Assembly (NCBI GenBank): GCA_035541055.1 | Contig: DATKNZ010000297.1 | Location: forward strand, 46 to 64,045 | Direction of reading: 5' to 3' | From: Candidatus Acidiferrum sp. | Lineage (GTDB): Bacteria > Verrucomicrobiota > Verrucomicrobiia > Limisphaerales > UBA8199 | DNA length: 64,000 nucleotides | Shown: positions 1 through 64,000 of the stretch, in pieces | Layout of the letters: every line of letters begins with the position of its first letter | How positions within the stretch are numbered: the stretch's first letter is position 1 | Notes under the pieces: generated by a model | Told to the model about the DNA's origin: nothing | Database searches by the model: none | The model's input: the letters and a program-made list of their open reading frames with translations, nothing else | Translations under genes and position numbers: made by a program

Positions 1-1482
1 CACGGGCACAACAACGTGAACGGCGCTGTCATCTTCCCCCACAACATCGGGTTGGGCGCCACGCGCGACCCGGCGCTGGTCGAGGAGGCGGCGCACGTCA
101 CGGCGCTGGAAGTCGCCGGGACGGGCATCCATTGGACGTTCGCGCCGTGTGTAGCGGTGGCGCAGAACATTTGCTGGGGCCGGACATACGAGAGCTTCAG
201 TGAGGACCCGGCGCTGGTGGCGGACATGGGCGCGGCGGCGGTGCGCGGGTTTCAACGCCCGCTGCCCCAGGGCAACATTGTCATGGCCTGCGCCAAGCAT
301 TACCTGGCGGACGGCGGCACGCAGGGCGGGGTTGACCAGGGCGACGCCGTCTGCAGCGAGGACACGCTGCGGGCGGTGCATCTGCCGCCCTACATCGCGA
401 CGGTGAACGCGGGGGTGAAGTCGGTCATGGTGTCCTACAGCAGTTGGAACGGCCAGAAGATGAGTGGCAACCGTTACCTGCTGACCGACGTGCTCAAGCG
501 CGAGCTGGGGTTCAGGGGCATCGTCATCAGTGACTGGGCGGCCATTGACCAGATCTCACCGGATTACAAGAGCGACATCGAGAGGTCCATTAACGCCGGG
601 ATGGACATGGTCATGATCCCGCGCGGCCCCGGCAAGACGAACAACTACGTCGAGTTCATCAGGGACCTGAAGCAGTTGGTCGCGGAAGGAAAGGTGCCGC
701 TGTCGCGGATTGACGACGCGGTGCGACGTATCCTGCGCGTGAAGTTCGAAGTCGGGCTGTTCGAGCACCCGTATGCCGATCCGGAGTTGGTGAACACGGT
801 CGGCTCCGCCGAGCACCGGGCGGTGGCCCGCCAGTGCGTGCGGGAATCCCTGGTGGTGCTCAAGAACGAGACCCGTGTGTTGCCCCTTTCCAAGCGGCTG
901 AGGCAACTGGCGGTGGTCGGCCAGGCGGCGGATGACCTCGGGATTCAGTGTGGCGGCTGGACAATCACCTGGCAGGGGCATCCCGGCGAGGTGATCACCG
1001 GCGGCACGACCCTCCTGGCCGCGATCCGCAAGACCGTAAGCCCCCTGATGAAAGTCACCTTCTCTGCCTCCGGCACCAACATCGCGAAGGCCGACGCGGT
1101 GGTGGTCGTGCTCGGCGAGCAGCCCTACGCGGAGGGCAAAGGAGATCGCAAAGACCTGCGCCTGTCCGAAGCCGACCAGGCCCTGGTGCAGCGGGCGAAG
1201 CAAACGGGCGCACCGGTCATAACGATCCTGTTCTCTGGCCGTCCGCTCGTCCTGGGTCCGGCCCTGGATGCGAGCAAAGCGTTTGTGGCCGCCTGGCTCC
1301 CTGGCACGGAAGGCCAGGGCATTGCCGATGTGCTCTTCGGCGACTACAAGCCCACGGGCAAGCTCCCCCGCACCTGGCCGCGAGACAATCAGCAGGCGAC
1401 GGCGTCCTCTCTCTTTCCTTACGGTTTTGGGCTGACGTATGCCGGTGCCCAGCAGAGGCAGGTGGTCGGGGCGGGCCAGTAA
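1..1482 (+). CDS. Glycoside hydrolase family 3 beta-glucosidase-like enzyme (5' end cut by window edge)
   Basis: Frame 1 is open from nt 1 (HGHNNVNG...). GH3-type motifs: [31 protein letters not shown] (SDW nucleophile context). Stop at 1480-1482. Confidence 0.85.
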
Positions 1483-1486
1483 GGGC

Positions 1487-1764
1487 GGAAATCCGAAATC
1501 CGAAGGCCGAAGGCCGAAAGAAGGCCGAATCCCGAAGGCCGAACCGGAGGTACCTCGGTGGTCTTTGAATGGAAGTTGGGAACATCCAACATCCAACATC
1601 GAACATCCAACATCCAATGGCTCACGCCGCGGCGTCGGTTGGATGTTGGATGTTCGATGTTGGATGTTGGATGTTGGATGTTCCGCTGCCGCGTTGGCCA
1701 ACGGCGCCTTCGGGTTTCGCTCTTCGGGCTTGTTTCGGCCTTCGGCCTTCGGATTTCGGATTTC
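1487..1764. repeat. Nested composite palindrome of tandem heptamers (outer GAAnnCC arms, inner CAACATC arms)
   Basis: Outer arms 1487-1519 (ggaaatccgaaatccgaaggccgaaggccgaaa) vs 1733-1764 (reverse complement). Inner arms 1578-1620 (gggaacatccaacatccaacatcgaacatccaacatccaatgg) vs 1638-1685. Starts 5 nt after the GH3 stop. The inner core recurs at 61515-61612. Confidence 0.85.
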
Positions 1765-1856
1765 TGGCTCCCTTTCCACTTCTGCTGTAGCCGCGCAACA
1801 AAAAGCCCTCCCATACCGCACCATGCGGCAGGGAGGGCTGCGGAGGCGGAAAGTGC

Positions 1857-3392
1857 TTAGCCGACTTTGGTCTCGTCAACCACGACGTAGTGGCTGCCGC
1901 CATTGCTCCAGATGCGCAGGAGCGTCACCTTGTCCTTCGGGTGCTCGGTCAGCTTCACCGCTTCTTCGGCGTTGGTGACCGGGTGCCGGTTGATGGACTC
2001 GATCACGTCACCCTGCTTGAGCCCGGCTTCGGCGGCGGGGCTGTCCGGCTGGACTTCGGTGATGACCGCGCCTTTGACCGTTTCGGGCAGTTTCAATTGC
2101 TCGCGGGTCTGCGCGTCGAGGTCGCTCACAGCCACGCCGTTGAGGGTGCCGTTGTCAGGCGCATTCGGGGTGTTGTTCTGGGCCAGTTGCTCGGTCCCGG
2201 GCAGTTGGCCCACGGTGACCTCGAGGGTCTTGGTCGAGCCGTCGCGCAGGATCTTTACCGGCACCTTGTGGCCGGGCTGGGTCTCACTCACATCCATGCG
2301 GAGGCGATGGCTGTCCGATACCTTCCTGCCATTGTATTCGAGCACGACGTCGCCGTCCTTGAACCCGGCTTTGTCCGCGGGGCCCTTGGGCACAACATCG
2401 CCCACGAGCGCGCCACGGTTGTCATTGAGCTTGAACTCCTTTGCCAGGGCCGGCGTGACGTCCTGGATCATAACGCCCAGGTAACCGCGCACCACCTTGC
2501 CCTCGCTGATCAGGCTGCCCATGACGTCCCGGGCGAGGTCAGAGGGAATGGCGAAGCCGATGCCCTGGTTGCCCCCGCTGCGGCTGTAGATGGCCGTGTT
2601 GATGCCGATCAGGCGTCCTTCGACGTCCACCAGCGCCCCGCCGGAGTTGCCGGGATTGATTGCGGCATCCGTCTGGATGAAGTCCTCGTAGTCCTCGATG
2701 CCGAGGTTGCCGCGGCCGGTGGCGCTGACGATGCCGGTGGTGACGGTCTGGCCGACACCGAACGGATTGCCCACCGCCAGCACCACATCGCCCACCTGCA
2801 CCTTGTCGCTGTCCGCCAGCGGCACGACCGGCAGGTCCTTGGCGTTAATCTTGATCACCGCGATGTCGGACTTGGGATCGCGGCCAATGACCTTGGCCGT
2901 GAACTCGCGTCCATCCTGGAGCGTGACCTTCACGTCCGTGGCGCCGTCCACCACGTGATTGTTGGTGAGAATGTAACCGTCCTTGGTGACGATGACGCCC
3001 GAGCCCAGGCCGTGCTGGAGCGGGGCGTTGAACTGCCGGTTGGGCATCTGATTGCCGAACTGGTCGCCAAAGAAGTGCCGCCAGAAGGGATCCGAGAAGC
3101 CAAAGCCCTCTGGCATGTTCACATGGGCGGCCTTGCTGGTGACGAGCACCTTAACCACGGCGGGGGCCACTTTCTTCACGATCGGGGAGAAGCTGGTGTA
3201 AGGTCCCGCCTGCCGCTGCAGCGGCGTTTCGTCCACCTCCACTTTCACCGGGGGCGAGTCTTTGGGCTTGTTGCTGGCCAGGTGGTCAATGGCCAGGGCC
3301 GACCCGGCCACCAATATCGAGGCGGTCATTCCCAGCATGAACCGCCGGGTGTTGCGTTGATTGAACATTCTCTTCATAGGTTTGTGTTGCAC
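1857..3392 (-). CDS. htrA: Periplasmic serine endoprotease DegP/HtrA (Do family), two PDZ domains
   Basis: N-terminal hydrophobic signal-like segment. Triad contexts TNNHVV, DIAVIK, NPGNSGGALV. Two PDZ-like C-terminal segments. 511 aa. Confidence 0.9.
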   Translation of the reverse strand: MQHKPMKRMFNQRNTRRFMLGMTASILVAGSALAIDHLASNKPKDSPPVKVEVDETPLQRQAGPYTSFSPIVKKVAPAVVKVLVTSKAAHVNMPEGFGFSDPFWRHFFGDQFGNQMPNRQFNAPLQHGLGSGVIVTKDGYILTNNHVVDGATDVKVTLQDGREFTAKVIGRDPKSDIAVIKINAKDLPVVPLADSDKVQVGDVVLAVGNPFGVGQTVTTGIVSATGRGNLGIEDYEDFIQTDAAINPGNSGGALVDVEGRLIGINTAIYSRSGGNQGIGFAIPSDLARDVMGSLISEGKVVRGYLGVMIQDVTPALAKEFKLNDNRGALVGDVVPKGPADKAGFKDGDVVLEYNGRKVSDSHRLRMDVSETQPGHKVPVKILRDGSTKTLEVTVGQLPGTEQLAQNNTPNAPDNGTLNGVAVSDLDAQTREQLKLPETVKGAVITEVQPDSPAAEAGLKQGDVIESINRHPVTNAEEAVKLTEHPKDKVTLLRIWSNGGSHYVVVDETKVG

Positions 3393-3477
3393 GTTTGTTT
3401 TCCGTCTGGTTATTGGAGCGTTCGAGACCTAACGGGGACCTTTCCCATTCATTACAGATTTGTAAGCAATTAGTGCT

Positions 3478-3550
3478 GGGTCTTGGGGCTAAAGTCTTGA
3501 GCCCGCATTGGCCGGCGAGGGCTCAAGACTTTAGGCCCGAGACTCAAGAC
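3478..3550. repeat. Family-B hairpin element (GTCTTGAGnC / GnCTCAAGAC heptamer arms)
   Basis: gggtcttggggctaaagtcttgagccc ... gggctcaagactttaggcccgagactcaagac. Related copies at 9046-9125, 15296-15362, 57526-57592 and inside uvrA. Confidence 0.8.
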
Positions 3551-3621
3551 TGGCTCCGCACTCCGTTTGACAAGCAATAGTCCAGGTGCATCTTACTTTA
3601 AGGGCCTGCTTAGGCCCGCTT

Positions 3622-4647
3622 ATGAGAAGCGAAGAGCTAACTTTAGTTCACGAGCCCCGGCCCGGCGATGCCTCGGGCGAGACGCCGGTGACCCCTCCGC
3701 CGCAGCCGGCGCCTTCGGACGCCGCGTTGCTCGACGCCTATTCCCGGGCGGTCGTTGAGGCCGCCGACGAGGTAGGCCTGTCGGTAGTGAAGATCGAGGT
3801 GCTGGGGCGCAACGGCGAGCGGCGCGGCAGCGGTTCAGGCTTCGTGATCACGCCTGACGGCTTCCTGCTGACGAACAGCCACGTGGTTCATGGCGCGGAG
3901 AGGATCGAACTGACCCTGGCCGATGGGCGGCACCCGGACGCACAGGTTGTAGGGGACGACCCGGACACCGACCTGGCGGTCGTGCGCGCCTACGCGCCGC
4001 AGCTCCACCCGGTGCGCCTGGGCGACTCAAAGAGCATCCGCGTGGGGCAGCTTGCCATCGCCATCGGCAATCCTTACGGATTCCAATGCACGGTGACCGC
4101 CGGCGTGGTCAGCGCAGTGGGCCGGTCGTTTCGCGCCAATACGGGGCGGCTGATGGACGATATCATCCAAACCGACGCCGCCTTGAACCCGGGCAACTCG
4201 GGCGGGCCGCTGGTGAATTCCCGCGGGGAGGTCATCGGCGTGAACACGGCGGTGATTCTGCCCGCGCAAGGATTGTGTTTCGCGATAGGCATTGATACGG
4301 CCAAGTACGTTGCCGGCTGGTTGATCAAGGAGGGGCGAATCCGTCGCAGCCATATCGGTGTGGGCGGGCAAAACGTGCCGGTATCGCGGCGGCTGGTGCG
4401 CTATCACAAGCTGGCGGAGGCCAGCGGCGTGCTCGTGATTGCGGTCTCGGCGGGCAGTCCGGCCGCCCGCGCGGGCCTGAAGGAAGGCGACCTCATGGTC
4501 GAATTCAACGGGCAGCCGGTCCCGTCTATTGACGCCCTGCACAAGCTGTTGACCGGGGATCAGATTGGCGCGGCCTCGACGCTGACCGTGCTCCGTGGCG
4601 CTGAGAAGCTCGTGCTCCCGATCACGCCCGAGGAATCGCGGCCCTGA
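3622..4647 (+). CDS. HtrA-like S1C trypsin-type serine protease with a single PDZ domain
   Basis: GSGFVITPDGFLLTNSHVV, DLAVVR, NPGNSGGPLVN. C-terminal PDZ-like SPAARAGLKEGDLMVEFNG. ATG at 3622 preferred; the longer ORF starts at 3586. Confidence 0.8.
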   Translation: MRSEELTLVHEPRPGDASGETPVTPPPQPAPSDAALLDAYSRAVVEAADEVGLSVVKIEVLGRNGERRGSGSGFVITPDGFLLTNSHVVHGAERIELTLADGRHPDAQVVGDDPDTDLAVVRAYAPQLHPVRLGDSKSIRVGQLAIAIGNPYGFQCTVTAGVVSAVGRSFRANTGRLMDDIIQTDAALNPGNSGGPLVNSRGEVIGVNTAVILPAQGLCFAIGIDTAKYVAGWLIKEGRIRRSHIGVGGQNVPVSRRLVRYHKLAEASGVLVIAVSAGSPAARAGLKEGDLMVEFNGQPVPSIDALHKLLTGDQIGAASTLTVLRGAEKLVLPITPEESRP

Positions 4648-4664
4648 TCGGCGCGGCCTGACCC

Positions 4665-4730
4665 GGTAGGGACGCCTCGCCGAGGCGTCCGATCTCGCAG
4701 CGGCGGACGCCTGGGCGAGGCGTCCCTACC
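4665..4730. repeat. Family-A palindromic element (GGTAGGGACGCCTCGCCGAGGCGTCC ... GGACGCC..GGCGTCCCTACC)
   Basis: Seen directly. Related copies at 5796-5863, 11084-11145, 56226-56295, 57632-57696. Confidence 0.85.
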
Positions 4731-4740
4731 CCTGCGGCTT

Positions 4741-5745
4741 TCATGCCGCTGCGGCCAGGGCGGTTGCCTGCCGATCCCGGAGGCGCTCGATCATCTCGGG
4801 GGCGACGCACTTGCTGGTGCGGGTGAGGTCGAGCCGGCGCACGCGCGGCTCGATACATTTGAACAAAGCGGCGACCTCGGCTGCGGGCCGGGCGGACAGG
4901 AGGTAATTCAGGAACAGGAAACGGCCACGCACCACGAGCGTCAGCTCGTCCGCGCGCTGCAGGCCCTGGTCGGTGATCTGATAGAAGGCGTATCCGGTGT
5001 CTTTGAGAAAGGCAGCCCGCTCGCGGTCCATGGGGCCGGTGACTTCCAGGATAATGTCAGGCTTGCGGTTCGCGATCGTTTGGCTGGCGCCGCGCAGGAA
5101 AGCGGGTTCGTGGCCCTCGACATCCACCTTGAGCACCAGGCGACCCGGGCGCGGATGCTGCGCCAGGTAGGCGTCGAGCGTGGTGCGGGGGACCGGGAGC
5201 ACCGGCCCGCGCAGCCCTTCGAAGTCGGCTTCGAGCGAGGCGCTCATGTCCGAAGGGCTGAGGTGCAGGGCGGCCGTGCCTTCGCGGTCAGAGAGCGCGA
5301 GCGCCTCGCAGTGGACACGTTCGAGCTGGTTCGCCTCCAGGTTGGCGCTCAGGCTGCGGAAGTTCTTGGGATTGGGCTCGAAGGCGATGATGTTCAGTTC
5401 GGGCCGGCCCAGCGCGGTGACGATGGTGTAGAAGCCGATGTTCGCGCCCACGTCAATGAACGTGTCGGCATCGCGGACCAGTTGCCCCATGAGGAGCATG
5501 GTGATGGGTTCGTAGTAATCGCCGCCTTTCCAGAATAGCTCAAAGCTGAGGTAGTTCTCGCCCAGGCTGGCCAGCTTGAAGGTGCGGGCGCCCGGCATCT
5601 GCACGCGGACGATGCGCCGGCCGAACCATTCCGGGGAGGTGCGCAGGCCCCAGCGCTTGAGCATCGGCTTGGCGGCGGGAACGCGGTCGCAAAAGCCCAG
5701 CAGGGCAAGGCCGCAGAGCTGCTTGAGGGCGAGCTGCTTGTTCAT
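4741..5745 (-). CDS. FkbM-family SAM-dependent methyltransferase
   Basis: FIDVGANIGFYT and IIAFEPNPKNF motifs typical of FkbM methyltransferases. ATG at 5745 chosen because the longer ORF N-terminus runs into repeat 5796-5863. Confidence 0.65.
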   Translation of the reverse strand: MNKQLALKQLCGLALLGFCDRVPAAKPMLKRWGLRTSPEWFGRRIVRVQMPGARTFKLASLGENYLSFELFWKGGDYYEPITMLLMGQLVRDADTFIDVGANIGFYTIVTALGRPELNIIAFEPNPKNFRSLSANLEANQLERVHCEALALSDREGTAALHLSPSDMSASLEADFEGLRGPVLPVPRTTLDAYLAQHPRPGRLVLKVDVEGHEPAFLRGASQTIANRKPDIILEVTGPMDRERAAFLKDTGYAFYQITDQGLQRADELTLVVRGRFLFLNYLLSARPAAEVAALFKCIEPRVRRLDLTRTSKCVAPEMIERLRDRQATALAAAA

Positions 5746-5795
5746 GCGCCAACCGTCAGGGGAGGCCGGCGCTGGAACAATGGGGTGTTGTACCA

Positions 5796-5863
5796 GGTAG
5801 GGACGCTTCGCCGAGGTAGGGACGCGTTCCACCGCGTCCCTACCTTGGCGAGGCGTCCCTACC
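5796..5863. repeat. Family-A palindromic element
   Basis: ggtagggacgcttcgccgaggtagggacgcgttccaccgcgtccctaccttggcgaggcgtccctacc. Confidence 0.85.
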
Positions 5864-5868
5864 AGAGA

Positions 5869-7035
5869 TCAGTGCGGCCTGACCCCGAGCAGGAGAATCA
5901 CGACGTCTATGATGAAGAGCAGCACGATGGTCACCTCCAGGATCAGCATCCAGCGGTTCGTGCGGTCGTGGTTCAGGAGCTGGTATAAGTCGTCCAGCGT
6001 CTGCAGCTTCTTGTCTATCGTGCGGTGCCAGTCGGACAGGTGGAAGCGGGCGGAGATGTTCTCGTAGATGCGCGCCAGGTGCCAGTCGCCGAAGAACTTG
6101 GTGATGTTGGACAGCTCGTCGCTGAACCGGGCCAGGTCAATGCGGATTTCCCGCAGCTCGCGGAGCGTGCTCTCGCGCCCCCGCATGGCTCGCGCGCTCA
6201 AGTCCCGGTAGGCGCGGTCGAGTGAATCGTCCAGGATGCGGTCATAGGCCTCCAGCTCCGCCAATTGCAGGTTGGCCAGCTCCATGACGTAGAGGGTCTC
6301 GTCGAAGTTCTGTGGCTCGTCCAGGATCAGCGCGGCGTCCCAGTCAATCACGACGAGGTCGTGCTCGTAGTAGCTGAGGAAGCGGCCGGTGGATTCGTCG
6401 GCCTCCTGCTTCGAGAGGTGGTCTATTTCCGGCTCCTGGGTAAGCAGCGAGGCGACGGCGCGGCGATGGCTGCGCCACCAGCTTTCCGCGCTCAGCGCTG
6501 TGCTCTCCGCGCTGAGCAGGGGCGATTCAATGCAGAAGACAGTATAGGCCTCTTCGTCGGCCAGCTCGCGCACCGGCCGCACGTAATGCGAAGCCAGCTC
6601 GCTGCGCACCTCGGAGGCCAGCCGGCGCACTTCCTCGTTGAGCGAGCCGTTGCTGAACTGCAGGTCATGGTAGGCTACGAGATCTTCGATCTGCTGCACC
6701 GCGAAGGGCACGCGCACACTTATGCTGATTGCGCCGACGGGCAGCAGCTTGATGGCGCGCTCGACCCGCACCGGTCCGTTGGGCCCAATCCGCTCCAGGG
6801 GCGGCAGGCGCACCATTTGGGGGCGGTAAAAGAAAAGCTGCCGCGGACTGCGCTTGCTGGAGTCCACCACGAACTGCGCCACCGGCTGGCCCAACAGCTC
6901 CCGGACCGGCTTGCGCGTCATGTCATAGGCCACGTCGAAAGCATAGATATAGACCACCTCACCCGTGTATTGCCTGACTTTCGGTGCGGTCGGCTTTCGC
7001 TCTGGCCCTTTGGATTGTTCCACAGACGCGATCAT
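5869..7035 (-). CDS. Membrane-anchored protein, possibly RMD1/DUF155 family
   Basis: 388-aa ORF with sensible composition and a single C-terminal TM (WMLILEVTIVLLFIIDVVILLLG). The overall pattern (YIYAFDV..., C-terminal helical region) recalls DUF155. The family call is from memory only. Confidence 0.45.
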   Translation of the reverse strand: MIASVEQSKGPERKPTAPKVRQYTGEVVYIYAFDVAYDMTRKPVRELLGQPVAQFVVDSSKRSPRQLFFYRPQMVRLPPLERIGPNGPVRVERAIKLLPVGAISISVRVPFAVQQIEDLVAYHDLQFSNGSLNEEVRRLASEVRSELASHYVRPVRELADEEAYTVFCIESPLLSAESTALSAESWWRSHRRAVASLLTQEPEIDHLSKQEADESTGRFLSYYEHDLVVIDWDAALILDEPQNFDETLYVMELANLQLAELEAYDRILDDSLDRAYRDLSARAMRGRESTLRELREIRIDLARFSDELSNITKFFGDWHLARIYENISARFHLSDWHRTIDKKLQTLDDLYQLLNHDRTNRWMLILEVTIVLLFIIDVVILLLGVRPH

Positions 7036-7239
7036 GCTCCCAGCAACCTACCTTACCCCGGCCGGAAAGTCGAAGCCGGGGCTGAGCGGTGGTCCTAAGT
7101 GCCTAAGCTGACGTAGCTTGGGCGACGTCAATGGCGCGGATGCCCGGCTCGCCTGACCCCCTCTCTGGAGGGAGTAAGGGCCGGGGAATCTTCCTCAAGG
7201 TTAGCTGGTAAAGCTAAGGCGTGTTCCCGGATGGGGCCG

Positions 7240-7281
7240 CGTGTGTCTCCCATGGGGAGCGATCCACATGGGAGACACACG
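7240..7281. repeat. 15-bp stem hairpin
   Basis: cgtgtgtctcccatg (7240-7254) / catgggagacacacg (7267-7281), 12-nt loop, in the 460-bp non-coding gap 7036-7496. Confidence 0.6.
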
Positions 7282-7358
7282 GGGCAATCGCAAGGGTCAG
7301 GCAGGGTCCACGGGGGGCAGCCGGGCCGGTGAGGGCGACCCGCGCCGATGCCCGGACT

Positions 7359-7399
7359 CCCTCTCCCCATCCGATGGGGAGAGGGCTGGGGTGAGGGGC
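7359..7399. repeat. Hairpin repeat ccctctccccat-ccg-atggggagaggg followed by ctggggtgagggg
   Basis: Seen directly. This sequence type commonly produces spurious 'PSPxxGRG'-like ORFs (here ORF 7128..7418 and 7241..7666). Confidence 0.5.
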
Positions 7400-7496
7400 G
7401 ATTTGGCAGCAGTGTCAAATTGCACTCCTCGCCCGGTTGCCCACATCCCGGCGGTTGCGTCCGGGCAACTTAGCTGCTACGAAACCTGCACACATT

Positions 7497-8441
7497 ATGC
7501 AATCCATTCCACTGGGAGTCAGTTCGCTCACGAGCAGCCGGCTGGCGTATGGCTGCTGGCGGGTAGCCGGGACCTGGGACCCTGGGGAAGTCACGCCCGA
7601 AAGCCGGGCCGCGGGCCGGCGCGCCATTCTGGCCGCCTACGAGGCCGGCTACACGCTGTTCGATAACGCCGACATCTACTGCCGCGGCGAGGCCGAGCGC
7701 ATCCTGGGAGCCGTGCTCCAGGAGGTGCCGGAGATGCGCCGCCACGTTCTGATCGTAACCAAGGGCGGCATCCGGGCCGGCGGCGACCCGGATCCCAGCG
7801 CGCCGTCACGGTATGATTTCTCGGCGGCGCACGTCATCAACGCCTGCGAGCAATCGCTCCGCCGCCTGGGCGTCGAGACCATTGACCTCTACCTGCTGCA
7901 TCGCCCCGACTACCTGGCCGACCCGGAGGAGTTGGCGCGCGCCTTCGCGCAACTGCGGGACTCGGGCAAGGTGCGCTATTTCGGCGTAAGCAACTTCCGT
8001 CCGAGCCTGCTGACCGCGCTGCAGGTGGCCTGCCCGATGCCGCTCGTGGCGCACCAGGTGGAGATCAGCCTCGCGAAGCTGGACGCTTTCACCGACGGCA
8101 CCCTGGACCAATGCCTGATCGGGCGCATCACGCCGATGGCCTGGAGCCCCCTGGCTGCGGGGCTGATCGGGGATGGCGCCCGGCAATTGCTGCCGTCGCA
8201 GACCGGCTATCGCCTCGATGGGCTCCTGCCGGCGCTGGAGGGCGTTGCCAAGGCGCGGGGCGCCAGCCGCACCACCATCGCCCTGGCTTGGCTGCTGAAG
8301 CACCCGGCGCGCATTCAGCCGGTCATCGGCTCGACCAACCCGCAACGCATCCGCGAGGCGGTGAAGGCCACGGAGCTGGAACTGACGCGCGAGGAGTGGT
8401 ACCGGCTGCTAATCGCGGCGCGCGGCGAACCGCTCCCTTGA
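7497..8441 (+). CDS. Aldo/keto reductase family oxidoreductase
   Basis: LFDNADIYCRGEAERILG, IDLYLLHRPD, GKVRYFGVSNF. ATG at 7497 (MQSIPLG) preferred over the TTG at 7437. Confidence 0.85.
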   Translation: MQSIPLGVSSLTSSRLAYGCWRVAGTWDPGEVTPESRAAGRRAILAAYEAGYTLFDNADIYCRGEAERILGAVLQEVPEMRRHVLIVTKGGIRAGGDPDPSAPSRYDFSAAHVINACEQSLRRLGVETIDLYLLHRPDYLADPEELARAFAQLRDSGKVRYFGVSNFRPSLLTALQVACPMPLVAHQVEISLAKLDAFTDGTLDQCLIGRITPMAWSPLAAGLIGDGARQLLPSQTGYRLDGLLPALEGVAKARGASRTTIALAWLLKHPARIQPVIGSTNPQRIREAVKATELELTREEWYRLLIAARGEPLP

Positions 8442-9047
8442 ATGGCCGAAGCCGTCAGACCTGAAGCCTGGCGCCTCTTTGTCGCCCTGGCGGTGCCGGA
8501 GGACGTCAAAGGCGAGATCGAGAAGGCCCGCGCCGAGTTGGGCCGCCAGTTGCCCAGGGAGTGCGTGCGCTGGACCCGGCGCGAGCAGTTCCACCTCACC
8601 CTCAAGTTCCTCGGCAACGTGGGCGCCGAACGTGTTCCCCGCTTAACGGAGGCGCTTCGGGCGGCTTGCGGCGGCTTCCCGCCGCTGGAGCTGCGCGCCG
8701 AGCGGGTCGGCTGCTTCCCTGATCTGCGCCGCCCGCGGGTCCTCTGGGTCGGCGTAAGCGATCAACAGGGACAGTTGCCGCCCTTGCAGGAGGCCATCGA
8801 AGCGGCGGTGAAGGAGTACACGGCAGAACAGGCCAGCGAGCGCTTCACCGGCCACGTCACGTTGGGGCGCGTCAAAGAGATGTCCCGCCGGGAGGCCGAC
8901 ATCCTCTCGGGCCTCGCCTCAAGCCTGGGCACGCGCTTCTTCGGCGCCTGGACGGCTGGCGAGGTGCACCTGATGCGGAGCGAGCTATCGCCCGATGGTG
9001 CCCGCCACACGGTCCTGTCCGCCCTCAAACTCGCCGGCCCGCGATGA
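8442..9047 (+). CDS. thpR: RNA 2',3'-cyclic phosphodiesterase (2H phosphoesterase, LigT/ThpR)
   Basis: Two H-x-T-x motifs (HLTLKF and HVTLGR). The ATG directly follows the stop of the upstream reductase (TGAATG). Confidence 0.85.
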   Translation: MAEAVRPEAWRLFVALAVPEDVKGEIEKARAELGRQLPRECVRWTRREQFHLTLKFLGNVGAERVPRLTEALRAACGGFPPLELRAERVGCFPDLRRPRVLWVGVSDQQGQLPPLQEAIEAAVKEYTAEQASERFTGHVTLGRVKEMSRREADILSGLASSLGTRFFGAWTAGEVHLMRSELSPDGARHTVLSALKLAGPR

Positions 9048-9125
9048 GTCTCGCGTCTCGGGTCTAAAGTCTTGAGTCCGCCGTGGCAGGCAGCGACTCA
9101 AGACTTTAGACCCGAGACTCAAGAC
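9046..9125. repeat. Family-B hairpin element
   Basis: gagtctcgcgtctcgggtctaaagtcttgagtc ... gactcaagactttagacccgagactcaagac, with an inner 23 bp of perfect complementarity. Begins inside the thpR stop codon (TGA 9045-9047). Confidence 0.85.
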
Positions 9126-9200
9126 CCAGCCAAACCGCTTGCAATTCGGCGGGGTTGCGGCACTCTGCCGCGCCTTGACGAACTTATTACCAAACCACTC

Positions 9201-11060
9201 ATGAGCGCCGCCTTCGAGAAGAGATCCGAGGAATTCCTCAAGATCAGCGACCAGTTCCAACTGGGCGTGCTGACCACCGAGTCCTCCCACCCTGTCACCG
9301 CCAACCTGAGCGAGACCGCCAAGCGCGATGTGAGCGCCGCCCTGGGGCTGCTGTTCGAGGCCGACGGCGACGTGGTGCGCAAGTACCGCGAGTTCGCCGA
9401 GTCTGGGCGCGCGACGAAGATCAAAGAGGCCGTGCTGAGCGCGGTGAAGAACGGCGGCAAGGTCTTCTTCACCGGCTGCGGCTCCACAGGCCGGCTGAGC
9501 ATCCAGCTCGTCTCGGTCTGGCGCGATTTTTGGCAGCGGCAGGCCGCGCACGGCCTCAAGTGCAAGCCGTCCGCGGCGGAGTTCGAGAACCGCGCCTTCA
9601 GCGTCATGGCGGGGGGCGACTTCGCGCTCATCAAATCGGTGGAGGGGTTTGAGGACTTCACGGCCTTCGGCAAGAAGCAGATTGCCGACCTGGGCGTCTC
9701 GGCCAAGGACGTCGTGTTCGCCATCACCGAGGGAGGCGAGACTTCGTTTGTGATCGGCACGGCGTGGCAGGGGCTGGAGGTCGGGGCCAAGGTCTATTTC
9801 GTCTATAACAACCCTGATGACATCCTGTGCCGGCATGTGAAGCGCAGCCGCGAGGTCATCGAGGAGCCGCGCATCGAGAAGATCAACCTGACCACCGGGC
9901 CCATGTCCATCACCGGCTCCACCCGCATGCAGGCGACGACCATCCAGCTCTGCGTAATGCTTACCGTGATGGAGATGGTCCTGCGCGACCTGCTCAAAGA
10001 ACTGGAGCCCAGCGGCCCCTGCGCCCTGGATTCGGCCAAAGTGCCAGCCGCCTTCCTCCGGGCGCTGGAGGAGATGCACGCGACCCTCCGATCGCCCGCG
10101 CTGCTGGCCCAGCTTGGCGCGGCAGTTTCGATGGAAGAATCCGTTTACCGCGCCGGTCACAAGAACAGTTATTTCGCCGATCGCTTCGGCATTGACGTGC
10201 TCACCGACACCACCGAGCGCTCGCCGACCTACTGCTCGCCGCCGTTCCGCAAGTTCGACGACACCACGGCGACCGAATCGTGGGCCTTCCTTTTCCTGCC
10301 CTACGCGGAGACCCCCCATGCCTGGGAGCGGATCATCAAGCGGCAGCCGAACTGTGTCGAGTGGAGCGAGCGGGAGGTGCAGGCGCTGGTCGGGGAGGAC
10401 AAGGCGGCGCGCACCTACGAGATTGTGCGGAAGATCAGCCGGGCCGAACTCATGCGCTTCAAGGTAGGGCTTGACGGGCTCAAATACCGGCCGCTGGGCA
10501 AAGGCGATTGCGCCGTCGGCATCGTCTCTGAGGAGGAGAAAGCTTCGCTGCTCTCGCCCAAGGGCTTTCATCGCGCGCAGCTTGAGGCGGCCCGCAAGGC
10601 CGGCGCGCGGATCGGGGTCATCTATTTCGGCCGTGCGGAGGCGCACAAGGAGGTGCAGGACTTCCTGGCCAAGTGGAACCCGGAAGCCGTGGCCGTGATG
10701 ACGGCCATCCCGAAGACGGATTTCCTGCTGGACGGCGTCACGCGCGCAGGGCTGAAGATGCTTCTGAACGCCCTGTCCACGTGCACGATGGTGCGCCTGG
10801 GCCGGGTCATGGGTAATTACATGATCTGGGTGGTAGCCAGCAACCTGAAGCTGATTGACCGCGCCACACGCTATATCCAGCGCCTGACCAAGCTGGACTA
10901 CAGGGCAGCCAATCGCCTGCTGTTCGAGGTAGTCGATTATGTCGAACCACGCATGAAGGCCGACCAAGCCTATCCGCCGGTTGTGGGGGTGGCGGTGATG
11001 CGCGCGCGGCACAACCTAAGCAACGAGGACGCGGAGAAGCGGCTGATGTCGGAACTCTGA
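9201..11060 (+). CDS. Two-SIS-domain protein of the MurQ / glucokinase-regulatory-protein (GCKR) family
   Basis: N-terminal layout parallels MurQ (LTTESSHP.. then GGKVFFTGCGSTGRLS, compare GAGTSGRLG in murQ at 12888-13838). It is 619 aa, the size of full-length GKRP-like proteins. ATG at 9201 avoids translating repeat 9046-9125. Confidence 0.6.
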   Translation: MSAAFEKRSEEFLKISDQFQLGVLTTESSHPVTANLSETAKRDVSAALGLLFEADGDVVRKYREFAESGRATKIKEAVLSAVKNGGKVFFTGCGSTGRLSIQLVSVWRDFWQRQAAHGLKCKPSAAEFENRAFSVMAGGDFALIKSVEGFEDFTAFGKKQIADLGVSAKDVVFAITEGGETSFVIGTAWQGLEVGAKVYFVYNNPDDILCRHVKRSREVIEEPRIEKINLTTGPMSITGSTRMQATTIQLCVMLTVMEMVLRDLLKELEPSGPCALDSAKVPAAFLRALEEMHATLRSPALLAQLGAAVSMEESVYRAGHKNSYFADRFGIDVLTDTTERSPTYCSPPFRKFDDTTATESWAFLFLPYAETPHAWERIIKRQPNCVEWSEREVQALVGEDKAARTYEIVRKISRAELMRFKVGLDGLKYRPLGKGDCAVGIVSEEEKASLLSPKGFHRAQLEAARKAGARIGVIYFGRAEAHKEVQDFLAKWNPEAVAVMTAIPKTDFLLDGVTRAGLKMLLNALSTCTMVRLGRVMGNYMIWVVASNLKLIDRATRYIQRLTKLDYRAANRLLFEVVDYVEPRMKADQAYPPVVGVAVMRARHNLSNEDAEKRLMSEL

Positions 11061-11083
11061 GCGGGAGATTTCAATCAGGTCGC

Positions 11084-11145
11084 GACGCCTCGCCGAGGCG
11101 TCCGTGTTGCCGCAGCGGCGGACGCCTCGGCGAGGCGTCCCTACC
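11084..11145. repeat. Family-A palindromic element
   Basis: gacgcctcgccgaggcgtccgtgttgccgcagcggcggacgcctcggcgaggcgtccctaccc. Confidence 0.85.
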
Positions 11146-11195
11146 CAACTTGCCCCTATACAGCCCTGCAGGGCTTTGCTAGCTTCGAGGCACTT

Positions 11196-11756
11196 ATGAC
11201 GTTGGACGACTTTTTGCTAGAGGCGGAAGACAAGATGAGCAAGACGGAGCAGGTGGTCGTTAACGAATTTGCCGGCGTGCGGACCGGCAAGGCATCGCCG
11301 GCCCTGGTCGAGAACATCATGGTAGAGGTTTACGGCTCGCAGATGCGCGTTCGGGAACTGGCGGGCATCACCACTCCCGAGCCGCGCACGCTGACCATTC
11401 AGCCGTGGGACATCAACTCGCTGCACCCGATTGAGAAGGCGATCCAGAAGAGCAACCTGGGGCTGACGCCTTCAATTCAAGGCAAGGCCATCCGGCTGTT
11501 TTTCCCCGAGCTCAGCGAGGAGCGGCGGCAGGAGTTCGTGAAGATCGTGCGCAAGATGGCCGAGGATGGCCGGGTGGCCCTCCGCCACGTCCGCCGCGAT
11601 GCCATGGAGCAGTTGAAGAAGCACGGGCATGACAGCGGCATCACCGAGGATGAGGTGAAGAAGGCGGAGAAGGAATTGCAGAAGCTCACGGACGAGTACT
11701 CGGCCAAACTGGATGCGCACCTGGCGGGCAAGGAGAAGGAGATCATGACGGTTTAG
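11196..11756 (+). CDS. frr: Ribosome recycling factor
   Basis: 186 aa. VRTGKASPALVENIMVEVYGSQM...LTIQPWD...LSEERRQEFVK is typical Frr. Confidence 0.95.
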   Translation: MTLDDFLLEAEDKMSKTEQVVVNEFAGVRTGKASPALVENIMVEVYGSQMRVRELAGITTPEPRTLTIQPWDINSLHPIEKAIQKSNLGLTPSIQGKAIRLFFPELSEERRQEFVKIVRKMAEDGRVALRHVRRDAMEQLKKHGHDSGITEDEVKKAEKELQKLTDEYSAKLDAHLAGKEKEIMTV

Positions 11757-11815
11757 CGTGTTGCGTGGCGCGGATTCCGTGTTCACGCACCGCACCATGC
11801 GCCACGCAACACGCT
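11755..11815. repeat. Family-D hairpin (GTGTTGCGTG / CACGCAACAC arms), probable frr terminator
   Basis: Perfect 17-bp arms agcgtgttgcgtggcgc / gcgccacgcaacacgct. Starts inside the frr TAG stop (11754-11756). Confidence 0.8.
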
Positions 11816-11850
11816 GTCGGCCTTCGGTTTTGTCCAGGCGCAGGGCCGCG

Positions 11851-12282
11851 CTACCGGTTGTTCTGGGGGTCGCCGAAACGGACGACCGTCTCGCCCGGCT
11901 TCGCGTAGCCGAATCGTTCGCGGGCGAGGCGTTCCACGGCCTTGGGGTCGTAGCGCAGCGCATCAATGGCCCCGCGCAATTGTTTGCTCGTCTCCTCCTG
12001 CTTCTGGATCTGCTCATCCAGCCCGAGCAGGTAACGGCGCATGCGCTCATTGCGTTGAATCAGCGGCAGGTACCACACGCCGATGAGGAGAATGACGGCG
12101 ATGAAGCAAAGAAAAACCACTACCCCGGTCAGCTTGTTCCAGATGCCAAGGTTTACGTTCACTGCCCTAAGGTAATCACGCCGGGCATTCCGTTGGAAGG
12201 GATAAATTGACGTCGAACGCCGGTGCCCGCCGGATGTCAATGAAAGGGCGGACTGCGGGTATTGTGTTGTCACGCCCGGCAT
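11851..12282 (-). CDS. Septum formation initiator (FtsB/DivIC-like) protein
   Basis: Single TM (VVVFLCFIAVILLIGVWYL) followed by a coiled coil and the C-terminal ERLARERFGYAKPGE motif. Start uncertain. Confidence 0.6.
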   Translation of the reverse strand: MPGVTTQYPQSALSLTSGGHRRSTSIYPFQRNARRDYLRAVNVNLGIWNKLTGVVVFLCFIAVILLIGVWYLPLIQRNERMRRYLLGLDEQIQKQEETSKQLRGAIDALRYDPKAVERLARERFGYAKPGETVVRFGDPQNNR

Positions 12283-12304
12283 CCGCCGATAAGACTTTCT
12301 TCAG

Positions 12305-12940
12305 ATGGTTAGGGCAATCTTGCTCATATTCGAACCGGTGGCCGCTTGGAACAGAATTCTGCGGGCCGAGCGGCGGACCGCGTTTATCCTGCTGGCGCAT
12401 CTGTTGCCGCTGTTGCTGCTCACGTCGTTCTGCGAAGGCTACGGGCTGGTCCACTGGGGCAAACCACGCGGGGTTCTGCGGGAGATTACGCAGCCGAAGT
12501 ACTTTACGCACGGGGAAGCCGTGCTGTTCGAGGCCGGCCAGTTCCTCCTCTCGCTCGCGGTCGTGTTTGTGGGGGCCGGCATGCTCCGGTCGGTTGCGGA
12601 GACCTTCTGTGCGCGGAATACCTACACCGACGCGTTCAGCGTCGTGGCCTATGGGCTGAGCCCGTTGTTCCTGCTTCGCATCGCGGATGCGGCGCCGCAG
12701 TTGAGCCCGTGGGTAAGCTGGACCGTTGGCATCCTGTTGTCCATCGGCGCGCTTTACCACGGCGTGCCGAGAATGATGGAGCCGGACCCGAGCCATGCCT
12801 TTGGGCTGTTCGTGATAAGTTCCGTCGTGCTCGTACTGATCAGCGGCATGGTGCGGTTCGTCACCTGGTGGTACCTGGCGGGCAGGTTCACCGGGCTGGA
12901 GAGCGTGATCTCCGATTTAGCGCCGCGACTGCACTTGTGA
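12305..12940 (+). CDS. Yip1-domain integral membrane protein
   Basis: 211 aa, about 5 TM segments, N-terminal ILLIFEPVAAW pattern typical of bacterial Yip1/DUF1282 proteins. Confidence 0.55.
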   Translation: MVRAILLIFEPVAAWNRILRAERRTAFILLAHLLPLLLLTSFCEGYGLVHWGKPRGVLREITQPKYFTHGEAVLFEAGQFLLSLAVVFVGAGMLRSVAETFCARNTYTDAFSVVAYGLSPLFLLRIADAAPQLSPWVSWTVGILLSIGALYHGVPRMMEPDPSHAFGLFVISSVVLVLISGMVRFVTWWYLAGRFTGLESVISDLAPRLHL

Positions 12941-13838
12941 CGACCCAGCCACGGCGCTGCAGGGCGGTCTCGGCCTGCGGATAACCAGCGCCGGTCAGGT
13001 CCTGCACGATGCGCACCGCGCGCTCGCGCAGCTTGGCATTGGAAGGGGTCAGGTCCACCATCAGGTTGCTGCGCACCTTGCCCAGACGCACCATAGCCAG
13101 GGTGGTAAACAGGTTCAGCAGGAGCTTCGTGGCGGTTCCGGCCTTGAGTCGCGTTGAACCGGTCAGCACCTCCGGGCCGAGGTTGGGGGCGATAACGACA
13201 TTTGGCCGGAGCCGCCTCGGGATCGAGAGGAAAGGGTTGAAGCACACCAGGACGGTTGTCGCCCCACGCCGCTTGGCCTCACGCAACGCCCCCCAGACAA
13301 ACGGCGTCCTCCCGCTCGCCGCGATGCCGATCACGAGGTCACGTCGGCTGACGCGCTGGGACTTGATGGCACCGCGCCCGGCCGCCGCGTCGTCTTCCGC
13401 GCCTTCCACTGAACTGCGGAGCGCCTTATCCCCACCGGCAATTATGCCCTGGACCATGCCTGGCGAGGTGCCGAAGGTCGGCGGACATTCGCTGGCGTCC
13501 AGCACCCCGAGCCGCCCGCTCGTGCCTGCTCCTACGTAGAGCAACCGACCGCCCTGCCGAAACACTTTCGCGGTGGCCCGGATCACCCGCTCAATGCGAC
13601 GAGACTCAGCCTGCAACCTGCCTGGCACACGAGCCTCCTCCTGCAGCATGAGGGCGATCGCCGCTTTCAGAGAGAGCTTGTCCAGTTCCATCGAACGCGG
13701 ATTGCGCTGCTCGGTTGGCGATGGCCGGAGGGAGCGGACCGGTTGCTTCGCCTCCACCGAGGTCCTTGTCTTCGCAAACTGGGGGCCGCGCAACGCGGGC
13801 TGGCGGCTATCCACCGGCTGCTGGGTCTTGCGCGTCAT
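12888..13838 (-). CDS. murQ: N-acetylmuramic acid 6-phosphate etherase
   Basis: TEQRNPRS, YVGAGTSGRLGVLDASECPPTFG, SIS fold pattern. ATG at 13838 chosen (MTRKTQQ..). The 3' end overlaps convergent gene 12305-12940 by 53 bp. Confidence 0.85.
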   Translation of the reverse strand: MTRKTQQPVDSRQPALRGPQFAKTRTSVEAKQPVRSLRPSPTEQRNPRSMELDKLSLKAAIALMLQEEARVPGRLQAESRRIERVIRATAKVFRQGGRLLYVGAGTSGRLGVLDASECPPTFGTSPGMVQGIIAGGDKALRSSVEGAEDDAAAGRGAIKSQRVSRRDLVIGIAASGRTPFVWGALREAKRRGATTVLVCFNPFLSIPRRLRPNVVIAPNLGPEVLTGSTRLKAGTATKLLLNLFTTLAMVRLGKVRSNLMVDLTPSNAKLRERAVRIVQDLTGAGYPQAETALQRRGWVVTSAVAALNRRSRSPAR

Positions 13839-13917
13839 TTGCCGACAGCATTGACCACGGGTGCAGGTTGTCAAAATATTACGGCAGAGAAGATACGGGC
13901 CCACGGCCGACATCAAG

Positions 13918-15297
13918 ATGAACGGGACAGGCAACGACACCATCGCCGCTATTGCGACGCCGCTGGGTGAGGGCGGGCTCGCCGTGATCCGGGTTTCCGG
14001 ACCCGGAGCGCTGGCAGTCGCCGATGCGTGCTTTGTGCCGGGTGGCGGCGGGGCGGTCAAACCCTCGGCGGCGGCGACGCACACGATCCACTACGGCCAC
14101 GTCGTCCGGGATGGGCGCACGATTGACGAGGTGCTGGTGGCCGTCATGCATCCGCCGCACACCTTCACCCGGGAGGCAGTGGTCGAGATCACATGTCATG
14201 GCGGCATTCTGCCGGCCAAGATGGTGTTGGATGCAGTGCTGGCGAGCGGCGCACGGCTGGCGGAGCCAGGTGAGTTCACCCGGCGGGCGTTCCTCAACGG
14301 GCGCATTGATCTCGCCCAGGCCGAAGCCGTCGCCGACCTGATCCATTCGCGTACGGAGCTGGCGCTGCATGCGGCCAATGAACAGCTCGCCGGCAAGCTC
14401 TCGCAGCGCATTAACGCCTTGCGCGATGAGATGCTGGAGGCGCTAGCGCACGTCGAGGCGCACATTGATTTCCCGGAGGAGGATATCGCGCCGGACGCCA
14501 GGGAGCAGCTTATCGCCCGGCTCGATCACGGCGTCGGGTTCATGGATGAGCTGCTGCGCACGGCCAACGAGGGGCAAATCCTGCGTCGCGGCATCCGCGC
14601 CGCCATCATCGGGAGGCCGAACGCCGGCAAGTCCAGCCTCCTCAACCAGCTCCTGGGGCGCAGCCGGGCCATCGTGTCGCCCATCCCCGGCACCACGCGG
14701 GACACCATCGAGGAAACCGCCAATGTTTGCGGGCTCCCGGTCGTGTTCATTGATACCGCCGGGCTGCGGGAAGCCCGGGATGAGATTGAAATAGAGGGCG
14801 TGCGCCGCAGCCGCCAGAGCCTGGACCAGGCCGAGTTGGTCCTGCACGTATTGGATGCCTCCGAACCGCTGGCCGACACTGACCTCAACTACCTTGGTGA
14901 GGCCGCGGGTAAGCGGCGCATCCTGGTTTGCAACAAAGTGGACCTGCCCGCGCGACTCCGATTGCCAGGCGATACCGGACGCGTAGTAGTTCAGGTTTCC
15001 TGCCTGACGGGCCAGGGCATCGAGGCGCTAAAGGACGCCATCAAGGAGGCCGCCTGGTCGGGCGACATCAAGGCGGAGATGCTGCAGGTCATGATCAACT
15101 CCCGGCACCAGGATGCGCTGAACCGGGCGCGCGCCGCCACCGTGCGCGCGGCGGAGGCTCTGCGCGCGGACCAGAGCCTGGAGTTGGTCGCGCTAGACCT
15201 GCGCATCGCCGTCAATGCTGTCGGCGAAATTGTGGGCAAGACGACCACCGAGGACTTGCTGAACGTGATCTTCAGCCAGTTCTGTATTGGGAAGTAA
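13918..15297 (+). CDS. mnmE: tRNA modification GTPase MnmE
   Basis: IAAIATPLGEGGLAVIRVSG, G1 GRPNAGKSSLLN, G3 DTAG, G4 NKVD, C-terminal FCIGK. ATG at 13918 preferred over the GTG at 13861. Confidence 0.9.
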   Translation: MNGTGNDTIAAIATPLGEGGLAVIRVSGPGALAVADACFVPGGGGAVKPSAAATHTIHYGHVVRDGRTIDEVLVAVMHPPHTFTREAVVEITCHGGILPAKMVLDAVLASGARLAEPGEFTRRAFLNGRIDLAQAEAVADLIHSRTELALHAANEQLAGKLSQRINALRDEMLEALAHVEAHIDFPEEDIAPDAREQLIARLDHGVGFMDELLRTANEGQILRRGIRAAIIGRPNAGKSSLLNQLLGRSRAIVSPIPGTTRDTIEETANVCGLPVVFIDTAGLREARDEIEIEGVRRSRQSLDQAELVLHVLDASEPLADTDLNYLGEAAGKRRILVCNKVDLPARLRLPGDTGRVVVQVSCLTGQGIEALKDAIKEAAWSGDIKAEMLQVMINSRHQDALNRARAATVRAAEALRADQSLELVALDLRIAVNAVGEIVGKTTTEDLLNVIFSQFCIGK

Positions 15298-15362
15298 GTC
15301 TTGAGTCGCTGCGGGAGCGCGCTGCTGCGCGACTCAAGCCCTTAGACTTTAGACTCAAGACT
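15296..15362. repeat. Family-B hairpin element containing the stop codons of both convergent genes
   Basis: aagtcttgagtcgc ... gcgactcaagcccttagactttagactcaagact. The mnmE TAA (15295-15297) sits at the left edge. The deoA TAA (15342-15344, minus strand) lies inside the right arm, and the deoA C-terminus ...SLESKV is encoded by the repeat. Confidence 0.85.
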
Positions 15363-16775
15363 GCCTTCCAGGGTCTCCGCAATGAGCGGCGGCGGGACGG
15401 GCGGCTCGGCGGAGATCTTGAAAGCGGTTTGCAGGCGGGCGCACGCGGCTTCGGCGTCGTGCTGCGTGGCGGCATGGATGCGCGCCAGCGCAGCGCCGCG
15501 TTGGACAGGCTCGCCCGGCTTCACCAGGCGGTCCACCCCCACGTCGTAGTTAAGCACGGATTCCTTGGTCAGCCGCCCGCCTCCAAGCTCGCGGACCACT
15601 TCTCCAAGGATGCGAGCGTCGCAGTCGGCGATGCGGCCTGAGGAGGGCGCCTTCAGGTCCATGACAACCGCAGCCGTGTGATCGCGCGTAAGCTTTTGGC
15701 GCACGGCGTCCGGGTCGGCGCCCTGCGCGGCCAACATCTCGTCCCATTTGACGCGCGGCTTGCCCGAAGCCAGGCAGGCTTCGGTTTGCGCGCGAGCGGC
15801 GCCCAACGACGGGCATTTGCCGGTCTGCACCAGAAGATGCGCGGCGCAGGCGATGACGAGTTCGCAGAGGTCGGCAGGAACGGGTTCAAGGCCGGGGCCT
15901 GGCAGGGATGCCTGTGCAGCGTGCTGCGTGCTGTGTGTTGCGTCCGGTGCGAGCTCGTTGTCCAGGCAACACGGACCACGCAACGCGCCCTGGCTCAGGC
16001 ACGCAATGGACTCCTTCACTTCCAGCCAATTGCCGGCGGCGCGGCCAAGCGGCGTTTCCATGTTGGTGATCAAGGCACGGGTTCGCACGCCGCAGTGGCT
16101 GCTGAGTTCCACCAGCGCCTTTGCCAACTCGCGCGCCTTGTCCCGCGTGGGCATGAAGGCCGCGCGACCGAACTTCACATCCAGCACCAGCGCGTCCAGG
16201 CTCTCGGCCAGCTTCTTGGAGAGGATTGAGGCCACGATAAGCGGGATCGAGGGCACGGTCGCAGTCACGTCGCGCAGCGCGTAAAGCGCCTTATCCGCTG
16301 GCACCATCGTATCGGTTTGGCCGCAGATGATGCAGCCCACCTCCTGGACGATTTCGGTGATGCGCTTTGCGGGAAGCAGCGTGCTGAAGCCCGGAATCGA
16401 ATCGAGCTTGTCGAGTGTGCCGCCAGTGATGCCCAGTCCCCGCCCCGAGATCATCGGCACGCGGAAACCAAGGCAGGCAAGCAGCGGCGCCAGCGGCAGA
16501 GATACCTTGTCGCCGATCCCTCCCGTCGAGTGCTTATCCACCAGCGGCCGCGGGTCGGGCGGGAACTTCAGCACGTCGCCCGAGTCGCGCATGGCCAGCG
16601 TTAACGCCGTGGTTTCGGCAGTGGTCAGGCCCCGGAAGTAGATCGCCATGAGCAACGCGGCGACCTGGTAGTCAGGGATGCGGCGTGCGGCGTAGGCGGT
16701 GACGAACTCTTTTATCTGCGCGGGTTCGAGCGTGCGCCCATCGCGCTTCGCCTCGATCAAGGAGAGGAAGTTCAC
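15342..16775 (-). CDS. deoA: Thymidine / pyrimidine-nucleoside phosphorylase carrying an in-frame repeat-derived insertion
   Basis: VDKHSTGGIGDKVSL phosphate-binding motif and ISGRGLGITGGTLDKL. 477 aa versus about 430-440 for typical family members. Confidence 0.9.
   Translation of the reverse strand: MNFLSLIEAKRDGRTLEPAQIKEFVTAYAARRIPDYQVAALLMAIYFRGLTTAETTALTLAMRDSGDVLKFPPDPRPLVDKHSTGGIGDKVSLPLAPLLACLGFRVPMISGRGLGITGGTLDKLDSIPGFSTLLPAKRITEIVQEVGCIICGQTDTMVPADKALYALRDVTATVPSIPLIVASILSKKLAESLDALVLDVKFGRAAFMPTRDKARELAKALVELSSHCGVRTRALITNMETPLGRAAGNWLEVKESIACLSQGALRGPCCLDNELAPDATHSTQHAAQASLPGPGLEPVPADLCELVIACAAHLLVQTGKCPSLGAARAQTEACLASGKPRVKWDEMLAAQGADPDAVRQKLTRDHTAAVVMDLKAPSSGRIADCDARILGEVVRELGGGRLTKESVLNYDVGVDRLVKPGEPVQRGAALARIHAATQHDAEAACARLQTAFKISAEPPVPPPLIAETLEGSLESKV
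15879..15986. repeat. Family-D-like imperfect hairpin embedded in frame in deoA
   Basis: gcgtgctgcgtgctgtgtgttgcg...caacacggaccacgcaacgcgc. Encodes about aa 264-299 (ALRGPCCLDNELAPDATHSTQHAAQASLPGPGLEPV), between the conserved CLSQG and PADLCELV segments. Confidence 0.7.
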
Positions 16776-16839
16776 CCCTTGAAAGTGGCAAACGGGCGCG
16801 GCGATGCAACCCGAATCAGCCTTGCGTCCCGGGTCTGGA

Positions 16840-16968
16840 GGCGACTCGAGACGTTAGGAGCGATCTCATGAATGGTCCTGCGGCTTCGTCCGCGTCCTCG
16901 TTCTCGTCCTCCTCCCTCGAAAACGGATGGCGAGCCGAGGACGAGGAGGAGAACGAGAACGAGGACGC
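16840..16968. repeat. B-like half element (ggcgactcgagacgtta) plus family-F palindrome (CGTCCTCGTTCTCGTCCTCCTC / GAGGAGGAGAACGAGAACGAGGACG)
   Basis: 16840-16856 is identical to 18370-18386. Palindrome arms lie within 16892-16968. Confidence 0.75.
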
Positions 16969-16996
16969 AGCCGCCGCGGTGTTTATGAGACGGCCT

Positions 16997-18220
16997 CTAG
17001 TCCCGAGCCTCGAGATTGATGGAGATGCCGCGCAACTCGAACAGGCGCCGGATGGCGTCCTCGATCAGGTTGTTCGGGCACGACGCCCCGGCCGTGATGC
17101 CGACGGTGATCCTGCCCGGCGGCAGCCAGTTGCGGGTCTCGATCTCCTCATGCCGGTGCTGGTCGTAATGGAGGATCGCCTCGCTCGAAAGCATCTTGGC
17201 GGCGTTCTTGATGAAGAAAGTGGGCAGCTTCGCCTCGCCCATCTCAGCAAGGTGGGAGGTATTCGAGGAGTTGTAGCCCCCAATCACCAGCAGCAGGGCC
17301 AGCGGCTCGTGCAGGAGCTTCTCCAGGGCGTCCTGCCGGTCCTGGGTGGCGCCGCAGATCGTGTCGAAGAACCGGAAGTGCTGGTCAATGTTGGCCTCGC
17401 CGTATTTGTCGGCCATGGCGCGGCGCAGCCGGCGCTGCACTTCCTCGGTTTCGCCGCGCAGCATGGTGGTTTGGTTGGCCACGCCGATGGCCTGCAGGTG
17501 CACATCCGGGTCGAAGCCATCGGAATAGGCGCCTTTGAACTTCTGCAGGAAGGCCGTCTTGTCGCCGCCTTGGCGGATGTAGCGGCAGACGTAATCCGTC
17601 TCGTCCAGCGTGAACACGACCAAGTAGTGGCCGCCGCCGTTGGCCATGGCCTGGGAGCTGGTGGCCTTGGTCTCCTCGTGCCACGCCTTGCCATGAATGA
17701 TGCTCGTGACCCGATCCTTGGAGTACTGCCGCACCCGTTTCCAGACGCTCATCACGTCGCCGCAAGTTGTGTCCACGAAGCGGCAGCCCTTGGCTTCGAG
17801 CATCGCGCGCGTCGAGACCTCCGTGCCGAAGGCGGGGATAATTACGATGTCATCCTTGCGCAGCTCCGAAATGTCCGCGTTCTTCTCCTTGCCGGACAGG
17901 AACTTGATGCCCATGGCGCGGATTTGGTCGTTGACCTCCGGGTTATGGATGATCTCGCCCAAAATGTAGATGGGCTGCTCGGGGAAGACCTTTCGCGCCG
18001 CGTAGGCCAAGTCAATGGCCCGCTCCACTCCGTAGCAGAAGCCGAACTCCTTCGCCAGCTTGACGGTTAACTCGCCCGCCGACAACAGGTGGCCGCGGGC
18101 GCGGATATGCTCCACCAGGCCGCTGCGGTAATGCGAAAGCACCTGCGCCTGCACAGCGGACATCACATCCGGCCGGCGCAAATTAATCTTCTGCTGGAGC
18201 GGAGGAGCTTCGATTGACAT
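16997..18220 (-). CDS. ispH: 4-hydroxy-3-methylbut-2-enyl diphosphate reductase, long (cyanobacterial/plant-type) form
   Basis: LAKEFGFCYGVERAIDLAY, IIHNPEVN, HGKAWHEET, NSSNTSHL. ATG at 18220 gives 407 aa. Confidence 0.9.
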   Translation of the reverse strand: MSIEAPPLQQKINLRRPDVMSAVQAQVLSHYRSGLVEHIRARGHLLSAGELTVKLAKEFGFCYGVERAIDLAYAARKVFPEQPIYILGEIIHNPEVNDQIRAMGIKFLSGKEKNADISELRKDDIVIIPAFGTEVSTRAMLEAKGCRFVDTTCGDVMSVWKRVRQYSKDRVTSIIHGKAWHEETKATSSQAMANGGGHYLVVFTLDETDYVCRYIRQGGDKTAFLQKFKGAYSDGFDPDVHLQAIGVANQTTMLRGETEEVQRRLRRAMADKYGEANIDQHFRFFDTICGATQDRQDALEKLLHEPLALLLVIGGYNSSNTSHLAEMGEAKLPTFFIKNAAKMLSSEAILHYDQHRHEEIETRNWLPPGRITVGITAGASCPNNLIEDAIRRLFELRGISINLEARD

Positions 18221-18369
18221 GCCTACAGGCAGTCTAACATGCGGTGGTTCAAGGTCTAGCGGAAAGCCAGGCTTGCGGCGCGGGTGTAAAGTCCCCGGGT
18301 GGTTGCGGTCCGGTCCTCGTCCTCCCACTCGGCGGACCCGATCACGCTTCCGAGGACCAACTCGAGCAG

Positions 18370-18386
18370 GGCGACTCGAGACGTTA
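18370..18386. repeat. 17-bp copy of ggcgactcgagacgtta (B-like half element)
   Basis: Exact match to 16840-16856. The two copies flank ispH as direct repeats. Confidence 0.7.
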
Positions 18387-18498
18387 AAATTGAGACGGTT
18401 AACGCCTGTGCGGCTTGACCAGGGACCTGGCTACGGCTATACAGATTGAACAATGGCCGTGTTCGAATGGTTTCGAGCAGGCCTTGAGAGCAAACAGG

Positions 18499-18543
18499 TT
18501 GGAGAGATGGCCGAGTGGCTGAAGGCGGCGGTTTGCTAAACCG
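18499..18543 (+). repeat. attL: displaced 5' half of tRNA-Ser(GCT) (acceptor stem to anticodon stem)
   Basis: 45/45 identity to 28693-28737 (ttggagagatggccgagtggctgaaggcggcggtttgctaaaccg). The sequences diverge immediately afterwards. Confidence 0.9.
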
Positions 18544-18764
18544 AAAAAGCCAAGGCGGCAGAATATCGCCAAACCCTTAGGAAAAGCCCGTATTTAGCGG
18601 GTCAAACCCACTTTTGCGAAACTGCGCTTGCGTCACGTCGCGACACCATTGCGGCCTGTTTTACGTAGGAAAATGTAGGAAAGCGCGACGGTGCGAAATT
18701 GGGGCAAAAACCGTTGCCCGGCTGGCGCGGCGTTGGAAAAGGTGTAGGAAGGCTTGCGGTTGGC

Positions 18765-19193
18765 TCATTCAACCGCGCCAGAGCGCAACGCGGCCTTGGT
18801 TTCCTCGCTGGCTTTGGCCTCAATCACCTTGGCCTTGGCTATGGTGTCATGCGAGACGCCAGCGGCTTTGGCGAGTTCCTTGCGGGTTTCGAGCGGCTTT
18901 TGTTTGGCAGATTTCTGCGTAACAGATTCCGGCTTTCGTATCTGTTGCTCCTTGGCCTTTACCCTGATTAGCGGCTCCAGCTTTAGGGCCAGGATTGGCC
19001 TAAAGCGATTTGCCCCTTGTCCAGACACCAGCCGGCCCGGAAAGGCTCTCCGTAGGCCAGCCAACGGCCTCGGGCAGCGCAAAGAATGGTGAAAATAACC
19101 TGTTGACGCCAGCCCCGACCTTTTGGTATTCTCCGCTCCGGTGTCCGCAGAGACGGGCACTTCGCCACTGTAACGCGGCCTAATCACCCGCAA
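18765..19193 (-). CDS. Small HTH DNA-binding protein, possibly a truncated remnant
   Basis: Only the C-terminal about 60 aa look genuine (KELAKAAGVSHDTIAKAKVIEAKASEETKAALRSG, an HTH pattern). There is no internal ATG/GTG/TTG start, and the N-terminal part from the TTG at 19193 looks non-coding. Confidence 0.3.
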   Translation of the reverse strand: MRVIRPRYSGEVPVSADTGAENTKRSGLASTGYFHHSLRCPRPLAGLRRAFPGRLVSGQGANRFRPILALKLEPLIRVKAKEQQIRKPESVTQKSAKQKPLETRKELAKAAGVSHDTIAKAKVIEAKASEETKAALRSGAVE

Positions 19194-19305
19194 CGGCGAT
19201 TCGACAACAGATAAACTGCCGGCGCTGGATACCGTTCGAGCTGATTACTCGGGCGGGACAAGGTCTCTGCCTTCTGGCGTCGGCATTTTGTTGAAGAAAA
19301 CAGCT

Positions 19306-19755
19306 ATGAGGACACAGACGAAAACAAACGGTGCCGGCGGAAACCGCGCGGCAGTAACTATCACCAGCAATGTCCCGGCGCGGCGCGTCCGGTTTGAAGC
19401 GGAAGCGGACACCCAATCGCTGATTGAAAAGGCAAAGGAGAAAGGCATTGACCCCGACCAGCTCATAAACGAATGCCTGCGGCGGCACTTCACGCCGCAG
19501 GACCGGCAGGCCCAGGAGGATGCGAAGTACTTCCGGCAGCTTGCAACGTTCATGTGTGACACCATGCCGCATTCGAGCGTTTCCGTGGAGGTTGGCCTCG
19601 GCGTGGACCTGATGAAACGGATTGAGCCGATGGCTAGGCGCATGGCCCGGGTTGCAAACGGCTTCTCCGGTATCGGGGATGGCGGCCTAGACGCAATCGT
19701 CAACTTGGCGCTCTGGCGGCTGGTGCAGGACAACAGCGGACACGGAAAGGACTAG
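19306..19755 (+). CDS. Putative ribbon-helix-helix (CopG/Arc-like) regulator with a C-terminal domain of unknown function
   Basis: RRVRFEAEADTQSLIEKAKEKGIDPDQLINECLRRHF fits a strand-helix-helix pattern. It is the only plus-strand gene of the element. ATG at 19306 (the ORF track uses the TTG at 19288). Confidence 0.45.
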   Translation: MRTQTKTNGAGGNRAAVTITSNVPARRVRFEAEADTQSLIEKAKEKGIDPDQLINECLRRHFTPQDRQAQEDAKYFRQLATFMCDTMPHSSVSVEVGLGVDLMKRIEPMARRMARVANGFSGIGDGGLDAIVNLALWRLVQDNSGHGKD

Positions 19756-19773
19756 CCCGCGCAACACCCTCAC

Positions 19774-19801
19774 GGCCCGGGCTTAGGCCCGGGCCTTTTT
19801 G
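19774..19801. terminator. Bidirectional rho-independent terminator between convergent genes
   Basis: ggcccgggc-ttag-gcccgggcc followed by ttttt. Confidence 0.65.
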
Positions 19802-19805
19802 CTGC

Positions 19806-21080
19806 CTAGAACCTCACCCCCGAAATGTTGTTGTGGGGGCTGGCGGCAGTCAGCTTGTCAATGCCGGCGCTGATCTTCGCCAGATGCCGCTCGCTCTTTC
19901 TGGCAATATCCACTTGCACATCGTTAGCGGGCGAAGCGTACGCGCCAAGCTGCTGTAGCATGTTAAGGGAGCCATGAACCATGCGCCTAGAGTTGGACGG
20001 GCTGCCTTCTGTGCCGGGTGGCCCCTGGTCTGATTCAAAGGCCGGGGGCTGCGGGTGCTTTAGCCGCTCGCTCTCCTCTTTAAGCCGCTTCATCATCTCC
20101 GCAAACTCATCCAGCTTGCCCTGCCAGGGCTTAGCTGCCCCGGCTGCGGCTTCCTGAGCGGCCTTCACGTTGAAGCCAGCGCCGGCCATTTTGCCTTGGA
20201 TGTACTGCCTGGACTCCTCTGCGGTGCGGCCCATGAATGCCCGGTGAAAAAGGTCGCTCGCACCCCACGCCAGCATTTGCGGCAACATCTTCGCGGTTTG
20301 CCAGCCGCTCATAGTCGCGGTGCCTGCCCCGGCGCTCGCACTAGCCCCGGCCAGGCCCTTGCCGCCCTTAAGCACGGTCGTGTAAATAAACTCGGCCAGC
20401 TTCACCATTGACGGCCCGAGGTTGGATACGATGATGTTGGACAGTAGCTTAGCCTCGTCTGCCAGGTTCTTCAGGTGTACTGCCGTCTCGGTGTCCATGA
20501 TCATCCCCATCTCGCGCATCTTCTTTTCGAGCCTTGCTGAGTCATCGGTCAGCGCCCCCATCATCTCGCGGAACGGCCTTCCCATTAGCTCCTTAAGGTA
20601 GGGGGCCAAGTCCTCGGGGCTGCTTCCCATAGCGGCGTTGTGCATCGGGCCAAGGAACAGTTGCGCGGCGGTCTGCTGGCGCAAGTCGGCATCGGAGACG
20701 CCAAGCATGGAGAATGCCTTGCGGGCGGCCTGGGCGTCCTTGCCACTTCCAAGGGCCTTGGCGCGGGCAATGTCTATGTTCTCGAAAGCCTTGGCGATGC
20801 CGTCCAGGGAAGTGCCATTTTCGCGGGCCAATTCGCGCAGCACTTGGAGTTGCTCGATGGTGACGCCAAGGCGCTTGGAGGTGTTGACAAGCTCTTCGCC
20901 AAATTCGGCGGTGCGCCGTCCCATTTCCTCGATGCCGGCAACACCCAGGATGCCAAGTGCTGAGTTACGAATGCCGCTTGTAACCTCAGAAGCCCACTTT
21001 CGGGCCATAGCGCGTGAACGGGTGAGCTCGCGCTCGAAGCCGCTAGCGTCACCCCCGATAACTGCGCGGAGTGCGGGCAT
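19806..21080 (-). CDS. Phage tail tape-measure-like protein (short, 424 aa)
   Basis: N-terminal half shows the TMP-type pattern (FGEELVNTSKRLGVTIEQLQVLRELARENGTSLDGIAKAFENIDIARAKAL...AFSMLGVSDADL). There is a central Gly/Ala hydrophobic patch and a predicted helical composition. Confidence 0.55.
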   Translation of the reverse strand: MPALRAVIGGDASGFERELTRSRAMARKWASEVTSGIRNSALGILGVAGIEEMGRRTAEFGEELVNTSKRLGVTIEQLQVLRELARENGTSLDGIAKAFENIDIARAKALGSGKDAQAARKAFSMLGVSDADLRQQTAAQLFLGPMHNAAMGSSPEDLAPYLKELMGRPFREMMGALTDDSARLEKKMREMGMIMDTETAVHLKNLADEAKLLSNIIVSNLGPSMVKLAEFIYTTVLKGGKGLAGASASAGAGTATMSGWQTAKMLPQMLAWGASDLFHRAFMGRTAEESRQYIQGKMAGAGFNVKAAQEAAAGAAKPWQGKLDEFAEMMKRLKEESERLKHPQPPAFESDQGPPGTEGSPSNSRRMVHGSLNMLQQLGAYASPANDVQVDIARKSERHLAKISAGIDKLTAASPHNNISGVRF

Positions 21081-21084
21081 GGCC

Positions 21085-21312
21085 TCAGGTCAAACCGAAT
21101 TCGAGGCGAACGGCCTCCATCACTGATTCAGCATCGCGAAGGCACCCCGAAAGCTGGTCAATTTCGTGCCGGATGCGGTTGGCCCTGTCGGGGAACTCGC
21201 CACGATCGGCGGCTTGCTCCAGCAATTCAGAAGCGATTGCCGTTAGCAGCCTCAGGCTTCTGGCGTTGCTGAGCCCTAGCTCTGCAAGGAACTTCGATTG
21301 ATCTTCGGTCAT
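21085..21312 (-). CDS. Hypothetical small helical protein
   Basis: 75-aa ORF, 4 nt upstream of the TMP-like gene start. No recognisable motif. Confidence 0.45.
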   Translation of the reverse strand: MTEDQSKFLAELGLSNARSLRLLTAIASELLEQAADRGEFPDRANRIRHEIDQLSGCLRDAESVMEAVRLEFGLT

Positions 21313-21369
21313 ATTAGGGGCGGCGGCGCGCCCCGGCTGGCGTAGCTAGTAACGCGCCGCCGCATGGAC

Positions 21370-21843
21370 CTACAAATCCGCCGACAACGGGCCGGCGGCA
21401 ATCTGGGCGGTTATGGCCGCGAGGGATGATTCCCGTTCAAGTATCAGGGCCGGCAGTATCGGGCCAAGCGCCTTAATCCGGAGCAAGTCACTAATCACGG
21501 TCAGGCTGTTGGCCCTCGAAGCCAGGTCGCCGTGCCGACCAGCGGCCAGGAAGCGGGCAAGCTCGCCCTTCAGTGCGGCGTCCGCGCCGTCGGCGGCGGC
21601 TTTCAACCTTTGCAGTTCCGCAAGGTCGCCTTGCGCGGCGGCTTGCGCTTGTTTGAGGCTTTGGAAGGCGGAAAAGGCGGCGGCGGCGCGGGCCTCCACC
21701 TCGGCGGCTTCGCTTGCGAGGGATTCAGACTGCGTGCGGAGCTTTGTAGCGCGCTCCTTCGCGGCGGGCGCATTTTCCAATGCCTTCGCAAGGCGCTCTG
21801 CGGCGCGCTCTTTTTGGAGGTCGGTTGCGAGGGTTGTTTCCAT
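21370..21843 (-). CDS. Hypothetical Ala-rich coiled-coil protein
   Basis: 157 aa, heptad-like A/E/K/L-rich sequence. The ATG at 21843 lies 1 nt after the upstream stop. Confidence 0.5.
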   Translation of the reverse strand: METTLATDLQKERAAERLAKALENAPAAKERATKLRTQSESLASEAAEVEARAAAAFSAFQSLKQAQAAAQGDLAELQRLKAAADGADAALKGELARFLAAGRHGDLASRANSLTVISDLLRIKALGPILPALILERESSLAAITAQIAAGPLSADL

Positions 21844-21844
21844 G

Positions 21845-22303
21845 TTAGGGCTTCGGGTTGAAGAACGCGTTTACTTTCTCCTGCCGGATGCTGCGGACGC
21901 TTCTGGCCAAGCCGACAAATTTCGGCGTGAAGTGCGGATTTGCGGGCGCGGGTTCAAGGCCAGGGACAATTAAGCCGGCGCGCGTGAATTGGAGGCGCTG
22001 AGCTTCAAACCCAGTCGCGGCGTCAACGCCGAAAATATGCTTGGCGAGCGCAGTCAGCTTTTCGGGCGCAATCTCGGTTGAGGCGGCTGCCAGGGCGGCG
22101 GCTGCCGGCGCTGTCGCCTGTCGAATCTTCACGGGCTGCGCGCCTGATTGCAGGGCGGCAAGCTCCGCGCGCGATTCCTCAAGCTTTCGCTCAAGGCTTT
22201 GAATGGTGAGATTGGCAACCTTTACGGACGTAATGAACTTCCGTTTCGGGGTTGCGGCGAGTACGGCTAAGGGGTCCGGGGTGTCTTGCATATATGGGGT
22301 CAC
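21845..22303 (-). CDS. Hypothetical protein with a central coiled coil
   Basis: 152 aa from the GTG at 22303 (GTGA overlap with the upstream stop), or from the ATG at 22291. Confidence 0.5.
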   Translation of the reverse strand: MTPYMQDTPDPLAVLAATPKRKFITSVKVANLTIQSLERKLEESRAELAALQSGAQPVKIRQATAPAAAALAAASTEIAPEKLTALAKHIFGVDAATGFEAQRLQFTRAGLIVPGLEPAPANPHFTPKFVGLARSVRSIRQEKVNAFFNPKP

Positions 22304-22668
22304 TTGCCGCCTAGGTAATTGACGGCAACGGAGAGTAGGCTGTTAGTGGTTGTGAGAGTGGCGGAGATATAGGACCAGCAGCCTGTGGCGGTCACTTCGG
22401 CCACGCTGCCGCCGGCAATGGCATTCGTAGCGAAGTTCACCCAGTTGGTGCCGTCCAGGGAGCGCCGTAGCACGACAGTCGCGACGTTGGTTGTGCCGCC
22501 TGTGGCGACGATGTGCGCGGTGTGGTAGAGATTGCCCTCCACGAAAATCGCGGTGCCCGTCGCGTTGGTTGTGCCGGTCAGTAGCGGGAAGCTAGAGGCT
22601 GCGTATTGGCCTCTGGCGCTCAGGCACAGGCCCAAGGCCAGCAAGATTCCCAAAAGTGTCGTTCGCAT
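22300..22668 (-). CDS. Small secreted beta-rich protein (signal peptide)
   Basis: MRTTLLGILLALGLCLSARGQ signal-like N-terminus from the ATG at 22668. The rest is T/G/N/V-rich, beta-strand-like. Confidence 0.5.
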   Translation of the reverse strand: MRTTLLGILLALGLCLSARGQYAASSFPLLTGTTNATGTAIFVEGNLYHTAHIVATGGTTNVATVVLRRSLDGTNWVNFATNAIAGGSVAEVTATGCWSYISATLTTTNSLLSVAVNYLGGK

Positions 22669-22684
22669 CACAAGGTGCGGGTAG

Positions 22685-22939
22685 TCAACTGCGGCAACTG
22701 TTGGTTGCCAGCGCAAGGAGCATTGCGCGGGCCTTGCGCCCTTGCTTCGAGGCGGCGGCCCTGCTTATGCCGTGGGCTCTGGCGACTTCCGCGAGGGACG
22801 GCGCGCCAGTCACAACAGCGGACAAAACCGCAAGGCGCAGTGTAAAAGTCCTTCCGAAAAAGTTGGCAGCCTCAGGGCCACTTAGCCAGGAGGTGAGATT
22901 TGCTATGCTGCGGGGGCTAGTGAGGGGGGCTGTTTTCAT
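22685..22939 (-). CDS. Small HTH protein
   Basis: SLAEVARAHGISRAAASKQ HTH-like segment. 84 aa. Confidence 0.4.
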   Translation of the reverse strand: MKTAPLTSPRSIANLTSWLSGPEAANFFGRTFTLRLAVLSAVVTGAPSLAEVARAHGISRAAASKQGRKARAMLLALATNSCRS

Positions 22940-23369
22940 TGCGTGTTACATTTCTATTCGGCCCGCCGATTCTGGCCAAGGACATACGAGCCCGAGCCTC
23001 CTTTGAGCGCCCTCGGGCAAACCGAAACTGAAAGGCGTCGGCAAACCGGACGGCCTGGTGCGCGAGCGCCTGCTTTGAAATTTGCAGCTCGTCCGCCAAC
23101 TCTCGCCCGCTCCTATTGTCGAGCAACTCAGGGCGCAAACCGGCAAAGATCGCCATAAGCCGGACCATTGAGGATTTCAGCGGCCGCTTGTCAGCAAAGC
23201 ACCAGCTTGCGAGCCGGCGGAATAGGAGCGCCGCCTCCTCTCGGGCCGACGGCGGGGCTTGCTCTATGTAGCCCAGCGCCTCGTCAACGGCATCGAAGTT
23301 GAAATCCACGGTGTGAATCGAGCTGTGGGTTGCCGCGTCGTAGGCTACGTGCTCCTGCTCTTGGCGCAT
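22917..23369 (-). CDS. HTH protein (sigma-70 region-4-like / small DNA-binding)
   Basis: SGRELADELQISKQALAHQAVRF HTH-like segment. 150 aa. Confidence 0.45.
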   Translation of the reverse strand: MRQEQEHVAYDAATHSSIHTVDFNFDAVDEALGYIEQAPPSAREEAALLFRRLASWCFADKRPLKSSMVRLMAIFAGLRPELLDNRSGRELADELQISKQALAHQAVRFADAFQFRFARGRSKEARARMSLARIGGPNRNVTRNENSPPH

Positions 23370-23602
23370 TCACCCTGTCGTAAAAGTCACCTTGCCCACT
23401 TTTACGGGTTGGAACGGCAGAAAAGGCCACTTTCCTAAGGATAACGATAAAGGGGCCATAAAAATCGTGGAAAAGCGCGTGGGCCAGTTTCTCATTCGTG
23501 AGAGTCGGGGTGCGGCAACCGCCTCTGTCGGGAAACTTTACAAAGAGATGCCTTTTGCCCCATACCTCACTGCCCCTCAACCACTTACGCATGTAACCGC
23601 GC

Positions 23603-23803
23603 TCAATCATCGCGATATGGCTCCCGGTATTGCCGTGCCTGGGGCTGCTCTGCCTTGTGCCCGCCGGCGCACTGGTCACAAACAATGAGCCGCGCCAAGT
23701 GTGCGGCGGCTTCCCGGTCGCAGTCAGGCGTGAGGGGCAAAGCCATTGCCTTCCCGCATTTCGGGCAACGCACCTCGATAGTGGTGGGTATTGGCTCGCT
23801 CAC
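23603..23803 (-). CDS. Zinc-ribbon protein
   Basis: CPKCG ... CDQC (two CxxC pairs). 66 aa, GTG start. Confidence 0.5.
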   Translation of the reverse strand: MSEPIPTTIEVRCPKCGKAMALPLTPDCDREAAAHLARLIVCDQCAGGHKAEQPQARQYREPYRDD

Positions 23804-23824
23804 GGTGTCAGTGGGTGGGCCTTA

Positions 23825-23912
23825 GTGCCAGTGCCATATCTAAAGGTATATGGCACTTCTGGCACTAGGCCCTTGGCACCAGTGCCAAAACCAGATTTGG
23901 CACTTATGGCAC
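23825..23912. promoter_or_regulatory. Iteron cluster: eight perfect TGGCAC/GTGCCA hexamers, candidate replication origin
   Basis: GTGCCA at 23825, 23831 and 23882. TGGCAC at 23851, 23860, 23874, 23898 and 23907. Degenerate copies follow to about 23925. An AT-rich spacer catatctaaaggtatatg sits between inverted pairs. The cluster lies between the replicase stop (23955) and the next gene start (23803). Confidence 0.6.
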
Positions 23913-23954
23913 TTATGACACTTGGCCCATATTCATTGCCTAGAACGCGCGTTT

Positions 23955-25424
23955 TCATTTTGGGACTTGGCGTATTATCGGCTGCCATTTGTCGTTCGCT
24001 TTCGACTGGAGCACGCGGCCCGCGGTTTCCAATGACCTTTTCAGCCGGTAGAACGTGCTGCGGCTTATGCCCTCGGTCGCGGCTGCCTCCTGCCAAGCGG
24101 TTGTTATGAGCCCTCCGGGCGGCAGTATCGCCAGCAACTCGCCTTCGGTGTGTTCCCGCTTGCGCCCGCCTGCCTGCTTTAACTTGGACGGGTCAAGGCT
24201 ATCGTCGGCAACCATGAGCGGGTACGTCCAGCGGACAACAAAGGGCGGCGCGGGCGGGAAGTCGCGGAGCGTGGCCTCGACCGTAAAGGCGTCCTGCTCC
24301 TCGTGCCTGGTGAAGACAAGCAAGCTGTCGGGGTCTCGGGCGAATACGCCGGATCCCGAAATCCGGTCAATGCTCTCCTTGGTGGCTTGGTTGCCCTTGG
24401 AGAAATGAGCCCCGAAAGCGACAGCAGCGCCGCTCTCAACGGCCAAGTCTTCAACGGCGTTTAAGAGGGCGGCAACGTCGCCGGCCTTGTTTTCGTCCGT
24501 ATGGCCATAGAGCTTGTATATGGGGTCAAGAATGACTAGGGCGAAGTCCTGCTTAATGGCATCGGCAATCTGCGGCAGTAGCAGGTTGAAGTTGGCGGCC
24601 TTGCCCCTGAGGTTTGAAAGGACCAAGCGCCCGGGCTCAATCTCGATTGCCTTGGCGGCGGCAACGGCGTTCAAGCGCGACTGCCAGGACCAATCTTGAA
24701 TCTCGAAATTGCAGTAAAGCACTCGGCCCGCGGCGGTATCGCGGCCAAGCCATTGCCGGCCATGTGATACGCTCAGCGCCACGTCTAAGAGCGTCCATGT
24801 CTTGAAGCTTTTGCTGCCGCCTCCTAACACCAGCTTGGAGCCGCAGTGAAGCATCCCGGCGATAAGCTCCGGCGGCTTTGGTATGGGCGCTGCGGAGAAT
24901 ACGCTAGCGTCCACCATTGCGAGGGCGGCCCGCTGCGGTGAGTAAGCCGTGGCCATGCGTCGGGCGGCATCCTGGACAACGGCCCGCGGAATTGCCGTGT
25001 CTTCCGCCTTGGTTATAAGGTCCAGGGCATCCTGGATGACCGCGCGGCGGACTCGGGCGCTTTCTATCGCGTCCAGGAAGGCGGGAAAGTTGGCTGCCGA
25101 TGGTGTCTTGTCAGGCAGTGCGGCCACGTACTCGAGCCCGCCCGCCTCGCCGCCCTGGTGCTTGTCGCGCAGCCATTGGTGAAGGCTGACAACGTCCAGG
25201 GCCTTGCCGTCTATCCTCAGGCAGCGCAATCCGCGGAATGCGGCCTGGTGCCTCAGGTCGTAGAAGTGTTCAAGCTGCAACTGGTCGAGGCAGGTTTCCG
25301 CCTCGCCATTGGCGGCCCTCAGGACGCAACCAAGGGCGCCGGCTTCGGCGTCGGTGTCATGCGGCGGCAAGCGGTCAAGGCTTGGCGCCGGGGTCGGCAG
25401 ATATTCGCTGGCGTCATTGGCCAT
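23955..25424 (-). CDS. Replicative protein: DnaB N-terminal-like domain + RepA/AAA_25-like RecA-fold ATPase + C-terminal wHTH
   Basis: LPPHDTDAEAGALGCVL...FYDLRHQAAF...LDVVSLHQWL (DnaB-N pattern). Walker-A-like GGGSKSFKT and Walker-B-like FALVILDPIY. C-terminal ISRSTFYRLKRSLE. The ATG at 25424 is preceded by GGAGG. Confidence 0.7.
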   Translation of the reverse strand: MANDASEYLPTPAPSLDRLPPHDTDAEAGALGCVLRAANGEAETCLDQLQLEHFYDLRHQAAFRGLRCLRIDGKALDVVSLHQWLRDKHQGGEAGGLEYVAALPDKTPSAANFPAFLDAIESARVRRAVIQDALDLITKAEDTAIPRAVVQDAARRMATAYSPQRAALAMVDASVFSAAPIPKPPELIAGMLHCGSKLVLGGGSKSFKTWTLLDVALSVSHGRQWLGRDTAAGRVLYCNFEIQDWSWQSRLNAVAAAKAIEIEPGRLVLSNLRGKAANFNLLLPQIADAIKQDFALVILDPIYKLYGHTDENKAGDVAALLNAVEDLAVESGAAVAFGAHFSKGNQATKESIDRISGSGVFARDPDSLLVFTRHEEQDAFTVEATLRDFPPAPPFVVRWTYPLMVADDSLDPSKLKQAGGRKREHTEGELLAILPPGGLITTAWQEAAATEGISRSTFYRLKRSLETAGRVLQSKANDKWQPIIRQVPK

Positions 25425-25590
25425 AGTGACCTCCTGCCGGGGGATAGCGGCGTTGCTTTGGACGGCGCTCGAGTACTTCGCCATAGGACAACCCTGGACG
25501 CCAGCCACGGCGGATTAGCCGCTCAACTTTGGCCCGGTCGCTGCCGGATGCCCGGCTTGCTCGCATGTATCGAGACTTCACGCGCACCCC

Positions 25591-25815
25591 TTAGGCTGTG
25601 ATTGCTACGCGACGGCGCGCAATCCACCCGTCAATGTCCACGCGCCGGTAACGGATTACCTTGGACGTTATGCGAATGAACGGAAGCCCGCGCGAGTGTC
25701 GCCACAAGCGCAAGGTGCGGGGTTCAACCGATAACAGCGCGGCGGCCTGGGTGTCGGTTAGAAGTTCGCTGGCGGGTTTCACTTCCGCCGGCGGCGTCGG
25801 CAAATCTTGTCTCAT
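25591..25815 (-). CDS. AlpA/excisionase-type HTH DNA-binding protein
   Basis: LLTDTQAAALLSVEPRTLRLWRHSRGLPFIRITSKVIRYRRVDIDGWI is the typical HTH_17/Xis pattern. Confidence 0.75.
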   Translation of the reverse strand: MRQDLPTPPAEVKPASELLTDTQAAALLSVEPRTLRLWRHSRGLPFIRITSKVIRYRRVDIDGWIARRRVAITA

Positions 25816-25879
25816 GCCGCGATAATCCCACGTCGCGGCGGACGCTGCCTGACAGTGTTCTGTACAGGAATCTGTCGAG

Positions 25880-26617
25880 TTATCGGGAAGCGGGCTTTTG
25901 CGCCGCGCGCGGCTTGGCGACGTAGCCAGCGGCTTTTAGGTCTGCGGCGGCAGCGGCAGCGGCGCGCTCCATATACGGGCTTGGGTTAGGCGGTCGCTGG
26001 CGTTGCGCTGGCGCTTTCGCCGCCTTCGTTGCGAATGGCGCGGGCGCGGTTTCAAACCACAGTCGGCGGCCTTGGCGGTCTCGAAAATGCAGGTTGCCGT
26101 CAACCTCTAGCGCGGAAATTCTGCCGCGCTTAAACGGCTTCAAAAGCAGCCGCTCGCGCTCTTTCGTTACTGCGGCCTCTGTCAAACGCGTTTGGCGCAG
26201 TCGGTTTCGACACACATCAAGCAAGCCAGACGGGCGCAAAAGGCACAGCTCTGGCAAGTTGTCTTTCTGTTCGGCCCAATGGTCCAGCAAAAACTTTTCA
26301 AGTGCAGTAGCTTGCAGAGCGTTTGGCTTTCCGGTTAAGGCCCTTCCTAGCCGCCGGAAAAACTCAAGGTCATTTCTGTCCAGGGCGGCCAATACCTGCG
26401 CGCGAGTGTGCGCGTCGGTTAGGGTGTGGTTGCACTTCGCAGCCGCCAGCGCGCAATCCTGCTCGAAATCAGGGAGCGGGTACTGCGTCGCGTTGCGCTG
26501 GTGTAGCTTAGTAAAGCCGGCGCGCCTTAGTGCCAGGGCCGTCCACGCGCGGCGAACGGACGCGACAATTGCGGCGCGCTCTGCCGGTGTCATGGGCTTT
26601 TCGAGTGTGTTACGCAT
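25880..26617 (-). CDS. Hypothetical protein
   Basis: ORF with coding-like composition. ATG at 26617 (8-nt overlap with the ligase stop) or at 26593. No motif recognised. Confidence 0.45.
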   Translation of the reverse strand: MRNTLEKPMTPAERAAIVASVRRAWTALALRRAGFTKLHQRNATQYPLPDFEQDCALAAAKCNHTLTDAHTRAQVLAALDRNDLEFFRRLGRALTGKPNALQATALEKFLLDHWAEQKDNLPELCLLRPSGLLDVCRNRLRQTRLTEAAVTKERERLLLKPFKRGRISALEVDGNLHFRDRQGRRLWFETAPAPFATKAAKAPAQRQRPPNPSPYMERAAAAAAADLKAAGYVAKPRAAQKPASR

Positions 26618-27317
26618 ACGCTTTGCAATCGGTTGCGGGTTTATCGGTGCGGACTCTGACAAGGCGCGCTTCCCTGAATTTGCCGCTCGCGTGCCGGCCA
26701 AGGGCGGAAATCTCTAGCACGTCGCCAAGCCGGATCCCGTCAAAGGCGGCGCGGCATGGCAGCCAGCCGCAATCTTCGCCGGCCAGGGCAAGCCGAATTG
26801 AGCCGCGCGCCATGTCCCGCTCTGCGGCGACGCAATCAAAGGTTTCGACGCGTTTCGCCTTAAACCATTGGCAGCCGTAGGGCGCGGAAAGCCGTTTCGC
26901 AACGCAGCCTTCAGCGCCAGCACGCAATACGGCTTGCAAGTAGTCGCCGCCGGGCTGTCCAGGGCGCGCCGCCGGAATGGGCCTTATCCAGTCAGGGAAA
27001 AGCGGTTGCAACGCCAGCAAGGCAGCTCTGCGCTCGCGTAGGGGCTGCCGTCGCAAGTCTTGGCCGTTGGCTTCCAACAGGTCAAAGGCGAAGTAGGCTT
27101 TGCCGACAAGCTCACCGTCCAGCGCGCAGCCGTCCAGCGTCGCCGGCAGCGGTCCCGGCAGTGGGTAGCGCAGGGCGCGGCCTCGCAATTCGCCAGCCGA
27201 GAGCAAGGCGCGCTTGCCGTCCGCCTTGGTTTCAAAAGTCCAGTCTGGCGATGCCTGCCAGCGCAAGGCGTCTGCCAGGGCGACGGGCTGCGGCGCGGGA
27301 AAGTCTTTGAAGCTCAC
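26610..27317 (-). CDS. Minimal ATP-dependent DNA ligase (about 235 aa)
   Basis: Motif I ETKADGKR, III LDGELV, IIIa FAFDLL, IV EGCVAKR, V WFKAKR, VI-like REARLVRVRTDK. The GTG at 27317 overlaps the integrase TGA (GTGA). Confidence 0.8.
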   Translation of the reverse strand: MSFKDFPAPQPVALADALRWQASPDWTFETKADGKRALLSAGELRGRALRYPLPGPLPATLDGCALDGELVGKAYFAFDLLEANGQDLRRQPLRERRAALLALQPLFPDWIRPIPAARPGQPGGDYLQAVLRAGAEGCVAKRLSAPYGCQWFKAKRVETFDCVAAERDMARGSIRLALAGEDCGWLPCRAAFDGIRLGDVLEISALGRHASGKFREARLVRVRTDKPATDCKAYA

Positions 27318-28600
27318 TGCGCGGCCTCCGTTTTCAGGGCGACTACGTTTTCCGGCTGCTCTGGCGCAACGGCAAACCAAGCTATTGCGGCCTCGGGCTT
27401 CACAAGCTCGCGGTAGTGGCGGAAAACCACGGCGGGCGAGTTTCCGGCTTCAAGCGCAACCTGAGCGGCGTTTTGAATTGCGGCCAGCCGGTAGCTAATG
27501 AATGAATGGCGAAGCCCGTTGTCCTTCCAGGGCGTTGCGGCAGCCTTCACCGTTTCGGCGCGCACGTCTCGCAGGTCATTGTCCGTGCGCTTCCAGACTT
27601 TGCCCTTTTGATTGGCGTAGCTTGCGAGCCATGCGGCCAGGTTTGGCAGGATTGGCACAAGCCGCCGGCTGCGAGTCTTGGCCTTTTCGCCCGAGACGTG
27701 AATAAAGCCGCCAGACAGGTCTATGTCCTTCCATTCCAGCCGCTCAATTTCAGCCGTCCGCAAGCCGGCGAAAGCGCCAAGGGCCACAACCGGCAGAAAC
27801 TCCATTGACGCGGCCTTGAGCAAGTCGGCAATTTCCTTTGGGGTGTAAATCTCGATTGCGCCGCCGTTGGCTGTAATGTGTTCCACGTCCTCAACCGGAT
27901 TGCCGCCCTTGAAGATGTAGCCGCGCGACTCGGCAAAGTTAAATAGGGTGCCAAGCAGGGTGCGGAAATTCTTGGCCGTCTGCGGCGCGACTTTCAGGCC
28001 GTCAATCCAGCGTTGCACGTCCGCCGTTGTCACGCTGGAAATGTCCACGGCGTAATCTTTGGCAAATCGGCTCAGCCGGGCGGACAGGTCGCCAAGGTAG
28101 CGGGCGGACTTGCCGCGCGCGCGCTTGGCCTCAATAAGCTCGGTCACAACCTCAGGCACGCCGCGCGGCGTTACGCTGTCCGCGCCGTGCCGCTTGAAAA
28201 AGGTTGCGGCTTCAATCATCCGATCGCCGCCGAGTATTTCAACGCACTTGGCGACTGTGCCGGCGGCAACCTCCAAAGCCATGCCGGGCGGCAGCAATTC
28301 AACGGCGCGGCCATAGCTGGCAGCCTGGGCGTTTGTCATGCTGGCGGCGGTGGTCTGGCCGGTGCTTATTTGCCCGGCCAGCCTTTCGGCCAGGGCCAGG
28401 GCTTTAGCGTGCTTCGTGGTATCGTGGAAGCTGCGCTTGCCGGTGGTGTAATCCTCAACCTGAAAAACAGTGTAGTCCTTTTCGGCTGTGCTGCCGTCCC
28501 TTCGTTTGCTCTTGATGGTCTTTTGGCGGCGGTATATCTTCACCGCTACGTTGCCGATTTTGACAATTTCAGGTTTCCGGCCCTTGCGCTTAGTTGTCAT
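27314..28600 (-). CDS. int: Tyrosine recombinase / phage-type integrase
   Basis: GLRTAEIERLEWKDIDL, GLRHSFISY, AVVFRHYRELV (catalytic Tyr context). N-terminal SAM-like/arm-binding region. The ATG at 28600 is preferred because the longer ORF would abut the tRNA. Confidence 0.9.
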   Translation of the reverse strand: MTTKRKGRKPEIVKIGNVAVKIYRRQKTIKSKRRDGSTAEKDYTVFQVEDYTTGKRSFHDTTKHAKALALAERLAGQISTGQTTAASMTNAQAASYGRAVELLPPGMALEVAAGTVAKCVEILGGDRMIEAATFFKRHGADSVTPRGVPEVVTELIEAKRARGKSARYLGDLSARLSRFAKDYAVDISSVTTADVQRWIDGLKVAPQTAKNFRTLLGTLFNFAESRGYIFKGGNPVEDVEHITANGGAIEIYTPKEIADLLKAASMEFLPVVALGAFAGLRTAEIERLEWKDIDLSGGFIHVSGEKAKTRSRRLVPILPNLAAWLASYANQKGKVWKRTDNDLRDVRAETVKAAATPWKDNGLRHSFISYRLAAIQNAAQVALEAGNSPAVVFRHYRELVKPEAAIAWFAVAPEQPENVVALKTEAAQ

Positions 28601-28694
28601 GCTGTTAAATGTCGCAAATATGTCGGAAAATGTCAACAGCGGATTGAAAATATTTTCGGCAACCTGCAAACCAGTCAATGTTTGCAAGGGGTTT

Positions 28695-28787
<93 letters not shown>

Positions 28788-28927
28788 ACCTCCAACAGCA
28801 TGCCGCATTTCCGCATACATCCAGCTTGCAACCGACGGCCGCCGTCCGTGCTCCGCCGATCCGAGCCAGTACAAGCCTCCGGCTCAACTGACGAATGGGG
28901 ATAAAGCCTCACCGTGGCCGGCGCCGT

Positions 28928-29329
28928 TTAGGCGGACTCCAGCTCAGCGATGAGTTTAGGCAGGAGCGCGTCCTTGGAGTAGCGCTCCGTTGCGGCCGCC
29001 AAGGGTGGGCGACTGCTCAGTGCACCATCATGGCGAAAATGCTGAATCACCTCGATCACCCGGTTCACGTCGCCGTGAGCGGCTCGGGCGCACCGGGCCT
29101 CTTTCCCAAGAGAGTCGAGGATTTCTGAGACGTGGCTTAGCTCTGGGCCAATGTAGAGCACGGGGGCGGCGACGACTAAAACGTTGTAAACTTTACAAGG
29201 ATGGCCCAGGAGGCGTGAGAGCTCGACGAACAGCTCGATGACCTCGGTTTGCAGGGGGTCAAGTCCAGCCCCCGGCTGGCTGGGGACTGTACCCGATCCC
29301 GGTCGCTTCGTCTCGACGGCCAAGTTCAT
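28928..29329 (-). CDS. Hypothetical protein (function unknown)
   Basis: ORF in a lower-GC patch just beyond the tRNA. ATG at 29329 (MNLAVETK..). No convincing motif. Confidence 0.3.
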   Translation of the reverse strand: MNLAVETKRPGSGTVPSQPGAGLDPLQTEVIELFVELSRLLGHPCKVYNVLVVAAPVLYIGPELSHVSEILDSLGKEARCARAAHGDVNRVIEVIQHFRHDGALSSRPPLAAATERYSKDALLPKLIAELESA

Positions 29330-29543
29330 GGGCGGGATTGTAGCAGGCGGTATAATGAGTTCAATAGAAAATGAACAGTATGTTCTCCGTTTCCGGTTCC
29401 ATTTTCGCCCGGTGAACAGAGCCGGGTGTTCGGGCATCGGGACTGATGTTCCAGCCAAAGCTCCCGCAGATGGACCTGGAGTTGTGGGACCAATGGGCAC
29501 TTTTGCGGGCGGGGGCGCCAGGCTTCCACCTAATGCGTCCGGC

Positions 29544-32195
29544 CTAATCGTCGTCCTGGTCGCTGGGGCGGGCGAAGACGAAAGCGGCGTGGAGGGGGGC
29601 GGGCATGGGGGAATCCGCGCCGTGAACCGATCGCCAGATGATCTCGTTCAAGACAAGGTCGTCCGCGGCGTCCTCCCTTGAGAAGTCCATCCTGCGCGAG
29701 GCGCGGCTGCCCCAGGCCAGGGGGCTGTTGCGCTCGTCCAGGTCCACGTTGGGCGGCAGGGCGTCGTAGGGCCGCAGGTCGGGGGTGGGTTGGAAGGCGT
29801 TGAAGGCCGGGGTGGCGGCGGCATCGAACTGGGACATGGGCTCGAGCCCGAGGATAAGCTCGATGGTGTGCAGGACGCTGCTGGTGGAATACATGGTGGA
29901 ATCCACGGCGTGCCGGCGCGCGTAAGGGCTGACGATAAACGCCATGCTCCGGTGCGCGTCCACGTGGTCGGGGCCGTTTTGGGCGTCGTCTTCGAGGATG
30001 AAGATGGCGGTTTGGGGCCAGAACTTTGAGTGAGTGACTCCGTCCACCAGCAGGCCCAAGCCGCGATCGTTGTCGGCGATGAGTGCGCGCGGGGTCCATC
30101 GGCCCGGCAGGGTGCCGCAGGTGTGGTCGTTGGGCAGGCGAACGATCTGCAGGCGGGGCATATCGCCCTCGGCCTCGAACCGGCCCAACTCCTCGAGGAA
30201 CCGCTCCGCCCGCTTCACATCGCGGTAATTGGTGTCGAAGCAGTGATACCAGGGATCAAAGTGCCCTTGCAGTGCGGCCACGCGGGTGTGGTTGGGGTCT
30301 TTGGCCGTCTTGCCGGGGTAGATGAACTCGCCGTAGCTGCGGTAGCTTACCCCGGCTTCGCGGGCGCGGTCCCAGAGGTAACCGTTGGCCGGCTCGGCGA
30401 TGGCGAAGAGCCCCTCCGACGGGAACGGATACTTGCCGCTGCCGTTGTGGCCGTATTGGAAGCGCCACGTCTTTTCCACGAAATCCGTGGCATAGGCTCC
30501 CATGGACCATTCGTGGCCCTGGGCGCTGACTTCGGCTTCCACATAGAAGTTGTCCAGCAGGACGAACTCGCGCGCCAGCTTGTGGTGGTTGGGAGTGACG
30601 TGGTCGGGGAACAAGCAAAGGCCAGGGTCGCCGTTGCCTTGCGGCAGGTCGCCCAGGATTTGGTCGTAGGTGCGGTTCTCCTTAATGACGTAGATGACGT
30701 ATTTGATAGGGGTTGGCGTGCCCGGGCGGATAGGGACGGGGTTGCCTAAAGTGATGGGGCCGGCCGCGGCCGCCGGCCGTGGCGTGCACTGGTAGGCTTG
30801 TGCGGTGTAGGCGGCAAGCTGCGCGGGGAACTCTTTATCGGACGGGAGGTCAATGATGCTCAGCGCGCCAGGGAATAGTTCCTTGATGAACTGGGTGCCT
30901 TGCTCGGGGCCAGTCGGCTGGGGTCCTTTCGGGTTGGCTTTGGAACAGAGTCCTTTGGCATCGGCCACGAGCAGGCGTTTGCCGTCCGGGGTCACGCGCA
31001 CGGACGTCGGATACCATCCCACGGGGATGAAGCCGAGCGACCGGCTTTTGCCGGGCGTGCTGACGTTGAACACTGCCACGTTATTGTTGCAGGCGTTGGC
31101 CACAAAGAGCCTGGTATCGTCGGGCGACAGGGCCAGGCTGTTGGGCATCGAGCCTGGGAGCGCGTTCGGAGAGAGGGACGCGTCGAGCGTCTCGACGGCC
31201 TTGCCGGTGGAGGTGTCGAGGACGGTGACGGTGTTATGGTTGGCGTTGGCGACGAAGAGGATGTGGCCGGAGCGGTTCAGCACCATTTCGTTGGGATGCT
31301 GGCCCGTGGCCCATCGTGCGACCACCTGGTTCGAGTTGAGGTCAACGACGGCCACACAGGAGCGGCCCCACAGGCTGACATAGAGCCGCCGCCGTTTCTC
31401 GTCCAAGCGGCAGGCGTAAGGGAACGGCGCGTCCGGCGCCGTGGGGTCGAGGGGGGCCCGGGCCCGTTTGGTGATGGCCGCCAGCTCCGGATCCATGGCC
31501 TTGGTCTGCTCGAAGGCCGAGCTCGAGCCACAGGCGGTGGGCGACAGCAAAATGTCCACGCGGTTAGTGCGCCCGGCCAGGTCCATGAGCGAGATGGACT
31601 GCCCCCACACGTTGGCGACGTACAGGCTCCGCTCGTCGCGCGAGAGCGCGAGCCCGCATGGAATGCCGCGCTGCCGCGCCTCCCGGACGCGCAGAGAGGC
31701 GTTCGCCGCCAGGCTGCCGTCCTTGAAATCGAATACACGGATGACCTCGTCCGCCGCGCCGCTGCAGTAAAGCCGGGCGCCGTTGTGAGAGAACTCCAGG
31801 CCGTAGAACGCCTCCGGCACCGGGGTGCGCGAGACGACCCTTGCCTCACGAATGTCCACAAGGGCGATCTCATGCCGTCCGTGGCCGCAGTGCAGGACCG
31901 CGGCGAAGCGCCCGCCGGGATGGAGCGCAATGTTTACCGGAAAGTCGCCAAGCGGGACCTGGTGCCCGGCGGGTCGCAGGGACCACTGGTTCGGGAGCAG
32001 CACCGACCCGTCCGCGCGGCAGCCGGGCAGGATCACGGTGGCGGGGTTATGGGTGATGGGCGATGCAGAGTTGGGCTGCGCCGGCGGCTGATGCTCCGGG
32101 GCTTGAGGGAGCTGGCGGGCGAGCGCGGACAGGGTGGCAAACACGATGCCGCAGCAGAGGACGTTGCGCAGCGGGGCTGTGAAGAGCCGGGTCAT
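29544..32195 (-). CDS. Secreted fusion protein: N-terminal beta-propeller (YncE/lactonase-like repeats) + C-terminal phosphoesterase (phospholipase C / AcpA family)
   Basis: Signal-like MTRLFTAPLRNVLCCGIVFATLSALA. Repeated ...LYVAN/LFVAN... blades. IKYVIYVIKENRTYDQILGDL and the downstream HxW / DAH motifs of the phosphoesterase family. The ATG at 32195 is preceded by AGGAGG. Confidence 0.7.
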   Translation of the reverse strand: MTRLFTAPLRNVLCCGIVFATLSALARQLPQAPEHQPPAQPNSASPITHNPATVILPGCRADGSVLLPNQWSLRPAGHQVPLGDFPVNIALHPGGRFAAVLHCGHGRHEIALVDIREARVVSRTPVPEAFYGLEFSHNGARLYCSGAADEVIRVFDFKDGSLAANASLRVREARQRGIPCGLALSRDERSLYVANVWGQSISLMDLAGRTNRVDILLSPTACGSSSAFEQTKAMDPELAAITKRARAPLDPTAPDAPFPYACRLDEKRRRLYVSLWGRSCVAVVDLNSNQVVARWATGQHPNEMVLNRSGHILFVANANHNTVTVLDTSTGKAVETLDASLSPNALPGSMPNSLALSPDDTRLFVANACNNNVAVFNVSTPGKSRSLGFIPVGWYPTSVRVTPDGKRLLVADAKGLCSKANPKGPQPTGPEQGTQFIKELFPGALSIIDLPSDKEFPAQLAAYTAQAYQCTPRPAAAAGPITLGNPVPIRPGTPTPIKYVIYVIKENRTYDQILGDLPQGNGDPGLCLFPDHVTPNHHKLAREFVLLDNFYVEAEVSAQGHEWSMGAYATDFVEKTWRFQYGHNGSGKYPFPSEGLFAIAEPANGYLWDRAREAGVSYRSYGEFIYPGKTAKDPNHTRVAALQGHFDPWYHCFDTNYRDVKRAERFLEELGRFEAEGDMPRLQIVRLPNDHTCGTLPGRWTPRALIADNDRGLGLLVDGVTHSKFWPQTAIFILEDDAQNGPDHVDAHRSMAFIVSPYARRHAVDSTMYSTSSVLHTIELILGLEPMSQFDAAATPAFNAFQPTPDLRPYDALPPNVDLDERNSPLAWGSRASRRMDFSREDAADDLVLNEIIWRSVHGADSPMPAPLHAAFVFARPSDQDDD

Positions 32196-32593
32196 ATCAG
32201 CCTCCTGCCGCACCGGCAGGAGCGGTGGCGGCGAGGGGTCCGCAGGGCGTCAATTGCATTGCGACGGCATGGCATCGTGCCGAGCCAGCATGAAGCGGGC
32301 TGGCAGGGGTGTCGCGGGCATGGCGTGCCAAAATAGGGGGATAATCGTGCCAAGCCGGTCTCCTTGCTCCAGATACTCTGTCCTCCACTTTGTCTTCCAG
32401 TTTCCGGCGAATCAGGAAGACAAAGTGCGGGACAAATTTATGGAGCAAAGTGGCAGGCAGCAGGTTTCGGCTGGACGGCACGAGCCGGAACGATTCAATA
32501 TCCTGGCGCATGACAGGCCCTCGCACGGACCGATCATATGGCGCGCGCCGGCTCGCCTGCTGAGCCAAAGCCTTTTAGTCAGGCAGAACTGAC

Positions 32594-35500
32594 ATGAGCC
32601 GGTTCACCCCCTTGCTTGTTTCGCTGGCCGCGATTGCTTTTGCGTGGGGTAGCGCGGGCGCATCGGCAGATCAAAACGGGCAGCCGGTGGCGCGCGTGGT
32701 GCGGCAATATGCGCTGACTTCGGCAAATGATTTCCCGCAGCGCGATCCGCGAGACTGGCAGCTTTTGGGGTCAAACGACGGAGGCAGCACCTGGACTACA
32801 CTGGATGTCCGCAAAGGTGAACTTTTCGGGCAGCGACACCAGCGGCGGCTTTTCAAGGTGGCAGACTCGCGGCCTTTCAATGTGTATCGCCTCCAGATTG
32901 AGCGGGTGCGCAATCCGGCAGTGGCGGATTGCGTCCAACTGGCCGAGCTCGAGCCACTCGGCGCCACCGAGGACGATTTGGAGCCCGCGCCGCTGCCGGA
33001 GGACCTCATCACCGCGCAGGAGGACAACCCGCCGCTGGAGACGCGCTGGAAGGTATTCGATGGGCGGGTCGAGACCAAATGGCTGGACCATGCGGCGCGC
33101 AACTCGGCCACACGGGCTTCGTGGATCCAATGGCAATACACGAGTCCGGCGGACCTGGTGATTACGAATGTGGGCCGGCTGCTGGCGTTACGCAACCGTG
33201 CGGGCCGGGGCTATGCCGTGCGGATCGAGGGGGTGGTGGCCGGTCGGCTGCCGAGCCCGAATGCATGGTGCCTTTGGGATACGACAGGAGCGTTGGAACT
33301 GCCCGCGGGTGCGGATGGCGAACCATTATTCCCGGGTGAGCGCGTGCTGGTCGAAGGGCGAAGCGAGTGGACGAATGGCGCGGTGGGGATCAGCCGGCGC
33401 GAATACCGCAACCTGGGAGGCAAGATTGCAGCGAAGCCGAAGCCCATCATGCCGGAACAGCCCATGGCGCCCGAGGACGACCTCCAATGGGTGCAGGCGG
33501 AGGGCCGAATCCAATTCTGCTCGTGGACGGATAACCACTGGGTGTTGGAGCTGGCTGAGAATGGGCGCAGCCTCGCGGTCTACGTGCTGCACTCGCAAGC
33601 AACGCAGAGCCCTCCCGCGTCCGGTGCGCTGGTGAGGGTGACCGGGATTTGCGGAGGCCTGCTCAACGGCGCGGGCGAGCGGGTGGCGGCGACGCTGTGG
33701 GCGCCTTCGCTGGAGGCCATCCAGCCGGTGGCCCCAGGGAGCGCTTGGACGAATGCGCCCGTAAGCCCGCAGTCGGTGCCCGGCACGAACGTGACCGCGT
33801 TGCTGACGAGCATCGAGCAAATCCGCCGCCTCCGCCCGGAGGAACTCCTGCGCCATCCCAGAGTCAGGGTGCGCGGCGTGGTGACGGAGCTGTTCGGCGC
33901 TTACATCCAGGAGGGCGCGGCCGGCGTGGAGGTGTGGTATGCCGGCCAGCCCGGGGCGACGTCTCCCAGGTTCCGTTCCTGCGTGGAGGTCGAGGCGCGG
34001 GGTGACTGGGCGAACGGCCACGGCCCGATCATTCGCGCCGAGCGCGTAACCGTTCTGGGACCGGGCAAGCTGCCTGAGCCGGAGCGCAGCACCTGGAGCG
34101 AATTGGCCAGCGGACGCATGGTGGACCAGTGGGTGGAGATCGAGGCGGTGGTCCACTCGACGGATGGGTCGCACCTGCTGCTCAACAGCGAAGGCGGGCA
34201 GTTCATGGCGACCATTCGCGCGGCCCCGGCACCCGCGGTCCGCAAGCTGGTGGATGCCACGGTCCGGATTCGCGGCGTATGTGTCGCGGCCACCGACAGC
34301 CGGGGCCGCATGCAGGGGATTCAGTTGCTGGTGCCGTCGCTGGAATGCGTGGAGGTGGCCCAGGTGCCGGCGGAGCCATTTGCGCTGCCGGTCCTGCCCA
34401 TCGGCAGCCTGCTGCAGGTGCGAGGGCCGCAGGAGTTTATCCATCGCGTGCGGGTGCGGGGCGTGCTGACTTACCGCGAGGACCGCCGGTACTTTCTGCA
34501 GGATGCCACCGGCGGCGCGATGGCAGTGCCGCAGGAGGAGGTGGTGCTCAACATGCCTGCCGGCGGGTGGAGCTGGATGTTCGGCCAAAGCGCCGGCAGC
34601 AGCGCGACGCCGCCCGAGGAGTTGCAGTTGGAGCGCGGCGACCACCTCGAGGTGGTGGGTTTCCCCGAGATGCGGGGCTACTCGCCCGTGCTGACCGAGG
34701 TGCTGGTGCGCAAGGTCACGAGCACCAATACCGTGGCGCCGGTGAAGGCGACGGTTAAGGACATCGTGGGCGGCGGGCTCGATGCCACGCTCGTGACCAT
34801 GGAGGCAGTCGTGCTGCGGCAGGAGACGGTCGGTGAGCATTGTGTGCTGGAGCTGCAGTCGGGCGAGCGGGCCTTCCAGGCGTTGCTGCCGGCCAAGGGC
34901 AGGCGGGCGCCGGCCATTGCGCCGGGCAGCCGGGTGCGGCTTACGGGCATCTGTCAGGTGGAGCCCGCGCCCTTCAGCGAGCTGGGACGGCGCATGGCGT
35001 CGTTCAAGCTGATGGTCGGGTCCCTGGCGGATCTGGTGGTGCTGGAGCGGCCGTCATGGTGGACTTTGAAGCGGGCGCTGGTGGTGGCGGGGGCGTTGCT
35101 GGTAGTGCTGGCGATTGCGGGCGGGTGGATCGGCATACTGCGCCGGCAGGTCGAGGAACGCACCCGGCAGTTGCAGCAGGAAATCGCCGAGCACGAGAAG
35201 ACGGAGGCGCGGCTGGGGGAGGAGACGCGTCGGGTGCAGGCCGAAATTCAGGAGCGCCGCCGCATAGAGGCGGAGGTGGAGAAGGGCCACAAGCAACTGG
35301 TCAAGGCCTCGCGGCTGGCCGGCATGGCGGAGGTGGCCACCAGTGTGCTCCACAACGTCGGCAACGTGTTGAACAGCGCCAACGTGCTCGGGTCTGCAAT
35401 CCAGGAGCAGGTGCAGCGTTCCAAGGCGCCCAGCGTGGGGCGGCTGGCGGCGCTGCTGGGTGAGCACCGCGCCGAGCTGGGCCGGTTTGTGACCGAGGAT

Positions 35501-36160
35501 GGGCGCGGCCAGCAGTTGCCCGGCTACGTCGAGCGGCTGGCGGGCCACCTCGAGAAGGAGCAGGAGCAGTTGCTCGACAAAACCAAGGCCCTGACCGAGA
35601 GCCTCCAGCATATCAAAGAGATTGTGGCCATGCAGCAGAGCTACGCCCGGGTGTTCGGAGTGCTGGAAAGGGTGTCGTTGGCCGAGGTCGTTGAGGACGC
35701 GCTGCGCATGCACCACGAAGCGATGGCGCGGCACCAGATTCAGGTGGTGCGGGATTACCAGGACGTGCCGGCGGTTACCGCTGACCGTCATAAGGTGCTG
35801 CAGGTTCTTTTCAACCTGCTGGAAAACGCCAAGTACGCCTGCGAGGACAGCGCCAAGCCGGAGAAACAGGTCACGGTGACCCTCCACCAAAACGGCGCGG
35901 GGCGAATCCAGGTGAGCGTGGGAGACAACGGGATAGGCATCCCGGCCGAGAACCTCACGAGGATCTTCGTGCAGGAGTTCTCCACTCGCAAGGGCGGGCA
36001 TGGGTTCGGCCTGCACAGCAGCCTGCTTACGGCGCAGGAAATGGGCGGTAGCCTCCGAGCCAACAGTGATGGCCCGGGCAAGGGAGCTGTGTTCGTGCTG
36101 GAGTTGCCTGCGAGCGCCAGGGACATGACGAATGACCCAGGCCAAATGACGAAGCAATGA
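32594..36160 (+). CDS. Sensor histidine kinase with an about 800-aa extracytoplasmic region
   Basis: Signal peptide. Discoidin/F5-8-like N-terminal segment (DWQLLGSNDGGSTW...YRLQI). Single TM WWTLKRALVVAGALLVVLAIAGGWIGIL, then a coiled coil. H-box-like ATSVLHNVGNVLNS. ATPase boxes LFNLLENAKYA, DNGIGIP, GGHGFGLH. Confidence 0.85.
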   Translation: MSRFTPLLVSLAAIAFAWGSAGASADQNGQPVARVVRQYALTSANDFPQRDPRDWQLLGSNDGGSTWTTLDVRKGELFGQRHQRRLFKVADSRPFNVYRLQIERVRNPAVADCVQLAELEPLGATEDDLEPAPLPEDLITAQEDNPPLETRWKVFDGRVETKWLDHAARNSATRASWIQWQYTSPADLVITNVGRLLALRNRAGRGYAVRIEGVVAGRLPSPNAWCLWDTTGALELPAGADGEPLFPGERVLVEGRSEWTNGAVGISRREYRNLGGKIAAKPKPIMPEQPMAPEDDLQWVQAEGRIQFCSWTDNHWVLELAENGRSLAVYVLHSQATQSPPASGALVRVTGICGGLLNGAGERVAATLWAPSLEAIQPVAPGSAWTNAPVSPQSVPGTNVTALLTSIEQIRRLRPEELLRHPRVRVRGVVTELFGAYIQEGAAGVEVWYAGQPGATSPRFRSCVEVEARGDWANGHGPIIRAERVTVLGPGKLPEPERSTWSELASGRMVDQWVEIEAVVHSTDGSHLLLNSEGGQFMATIRAAPAPAVRKLVDATVRIRGVCVAATDSRGRMQGIQLLVPSLECVEVAQVPAEPFALPVLPIGSLLQVRGPQEFIHRVRVRGVLTYREDRRYFLQDATGGAMAVPQEEVVLNMPAGGWSWMFGQSAGSSATPPEELQLERGDHLEVVGFPEMRGYSPVLTEVLVRKVTSTNTVAPVKATVKDIVGGGLDATLVTMEAVVLRQETVGEHCVLELQSGERAFQALLPAKGRRAPAIAPGSRVRLTGICQVEPAPFSELGRRMASFKLMVGSLADLVVLERPSWWTLKRALVVAGALLVVLAIAGGWIGILRRQVEERTRQLQQEIAEHEKTEARLGEETRRVQAEIQERRRIEAEVEKGHKQLVKASRLAGMAEVATSVLHNVGNVLNSANVLGSAIQEQVQRSKAPSVGRLAALLGEHRAELGRFVTEDGRGQQLPGYVERLAGHLEKEQEQLLDKTKALTESLQHIKEIVAMQQSYARVFGVLERVSLAEVVEDALRMHHEAMARHQIQVVRDYQDVPAVTADRHKVLQVLFNLLENAKYACEDSAKPEKQVTVTLHQNGAGRIQVSVGDNGIGIPAENLTRIFVQEFSTRKGGHGFGLHSSLLTAQEMGGSLRANSDGPGKGAVFVLELPASARDMTNDPGQMTKQ

Positions 36161-36280
36161 CTAATGACGGCTAGCCCAGCCTCATTCCTGAGCGCCACCG
36201 AGCAACATTGGCGCATGGCCAACACCTTTGTCATTCGACATTCGCCATTCCTTCGTCATTTGGCCTTCGTCATTCGTCAT
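36125..36280. repeat. Family-E hairpin element (AATGACG / CGTCATT heptamer arms) spanning the kinase stop and the regulator upstream region
   Basis: Left arm atgacgaatgacccaggccaaatgacgaagcaatgactaatgac (36125-36168). Right arm gtcattcgacattcgccattccttcgtcatttggccttcgtcattcgtcat (36229-36280). The kinase tail ...DMTNDPGQMTKQ* is encoded by the left arm. Confidence 0.8.
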
Positions 36281-36290
36281 TAATCACGGC

Positions 36291-37718
36291 ATGACTGCCC
36301 CCGACATCAACTCCAGTCCGCGCATCCTCATCGTGGACGACAACCCGAGCATCCACCGCGACTTCGACCTCGTGCTGCTCGAAAGCTCGGAGAACGCGGA
36401 ATTGGAAGCCGATGAGCGGCGCCTGTACGGCAGGGCTGCCAAGCCCGCCTTGCTGAAGCCGCCCTACACGGTGGACCACGCCCTGTCCGGCCTCGAAGGG
36501 GTCGAGAAGGTCGCGCAAGCCCTGGCGGCGGAACGTCCTTACCAGTTAGCCTTTGTGGACATTCGCATGCCCGGCATAGACGGCGTGGAAACCATCCAAC
36601 GCATTTGGGAGAAGGACCCTCGTGTGCAGGTCGTCATCTGCACCGCCTTCGCGGATTATTCCTGGGAGGACCTCGTGCGCCGGTGGGGCCAGACCGACAA
36701 GCTGCTCGTGCTTAAGAAGCCCTTCGACAGCATCGAGGTCATCCTCCTGGCCAGCACCCTGACGGAGAAATGGTCGCTCGCCCGGCAGGCAACGCTGAAG
36801 CAGGAAGAAATGGAGCGACTCGTGGCGCGGCGCACCCAGCGACTCCTGGAACTGCAACCGCGCGAGGCACCCGCTGAAGCTGCGGTCGTTCAGGGGACCG
36901 ATGGCACGGCCGACAGCAGAGAGTTGCCACTGATGCTGTTGGTGGCCAGCGATCCGGCGGTCAGCGCGCAGGTGACCCAAGGTCTCGGCAACCTGTACCA
37001 GATCATGAAGGCCCAGGACGGCGAAGAGGGCTGGCGCCAGGCGCAGGAGCTGGTGCCCGACCTGGTCATAGCCGAACTGGCCTTGCCGCGGTTGGACGGG
37101 GCGGCGCTCTGCCGCGCGGTGAAAGGCACGGAAATGACGAGCCACATTCCCGTCATCCTGGTTGCCCCGCAGGGGCGGGAGGGCTCGCAAGCCCGCGCGC
37201 TGGAGGCCCGCGCCGACCATTGCCTCCCCCAACCATTAAGCCTGACGGTGCTAAAGGCACGCGTGGACGATCTGCTGCGGTCCGGCAGCAAGGCGAAGGA
37301 CGAAGCCGGCACGGATGCCAGCCTGCCTGCCAGTCGGCTGGCCGTGACCCAGGCCGACGCCCAGTTCCTGAAGCGCGCCATGGCTGCCGTGGACCGGCAC
37401 CTGTCGGACTTTGAATTCGACGTCGAGGTGCTGGCAAAGCGCATGGCCGTCAGCCGCCGCCAACTGTTCCGCAAGCTGAAGGCCGTGCCCGGCACTACGC
37501 CCAACGCCCTCATCCGATCCATGCGCTTGAAGCGCGCCGCCCATCTGCTCCAGGAATCCGAGATGACGGTCACCGAGATCACCTATGCCGTCGGTTTCTC
37601 GGACTTGAAGCATTTCCGCACCGTGTTCAAGGAGCAGTTTGGGGTGTTGCCCGGCGACTATCCCCGAAAAGGCGCGGACGGCGTCAGTGGTCAACCAACC
37701 GAGCATGGAAATCCCTAA
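36291..37718 (+). CDS. Response regulator with two receiver domains and a C-terminal AraC/XylS HTH
   Basis: ILIVDDNP...FVDIRMPGIDG; second REC PDLVIAELALPRLDG; HTH LKHFRTVFKEQFGVLPGDY. Confidence 0.85.
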   Translation: MTAPDINSSPRILIVDDNPSIHRDFDLVLLESSENAELEADERRLYGRAAKPALLKPPYTVDHALSGLEGVEKVAQALAAERPYQLAFVDIRMPGIDGVETIQRIWEKDPRVQVVICTAFADYSWEDLVRRWGQTDKLLVLKKPFDSIEVILLASTLTEKWSLARQATLKQEEMERLVARRTQRLLELQPREAPAEAAVVQGTDGTADSRELPLMLLVASDPAVSAQVTQGLGNLYQIMKAQDGEEGWRQAQELVPDLVIAELALPRLDGAALCRAVKGTEMTSHIPVILVAPQGREGSQARALEARADHCLPQPLSLTVLKARVDDLLRSGSKAKDEAGTDASLPASRLAVTQADAQFLKRAMAAVDRHLSDFEFDVEVLAKRMAVSRRQLFRKLKAVPGTTPNALIRSMRLKRAAHLLQESEMTVTEITYAVGFSDLKHFRTVFKEQFGVLPGDYPRKGADGVSGQPTEHGNP

Positions 37719-37884
37719 AACCGTCCAGTGCCCGTATTGCGGGCAGAACCGCGACCTGCTCCTGGACACGAGCATTCCGGAGCAGCGCTTCGTAACCGAC
37801 TGTGAGGTGTGCTGCCGCCCGTTCGAAGTGCTTGCGGAATGTGAACCTGGCGAAGTCCTGAGCCTGGAGGTAAGGGGCGGCTAG
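37705..37884 (+). CDS. CPXCG-motif cysteine-rich small protein
   Basis: VQCPYCG ... DCEVCCRPF. 59 aa, overlapping the regulator 3' end by 14 nt. Confidence 0.65.
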   Translation: MEIPKTVQCPYCGQNRDLLLDTSIPEQRFVTDCEVCCRPFEVLAECEPGEVLSLEVRGG

Positions 37885-37919
37885 CCGCAATGCCTTTCGA
37901 GGGGGCTTCCCACATGCTT

Positions 37920-38034
37920 ATCACCCCGTCACCTCTCCGTAGCCCCTCCGGAACCACACCGTCGTACCTCTAATAGGCTATTAGAGGTACGACGGTGTGG
38001 TTCCGGAGGGGTTACGGAGAGGTGACGGGGTGAT
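37920..38034. repeat. 115-bp near-perfect palindrome (57-bp arms, 1 G-T mismatch, single-nt centre at 37977)
   Basis: atcaccccgtcacctctccgtagcccctccggaaccacaccgtcgtacctctaatag-g-ctattagaggtacgacggtgtggttccggaggggttacggagaggtgacggggtgat. Confidence 0.9.
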
Positions 38035-38274
38035 ATCAGAATGCAAACGACGCAGAGACAGGCCCTTTCATAGAATGCCGGGTGTCCGCTAGTGGAAACA
38101 GGAGGCGAACCATTGGTGAGCGCCTACCTCCGTCCGTTCTTGGCACGATTTCCCCCTGATTTTGGCACGAAATGCCCGCGACATATGCCGGGGTTTTCGG
38201 CATTCTGGCCCGGTAATGATGAGCCGCAAACACGACGGACAGCAATGACCGATCACCTCAAACGCTCCCCTGAT

Positions 38275-41037
38275 ATGAAACGAATCCTCATCCCACTCGC
38301 GCTGGCCATATCAACGCCGGTGCTCAACCTGCAGGCGGCGGCCCCGACCTCGCCGACCACCGTCACCTGGGCAGGCGCCAACCACACCCCAACCAATCTC
38401 CTGTGGAGCGTGCCTGGCAATTGGAGCCTGAACCGCGTGCCCAGTTGCGCTGGAACCAATGCCTATGGCGACAAGGCGGATTTCAACTCCAGCACCCAAC
38501 CACCCTGTTTTCTGAACAGCGCGGCCCTGCCCTCCCAACTGGTCATGGGCGATGGCAACCCGAGCGTCCTGGTTATCCTCAGCGGTGGCAGCCTGTCCAC
38601 CAGCAACTACAGCGGCGTCAACTCCTACAACGCCATTGGCTACAGCTCGCTCGCCCGCCTGGAGCTGAGGAATGGAGGCAGCCTGGTCAGCAGCAACCAC
38701 CTCTGGATAGGCCTCAACAACAATGCCCGCGGCAATTTCGTGATGAACGGCGGGACGGCCTCTGTCCTGGGCATGACCGGCCTGGGCTGGAGCGGGGGCA
38801 TCGGCATCCTGCAGGTCAATGGCGGGACGCTGAACCTGGCCCAGTGGAGTGACACGGCTTCAATCTCGGCGCTTTCCCAGTTGGACATCCGGGAGGGCAC
38901 GGTAAACATCACAGGTGACCACACGGCTTCCATCGCTAACTACATTGCCGGCGGTCAGCTCACCGGCTATGGCGGCGTCGGAACGGTGAGTTATTCCCTG
39001 GTCACCAATGCAACCTCTACCCAGACGGTGGTCACCGCTACCGCTGCGCCGGGGGCCGGGGGACCTTATGCGCCAGGCACATGGCCGACCAATATCAATC
39101 CGAACCTGGTGGTGCATTACTGGACGGTGGATCCGTCGTTGCCCCAGCCCAATGCGAACTGGAATAACTGCCTGGGCCTGGTTGCGGGCGGCGACCAGGC
39201 AACAACGCCCGTCACGCTCCAAGGCTTAGCCGGCCAGCAGGCCACCCAGCCCAATATCAACGTCTATGACCAGAACTGGACCGTTTGGAACACCAATGGA
39301 CTCATTGATGTCCTGCTCAGCTTGTATGGCGACGCGAATATGCTGCGCTCGGCGGTAACGGACCCGAACCAGTGCCGGCGCTTCCAGTTCCTGGAAGGCA
39401 CGCTGCCGACCGATTCCTCCTCCACCGTCTATGGAAACAACCTGATTCCTACCAACGCCTACAATTCACAGTGGAACTGGTTGCTGTTCACGATCACCAA
39501 CAACCTTCAATCCAACCTGGTGGACCGGCTGGTGGGCTCGCTCCGCACTAACGCGACGGGTTCAACCAACTTCGGCGGCATCAACGGCGGCACTATCCGC
39601 CTGCAGGGGCCGGACAACAACATGCAGGGCATCACGGTCCGGGCAGTCGCCTTCGGCCAGCACGGGGCCTTCGGCACGGCGCCGGACATCAACCAGTTCG
39701 CGTTGCCCAACGGGTCCTGCCCGCCGGTGCTCGATGCCAACCTCGTCGGCATTGATATCAACGCCGGCACCAGCAACTACCTGCAGGTCATCAATGATCC
39801 GGCAACCGACCAGGGCGTCACCTACGTCAGCAACCTCGGGCCGCCAACCGACCAACGAAAAGCGGTCATCCCGACCGGCGATTACCTCAATTTCGGCATT
39901 CTCAGCAACTACCTGGGGCAAGCCTGCAACGACAATGTCACCATGAAAGTCTGCGTGGACTACTACGATGACCCGGCCTACGCGGGCGGCATCACCATGT
40001 TCGGTCCCTATAATTATGCGACGGACAGTCTCGGGGACGTCGGGACCCTGCCCGGCGCAGACCTGGTGCTGCTGCAAGGCACCGGGCAATGGGTTCGCCG
40101 CTCGTGGACGATCTCCAACGTGAACCTGATGGGCGTGAACACGGCGCCGCTGACCGGCGGGCCGCAATTCTACTCGTTGAATGGCCAGGTGGCAGTTTCA
40201 CGCTGCGAGATAGCCGTCTTGCGCGCAGTGGGCCCGCTCGCCGGCCAGGACCCGCTGGCCACGTGCTGGCAGGATCCGAACATCTGCCTGGGCGTCTATG
40301 GCAATTATGCCGAGCTGGATCTGGCCAATGGCGTCACCAACGGCGTGGATGTGGGCACGTCCGGGGGCGACCAGACGGAGGTGGTCGAGATGGCCGGCCC
40401 CGCCGGCGACCAGCGCCTGTCGGTCAGCCCGAATTATGCGCCCTCCTATTATCTGAACTTCCAGATCCTCACCAACGCGCTGGGCCCGGACAGCCAGGGC
40501 AACGTTTACCTGGCCATGACGGCAACCTATTATGATGATCCGGCGCTGGCGGGCCTGACGTTCTGGCCGCAGGTCTGGCACGTCCAGCAATTCAACTCCA
40601 CCTCGTTCGCCTACATGAGTTCGACCAAGAGCATCGTGCTGCAAGGCACGGGGAAGTGGCGTGATGCGTATTGGGAAATCGGGAGCATTTTCCTCCAGGG
40701 TGTTGGCCAGGCCCATGCGGCGGCACGCTTCCAATGCAATGGCCCGCTGCACATCTGCCGAATCCGCTACGCGGTGATCCGGCCTTGCGGCGCCACCGCC
40801 GGCCAGAACCTGCTCAGCAACCCGGTGCCGCTGGCGGCCACGCCTGATACCAACGGCCTGGTGCGAGTGAGCTGGCCTTACCGGGCGCCGCAAGCCGCCC
40901 TGCAGGGCATCCCCGCTTTCGGCAGCGCCTGGGGCGCGGTGGGCGGCACCCCGGCCGTCGAAGGTGGAGATACGAGCGTGCTCCGCATCACCCCGGGCAC
41001 TAGCCAGTTCTATCGCCTGAATTTAACGCCTCAATAA
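38275..41037 (+). CDS. Large secreted protein: N-terminal beta-helix-like repeat region + internally repeated domains of unknown function
   Basis: Signal peptide MKRILIPLALAISTPVLNLQAAAP. GGSL/NGGT repeat region. Two clear internal repeats (YLNFGILSNYLG...VDYYDDPAYAG...LLQGTGQWVRRSW and YYLNFQILTNALG...ATYYDDPALAG...VLQGTGKWRDAYW). Confidence 0.6.
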   Translation: MKRILIPLALAISTPVLNLQAAAPTSPTTVTWAGANHTPTNLLWSVPGNWSLNRVPSCAGTNAYGDKADFNSSTQPPCFLNSAALPSQLVMGDGNPSVLVILSGGSLSTSNYSGVNSYNAIGYSSLARLELRNGGSLVSSNHLWIGLNNNARGNFVMNGGTASVLGMTGLGWSGGIGILQVNGGTLNLAQWSDTASISALSQLDIREGTVNITGDHTASIANYIAGGQLTGYGGVGTVSYSLVTNATSTQTVVTATAAPGAGGPYAPGTWPTNINPNLVVHYWTVDPSLPQPNANWNNCLGLVAGGDQATTPVTLQGLAGQQATQPNINVYDQNWTVWNTNGLIDVLLSLYGDANMLRSAVTDPNQCRRFQFLEGTLPTDSSSTVYGNNLIPTNAYNSQWNWLLFTITNNLQSNLVDRLVGSLRTNATGSTNFGGINGGTIRLQGPDNNMQGITVRAVAFGQHGAFGTAPDINQFALPNGSCPPVLDANLVGIDINAGTSNYLQVINDPATDQGVTYVSNLGPPTDQRKAVIPTGDYLNFGILSNYLGQACNDNVTMKVCVDYYDDPAYAGGITMFGPYNYATDSLGDVGTLPGADLVLLQGTGQWVRRSWTISNVNLMGVNTAPLTGGPQFYSLNGQVAVSRCEIAVLRAVGPLAGQDPLATCWQDPNICLGVYGNYAELDLANGVTNGVDVGTSGGDQTEVVEMAGPAGDQRLSVSPNYAPSYYLNFQILTNALGPDSQGNVYLAMTATYYDDPALAGLTFWPQVWHVQQFNSTSFAYMSSTKSIVLQGTGKWRDAYWEIGSIFLQGVGQAHAAARFQCNGPLHICRIRYAVIRPCGATAGQNLLSNPVPLAATPDTNGLVRVSWPYRAPQAALQGIPAFGSAWGAVGGTPAVEGGDTSVLRITPGTSQFYRLNLTPQ

Positions 41038-41103
41038 TCGCGGCTCTTGTAGGGACCGCCTGCCCGGCCAAAAGCCGGGCGGTCCGCTTGGTCCGGCTGG
41101 CAC

Positions 41104-43467
41104 ATGTCTGCCTCACTTTGCTCACGGTCTCCAGGCTGCCTGTGCCTGGCTCTCTTCGGCGGCCTGTGGCTAACAGCTCCTCGGGCTGCGGAGGCCCAGG
41201 CGCCGCAGACGGCGGTCAGACTCTCCAGCATAACGCCCGGCACCGAGTGCGCGCAGTTGGTCTATAACGGCGACTTCCAGTTGCAGGGCCCGGCGGGCGG
41301 CAACGGCCACCCGAACCCCAACGGGTGGACCCGGCAGGCTGATATGTTTGTCGGCGCTGGAACCAACCTGGTGCCGATGGACGCCGGCGTGGCCGCCCTG
41401 GCCTACGTGAGCAACTCGGCGTCCGTCGGCAGCTATCAACGCACCATCACGCTGCTGCCGGCCACTGATTACGTGCTCAGCGCCTACTTGTGGAACATGG
41501 GCGACTCGGCCAATCACGTCACGACGGTCATTGACCTGGACGATGTGCCCGGCGAACCGCAGATCACCTTGTCCTACAGCTCCGCCAATGCCGATCAAGG
41601 TTACTTCATCTACCGCGGTTTCAACACCACGAACACGGGCACGACGGTCACGCTGCGGGTCTTCTATGATGGACTGACGGGGACTGGCGCCGCGGCCAGT
41701 TACTACCCGCTGGCTGCCCAATGGGACAACGTGGCGATCACGGTGGCCACCAACTTCCTCGCGCCCCAGGCCGGCGGCAACCTCCGGCCCCTGGTCAGCC
41801 TGACCAACCTGCGCGATGGGACCAATGTCCTTCTGGAAACAGTGCCTGCCTTGCTCCCGCTGAGCGCGACGGCGACGGATTACGACGGGACCATCAGCAC
41901 CGTGGAGTTCTATGCGGGCACGGCCAAGGTGGGTCAGGCAACCGCCAGCCCGTACACGATTCTCTGGACCAATCCGCCTACCGGCTTTTACCAGATAACG
42001 GCCGTGGCAACGGACAACCAGGGCGCCAGCACGGTTTCTGCCCCGGCAGGCGTTTCGGTCTATACCTTGCCGCAGCCCGTTTCGCTGGCCATCGCCCGCC
42101 TGGGGACCAACATCCAGGTTTCCTGGCCCACCTCCGCCACCGGCTCCAGCCTCCTGTGGGCCTCGAATTCGCCGGCACGAGCCACCTGGCGGATCACTAC
42201 CAATGCCCCCGCCCTGAGCAACAGCCAGTACGCTGTCACCGTGTCGAACGCCGTGGGATCGCAGTACTTCCGGCTGGGCCCCGAGGTTGACGCCAGCACG
42301 CTGAGCAACAAGCTCATGATGGGCTACCAGGGCTGGTTCGCGTGCACCAATGACGGCTCACCGGGCAATCAATGGGAACACTGGTCGAGCAGCAAGACCC
42401 CGGTCGCCACCAACCTGGTCGTGGATTTCTGGCCGGACATTTCGGAGCTGGGCTCCAACGAGCTGTTCAGCACGGGCATGAAGTTGCCCGACGGCAGCCC
42501 CGCCCGGGTCTATTCGGCCTGGAACCAGACCACGGTCGCGCGCCACTTCAAATGGATGAAGGACAACCATTTGGATGGCGTCTTCCTGCAGCGCTTCGGC
42601 TCCGAGCTGTCTAATGCCACGCTCCTCCCCTTCCGCAACCAGGTGACCGTCAACGTCCGTATCGGCGCCGAGACCTATGGCCGGGTCTTCGCCATCATGT
42701 ATGACATCTCCGGCATGTCATCAAATGCGCTCCTCAGCACCCTGACCAACGACTGGCTTTACCTGGCCAACACCATGGGCATTACGAACAGCCCCAGCTA
42801 CGTCCGGCACAAGGGCAAGCCCGTGGTGGCGGTCTGGGGCTTCGGCTTTACCGACCGTCCCGGAACACCGCAGGATGCGACAAACCTCATCGCCTTCTTC
42901 AAAGCCGCCGGCTGCACCGTGATGGGCGGTGTGCCGACCTACTGGCGCACTCTCAGCAACGATTCCCAGACCAATCCCGCCTGGGCCACGGCTTACCGGT
43001 CCTTCGATATCATCAGCCCATGGTCGGTGGGCCGGTACGCAACCACCAACGACGTGGACAACTTCCAGCTCAACCAAATCATCCCCGACCTGCAGGACAC
43101 CAGGTCTCACGGCCTGGATTACATGCCGGTGATCTTTCCCGGCTTCTCGTGGCACAACCTGAATGGGGGCACGCTCAACCAAACCCCTCGCCTGGGTGGC
43201 GCCTTCTACTGGCGCCAGGTCTTCGATGCGATTGGCGCCGGCTGCAACATGCTTTACGGGGCGATGTTTGATGAGATGAACGAGGGCACCTCGATGCTCA
43301 AGATGGCGCCTACCGCCAACCAGCTCCCGGTAGGCGCTTCGCTGGTGCCGCTTAACGTAGATGGCTACGCGCTACCCAGCGACTGGTATCTGCAATTGGC
43401 CAATCAGGCGGGCAAGATGCTTCGCCACGAGATTCCTTTGCAGCCGCGCTTGCCGATCTCGCCATGA
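41104..43467 (+). CDS. Secreted multidomain protein: CBM-like jelly roll + Ig-like domain + GH99-like putative glycosidase domain (paralog 1)
   Basis: Signal-like N-terminus. YNGDFQLQG...GW CBM-type start. Ig-like ATDYDGTISTVEFYAG...[11 protein letters not shown]-terminal MMGYQGWF...DFWPDISE...MFDEMNEGT (compare the GH99 FNEWHEGT motif, recalled from memory). Confidence 0.5.
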   Translation: MSASLCSRSPGCLCLALFGGLWLTAPRAAEAQAPQTAVRLSSITPGTECAQLVYNGDFQLQGPAGGNGHPNPNGWTRQADMFVGAGTNLVPMDAGVAALAYVSNSASVGSYQRTITLLPATDYVLSAYLWNMGDSANHVTTVIDLDDVPGEPQITLSYSSANADQGYFIYRGFNTTNTGTTVTLRVFYDGLTGTGAAASYYPLAAQWDNVAITVATNFLAPQAGGNLRPLVSLTNLRDGTNVLLETVPALLPLSATATDYDGTISTVEFYAGTAKVGQATASPYTILWTNPPTGFYQITAVATDNQGASTVSAPAGVSVYTLPQPVSLAIARLGTNIQVSWPTSATGSSLLWASNSPARATWRITTNAPALSNSQYAVTVSNAVGSQYFRLGPEVDASTLSNKLMMGYQGWFACTNDGSPGNQWEHWSSSKTPVATNLVVDFWPDISELGSNELFSTGMKLPDGSPARVYSAWNQTTVARHFKWMKDNHLDGVFLQRFGSELSNATLLPFRNQVTVNVRIGAETYGRVFAIMYDISGMSSNALLSTLTNDWLYLANTMGITNSPSYVRHKGKPVVAVWGFGFTDRPGTPQDATNLIAFFKAAGCTVMGGVPTYWRTLSNDSQTNPAWATAYRSFDIISPWSVGRYATTNDVDNFQLNQIIPDLQDTRSHGLDYMPVIFPGFSWHNLNGGTLNQTPRLGGAFYWRQVFDAIGAGCNMLYGAMFDEMNEGTSMLKMAPTANQLPVGASLVPLNVDGYALPSDWYLQLANQAGKMLRHEIPLQPRLPISP

Positions 43468-44609
43468 CCCGCCGCGAGTTCGTTAAGATGGTGCTCGCCG
43501 GCACTGCCGGCCTGGGCCTGCTGCCCACGGCTACGCAGGCCGTCGAAAGAGAGGCCTTCGCCTTCCCCTTGTTGGGCGACCTGCACTTCGACAAGCTCGC
43601 CCGTCACGACCTCGAGGCGCTCCAGAAGGAGAAGCCCGACGACGTGCGCCAGGTTCGTGAATACAGCTCCCTCACGACGGACATCCTCCCGCGCCTGTTT
43701 CCGACGGTGCGTGAGACTGTATCCGCGTTGAATCGTTCATCTGCGACGACGGTGCCGTTCACGCTGCAGGTCGGGGACCTGGTCGAGGGCCTTTGCGGCA
43801 GCGCGGAACAGACGCAAAGGCTGGATGCCGACGCGCTCGCCTTCGTGCGGGAGGCTCGCTTGGGCGCGCCGTTCCTCTTCACCAAAGGCAACCATGACAT
43901 CACCGGTCCGGGGGCGGCGGACGCCTTCAAGAGTGTCTTCCAGCCCTTCCTGGGCGAGCAGGCGGCCGCTCTCGGTGGGGAGAGGAAGCTAGCTACAGCG
44001 CGTTACCGGATCGCCTACGGCAACGCGCTGTTTTGCTTCTTCGACGCCTACGACCGCGAGAGCCTGGGCTGGCTGGAGGCGGAGCTGGCGCGGCGCACGG
44101 CGCGGCATTGCTTCATCGTCATCCATCCGCCCGTAGTGCCCTACGGCGCACGGGCAACCTGGCACGTCTTTTCCAACCCGCGCGACAAGTCTCAGCGAGA
44201 TCGCCTGCTGGAACTGCTGGGCGAACACAATGCGTTTGTGCTGAGCGGCCACATCCACAAATACAACCTGCTGGTGCGCGCCACTCCACGCGGAGGCAAG
44301 TTCCTCCAGCTTGGGGTCAGCAGCGTCATCAGCGACCCGGCGCCCCAGCCGCAACACCTGCTCTCGGGCGTGAAAGCCTACAACAGCGACCAGGTGAGCG
44401 TGGAACCCAGCTTCTCGCCCTCGACCGAGGCGCAGCGGCGCGCGGTGTATGAGGCCGAAGCGCCTTCCGTGAAGCAGTTCCAATACGCCGACCTGCCCGG
44501 CTACGCGGTGGTGCAGGTCAGCGGGCCGCGGGTCACGGCCACCATCTATGCCGGCGTCGGGCGCCAAGCCTGGCGCACCCTGGCGCTGTCCGACCTGCTG
44601 GCGAGTTGA
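43464..44609 (+). CDS. Tat-exported calcineurin-like metallophosphoesterase
   Basis: MTRREFVKMVLAGTAGLGLL twin-arginine leader. LLGDLHFD, GNHD, SGHIH. Start overlaps the upstream stop (ATGA). Confidence 0.8.
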   Translation: MTRREFVKMVLAGTAGLGLLPTATQAVEREAFAFPLLGDLHFDKLARHDLEALQKEKPDDVRQVREYSSLTTDILPRLFPTVRETVSALNRSSATTVPFTLQVGDLVEGLCGSAEQTQRLDADALAFVREARLGAPFLFTKGNHDITGPGAADAFKSVFQPFLGEQAAALGGERKLATARYRIAYGNALFCFFDAYDRESLGWLEAELARRTARHCFIVIHPPVVPYGARATWHVFSNPRDKSQRDRLLELLGEHNAFVLSGHIHKYNLLVRATPRGGKFLQLGVSSVISDPAPQPQHLLSGVKAYNSDQVSVEPSFSPSTEAQRRAVYEAEAPSVKQFQYADLPGYAVVQVSGPRVTATIYAGVGRQAWRTLALSDLLAS

Positions 44610-44645
44610 AATATGAAGCCATCTGGGACGGCGCATCCGCACACT

Positions 44646-44701
44646 ATTGCGTGTTGCGTGTTGCGTGGGCACTCAACACGCAACAGGCAATACGCAACAA
44701 T
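44646..44701. repeat. Family-D hairpin element
   Basis: attgcgtgttgcgtgttgcgtgggcactcaacacgcaacaggcaatacgcaacaat, immediately upstream of the ATG at 44700. Confidence 0.75.
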
Positions 44702-47039
44702 GCTCAGATGCATTCTTGTCCTCCTCTGCGCGTGGGTGCCGCTGGCAAAAGCCCAGACCAGGCTTAAGCTCTCCACCATCATCCCGGGCACCGAGCAAGT
44801 CCAGTTGGTCTATAACGGCGACTTCCAGCTCCAGGGGACCGCGAGTTCGACCAACACGCATCCCTATCCACTGGGCTGGGCTCGGCAGGCTGACATGTTT
44901 GCCGACCCTGGCGCCAACATGGTGCCCGCCGACGCGGGCGTGGTGGCGCGCGCCCTGGTCAACAACGGGGCGCCGGTCTCCAAATACCAGTGCACCATCA
45001 CATTGATGCCCGCCACCGATTACATCCTCAGCGGCTATCTTTGGAACATGGGTGACTCCGCCAACCACGTGACGACAGTCATTGACATGAACGACGCTCC
45101 TGGCGAGCCCCAGGTCACGCTGAGCTACTCCGACGCCAATGCCGACCTGGGCTACTTTGTCTATCGCAGCTTCAATACCACGAACACCGGCACGAACATC
45201 ATCTTGCGGGCTTTCTACGACAATCCAGTGGGCACAGGCGCCGCGTCCAGGTATTTCCCGGTTGGGGCGCAGTGGGATAACCTGGCTATCACGAAAGCCA
45301 GCGACTTCGTGGCCCCGGCGGCCGCCGGCTCGGGCACGAACCTCCCCCCAATCGTTCACCTCACCAGCCCGCCCGATGGCACGAACATCGTGTCTCCCGG
45401 CGCGCCCGTCACCCTCCAACTCACTGCCTCCGCGTCCGATCCCGATGGCAGTGTGACCAATGTGGCCTTTTATGCCGGCGTGACCAGGCTGGGGCAGGTC
45501 ACCACCAGTCCCTACACCCTTTCCTGGACGATTCCGGCTTCCGGCTCCTACCAACTGACGGTCGTCGCGACGGATAACCAGGGCGCGGCAACTGTCTCCG
45601 CGCCCGTAATGGTTTCGGCCGCGATCCCCGCCATTCCGTCCGTCCCGGCTCTGCGCATCCTGCCCTCGGATACGAACCTGACCATCTATTGGCCGACCTT
45701 TTTCACTGCCTTCTCTCTGCAGTGCGCCACCAACCTGGCGGCGCCCGACTGGCAGATCGTGACGAATGTTCCCGCGGTGGTCGGCGATCAATTCACCGTC
45801 ACCCTCCCCCCCGCTTCCGTGCAGCGTTATTTTGCCCTCGGCACGGCGGTGGACCCCAGCACCCTGACGGGCAAGATGCTCATGGGTTACCAGGGCTGGT
45901 TTGCCTGCCCGGGAGACGGCTCCCCTATGAACAAATGGGAGCATTGGTTCGCCAACCAGACCCCCACGATTCCCAATCTCACGGTGGACTTCTGGCCCGA
46001 CGTGTCGGAACTGGACCCCGACGAGCTGTTCCCGACCAGCCTGAGCCTGGCCAACGGCAACACCGCGATGGTGTATTCGCCGTGGAACCCCAAGACGGTC
46101 CTCCGCCATTTCAAGTGGATGAAGGACAACAACCTGGATGGGGTCTTCCTCCAGCGCTTCACTTCCGAGCTGAGCACGCCGTCAAACTTCGCCTGGCGCA
46201 ACGGCGTGGCCAGCAACGTCTGGGCCGCCGCGGAGACCTATGGCCGCGTCTTCGGCATCATGTACGACATCTCCGGCCAGAACGAGTCCACCCTCCTCCG
46301 CACGCTCACCAACGACTGGATCTACCTGACCGGCACCATGCACATCACCAATAGCCCGCGCTACATCCATCACCGCGGCAAGCCCCTGGTGACCATCTGG
46401 GGCTTCGGCTTCACCTCGCGCACCAACACGCCGAGCGAGGCGCAGGCGGCCATCGCGTTCTTCAAGGCGGCCGGCTGCACCGTCATGGGCGGCGTGCCGA
46501 CGTACTGGCGGACCCTGAACAGCGATTCGCAGACCGATCCCGCCTGGGCAGCGGCCTATCGCTCCTTCGACATCATCAGCCCCTGGTCGGTCACCCGCTT
46601 CAACAGCATCTCCGGCGCCGACACCTTCAAGACCAACCTCATCGTGCCCGACCTGGCGGACTGCACCTCGCGTGGCATTGACTACATGCCGGTGCTCTTT
46701 CCCGGCTTTTCATGGTACAACCTGGAAGACGGCACCTATCCCCTGAACCAGATCCCCCGCCTGGGCGGCACTTTCTACTGGCGCCAGGCCTACAATGCCA
46801 TCTCCGCCCACTGTACCATGCTCTACGGCGCCATGTTCGATGAGATGAACGAGGGCACCGCCATGCTCAAAATGGTCCCGAACGCCGCGAACCTGCCTTT
46901 GGGCGCCTCCCTGGTCCCGCTGAACATTGACGGCTCTTCCAACCTCACGAGCGATTGGTACCTACGCCTGGCCGACCACGCATCCCGCATGCTCCGCGGC
47001 GAAATCCCGCTCCAGTCCCAAATACCGATTACCCCGTAG
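44700..47039 (+). CDS. Secreted CBM-like + Ig-like + GH99-like protein (paralog 2)
   Basis: Same architecture as 41104-43467, roughly 65-70% identical by eye in the C-terminal domain (…[17 protein letters not shown]…[11 protein letters not shown]…MFDEMNEGT). ATG at 44700 ([19 protein letters not shown]). Confidence 0.55.
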
Positions 47040-48111
47040 CCGCCGGAACGTTTCTCTTGGCCAGGATGGCTTCCACAATCTTCTTGCCTAGCTCCGGCTC
47101 CTCGATCAGCGCCTTCTGGGCCGCTTCTTTGCCTTGCCCGATGAGCTGGCCCTGGAACTGCAGCCATGCGCCCTTCTTTTCCACGACTTCGTTGTCAAGG
47201 CCCACATCCAGGATGCTGCCCTCGCGGTTGATGCCGTGATTGTAGATGATGTCGAACTCCGCCTCGGCAAAGGGCGGGGCGACCTTGTTCTTCACGATCT
47301 TGACCTTCACGTGGTTGCCGATGGCATTGCCGGCGGCGTCCTTGAGGGTGTCCTTGCGCCGGATGTCAATGCGCACGCTGGCATAGAACTTCAGGGCCTT
47401 GCCGCCGGGGGTGGTCTCGGGGTTGCCGAACATGACGCCCACCTTCTCGCGCATCTGGTTGGTGAAGACGCAGGTGGTTTTGGCCTTGGCGAGGAGCGCC
47501 GTAAGCTTGCGCAGGGCCTGGCTCATCAGCCGCGCCTGCATGCCCATTGTGGCCATGCCCATCTCCCCTTCCAGCTCCGCCCTGGGCACCAGCGCCGCGA
47601 CGGAATCAATGACGATCACGTCCAGCGCGTTGGAGCGCGCAAGGGTCTCACAGATGGACAGGGCTTCTTCGCCGCTGTCGGGCTGCGAGACGAGCAGGTC
47701 ATCCAGGTTCACGCCCAGGCGCTTGGCGTAAGCCGGGTCCAGGGCGTGCTCGGCGTCAATGAAAGCCGCCAGGCCGCCGGCTTTCTGGGCGCTGGCGATG
47801 ACGTGCAGCATGACAGTCGTTTTGCCCGAAGATTCCGGGCCAAAAATTTCCACCACCCTGCCGCGCGGGATGCCGCCCACGCCGAGCGCCAGGTCCATTG
47901 CCAGCGCGCCCGTCGGGATGACCTCGATCTGCCGCAGCGCGCGCGCGTCGCCCAGGCGCATGATGCTGCCGTCGCCATAGGCCTTGGTGATGGCGGAAAT
48001 GGCGGCATCCAAGTCGCGCTGCCGGGCGGCCGCGGCTTTGGCAACTTCGGCGGGCTTCGTGTCGGCGGCGGGGGCTTTCTCGGGAGATCGTTCAACAGTT
48101 TTAGGAGGCAT
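47029..48111 (-). CDS. recA: Recombinase A
   Basis: [40 protein letters not shown]. About 25-aa N-terminal extension. Confidence 0.95.
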
Positions 48112-48218
48112 AGTCGTGTATAGTCAGGTTTGGGACCTTATTTGCAAACGCAGGCATGTTGCGCAATCGCCGTCCGCACGTCAATCCGTCTCTGCCAGCA
48201 CCGGGAATTCTTCCAAGC

Positions 48219-50240
48219 TCAGTTCCAGCTTGCAGGGGGATGCGCCGGGATGTGCAGGACACTGCGGAGCGATTTGGGTGGCAGAATGACCGTCGCGCCA
48301 TGCACACGATTGGTGCGGGCCTCGGAATTGGAGTTGTACAGAAGGACTTCCCCGTTAGCCAGCAGAGTGGCATAAACCCCGTCAAAGCCGGTGTCCACCT
48401 CGGTGGCGTCGGCCTTCGTAGCGTCCAGCCTGGAGAGATTGTAGGCGGTATCGCGCACGAGTTCGTTAAAACTCGCTTGATCAAGGTCAGCAGCGGCAAT
48501 CACCCAGCCCTTGCCGTGGGGAACGCCCCAAATTGCCGGTCGCTTCTCCACGCCGCCCAGTACCACCGTGCCTGGGTGGAGATCGCTGACCGTTGCGCCC
48601 GCCCGGCTGCCGGCATGCAGGTTCAAGTGACGCAGGAAGGCCGCATTCTGGATTTCGAGCGCCCCGCCCGCCTGCCAGGAACTGCGTGGAGTCAGTCCGA
48701 GCAGGGCGGAACTCAACTTGGTCACCCCTTCAACGGTCTGCGGCACTTCCTTGCCCCACCAAACGAGCACACCGCCTTTTCTGATCCAACCTGCCAGGAC
48801 TGTCAACGTGCGCTCCTCGACGCAGTTGCCCTCGACCCAAACGAGCACCCGGTAGAGCTTGAGCGCATCATCCGCAACCAGTTCTTCGTCCACGACGTCG
48901 AAATCCATTACGTCACGCAGCCGCGCTCCTACGGCTTCCAGCAGGGGCGGGAAGCCATTCGTCAAGGACAGGCGATGAGCCGTCGTCGGAAAGAACAGGG
49001 CGGCATCCACCACAGGCTTTTCGCGCGTCAGGTAATTCGCGTATTCGCGGAACACGTTGGCGGCGCTGACCGGGTTTTGTCCCCAGTCCCAGAACCCATA
49101 GTTGCCGCACGACACGGCCTCCATGATCCGGCTCACTTCGCCTTCGGGCGTTATCGCGCCTGGGGGCTCAAGCCAGTGCGGCACGCCGTACACCTTGCAG
49201 GGGGTCGCAATGCGCTTGATCATCGCGGCATAGCCTTGCGGAAAGGGCGCGTAGCCGCCGTGAGTCGAGCGGATATGGACGCCGTACTGCCGGGCGATTT
49301 TCGGGAGCGCTGTCGTGTCCTGGCCGTACATCAGGTTCTCGCTGCCGCCGCCGACCGGCAGTTCGAGCAGCGCCTCCGGGAAGTAGTGGCGGGCAATCCG
49401 GCAGACCTCGCCGGTGAACCTCGTCATGCTCCCGCAATACCACTCCATGAAATCCAGCCAGTAGCGGCGTCCCTGCGAGGTGCCGGGAATTCTGACCGTA
49501 GGGTCGGATGCCGCCGGAGGATAAGTCACCTGCTCGAATTGAGCGAACTGCGTCCCCCAGGTCGAATTGAGCCTGTGCAGGGTGCGGTACTTGCTGCGGG
49601 CGAATCGTCGAAAGGCCGCCCGTGCAAAGACGTCGCCGCACCAGAAGTCGGGCAGCGCCGTGCCGTTCTTGCCAAACCTCTTTGGCTCGTCAGGATGCCA
49701 GCCCATGGGGAAGATCGTCTCGCCGAAATCGCCGTGGATGCCCAGGTAAATGGCATACAGCTTGTTAGTGCCGTGGCCGTAGTGTTGGGCGAGCGCCGCA
49801 TAGCCGTGGTCGAACCAGGGCACAATGTCAGGACTCCAAATCGAGATCGCCGCGAGCCGGCGCTTCGAGCGCAACCCGACGGAAGGCACGAACCTGTCGG
49901 TGTTCTGATACCATTCGGGTGCCCAGTGGAAATGCGGAAAATACTGCCACTTCATTCCCGCCTGTTGCATCGCCGCCAGGCCCGCATCCGCGTTGGTCCA
50001 ATCCCAGCGGCCTGGCGCAGGCTCGTTTACGGTCAAATGGTCCGAATCGGTTTGGGCGTGGGAGAACCCGAGCGACTTAACCAGGAGATTGTTCTGCTCG
50101 CTCATGACGCTGGTGCCGAGCAACATCGGCGGCCCTGGCTTGCCGGCGCGTGGCGCGGGAACTGGCAAGCCCGAGTCACGGCCCGGCGCGTCGGCGGCGA
50201 AGGCTAACGTAATCCCAACTATGAGGCGAAGGACATACAT
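48219..50240 (-). CDS. Secreted putative glycoside hydrolase (GH42/GH14-like TIM barrel; family uncertain)
   Basis: Signal-like MYVLRLIVGITLAFAADA. Trp-rich sequence (WDWTNADAGL..., HFHWAPEWY, YLGIHGDFGE). The family call is weak. Confidence 0.4.
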   Translation of the reverse strand: MYVLRLIVGITLAFAADAPGRDSGLPVPAPRAGKPGPPMLLGTSVMSEQNNLLVKSLGFSHAQTDSDHLTVNEPAPGRWDWTNADAGLAAMQQAGMKWQYFPHFHWAPEWYQNTDRFVPSVGLRSKRRLAAISIWSPDIVPWFDHGYAALAQHYGHGTNKLYAIYLGIHGDFGETIFPMGWHPDEPKRFGKNGTALPDFWCGDVFARAAFRRFARSKYRTLHRLNSTWGTQFAQFEQVTYPPAASDPTVRIPGTSQGRRYWLDFMEWYCGSMTRFTGEVCRIARHYFPEALLELPVGGGSENLMYGQDTTALPKIARQYGVHIRSTHGGYAPFPQGYAAMIKRIATPCKVYGVPHWLEPPGAITPEGEVSRIMEAVSCGNYGFWDWGQNPVSAANVFREYANYLTREKPVVDAALFFPTTAHRLSLTNGFPPLLEAVGARLRDVMDFDVVDEELVADDALKLYRVLVWVEGNCVEERTLTVLAGWIRKGGVLVWWGKEVPQTVEGVTKLSSALLGLTPRSSWQAGGALEIQNAAFLRHLNLHAGSRAGATVSDLHPGTVVLGGVEKRPAIWGVPHGKGWVIAAADLDQASFNELVRDTAYNLSRLDATKADATEVDTGFDGVYATLLANGEVLLYNSNSEARTNRVHGATVILPPKSLRSVLHIPAHPPASWN

Positions 50241-50285
50241 TGGGGCACTAGTTGGTTGGCGATAGACCCCCAAGGCTAGCCGGCT

Positions 50286-50609
50286 TCACGCCAACCATAG
50301 AAAATACCAATGCCTGGGCTTCTTTGGCTTGGCCGGAAACTCCGGGGTTTCTGACGTTGCTGGCGTCTGCTCGGCGCTCTCGACTGACACGGCCCGGACT
50401 TTGAGCACGCGGCTTTGCGCGATCACATCCTTCCCGCCCGTGTTGTCCGTGAAGTGATAACTTGTCCCTTTGAGCTTAGGCTTGTCGAGGCAGAGTATCT
50501 GGTCCCCGTTACGAAGGGTGATGAGATACTGGTGCGCACAGCCACACAGGACGACCAGGCCAACCAGCATGAAAGCCAGCTTCAATTTGGGCTTAATTAA
50601 ATTCAGCAT
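50286..50609 (-). CDS. YgdI/YgdR-like small lipoprotein (DUF903)
   Basis: Lipobox LVVLCGC followed by YLITLRNGDQILCLDKPKLKGTSYHFTD..G....I. Confidence 0.6.
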   Translation of the reverse strand: MLNLIKPKLKLAFMLVGLVVLCGCAHQYLITLRNGDQILCLDKPKLKGTSYHFTDNTGGKDVIAQSRVLKVRAVSVESAEQTPATSETPEFPAKPKKPRHWYFLWLA

Positions 50610-50754
50610 AACGCTTCGAGGGAGCGTCGGGCTCATGCCTTTGAGCGCCACCAACGCCAGATCCCGCGGCGCAATCTATGCGGAAGGCATGGCTAGAACC
50701 AACTAAAACATCGAGCTATGCCTTGTGCCCGCCCTCCCAAATCGCAATAGTCGG

Positions 50755-52155
50755 ATGGTGAACAAACGCGAGATGCGGACCTTCAGTCTGAAGGCCGGGC
50801 TGCTGTGGTTGAGCCTTGCGGCATTCTGCGTTTCGCCTCCTCGAATCTCTGGCGCCACGCCGCCTCCTCCGAACGTTCTCATTATCCTCACAGATGACCA
50901 GGGGCGAGGCGATTATAGCGCGTTCGGCACAAGGGATATCCGCACCCCAAACATGGACCGGCTGTTCCGCGAAGGCATGACCTTCCAGAACTTCTTCGCC
51001 AACAGTTGCGTCTGCTCGCCGTCACGAGCGGCGCTGTTGACCGGCTGCTACCCGGATCGCGTCGGCGTGCCGGGCGTGATACGGGAGGAGACGCCGGACG
51101 ATTCCTGGGGCTATTTGCTGCCGAGCGCAAAGCTGCTGCCGCAAGTGCTCAGGCAGGCCGGTTGCCACACCGCGATCATTGGCAAGTGGCATCTGGGCAT
51201 CGGGTCGCCCAATACGCCGACCGAACGTGGCTTTGAGCTCTTTGAGGGCTTCCTGGGCGACATGATGGACGATTATTGGACTCATCGCCGGCACGGCCTC
51301 AACCTCATGCGGCACAACCAGGAAGTGATCGATCCACCGGGGCACGCCACCGATGTCTTCACAGGCTGGGCGTGTGAGTACCTCGAGGAGCGGGCCAAAA
51401 CCGGCCAGCCATTCCTGCTCTACCTGGCTTATAACGCTCCGCATGATCCGATTCAACCGCCACCCGAGTGGCTGGAGGCGGTCAAGCAGCGCGAGCCGGG
51501 CATCTCGGAGAAGCGCGCCAAACTGGTCGCCCTGATCGAGCACTTGGATTCCGGCATAGGCAAGGTGCTCCAGACGCTGGACCGCACGGGCCTGGCCACC
51601 AATACGCTCGTCATTTTCACATCCGACAACGGTGGCGTTCTGGCCAACGGCGCGAACAACGGCCCGTGGCGCGGAGGCAAGCAGCACATGTACGAGGGCG
51701 GGTTGCGGGTACCCGGAGCGGCCCGCTATCCGGGTAAAATCCCGCCCGGCAGCAGCACGGAACGCCTGACCCTAACCATGGACATCTTCGCAACGGTCTG
51801 TGAGGCACTGAATATGCCTCCACCTGCGGAAGTGGACAGCGTGAGCTTCTGGCCGACGCTCCTCGGCCAGCCTGGGCCCGAACCCAAACGCGACCTGTAC
51901 TTCGTGCGCCGCGAGGGCGGAGCCGCCTACGGTGGAAAGACGATCGAGGCGTATCGGCGCGGCGATTGGAAACTGCTCCAGGACAGCCCCTTCGCCCCCT
52001 TGGAGCTGTTCGATCTCAAATCAGATCCGCAAGAAGCGACCAACCTGGCCACGACGGAGCGGAGGGTTTTTAACCAACTTGAAGCCGGGTTGCGCCAACA
52101 GATTCAGCGCGGCGGGCAAGTCCCCTGGCAGCCGCCGCAGCCGAGGACGCCGTGA
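50755..52155 (+). CDS. Formylglycine-dependent sulfatase (arylsulfatase family)
   Basis: VLIILTDDQGRGD, CVCSPSRAALLTGCYP (C-x-P-x-R), GKWHLG, FTSDNG. Confidence 0.9.
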   Translation: MVNKREMRTFSLKAGLLWLSLAAFCVSPPRISGATPPPPNVLIILTDDQGRGDYSAFGTRDIRTPNMDRLFREGMTFQNFFANSCVCSPSRAALLTGCYPDRVGVPGVIREETPDDSWGYLLPSAKLLPQVLRQAGCHTAIIGKWHLGIGSPNTPTERGFELFEGFLGDMMDDYWTHRRHGLNLMRHNQEVIDPPGHATDVFTGWACEYLEERAKTGQPFLLYLAYNAPHDPIQPPPEWLEAVKQREPGISEKRAKLVALIEHLDSGIGKVLQTLDRTGLATNTLVIFTSDNGGVLANGANNGPWRGGKQHMYEGGLRVPGAARYPGKIPPGSSTERLTLTMDIFATVCEALNMPPPAEVDSVSFWPTLLGQPGPEPKRDLYFVRREGGAAYGGKTIEAYRRGDWKLLQDSPFAPLELFDLKSDPQEATNLATTERRVFNQLEAGLRQQIQRGGQVPWQPPQPRTP

Positions 52156-52165
52156 GAATCCGAGC

Positions 52166-53236
52166 CTACTTCCATTCCTTTAGCACGTCCACCAATGGCG
52201 GCCACTCGGCCAGGGCGGGAATCCTGACCGCACCCCAGGTTGTGCATAGATAGCCGACCACCTGGGGGCTTTGCTGCTGGCGGGAGTAATTGCTCAGCGC
52301 TTGAGCGGCGCTCAACGATTTCCAGCCTGCGGGCCAAACTCGAAACCCCTTCCCCACCAGAAAGGGCACGGAAGGATAGTTGGTCCGCAGCTCGTAGTGC
52401 CAGTCGCACAGGACGATGTCTTTGGGGATCAGGTCCACCGCTCCCGCCGTTCCGTTCCGGGCGGATTCCCACTCCCCGTAGCCCATCGCCTTGTCGTCCA
52501 GCAGGCGGTCGGCCCAGAGAAACATCTCCCAGTGCCGCTCGTCCACGACGTGGTGGTGAAAGTCGTTGACCGCCTTCGCAAAGAGCTTCGCCGGATCGTG
52601 CCCCTTGCAGCGCGGGCAATACTCCGAGCCGATGATGAAGACCTCGTCCATCCCCGCATGGAAGGCGGACGCTTCAAAGGCCGTCACTAGTTCGTCCACC
52701 AGCGCAAACACCACTCTATTAACCTGCGGGTTTTGTGGGCACCAGCTCCGGCAGTAGATGTTCGTGTTGTTCGGATATCGGCCAGGTGTTTCATCGAACT
52801 CTGGATATTTAGCCAGCAGAGCCGCCGTCGTCTTGCTCCAGGACTGGTGGCCCAGGCAGTTGATTTGGGGAATGAGGCGGATGCCCAGCCGACGCGCCTC
52901 GGCGGCGATTTCGTGCGCACGGGCCTGCGTGACGCAGCCGCGCGAGCTGAGTTCAGGATGGGACTTGAACTCGAAGTTGTAATCGGTCTCCAGCACGAGG
53001 GCGTTCACACCTGCGGCGGCGAGCTTCGGGAGTTGCTCCTGGAGCGCGGCCGCCTGGGCGTCGCTGCCCAGGAGCAGGTGAACGCCCCGCAGAGCCGTCT
53101 TCTGCCCTTGCGCCTTCGTCCTGCCAGCCTGCGAGGGTTTAGAGCCGACACTGCCGGTGCGGCAGCTCGTTGCCACGGCGAGAAAGATGATGAGCCAGAA
53201 TTGCAGAGGCGGTTTCATGCTTGATCGGGAGAGCAT
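52166..53236 (-). CDS. Secreted GH20-like (beta-hexosaminidase-type catalytic domain) protein
   Basis: Signal-like N-terminus. RGVHLLL, NALVLETDYNFEF, QINCLGHQ, FHAGMDEVF (D-E catalytic pair context). Confidence 0.55.
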   Translation of the reverse strand: MLSRSSMKPPLQFWLIIFLAVATSCRTGSVGSKPSQAGRTKAQGQKTALRGVHLLLGSDAQAAALQEQLPKLAAAGVNALVLETDYNFEFKSHPELSSRGCVTQARAHEIAAEARRLGIRLIPQINCLGHQSWSKTTAALLAKYPEFDETPGRYPNNTNIYCRSWCPQNPQVNRVVFALVDELVTAFEASAFHAGMDEVFIIGSEYCPRCKGHDPAKLFAKAVNDFHHHVVDERHWEMFLWADRLLDDKAMGYGEWESARNGTAGAVDLIPKDIVLCDWHYELRTNYPSVPFLVGKGFRVWPAGWKSLSAAQALSNYSRQQQSPQVVGYLCTTWGAVRIPALAEWPPLVDVLKEWK

Positions 53237-53239
53237 CAG

Positions 53240-56146
53240 TCAGCTCCGGGTGAGCTGCAGCCCGGTGTCCGACAGCGCGAAGTCCACGAAGCGCGCGCGG
53301 GCATTGGGCGGGCACGCGGTCAGGGTCTGCCTGATCCGGGCGGCAGCGGTCTCATCTTTGGCGAAGAGGAGCAGGTAGCCGCCGCCGCCCGCGCCGAGGA
53401 GCTTGGCGGCGCCCAGGTAATCCTGGACGGCGTCGAGGATTTGTTGGACGGCCGGCGGGTTGGTGCCGGCATCCAGGCGCTGGTTCAAGGCCCAACTGTT
53501 CCGGATGGCTGCCTGGAGCATCGCGTAATCACACTTCTGGATGGCCGCGCCCGCCAGGTCGGCGTTCGCGCCGATGTCCGCGATGATCCCCAGGTGCAGC
53601 GGTGAGTTGAGGAAAATGCCGCGCACGATTTCAGCCAGGATATTCTTCGCGAGCCGGGTCAGGCCGGTGTAGTAGAGCAGGATCGAGCGGTTGGCGTATT
53701 CGTGGCCGAAGAGGTGGTGGGGCAGCCAGCGGATGGAGGGTTTCTGGGCGAGGCCGGGAGCGCTTTCGATGAGCTTGATGCCGCGGAAGATGGCGCCGGC
53801 CTGGTCCTGCCAGCCGCCGCCGGTGGTGAGCATTTGCTCGAGCGCCAGCGTGCGGGTGAAGAGCACGTTGCGGTCCCAGTCCAGGCCGCAGAGATCGCCC
53901 AGCGCGGCCAGGACGGTGGCGGCGAGGATGCTGCTGGTGCCGAGGCCGGAGCCCTTGGGGACCGCGGAGAGCAGCGAGAGTTCGATGCCGCCGCCAAACT
54001 CGCGGAGCTGCTGGTCCAGGGAAGCGAAGCCGCCGTTCGCGTGAAAGCGCGGGAGGAAGCCCGCGAGGGCCAGGGCCGCCTTGGCCAGGGCGAACGGGCG
54101 GTCCGGCTGGCCGAACGTGTCCAGCTCCGCGTAGGTGCGCACGCGCTCCTCGATGCCGAGGTCAATCGAGCGCATAACGAGCTCGGGGGCTTCGGAGAGC
54201 CGGGCAAACACCTGGATGGGCGGTTGGCCGTTAAGGTCCGCTGCCAGGTTGAGCACCTTGCCGCCCTGCTCGATGCAGTAGGGAGGCGTGTCCGTCCAGC
54301 CACCGGCGAGGTCAAAACGCACGGGGCTGCGCGCCCACACGATCTGGTCCTCCAGGGCCCGGGGGCGGGGGCAGGCGGGCGCAAGCTGGGCCTCGTGGGC
54401 GATCATCTCGCGGAGCCGGGCAAAGGCGCCCGCCTCGAACTGCTGCCAGTTGGGCTGCTGGCGATGACGCAGCACGGCGGAGCGAAAGATCTGGTCGTGC
54501 ACCACGCGCAGCGGATCGTCCTCTGGGCTGAAGCGCAGTTCGGGAAGCTCATCGCTGCCGGCGGCGTAGGCCCGCGCGGTGGCCTCCAGGTCCAGCCGGA
54601 AGAAGACGCTGCGACGGAAGTTCTTCAGCATGGGCTGCAGGCAAGTCTCGCGCAGCCGGGCGCGTTGCTGGTAAAGGCGGCGCACGTTGACACGCTCGCA
54701 AAGCTCTTGCGCGGAGAGGCGGGGCAAACGGCGCCAGGTGGAAGCCAGCTCGTGGTCGGCATCGGACGGCTGGGCAAGAAGCCATGTTACGAAAGCGGGG
54801 TCAATCTGTCCCGCCGGCACGACGGGAAAGATGCGGCAGGCTTGCAGGTCGGCCCGCGGGTCAATGCCGCACTCTTCCAGGCCAAGGCCGCGCGCCTTGA
54901 ACCATTGCCGTGCAGGCCCGCCGAACCACTGCGTCGCATCGTCGCCCAGGGGGCCGTGGAACGTGTCATTGAAACCATAGGCGCGAACGCAGACCTCCTC
55001 TTTGTCGCCGATGGGCACGAAGTCCAGGCATTGACCCGGCTGCAGGCGCAGCGCCCAGTTGTTATCAGGCACGCCGGTCAGGACATGTTGCGAGGCGAGC
55101 TTCCAACTGGCCGGCACGACGCTGTTCTCCACCCATAGGCTGTGATTGCCTTGCCGGCGCAGCGCGGCGTCGAAGCGCGAGTTCTGCGTGACCTGGTCGG
55201 GTTGCTGGCCGGTCGCGGCGCCTCCGGCGGTGGACTCGTCCAGCACGAGGTTCTGCAGGGCGGCAACCGAGGCAATCATCTGTTCGCTCGTCCCGAAATG
55301 GTAGAACTGCGCCTCGGGCAGCGGCACAACGGCGCAGGAGAGCGCATTCACTTCGGCGTCCTGGACAGTCGGCGTGCGGCCCAGGGCCAGGCCAAACTGG
55401 GCATAGAGCTCGTAGCGTTGCGGCCCCGCGGCCCCGAAGTCACTTCCCTTCCAGCCACAGCGCCCCATCAGCACGCTCAGGGCCCGTCGGCTCAGCAACC
55501 ACATGCCGGTGTCCACCAGGCAGAGGTGCGTCTCGGCCAACTCCCGGATGCGCGCCGCCGGCGGCTTCTGCAGGAAGAACGCCAGCTCCGTGGGGCTCCG
55601 GCGCGGGGAAACGAAGACCCCGAAGTCCTTGGCTCTCTCGGGCGGCACCCACATGCCGAGGCCAAGCACGTCCGCCTCGGGGAACGGCGGCAGATTGCGG
55701 GCGAAGCGCAGCAGCACGTCGCCGCTGGTGATCAACGCCGCCATGGCCGGCCCGGCATGGGCAAGGACGCGCTCGTAATCGGCCAACTGCAAATCGAGCA
55801 ATGACTGGTCCAGCCGCTGGCCGCGGGACCAGCGGAAGACGGGAATGGGCATGAGCAGCTTGCCGGTGGGCGCGTAGGCGGGCAAGCGCCGGCTCTGGCC
55901 GCCGGCGTGGAGGATGAGCTTGCGGCTCTGCCCCAGCCATTCAGGGAAAGACCGCTCCGGCGCGGTTGCCTGCCAGGCCGAGGCCAGTAAATGGGCGGTG
56001 CCCCCGGCGGAGCCCAGTGGCCGGTTCGCCGGATCGCATCCGGCGAACCACTCCGGCCGACGGCGGCCCTCCAGCGTCTCGAATTCCTCGGCCATACGCG
56101 GAGGCAGAGTGAGCAGATACTGGATCGGGGTTTCGACGCCGGGCAT
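53240..56146 (-). CDS. Bifunctional L-fucokinase / fucose-1-phosphate guanylyltransferase (FKP-like)
   Basis: N-terminus LLTLPPRMAEEFETLE...LGSAGGTAHLL parallels Bacteroides Fkp. C-terminal GHMP-kinase motif PKGSGLGTSSILAA. About 968 aa from the ATG at 56146. Confidence 0.75.
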   Translation of the reverse strand: MPGVETPIQYLLTLPPRMAEEFETLEGRRRPEWFAGCDPANRPLGSAGGTAHLLASAWQATAPERSFPEWLGQSRKLILHAGGQSRRLPAYAPTGKLLMPIPVFRWSRGQRLDQSLLDLQLADYERVLAHAGPAMAALITSGDVLLRFARNLPPFPEADVLGLGMWVPPERAKDFGVFVSPRRSPTELAFFLQKPPAARIRELAETHLCLVDTGMWLLSRRALSVLMGRCGWKGSDFGAAGPQRYELYAQFGLALGRTPTVQDAEVNALSCAVVPLPEAQFYHFGTSEQMIASVAALQNLVLDESTAGGAATGQQPDQVTQNSRFDAALRRQGNHSLWVENSVVPASWKLASQHVLTGVPDNNWALRLQPGQCLDFVPIGDKEEVCVRAYGFNDTFHGPLGDDATQWFGGPARQWFKARGLGLEECGIDPRADLQACRIFPVVPAGQIDPAFVTWLLAQPSDADHELASTWRRLPRLSAQELCERVNVRRLYQQRARLRETCLQPMLKNFRRSVFFRLDLEATARAYAAGSDELPELRFSPEDDPLRVVHDQIFRSAVLRHRQQPNWQQFEAGAFARLREMIAHEAQLAPACPRPRALEDQIVWARSPVRFDLAGGWTDTPPYCIEQGGKVLNLAADLNGQPPIQVFARLSEAPELVMRSIDLGIEERVRTYAELDTFGQPDRPFALAKAALALAGFLPRFHANGGFASLDQQLREFGGGIELSLLSAVPKGSGLGTSSILAATVLAALGDLCGLDWDRNVLFTRTLALEQMLTTGGGWQDQAGAIFRGIKLIESAPGLAQKPSIRWLPHHLFGHEYANRSILLYYTGLTRLAKNILAEIVRGIFLNSPLHLGIIADIGANADLAGAAIQKCDYAMLQAAIRNSWALNQRLDAGTNPPAVQQILDAVQDYLGAAKLLGAGGGGYLLLFAKDETAAARIRQTLTACPPNARARFVDFALSDTGLQLTRS

Positions 56147-56225
56147 TGCTTCTGAACCGAAGGATGAAGATGGGGCCGCGGTGATGTCGAGGCAATTTGA
56201 GCGGAACACGGCGTTCATGAAAGGT

Positions 56226-56295
56226 GGTAGGGACGCGTTCCACCGCGTCCTCATCTTCCCGAGATAGCAGGGGCGCGGTGGAACGCGTCCCTACC
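56226..56295. repeat. Family-A palindromic element
   Basis: ggtagggacgcgttccaccgcgtcc ... gcgcggtggaacgcgtccctacc. Confidence 0.85.
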
Positions 56296-56381
56296 ACCCT
56301 TCATGAATTGGCCCTGGGTATGGCAGGGGATGTCCTACTCGGTTTCGAGACCGACCTGTGCGAGGTTGTCCAGGAACACGA

Positions 56382-57170
56382 ATGAAGGCGCATACACGCA
56401 CTGTGCCCGGAGATGGGGGGCAGTCATTCGCATTCACCCTCATCGAGTTGCTTGTGGTCATTGCCATTATTGCCATTCTGGCGGCGCTGCTGCTGCCGGC
56501 TCTGGCCGGGGCCAAGGAACGGGCCCGGCGCACGGCCTGCGTCAATACGATGCACCAGTTCCTGCTGGCCGCGCACATGTATGCCAACGATAACGGGCAG
56601 TTCCTTCCCAGCGGCACTTCCGACAGCACCACGCCCAATGGTGTGCTCGATGACTCGGTACCGGTGCTTTCGGGAGTGACCCGCACCCAGATGATGCAGT
56701 ACGCCGGCAGCTACAAGATGCTCGGCTGCCCCAGCCTGGGCGCGCCATTCAATACGGCAGAGGGCTGGTTCCAGGATAACTATGGCTTTGTGATCGGCTA
56801 CAACTACCTCGGCGGCCATGCCAACACGCCCTGGCCGCTGTTGCCTGGCGGCGAAGTCTGGGTCTCGCCGCAGAAGTTGACCGACGTCAGCACCAACCTG
56901 GGGCCCACCTCGCCTCTGCTGACGGACATGAATGACTGGTCGCCGGGCTTCGCCGGCTCCACGGTCCCGCATGGCCGCAGCGGCCCTGTTCAGGCCAGCG
57001 GGGATTATAGCAACCCCGGTGCGGGCGGCCTCTCGGCGGTTAGCCTGGGCGCCACGGGCGGGAACGTCGGCAGCATGGACGGCTCGATCACCTGGGTCCC
57101 GATCAAGCAGATGAAGGTGCGCCGCGGTTCGCAGCAATACGATACCGACGGCTGCTGGGCGTTGTGGTAG
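56382..57170 (+). CDS. Prepilin-type N-terminal cleavage/methylation domain protein (type II pseudopilin-like, DUF1559-type)
   Basis: [27 protein letters not shown]-terminal [14 protein letters not shown]. Confidence 0.8.
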
Positions 57171-57180
57171 CGTGCAGGAG

Positions 57181-57288
57181 GTAGCGTAAGCCTCTGGCTT
57201 GCGATAGTCCGAACAATCCTCTGAATTCTTCGGATGGCGGCAACCCAGAGGGTTGCCGGGACGGGCGCAAGCCGGAGGCTTACGCTAC
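57181..57288. repeat. Hairpin with 23-bp arms (1 mismatch) enclosing a smaller hairpin
   Basis: gtagcgtaagcctctggcttgcg / cgcaagccggaggcttacgctac. Inner hairpin cggcaaccc-agag-gggttgccg. Confidence 0.75.
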
Positions 57289-57312
57289 TGGTGTCGATTC
57301 TGCCGTATCGGT

Positions 57313-57525
57313 ATGCATGAAATGGGCAAACTGCTGGTCGTGGTGGGGCTGGTCCTGGTGGCTGTGGGCGTCTTGCTCTGGTCCGGGCTGGGCCGGGGCT
57401 GGCTGGGCCGGCTGCCCGGGGACGTCCATTACGCGCGGGGCAACTTCAGCTTCTACTTCCCCGTGGTGACCTGCCTGCTGCTGAGCGTGGTGCTCACGCT
57501 ACTGCTGTGGCTGTTTAGGAGGTAG
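57313..57525 (+). CDS. DUF2905 family small membrane protein
   Basis: GKLLVVVGLVLVAVGVLLW...LGRLPGDV...FYFPVVTCLLLSVVLTLLLWLF. Confidence 0.7.
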   Translation: MHEMGKLLVVVGLVLVAVGVLLWSGLGRGWLGRLPGDVHYARGNFSFYFPVVTCLLLSVVLTLLLWLFRR

Positions 57526-57592
57526 GAGTCTTGAGTCCAAGGTCTAAAGTCTTGGGTCATCGGCCATCAGCGCAAGACCTAAGCCTGGGGCC
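57526..57592. repeat. Family-B element (good left arm, degenerate right arm)
   Basis: gagtcttgagtccaaggtctaaagtcttgggtc starts directly after the TAG stop at 57523-57525. Degenerate right arm gcaagacctaagcc. Confidence 0.65.
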
Positions 57593-57631
57593 GTGCGCGC
57601 CGGCTGCATCTTGCCGCTGGCCTTAGTTTGA

Positions 57632-57696
57632 TAGGGATGCCTCGCCGAGGCGTCCGTTTCCCACGCACGCGGACGCCTCGGCGAGGCGTCCCTACC
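57632..57696. repeat. Family-A palindromic element
   Basis: tagggatgcctcgccgaggcgtccgtttcccacgcacgcggacgcctcggcgaggcgtccctacc. Confidence 0.85.
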
Positions 57697-57812
57697 TGGA
57701 AAAGGACAGAGCTGAGATGCACCCGCGCGCGCTCCGTCCGCCACCTTCTCCTTTGCTTACGCGCGTGCCCGGCGTAGATTGTTGGTTTGAGTCCATCAGG
57801 GAATTCGAGGCC

Positions 57813-60989
<3,177 letters not shown>

Positions 60990-61074
60990 CAGGGTGCAAG
61001 ACAGAATTCTCCTGGCTGGAATGAAGCAGCATTGTGGGCACAGTTGGAGACGCCAAAGGCGTCATTCATACCAG

Positions 61075-61248
61075 CCCAGGGCATACGCCCTGGGTTCATG
61101 GCCCCCGAAACCATGTGGAGCGCTGAAGGCGCGACTCATCTCCTCCGGCCATGCAGATTGCGGTGCTTGTCCTGGAAGGTATGGATGAGGCAGGCCCTTG
61201 GCCTGCAGTACCAAAGCCGGGCCATGAACCCAGGGCGTATGCCCTGGG
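61075..61248. repeat. MITE-like unit bounded by perfect 29-bp inverted repeats
   Basis: cccagggcatacgccctgggttcatggcc (61075-61103) is the exact reverse complement of 61220-61248. Each terminus contains its own palindrome cccagggc..gccctggg. Confidence 0.75.
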
Positions 61249-61514
61249 CTGATATGAAGCAGGCCTTTGGCCTGAAGGCGAAGCCGCCGGCGGCTAAAAC
61301 CCAACGGGTAGCGCCGGGCTGGCGTGTATATGGCTCCTCATCTCCAAGAGGCGCTCGATGCGCAAATCCCTCAACCCCCGAAGGATTCTGTCTTGCGCCC
61401 GGCGTAGCACCGCATCGCCTTTGGCCATTGAGCCCGGGGAGCTTCGAGGGTATGGTGCGCTTCCGTGAGCCGGCGAATCACGATCCCGTACGTGTCCCCG
61501 TCAATGAGCCCTGA

Positions 61515-61612
61515 GAACATCCAACATCCAACATCGAACATCCAACATCCAATGGGCGCGGCATGGCCGGGCATTGGATGTTGGATGTTCGATGTTGGAT
61601 GTTGGATGTTCC
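61515..61612. repeat. Family-C hairpin (CAACATC heptamer arms), second copy
   Basis: gaacatccaacatccaacatcgaacatccaacatccaatgg ... cattggatgttggatgttcgatgttggatgttggatgttcc. The core is nearly identical to 1578-1685. Confidence 0.85.
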
Positions 61613-61644
61613 CGTTCCGGCGGGGCTCACGGTCCCAACTCAGG

Positions 61645-64000
61645 TTGCAACCAACCCGGAGGCGAGGCGCCTTCCTGGCATTGTCGCTGGCGGCGTTGGC
61701 GACAGCCAAGGCCCTGGCCCTGGCGCCGGAGGACATCCCCGCCGATGCGCCGCGGGACGCCATCATGGCTGCGCCGCAGGAAATTCAGGAGATGAAGGAC
61801 TGGGCCGGCGCCGTGTTCACCGGCCACCGCCCGCCTGGCCACGAGCCTGCGGTGCGCGTCGAACTGCGTCGGCAGGACTACAGCTCTCTGGGCTACGGCC
61901 AATCCTGCATCGAAACGCCGATCAGGCTTGGGCAGCGCACCTTCGCGCACGGGCTGGGCACGCACGCCAACAGCGAGATCATCCTGCACCTGCCGCCCAA
62001 CTCCGCGACATTTAAGGCCGTGGTGGGCGTGGATAACAACTTTGACACGGGCGGCGTGCGCGGCTCCGCGCAGTTCAGCGCGGAGATCGGCGGCAAGGAA
62101 GTCTTCCGGACGCCCACGCTCTACGGCAACAGCGCCCCGGTGCCTGTGGAACTCCCGCTGCCGGAGGGCACGCGTGAGTTGACGCTGAGGGTGGACACCA
62201 CGCCCGACGGCCCGGCCTTCGATCAAGCGGATTGGGCCAATGCCTGCATCGTCACTCGCGACGGCAAAATCTGCTGGGCCGACGAAGACCGTGAGCCGTT
62301 GGCGGAGCGGGCGGTCCCATTCTCCTTCCGCTACAATGGCGCCGCATCTTCAAGCTTCCTGGAAAGCTGGGAACACGCTGCCGAGACGAGCGACTCTCCG
62401 ACCCGCATCCTCCACGAGGCGAGTTGGACCGACCCCCATACCCACCTGCGCGTCAGCGCCAGGGCCTGCGCCTTCAAGCGCTACCCGGCGGTGGAATGGA
62501 CGCTGGCCTTCGAAAACCTGGGCACGGCGGACACCCCGCTCCTGGAGCAGGTGCAGGCCCTGGACGTGCGGCTCCGCACCGGCTATTTCCGCAAGCCAGT
62601 GCAACTCCACCACCTGCTGGGGGATGTCTGCGGCGAGCGCTCCTTCATGCCTCTCGAGACCGAGGTGGTGCCTGGCGCCAGCACCGCGCTCGCGCCGGAG
62701 GGCGGCTGCCCGTCTAATGGCGCGTTCCCCTTCTTCAACGTGCAGTATGGGGACCAGGGCCTCATCACCGCCATCGGCTGGTCAGGCCAGTGGCGCGCCG
62801 CGCTGGATCGCTCGCCTACCGGGCCGACCGCCTTACGCGCGGGCATGGAGGGCCTTTCCTTGCGCCTGCATCCCGGCGAGAAGATCCGCTCTCCCCGCAT
62901 CCTCATCCTGCCGTGGAAGGGCGACCTGCTGGCAGCCCAGAACCGCTTCCGCCGGCTGATGCTCTTCGAGTATGCCCCGCGGCAAGATGGGCGCCCGCTG
63001 GCCTTGCCCGTCGCGCTTCAATGCTACGACCGCTACTCCGGCACGCGTTCGGACTGGGGCACCGAGGCCACTCAGATCAGCGCCGCGAACGCCGCCGCCA
63101 GGGCCGGTTGCGATATGCACTGGCTCGACGCCGCCTGGTTCGACGGCGGCTTTCCCAACGGCGTCGGCAACTGGTATTGCCTGCCCGGCAACTTCCCGCA
63201 CGGCCTTAAGCCTGTCAGCGACGCCTGCCACGCGTCCGGCCTGAAGCTCATCGTGTGGTTCGAGCCCGAGCGAGTCGCTCCCGGCAGCCGGATTGCCCGC
63301 GAGCATCCGGAGTTTGTGTTTGGCGCTGACAAGGGCGGGCTCTTCAAGCTCAGCGACCCCGCCGCCCGCGCCTGGCTGACCGACCTGCTCTCGCGCCGCA
63401 TCACCGAGTTTGGCCTCGACGCCTACCGCAACGATTTCAACATTGACCCGCTCTCCTACTGGCGGCAGGCCGACGCTCCGGACCGCCGCGGCATGACGGA
63501 AATCCGCTACGTCGAGGGCCATTACGCACTCTGGGATGACCTGCTGGCAAAGCACCCCGGGCTGTTCATAGACAACTGCGCCAGTGGTGGACGCCGCATT
63601 GACTTGGAGACCTGCAGCCGCTCAGTGCCGCTCTGGCACAGCGACACGGGCTGCGCTCCCGGTCACGCGGACTGGAACCAGAGTCAAATCTGCGGCCTGA
63701 GCCTCTACATCCCGCTTTTCGGCGCGTGCGCCTGGACTCCAGAAGCCTACGACCTGCGCAGCGCCGCCACGGCGGGGGTCATCTGCCAGTTCGACGTCCT
63801 CGATCCGCACTTCCCCTTCGCGGCCTGCCGGGCGGCGCTCGCCGAGGTAAAGCAGAATCAAAAGTACTGGTATGGCGATTTCTACCCCCTCACCCCTGCT
63901 GCCACCGGCCCGAGCGGCCTCGTCGCCTGGCAGCTCCATCGCAGCGATCTTAAGGCCGGCATCGTGCTCGCCTTCCGCCGTAAGGAGTGCCCGTATCCTG
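61645..64000 (+). CDS. Secreted NPCBM-domain + GH36-family alpha-galactosidase-like protein (3' end beyond window)
   Basis: Absent from the ORF track because it has no in-window stop. My translation runs open from a TTG at 61645 (QPTRRRGAFLALSLAALATAKALA signal). NPCBM pattern GLGTHANSEI..FKAVVGVDN..GSAQFSAEIGGKEV..DQADWANA. GH36-type LKLIVWFEPERV, YRNDFN, FIDNCASGGRRIDLE. Confidence 0.75.
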   Translation, partial: MQPTRRRGAFLALSLAALATAKALALAPEDIPADAPRDAIMAAPQEIQEMKDWAGAVFTGHRPPGHEPAVRVELRRQDYSSLGYGQSCIETPIRLGQRTFAHGLGTHANSEIILHLPPNSATFKAVVGVDNNFDTGGVRGSAQFSAEIGGKEVFRTPTLYGNSAPVPVELPLPEGTRELTLRVDTTPDGPAFDQADWANACIVTRDGKICWADEDREPLAERAVPFSFRYNGAASSSFLESWEHAAETSDSPTRILHEASWTDPHTHLRVSARACAFKRYPAVEWTLAFENLGTADTPLLEQVQALDVRLRTGYFRKPVQLHHLLGDVCGERSFMPLETEVVPGASTALAPEGGCPSNGAFPFFNVQYGDQGLITAIGWSGQWRAALDRSPTGPTALRAGMEGLSLRLHPGEKIRSPRILILPWKGDLLAAQNRFRRLMLFEYAPRQDGRPLALPVALQCYDRYSGTRSDWGTEATQISAANAAARAGCDMHWLDAAWFDGGFPNGVGNWYCLPGNFPHGLKPVSDACHASGLKLIVWFEPERVAPGSRIAREHPEFVFGADKGGLFKLSDPAARAWLTDLLSRRITEFGLDAYRNDFNIDPLSYWRQADAPDRRGMTEIRYVEGHYALWDDLLAKHPGLFIDNCASGGRRIDLETCSRSVPLWHSDTGCAPGHADWNQSQICGLSLYIPLFGACAWTPEAYDLRSAATAGVICQFDVLDPHFPFAACRAALAEVKQNQKYWYGDFYPLTPAATGPSGLVAWQLHRSDLKAGIVLAFRRKECPYP

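Follow-up and report, generated by a model that had tools for sequence, protein, structure and literature searches.

The window analysed here, a stretch of 64,000 nucleotides, carries a 10.2-kb int-alpA-rep island at tRNA-Ser(GCT), and the hexamer array that is the subject of this work lies within this island. All recognised genes of the island are on the minus strand, in the order integrase, mini-ligase, a 273-amino acid ORF, alpA, rep, the array and then approximately 10 small ORFs without family matches. The features of the island, in window coordinates, are as follows.

18490-18543, plus strand: attL, the duplicated 5' half of tRNA-Ser(GCT), a direct repeat with 28684-28737
23955-25424, minus strand: rep, with a DnaB N-domain, an AAA_25/RepA-like RecA-fold ATPase and a C-terminal winged helix (Pfam)
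23979-24146, minus strand: region coding for the C-terminal winged helix, residues 427-482 (AF2 order H-H-H-E-E, pLDDT >90)
25591-25815, minus strand: AlpA/Xis-like HTH_17 gene (PF12728, 1.6e-10; phrog_66, excisionase and regulator)
26610-27380, minus strand: ligase-like ORF of ~235-256 amino acids that overlaps the integrase stop (PF01068, 2.2e-8; NHEJ ligase domain, 4.9e-18)
27314-28687, minus strand: tyrosine integrase (PF00589; phrog_1, 7.7e-31)
28684-28787, plus strand: attR repeat and the intact tRNA-Ser(GCT) (28695-28787)

At the level of the whole element we found the features by which PICIs are recognised, namely int, alpA, unidirectional transcription, a pri/rep-ori unit, a length of ~10-15 kb and a specific att site. 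The match of the ligase-like ORF is limited to the core of an ATP-dependent DNA ligase, and a homologue of this ORF occupies the equivalent position in one related element (L013). The 66-amino acid ORF that adjoins the array encodes a Zn-ribbon. The element has duplicated the 5' half of the tRNA gene, from which int is transcribed divergently. More usually, elements of this kind integrate at the 3' end of a tRNA gene.

The Rep protein is 489 amino acids long when read from Met29, in a reading frame that is open to 25508, and matched the DnaB N-domain (PF00772, 5.6e-17) and AAA_25 (PF13481, 3e-28) in Pfam. When a profile of the Rep family was compared with the PDB, it matched DnaB via the N-domain (5e-26) and RSF1010 RepA via the ATPase core (1g8y, 4e-6). 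The best Foldseek match of an AF2 model of Rep (pLDDT 86.8) was also DnaB (1.8e-18), along the length of the protein. Rep is a homologue of the DnaB-like hexameric helicases with an extra winged helix at its C-terminus, and the AF2-based prediction of the recognition helix of this domain is SRSTFYRLKRSLE. The original prediction had likened the locus to SaPI/PICI-type elements, and in helicase class this likeness fails. The Reps of the three SaPI prototypes are SF3 or MCM-like (SF6) helicases, whereas Rep, by its best sequence and structure matches, has a DnaB/RepA-like RecA fold (SF4) together with a DnaB N-domain.

More than 1800 homologues of Rep were found. The N-termini joined to the ATPase and winged-helix core vary among them and include DnaB_N, Toprim_2, Toprim_4, VirE_N/PriCT and Prim-Pol domains; judged from these domain combinations, such interchangeable N-termini fit a module that may prime or recruit a primase. 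No close full-length relative was found in plasmid and phage databases. The P-loop of Rep, GGGSKSFKT (24780-24806, residues ~199-209 of the 489-amino acid form), is non-canonical, with Phe before Lys-Thr, and is invariant in 25 aligned homologues; a Walker A motif normally has Gly at this place.

The original prediction described eight perfect TGGCAC/GTGCCA hexamers next to the replicase gene. On re-reading the sequence, all eight positions were correct: GTGCCA occurs at 23825, 23831 and 23882, and TGGCAC at 23851, 23860, 23874, 23898 and 23907, so that the eight copies fall within 88 bp (23825-23912). The degenerate copy TGACAC (23916-23921), the 7-2-7 palindrome and the A/T-rich spacer that it named are also present, and the array does lie in the intergenic gap that separates the start of the 66-amino acid ORF (GTG at 23803) from the helicase stop codon (23955-23957, minus strand). 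The rep stop is ~26 bp from the start of the array and ~33 bp from the degenerate copy. The parts of the array are as follows.

23817-23928, minus strand: candidate ori, the iteron array and its outer palindrome, in the intergenic gap after rep (from sequence reading and counts)
23898-23921, minus strand: rep-proximal direct repeats spaced by 9 bp, TGGCAC at 23898 and 23907 and the degenerate TGACAC at 23916
23873-23888, no strand assigned: perfect 7-2-7 palindrome TTGGCAC-CA-GTGCCAA, a divergent iteron pair, TTGGCACCAGTGCCAA
23851-23865, minus strand: arm of the core dyad on the rep side, iterons 23851 and 23860, 9 bp start to start
23836-23851, minus strand: dyad centre ATATCTAAAGGTATAT, which contains the conserved CTTTAG in rep sense (CTAAAG on the plus strand, 23840-23845)
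23825-23836, minus strand: arm of the core dyad far from rep, abutting iterons 23825 and 23831, inverted relative to 23851 and 23860

Read along the minus strand, the rep stop is followed by three direct repeats 9 bp apart (the first degenerate), the 7-2-7 palindrome and a 2+2 block. The latter consists of two iterons, a 14-bp spacer (79% A/T) and two inverted iterons, and it is enclosed by an outer GGGCCT/AGGCCC palindrome.

To gauge how unusual this clustering is, we counted the hexamer in the window and in the genome. The whole window has 32 copies of TGGCAC/GTGCCA on both strands, compared with 47.7 +/- 6.5 in dinucleotide shuffles. The word is thus rarer than expected, and a quarter of its copies in the window are packed into 88 bp. 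The clustering claimed in the original prediction held up genome-wide: at the rate of 0.48 per kb found across the whole 6.8-Mb assembly, taken as background, lambda is 0.042 per 88 bp and the Poisson probability of at least eight copies is 2.4e-16. Only three places in the assembly have at least four of the hexamers per 100 bp. These are the window array, a site on contig C484 and a site upstream of dnaK. A 19/22 near-copy of the array edge (GGCGCGCCTTAGTGCCAGGGCC) lies at 26519-26540 within the 273-amino acid ORF. We considered this as a second cis site like crr of P4 and dropped it because, by our estimate, 13.5 kb of sequence would contain approximately one match of this quality by chance.

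Several known types of site were compared with the array. Origins of the pPS10/R6K/RK2 type combine DnaA boxes with direct iterons of 17-22 bp, and their Rep initiator is a separate winged-helix dimer. We rejected a classical iteron plasmid origin of this kind for the array, where the iterons are 6-7 bp long, no DnaA box was found in or near the array and the initiator is fused to the helicase. A sigma-54 promoter (TGGCAC-N5-TTGCW, with GG at -24 and GC at -12) was also rejected; none of the eight TGGCAC copies has TTGC at the required spacing. Scans of the array region for an intrinsic terminator and for a sigma-70-like promoter found neither.

To determine whether the array is conserved in homologous elements, we assembled a comparison set of 80 genome loci, mostly from Verrucomicrobiota (Limisphaerales and others) with some from Planctomycetota and distant ones from Firmicutes/Bacteroidota, and 80 viral contigs. 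At least five copies of one hexamer within 250 bp after the rep stop were present in 45% of the 55 usable genome loci versus 1.3% of 1566 control windows taken from those genome loci themselves. The array therefore recurs 3' of rep in related elements, but no more than approximately half of them have a clear one there. Hexamer arrays after rep also occurred in viral contigs of 35-60 kb. Relatives share the gene order of the int-(alpA)-rep module: an integrase precedes rep in at least 12 of them, and AlpA does so in 4. The genes beyond the array vary among the relatives and the array stays locked to the rep stop.

This pattern bears on the idea that the array is an operator or promoter that controls transcription of the downstream genes, from the 66-amino acid Zn-ribbon ORF onward, and is bound by Rep or by another regulator of the element. 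Only 22 bp separate the last iteron from the GTG at 23803, inverted repeats are typical of operators and, in SaPIs, the rep-distal intergenic region also has a promoter. We nonetheless consider this explanation unlikely. The downstream genes are not conserved and the position of the array relative to rep is, eight or nine sites with direct repeats and the least stable duplex of the island exceed what an operator needs, and the sigma-70-like promoter was missing from a scan that is perhaps unsuited to this phylum. A promoter or operator role may coexist with a role as an origin.

The iteron words differ among the elements. TGGCAC is used in the window, at C484 and in two further loci (L004 and L007), and other words include TGGCAG, TGAGAC, CGGACT, GGACAT and GGGACT, as well as TGGCGG, GACAGT, GACACT, GACAGG and TGCAGT. 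The layout is colinear in spite of these different words, with direct repeats, an inverted pair and 2+2 inverted iterons around a conserved CTTTAG centre. A block of two to three direct iterons was also seen in relatives, and three of them (L004, L007 and L008) have an isolated inverted iteron at the position equivalent to the 7-2-7 palindrome. When six arrays were aligned, their iterons fell at the same positions, and the copies within an element all carried the substitution particular to it, while the centre was conserved. The concerted variants in these six were GTGCCA, CTGCCA, GTCTCA and GTCCCA, with T at position 2 and the final CA invariant.

Concerted change of this kind is to be expected if the hexamers co-evolve with a cognate binding protein. 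We compared iteron similarity with the identity of Rep domains at 22 loci by Mantel tests. Iteron similarity correlated with the identity of the C-terminal domain (r=0.43, p=0.0003) and this correlation persisted given the ATPase domain (partial r=0.38, p=0.0003), whereas the converse partial correlation did not persist (r=0.08, p=0.19). Iteron identity thus appears to track the winged-helix domain and not the ATPase. Mantel tests leave some shared ancestry in, and we regard this result as supportive, not decisive.

Repeat arrays can also be centromeres or binding sites for TerS, and the array might accordingly be read as a partition (centromere-like) or packaging (pac/cos) site of the element. 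No par gene and no terS, capsid or interference gene was recognised in the island with Pfam, PHROGs and NCBIfam, and a site of this kind leaves the co-variation of the array with Rep and its fixed position relative to rep without a reason. We consider a packaging or partition site to be extremely improbable.

The original prediction did not mention that the centre of the dyad is kept even where the iterons differ between elements. By nearest-neighbour energy, no other 16-mer of the 10.2-kb island forms a less stable duplex than the one at 23836-23851, which ranks first of ~10,100. We scanned for a core CTT(T|CTT)AG flanked by inverted arms matching at 7/8 positions or better. This core was found in rep sense at 23 of 53 related loci and in antisense at 1, compared with 2 of 1472 control windows, and it is typically embedded in CCTTTAGG or CCCTTTAGGG. 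In many relatives the centre is G/C-clamped (CCCCTTTAGGGG), and therefore a simple A/T-rich unwinding element is not universal. Going by the sequences of these centres, extrusion of a cruciform or hairpin, more than A/T richness, may be what they have in common. The dyad centre is thus a candidate for either an unwinding point or a cruciform loop. Because CTTTAG is common to Reps with different primase modules, it more probably reflects a structural requirement or reading by the conserved helicase core than a site at which a primase starts.

When folded as single-stranded DNA, the candidate ori gave -34.6 kcal/mol (z = -6.7). Strong fold potential raises the question of whether the region acts as a single-strand or RNA hairpin, that is, as a stabiliser in the 3' UTR of rep, a terminator or an ssi signal that is read in its hairpin form, such as has been proposed for the 100-nt stem-loop 3' of pRN1 orf904 (PMC4234260), which is a precedent. 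The core would suit this function in being loop-like, conserved, non-palindromic and in rep sense at a ratio of 23:1 in genome loci. However, the core is turned the other way (CTAAAG) in a viral sub-family, so this orientation bias may simply be inherited and was not counted as evidence of function. A T-tract terminator is missing, Rfam gave only sub-threshold miRNA-like chance matches, and the direct-repeat iterons outside the dyad are left unexplained by a hairpin. On balance, we think a function as a hairpin alone quite unlikely. A hairpin or cruciform may instead be part of the mechanism of an origin, in which case it is no rival to it.

The second cluster in the same genome (C484:19583-19672, equivalent to L001:9584-9673) has eight TGGCAC/GTGCCA copies laid out as in the window array, with 2+2 inverted copies around CCCCTTAAGGGG, then a pair, then three to four direct repeats. 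It directly follows a 382-amino acid AAA_25 gene in a different mobile element, which has a serine recombinase, a repressor and a 364-amino acid ORF upstream of rep. The Reps of the window and of C484 showed no significant similarity beyond their common Pfam family in BLASTP and hhalign. The best hhalign alignment between them, which is still weak and suggestive only, was at the C-terminal HTH. With one iteron word between them, two elements in the same cell could activate each other's replication or prove incompatible.

The third cluster, four hexamers upstream of dnaK (L002:7581-7619, C289), raises the possibility that the word belongs to a host transcription factor and that the array is a host-controlled switch or a titration site. 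Four palindromes of the form (C/T)TGTGCCA-N3-TGGCACA(G) occur in the host genome, in the dnaK region of C289 and at C59:600, C171:12008 and C358:19040, which is ~10 times the chance expectation for that spacing, and the word is common to two unrelated elements of the genome. The array differs from the host N3 palindrome in spacing and arrangement, and relatives use different words that track the C-terminal domain of their own Rep. Host operators at promoters genome-wide, which would have spoken against the original prediction, are not what we found: the word is under-represented across the genome, and its clusters lie at two rep genes and once at dnaK, with none at other promoters. We therefore view host factor sites as very improbable. 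The N3 palindrome in the divergent dnaK promoter region has two more hexamers adjoining it and may be the operator of a host regulator, perhaps one of heat shock.

These comparisons lead to what is known of SaPI and PICI origins. The origin in these elements lies immediately 3' of rep, has opposed sets of penta- or hexanucleotide iterons around an A/T-rich region and is bound by the C-terminal winged helix of Rep, and a rep-ori fragment replicates autonomously (PMC6092414; PMC7581432; bioRxiv 10.64898/2026.10.17.759575). Inverted iterons 15-17 bp apart have been proposed as melting points (bioRxiv 10.64898/2026.10.17.759575). PICIs of Gram-negative bacteria are transcribed in one direction, in the order int-alpA-...-pri/rep-ori (PMC6092414).

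The window array shares with the origins of SaPIbov1, SaPI1, SaPI5 and EcCICFT073 a site immediately 3' of the initiator gene (as also in the relatives), short penta- to heptanucleotide iterons in opposed sets (here the 2+2 block) around an A/T-rich middle, and a C-terminal winged helix, which is predicted in the present case. The island also resembles Gram-negative PICIs in its size of ~10 kb and its unidirectional int, alpA and pri/rep-ori. It differs from SaPIs and PICIs in phylum. The SaPI origin is ~300 bp with an A/T tract of ~80-100 bp at its centre, whereas the origin proposed here is ~110 bp and has in its place the 14-bp spacer with the conserved CTTTAG core. The original classification as a SaPI/PICI-type origin can thus be kept for position and iteron layout and not for the helicase, which is SF4 and not SF3/MCM. 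Compared with SaPIs and PICIs, what appears to be new is not the origin scheme, which is known, but the SF4 helicase, the compact origin and the conserved core.

Together, four independent comparative results, namely recurrence across the family, colinear and concerted change of the iterons, their co-variation with the winged helix and the least stable centre, support the iteron origin of the original prediction and appear to favour it over any rival. From sequence comparison, we put the probability that the array is the vegetative replication origin of this 10.2-kb integrative element at tRNA-Ser at roughly 0.75.

Other systems share parts of this arrangement. Satellite phage P4 is an integrative element of ~11 kb with int and alpA, and its alpha protein is a primase-helicase with a C-terminal domain that reads repeated octamers. 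Alpha resembles Rep as a helicase with a C-terminal domain for short repeats, predicted in the case of Rep (PMC6092414, discussion), but it is an SF3 helicase, and P4 has two separated cis regions (ori and crr), neither of them directly after the gene. Cch2 of SCCmec is also a candidate self-loading helicase, and the direct repeats bound by its C-terminal domain closely follow the gene that encodes it (PMC7581432); Cch2 differs in being of the D5/SF3 type with only three 5-nt iterons and with inverted repeats that are dispensable for binding. ORF904 of pRN1 (and phage BIP-1) is likewise a primase, helicase and winged-helix protein, and an essential long stem-loop, conserved in structure and not in sequence, lies right after its gene (PMC4234260), whereas its helicase is SF3, the element is archaeal and no short iterons have been identified.

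At site II of SV40 large T antigen and at the papillomavirus E1 site, 2+2 inverted half-sites nucleate head-to-head hexamers over a melting point. The array has the same four short half-sites in a 2+2 inverted arrangement, an analogy of a kind drawn before (PMC7581432), but T antigen and E1 are SF3 helicases of eukaryotic viruses with an N-terminal origin-binding domain. The ATPase core of Rep is homologous to RepA of the IncQ plasmid RSF1010, as noted above. RSF1010 has a separate iteron-binding initiator, RepC, together with 20-bp iterons and ssi hairpins for the RepB' primase; by contrast, the window Rep fuses predicted DNA recognition to the helicase, and its iterons are 6-7 bp.

If the array is an origin, we propose that the winged helix would read the 6-7-bp iteron (A)GTGCCA. 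Rep bound to the three direct repeats, the 7-2-7 pair and the 2+2 iterons would form one or two rings over the dyad, and the centre at 23836-23851 would melt or be extruded as a cruciform. The helicase would load itself without DnaA or a separate loader, and the DnaB N-domain would then recruit host DnaG, a step that is supported by relatives in which the N-domain is swapped for Toprim or AEP primase domains. Int and AlpA would excise the element before it replicates. The overall scheme would be the Rep-ori scheme of SaPIs and PICIs run by an SF4 helicase.

Bacterial DnaB-type helicases normally need an initiator and a loader (DnaA with DnaC, DnaI or DciA). To our knowledge, SF3 or MCM-like proteins account for every self-loading initiator-helicase studied to date, namely SaPI Rep, P4 alpha, SV40 T antigen and E1. 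More tentatively, and at slightly less than even odds, Rep may represent a large and undescribed family of SF4 helicases with a DnaB/RepA fold, encoded by phages and by small integrative elements, chiefly those of Verrucomicrobiota and Planctomycetota, which load themselves via the C-terminal winged helix at a compact post-gene origin with direct and 2+2 inverted iterons around a conserved CTTTAG dyad core and in which changes in the winged helix have repeatedly re-tuned iteron specificity. We found no description of AAA_25-winged-helix initiators with such origins in the literature searched.

The main interest lies in the co-variation of rep and ori across the family and in a possible self-loading DnaB-type helicase. 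If true, DnaB-type helicases would have a natural way onto DNA that needs no loader, and the Rep-ori scheme of SaPIs would gain a fourth helicase class. A helicase of the DnaB/RepA fold with its own origin-reading domain, together with a small origin definable from sequence, would offer a simple system for studying how a RecA-fold ring opens duplex and loads itself, and the many combinations of winged helix and iteron that occur in nature (TGGCAC, TGGCAG, TGAGAC, GGGACT, TGGCGG and others) would form a ready specificity series. In phyla that have received little study, the rep-ori module is a marker of replicative islands and phages, and it could seed vectors for Verrucomicrobiota.

The region after rep took other forms among the loci compared. 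Two loci (L056 and L057) have 11 perfect hexamer copies each. Distant relatives in Firmicutes and others (L060-L082) retain a related design in the 250 bp after the rep stop, where a G/C-rich hairpin comes after short inverted repeats around a CTATATATAG-type centre. A large sub-family of viral contigs (L103-L144), with Reps of ~680 amino acids, has a conserved block of ~200 bp after the rep stop in which TTTGAA/TGAACC repeats precede three successive palindromes, one of them centred on CTAAAG or CGTAG.
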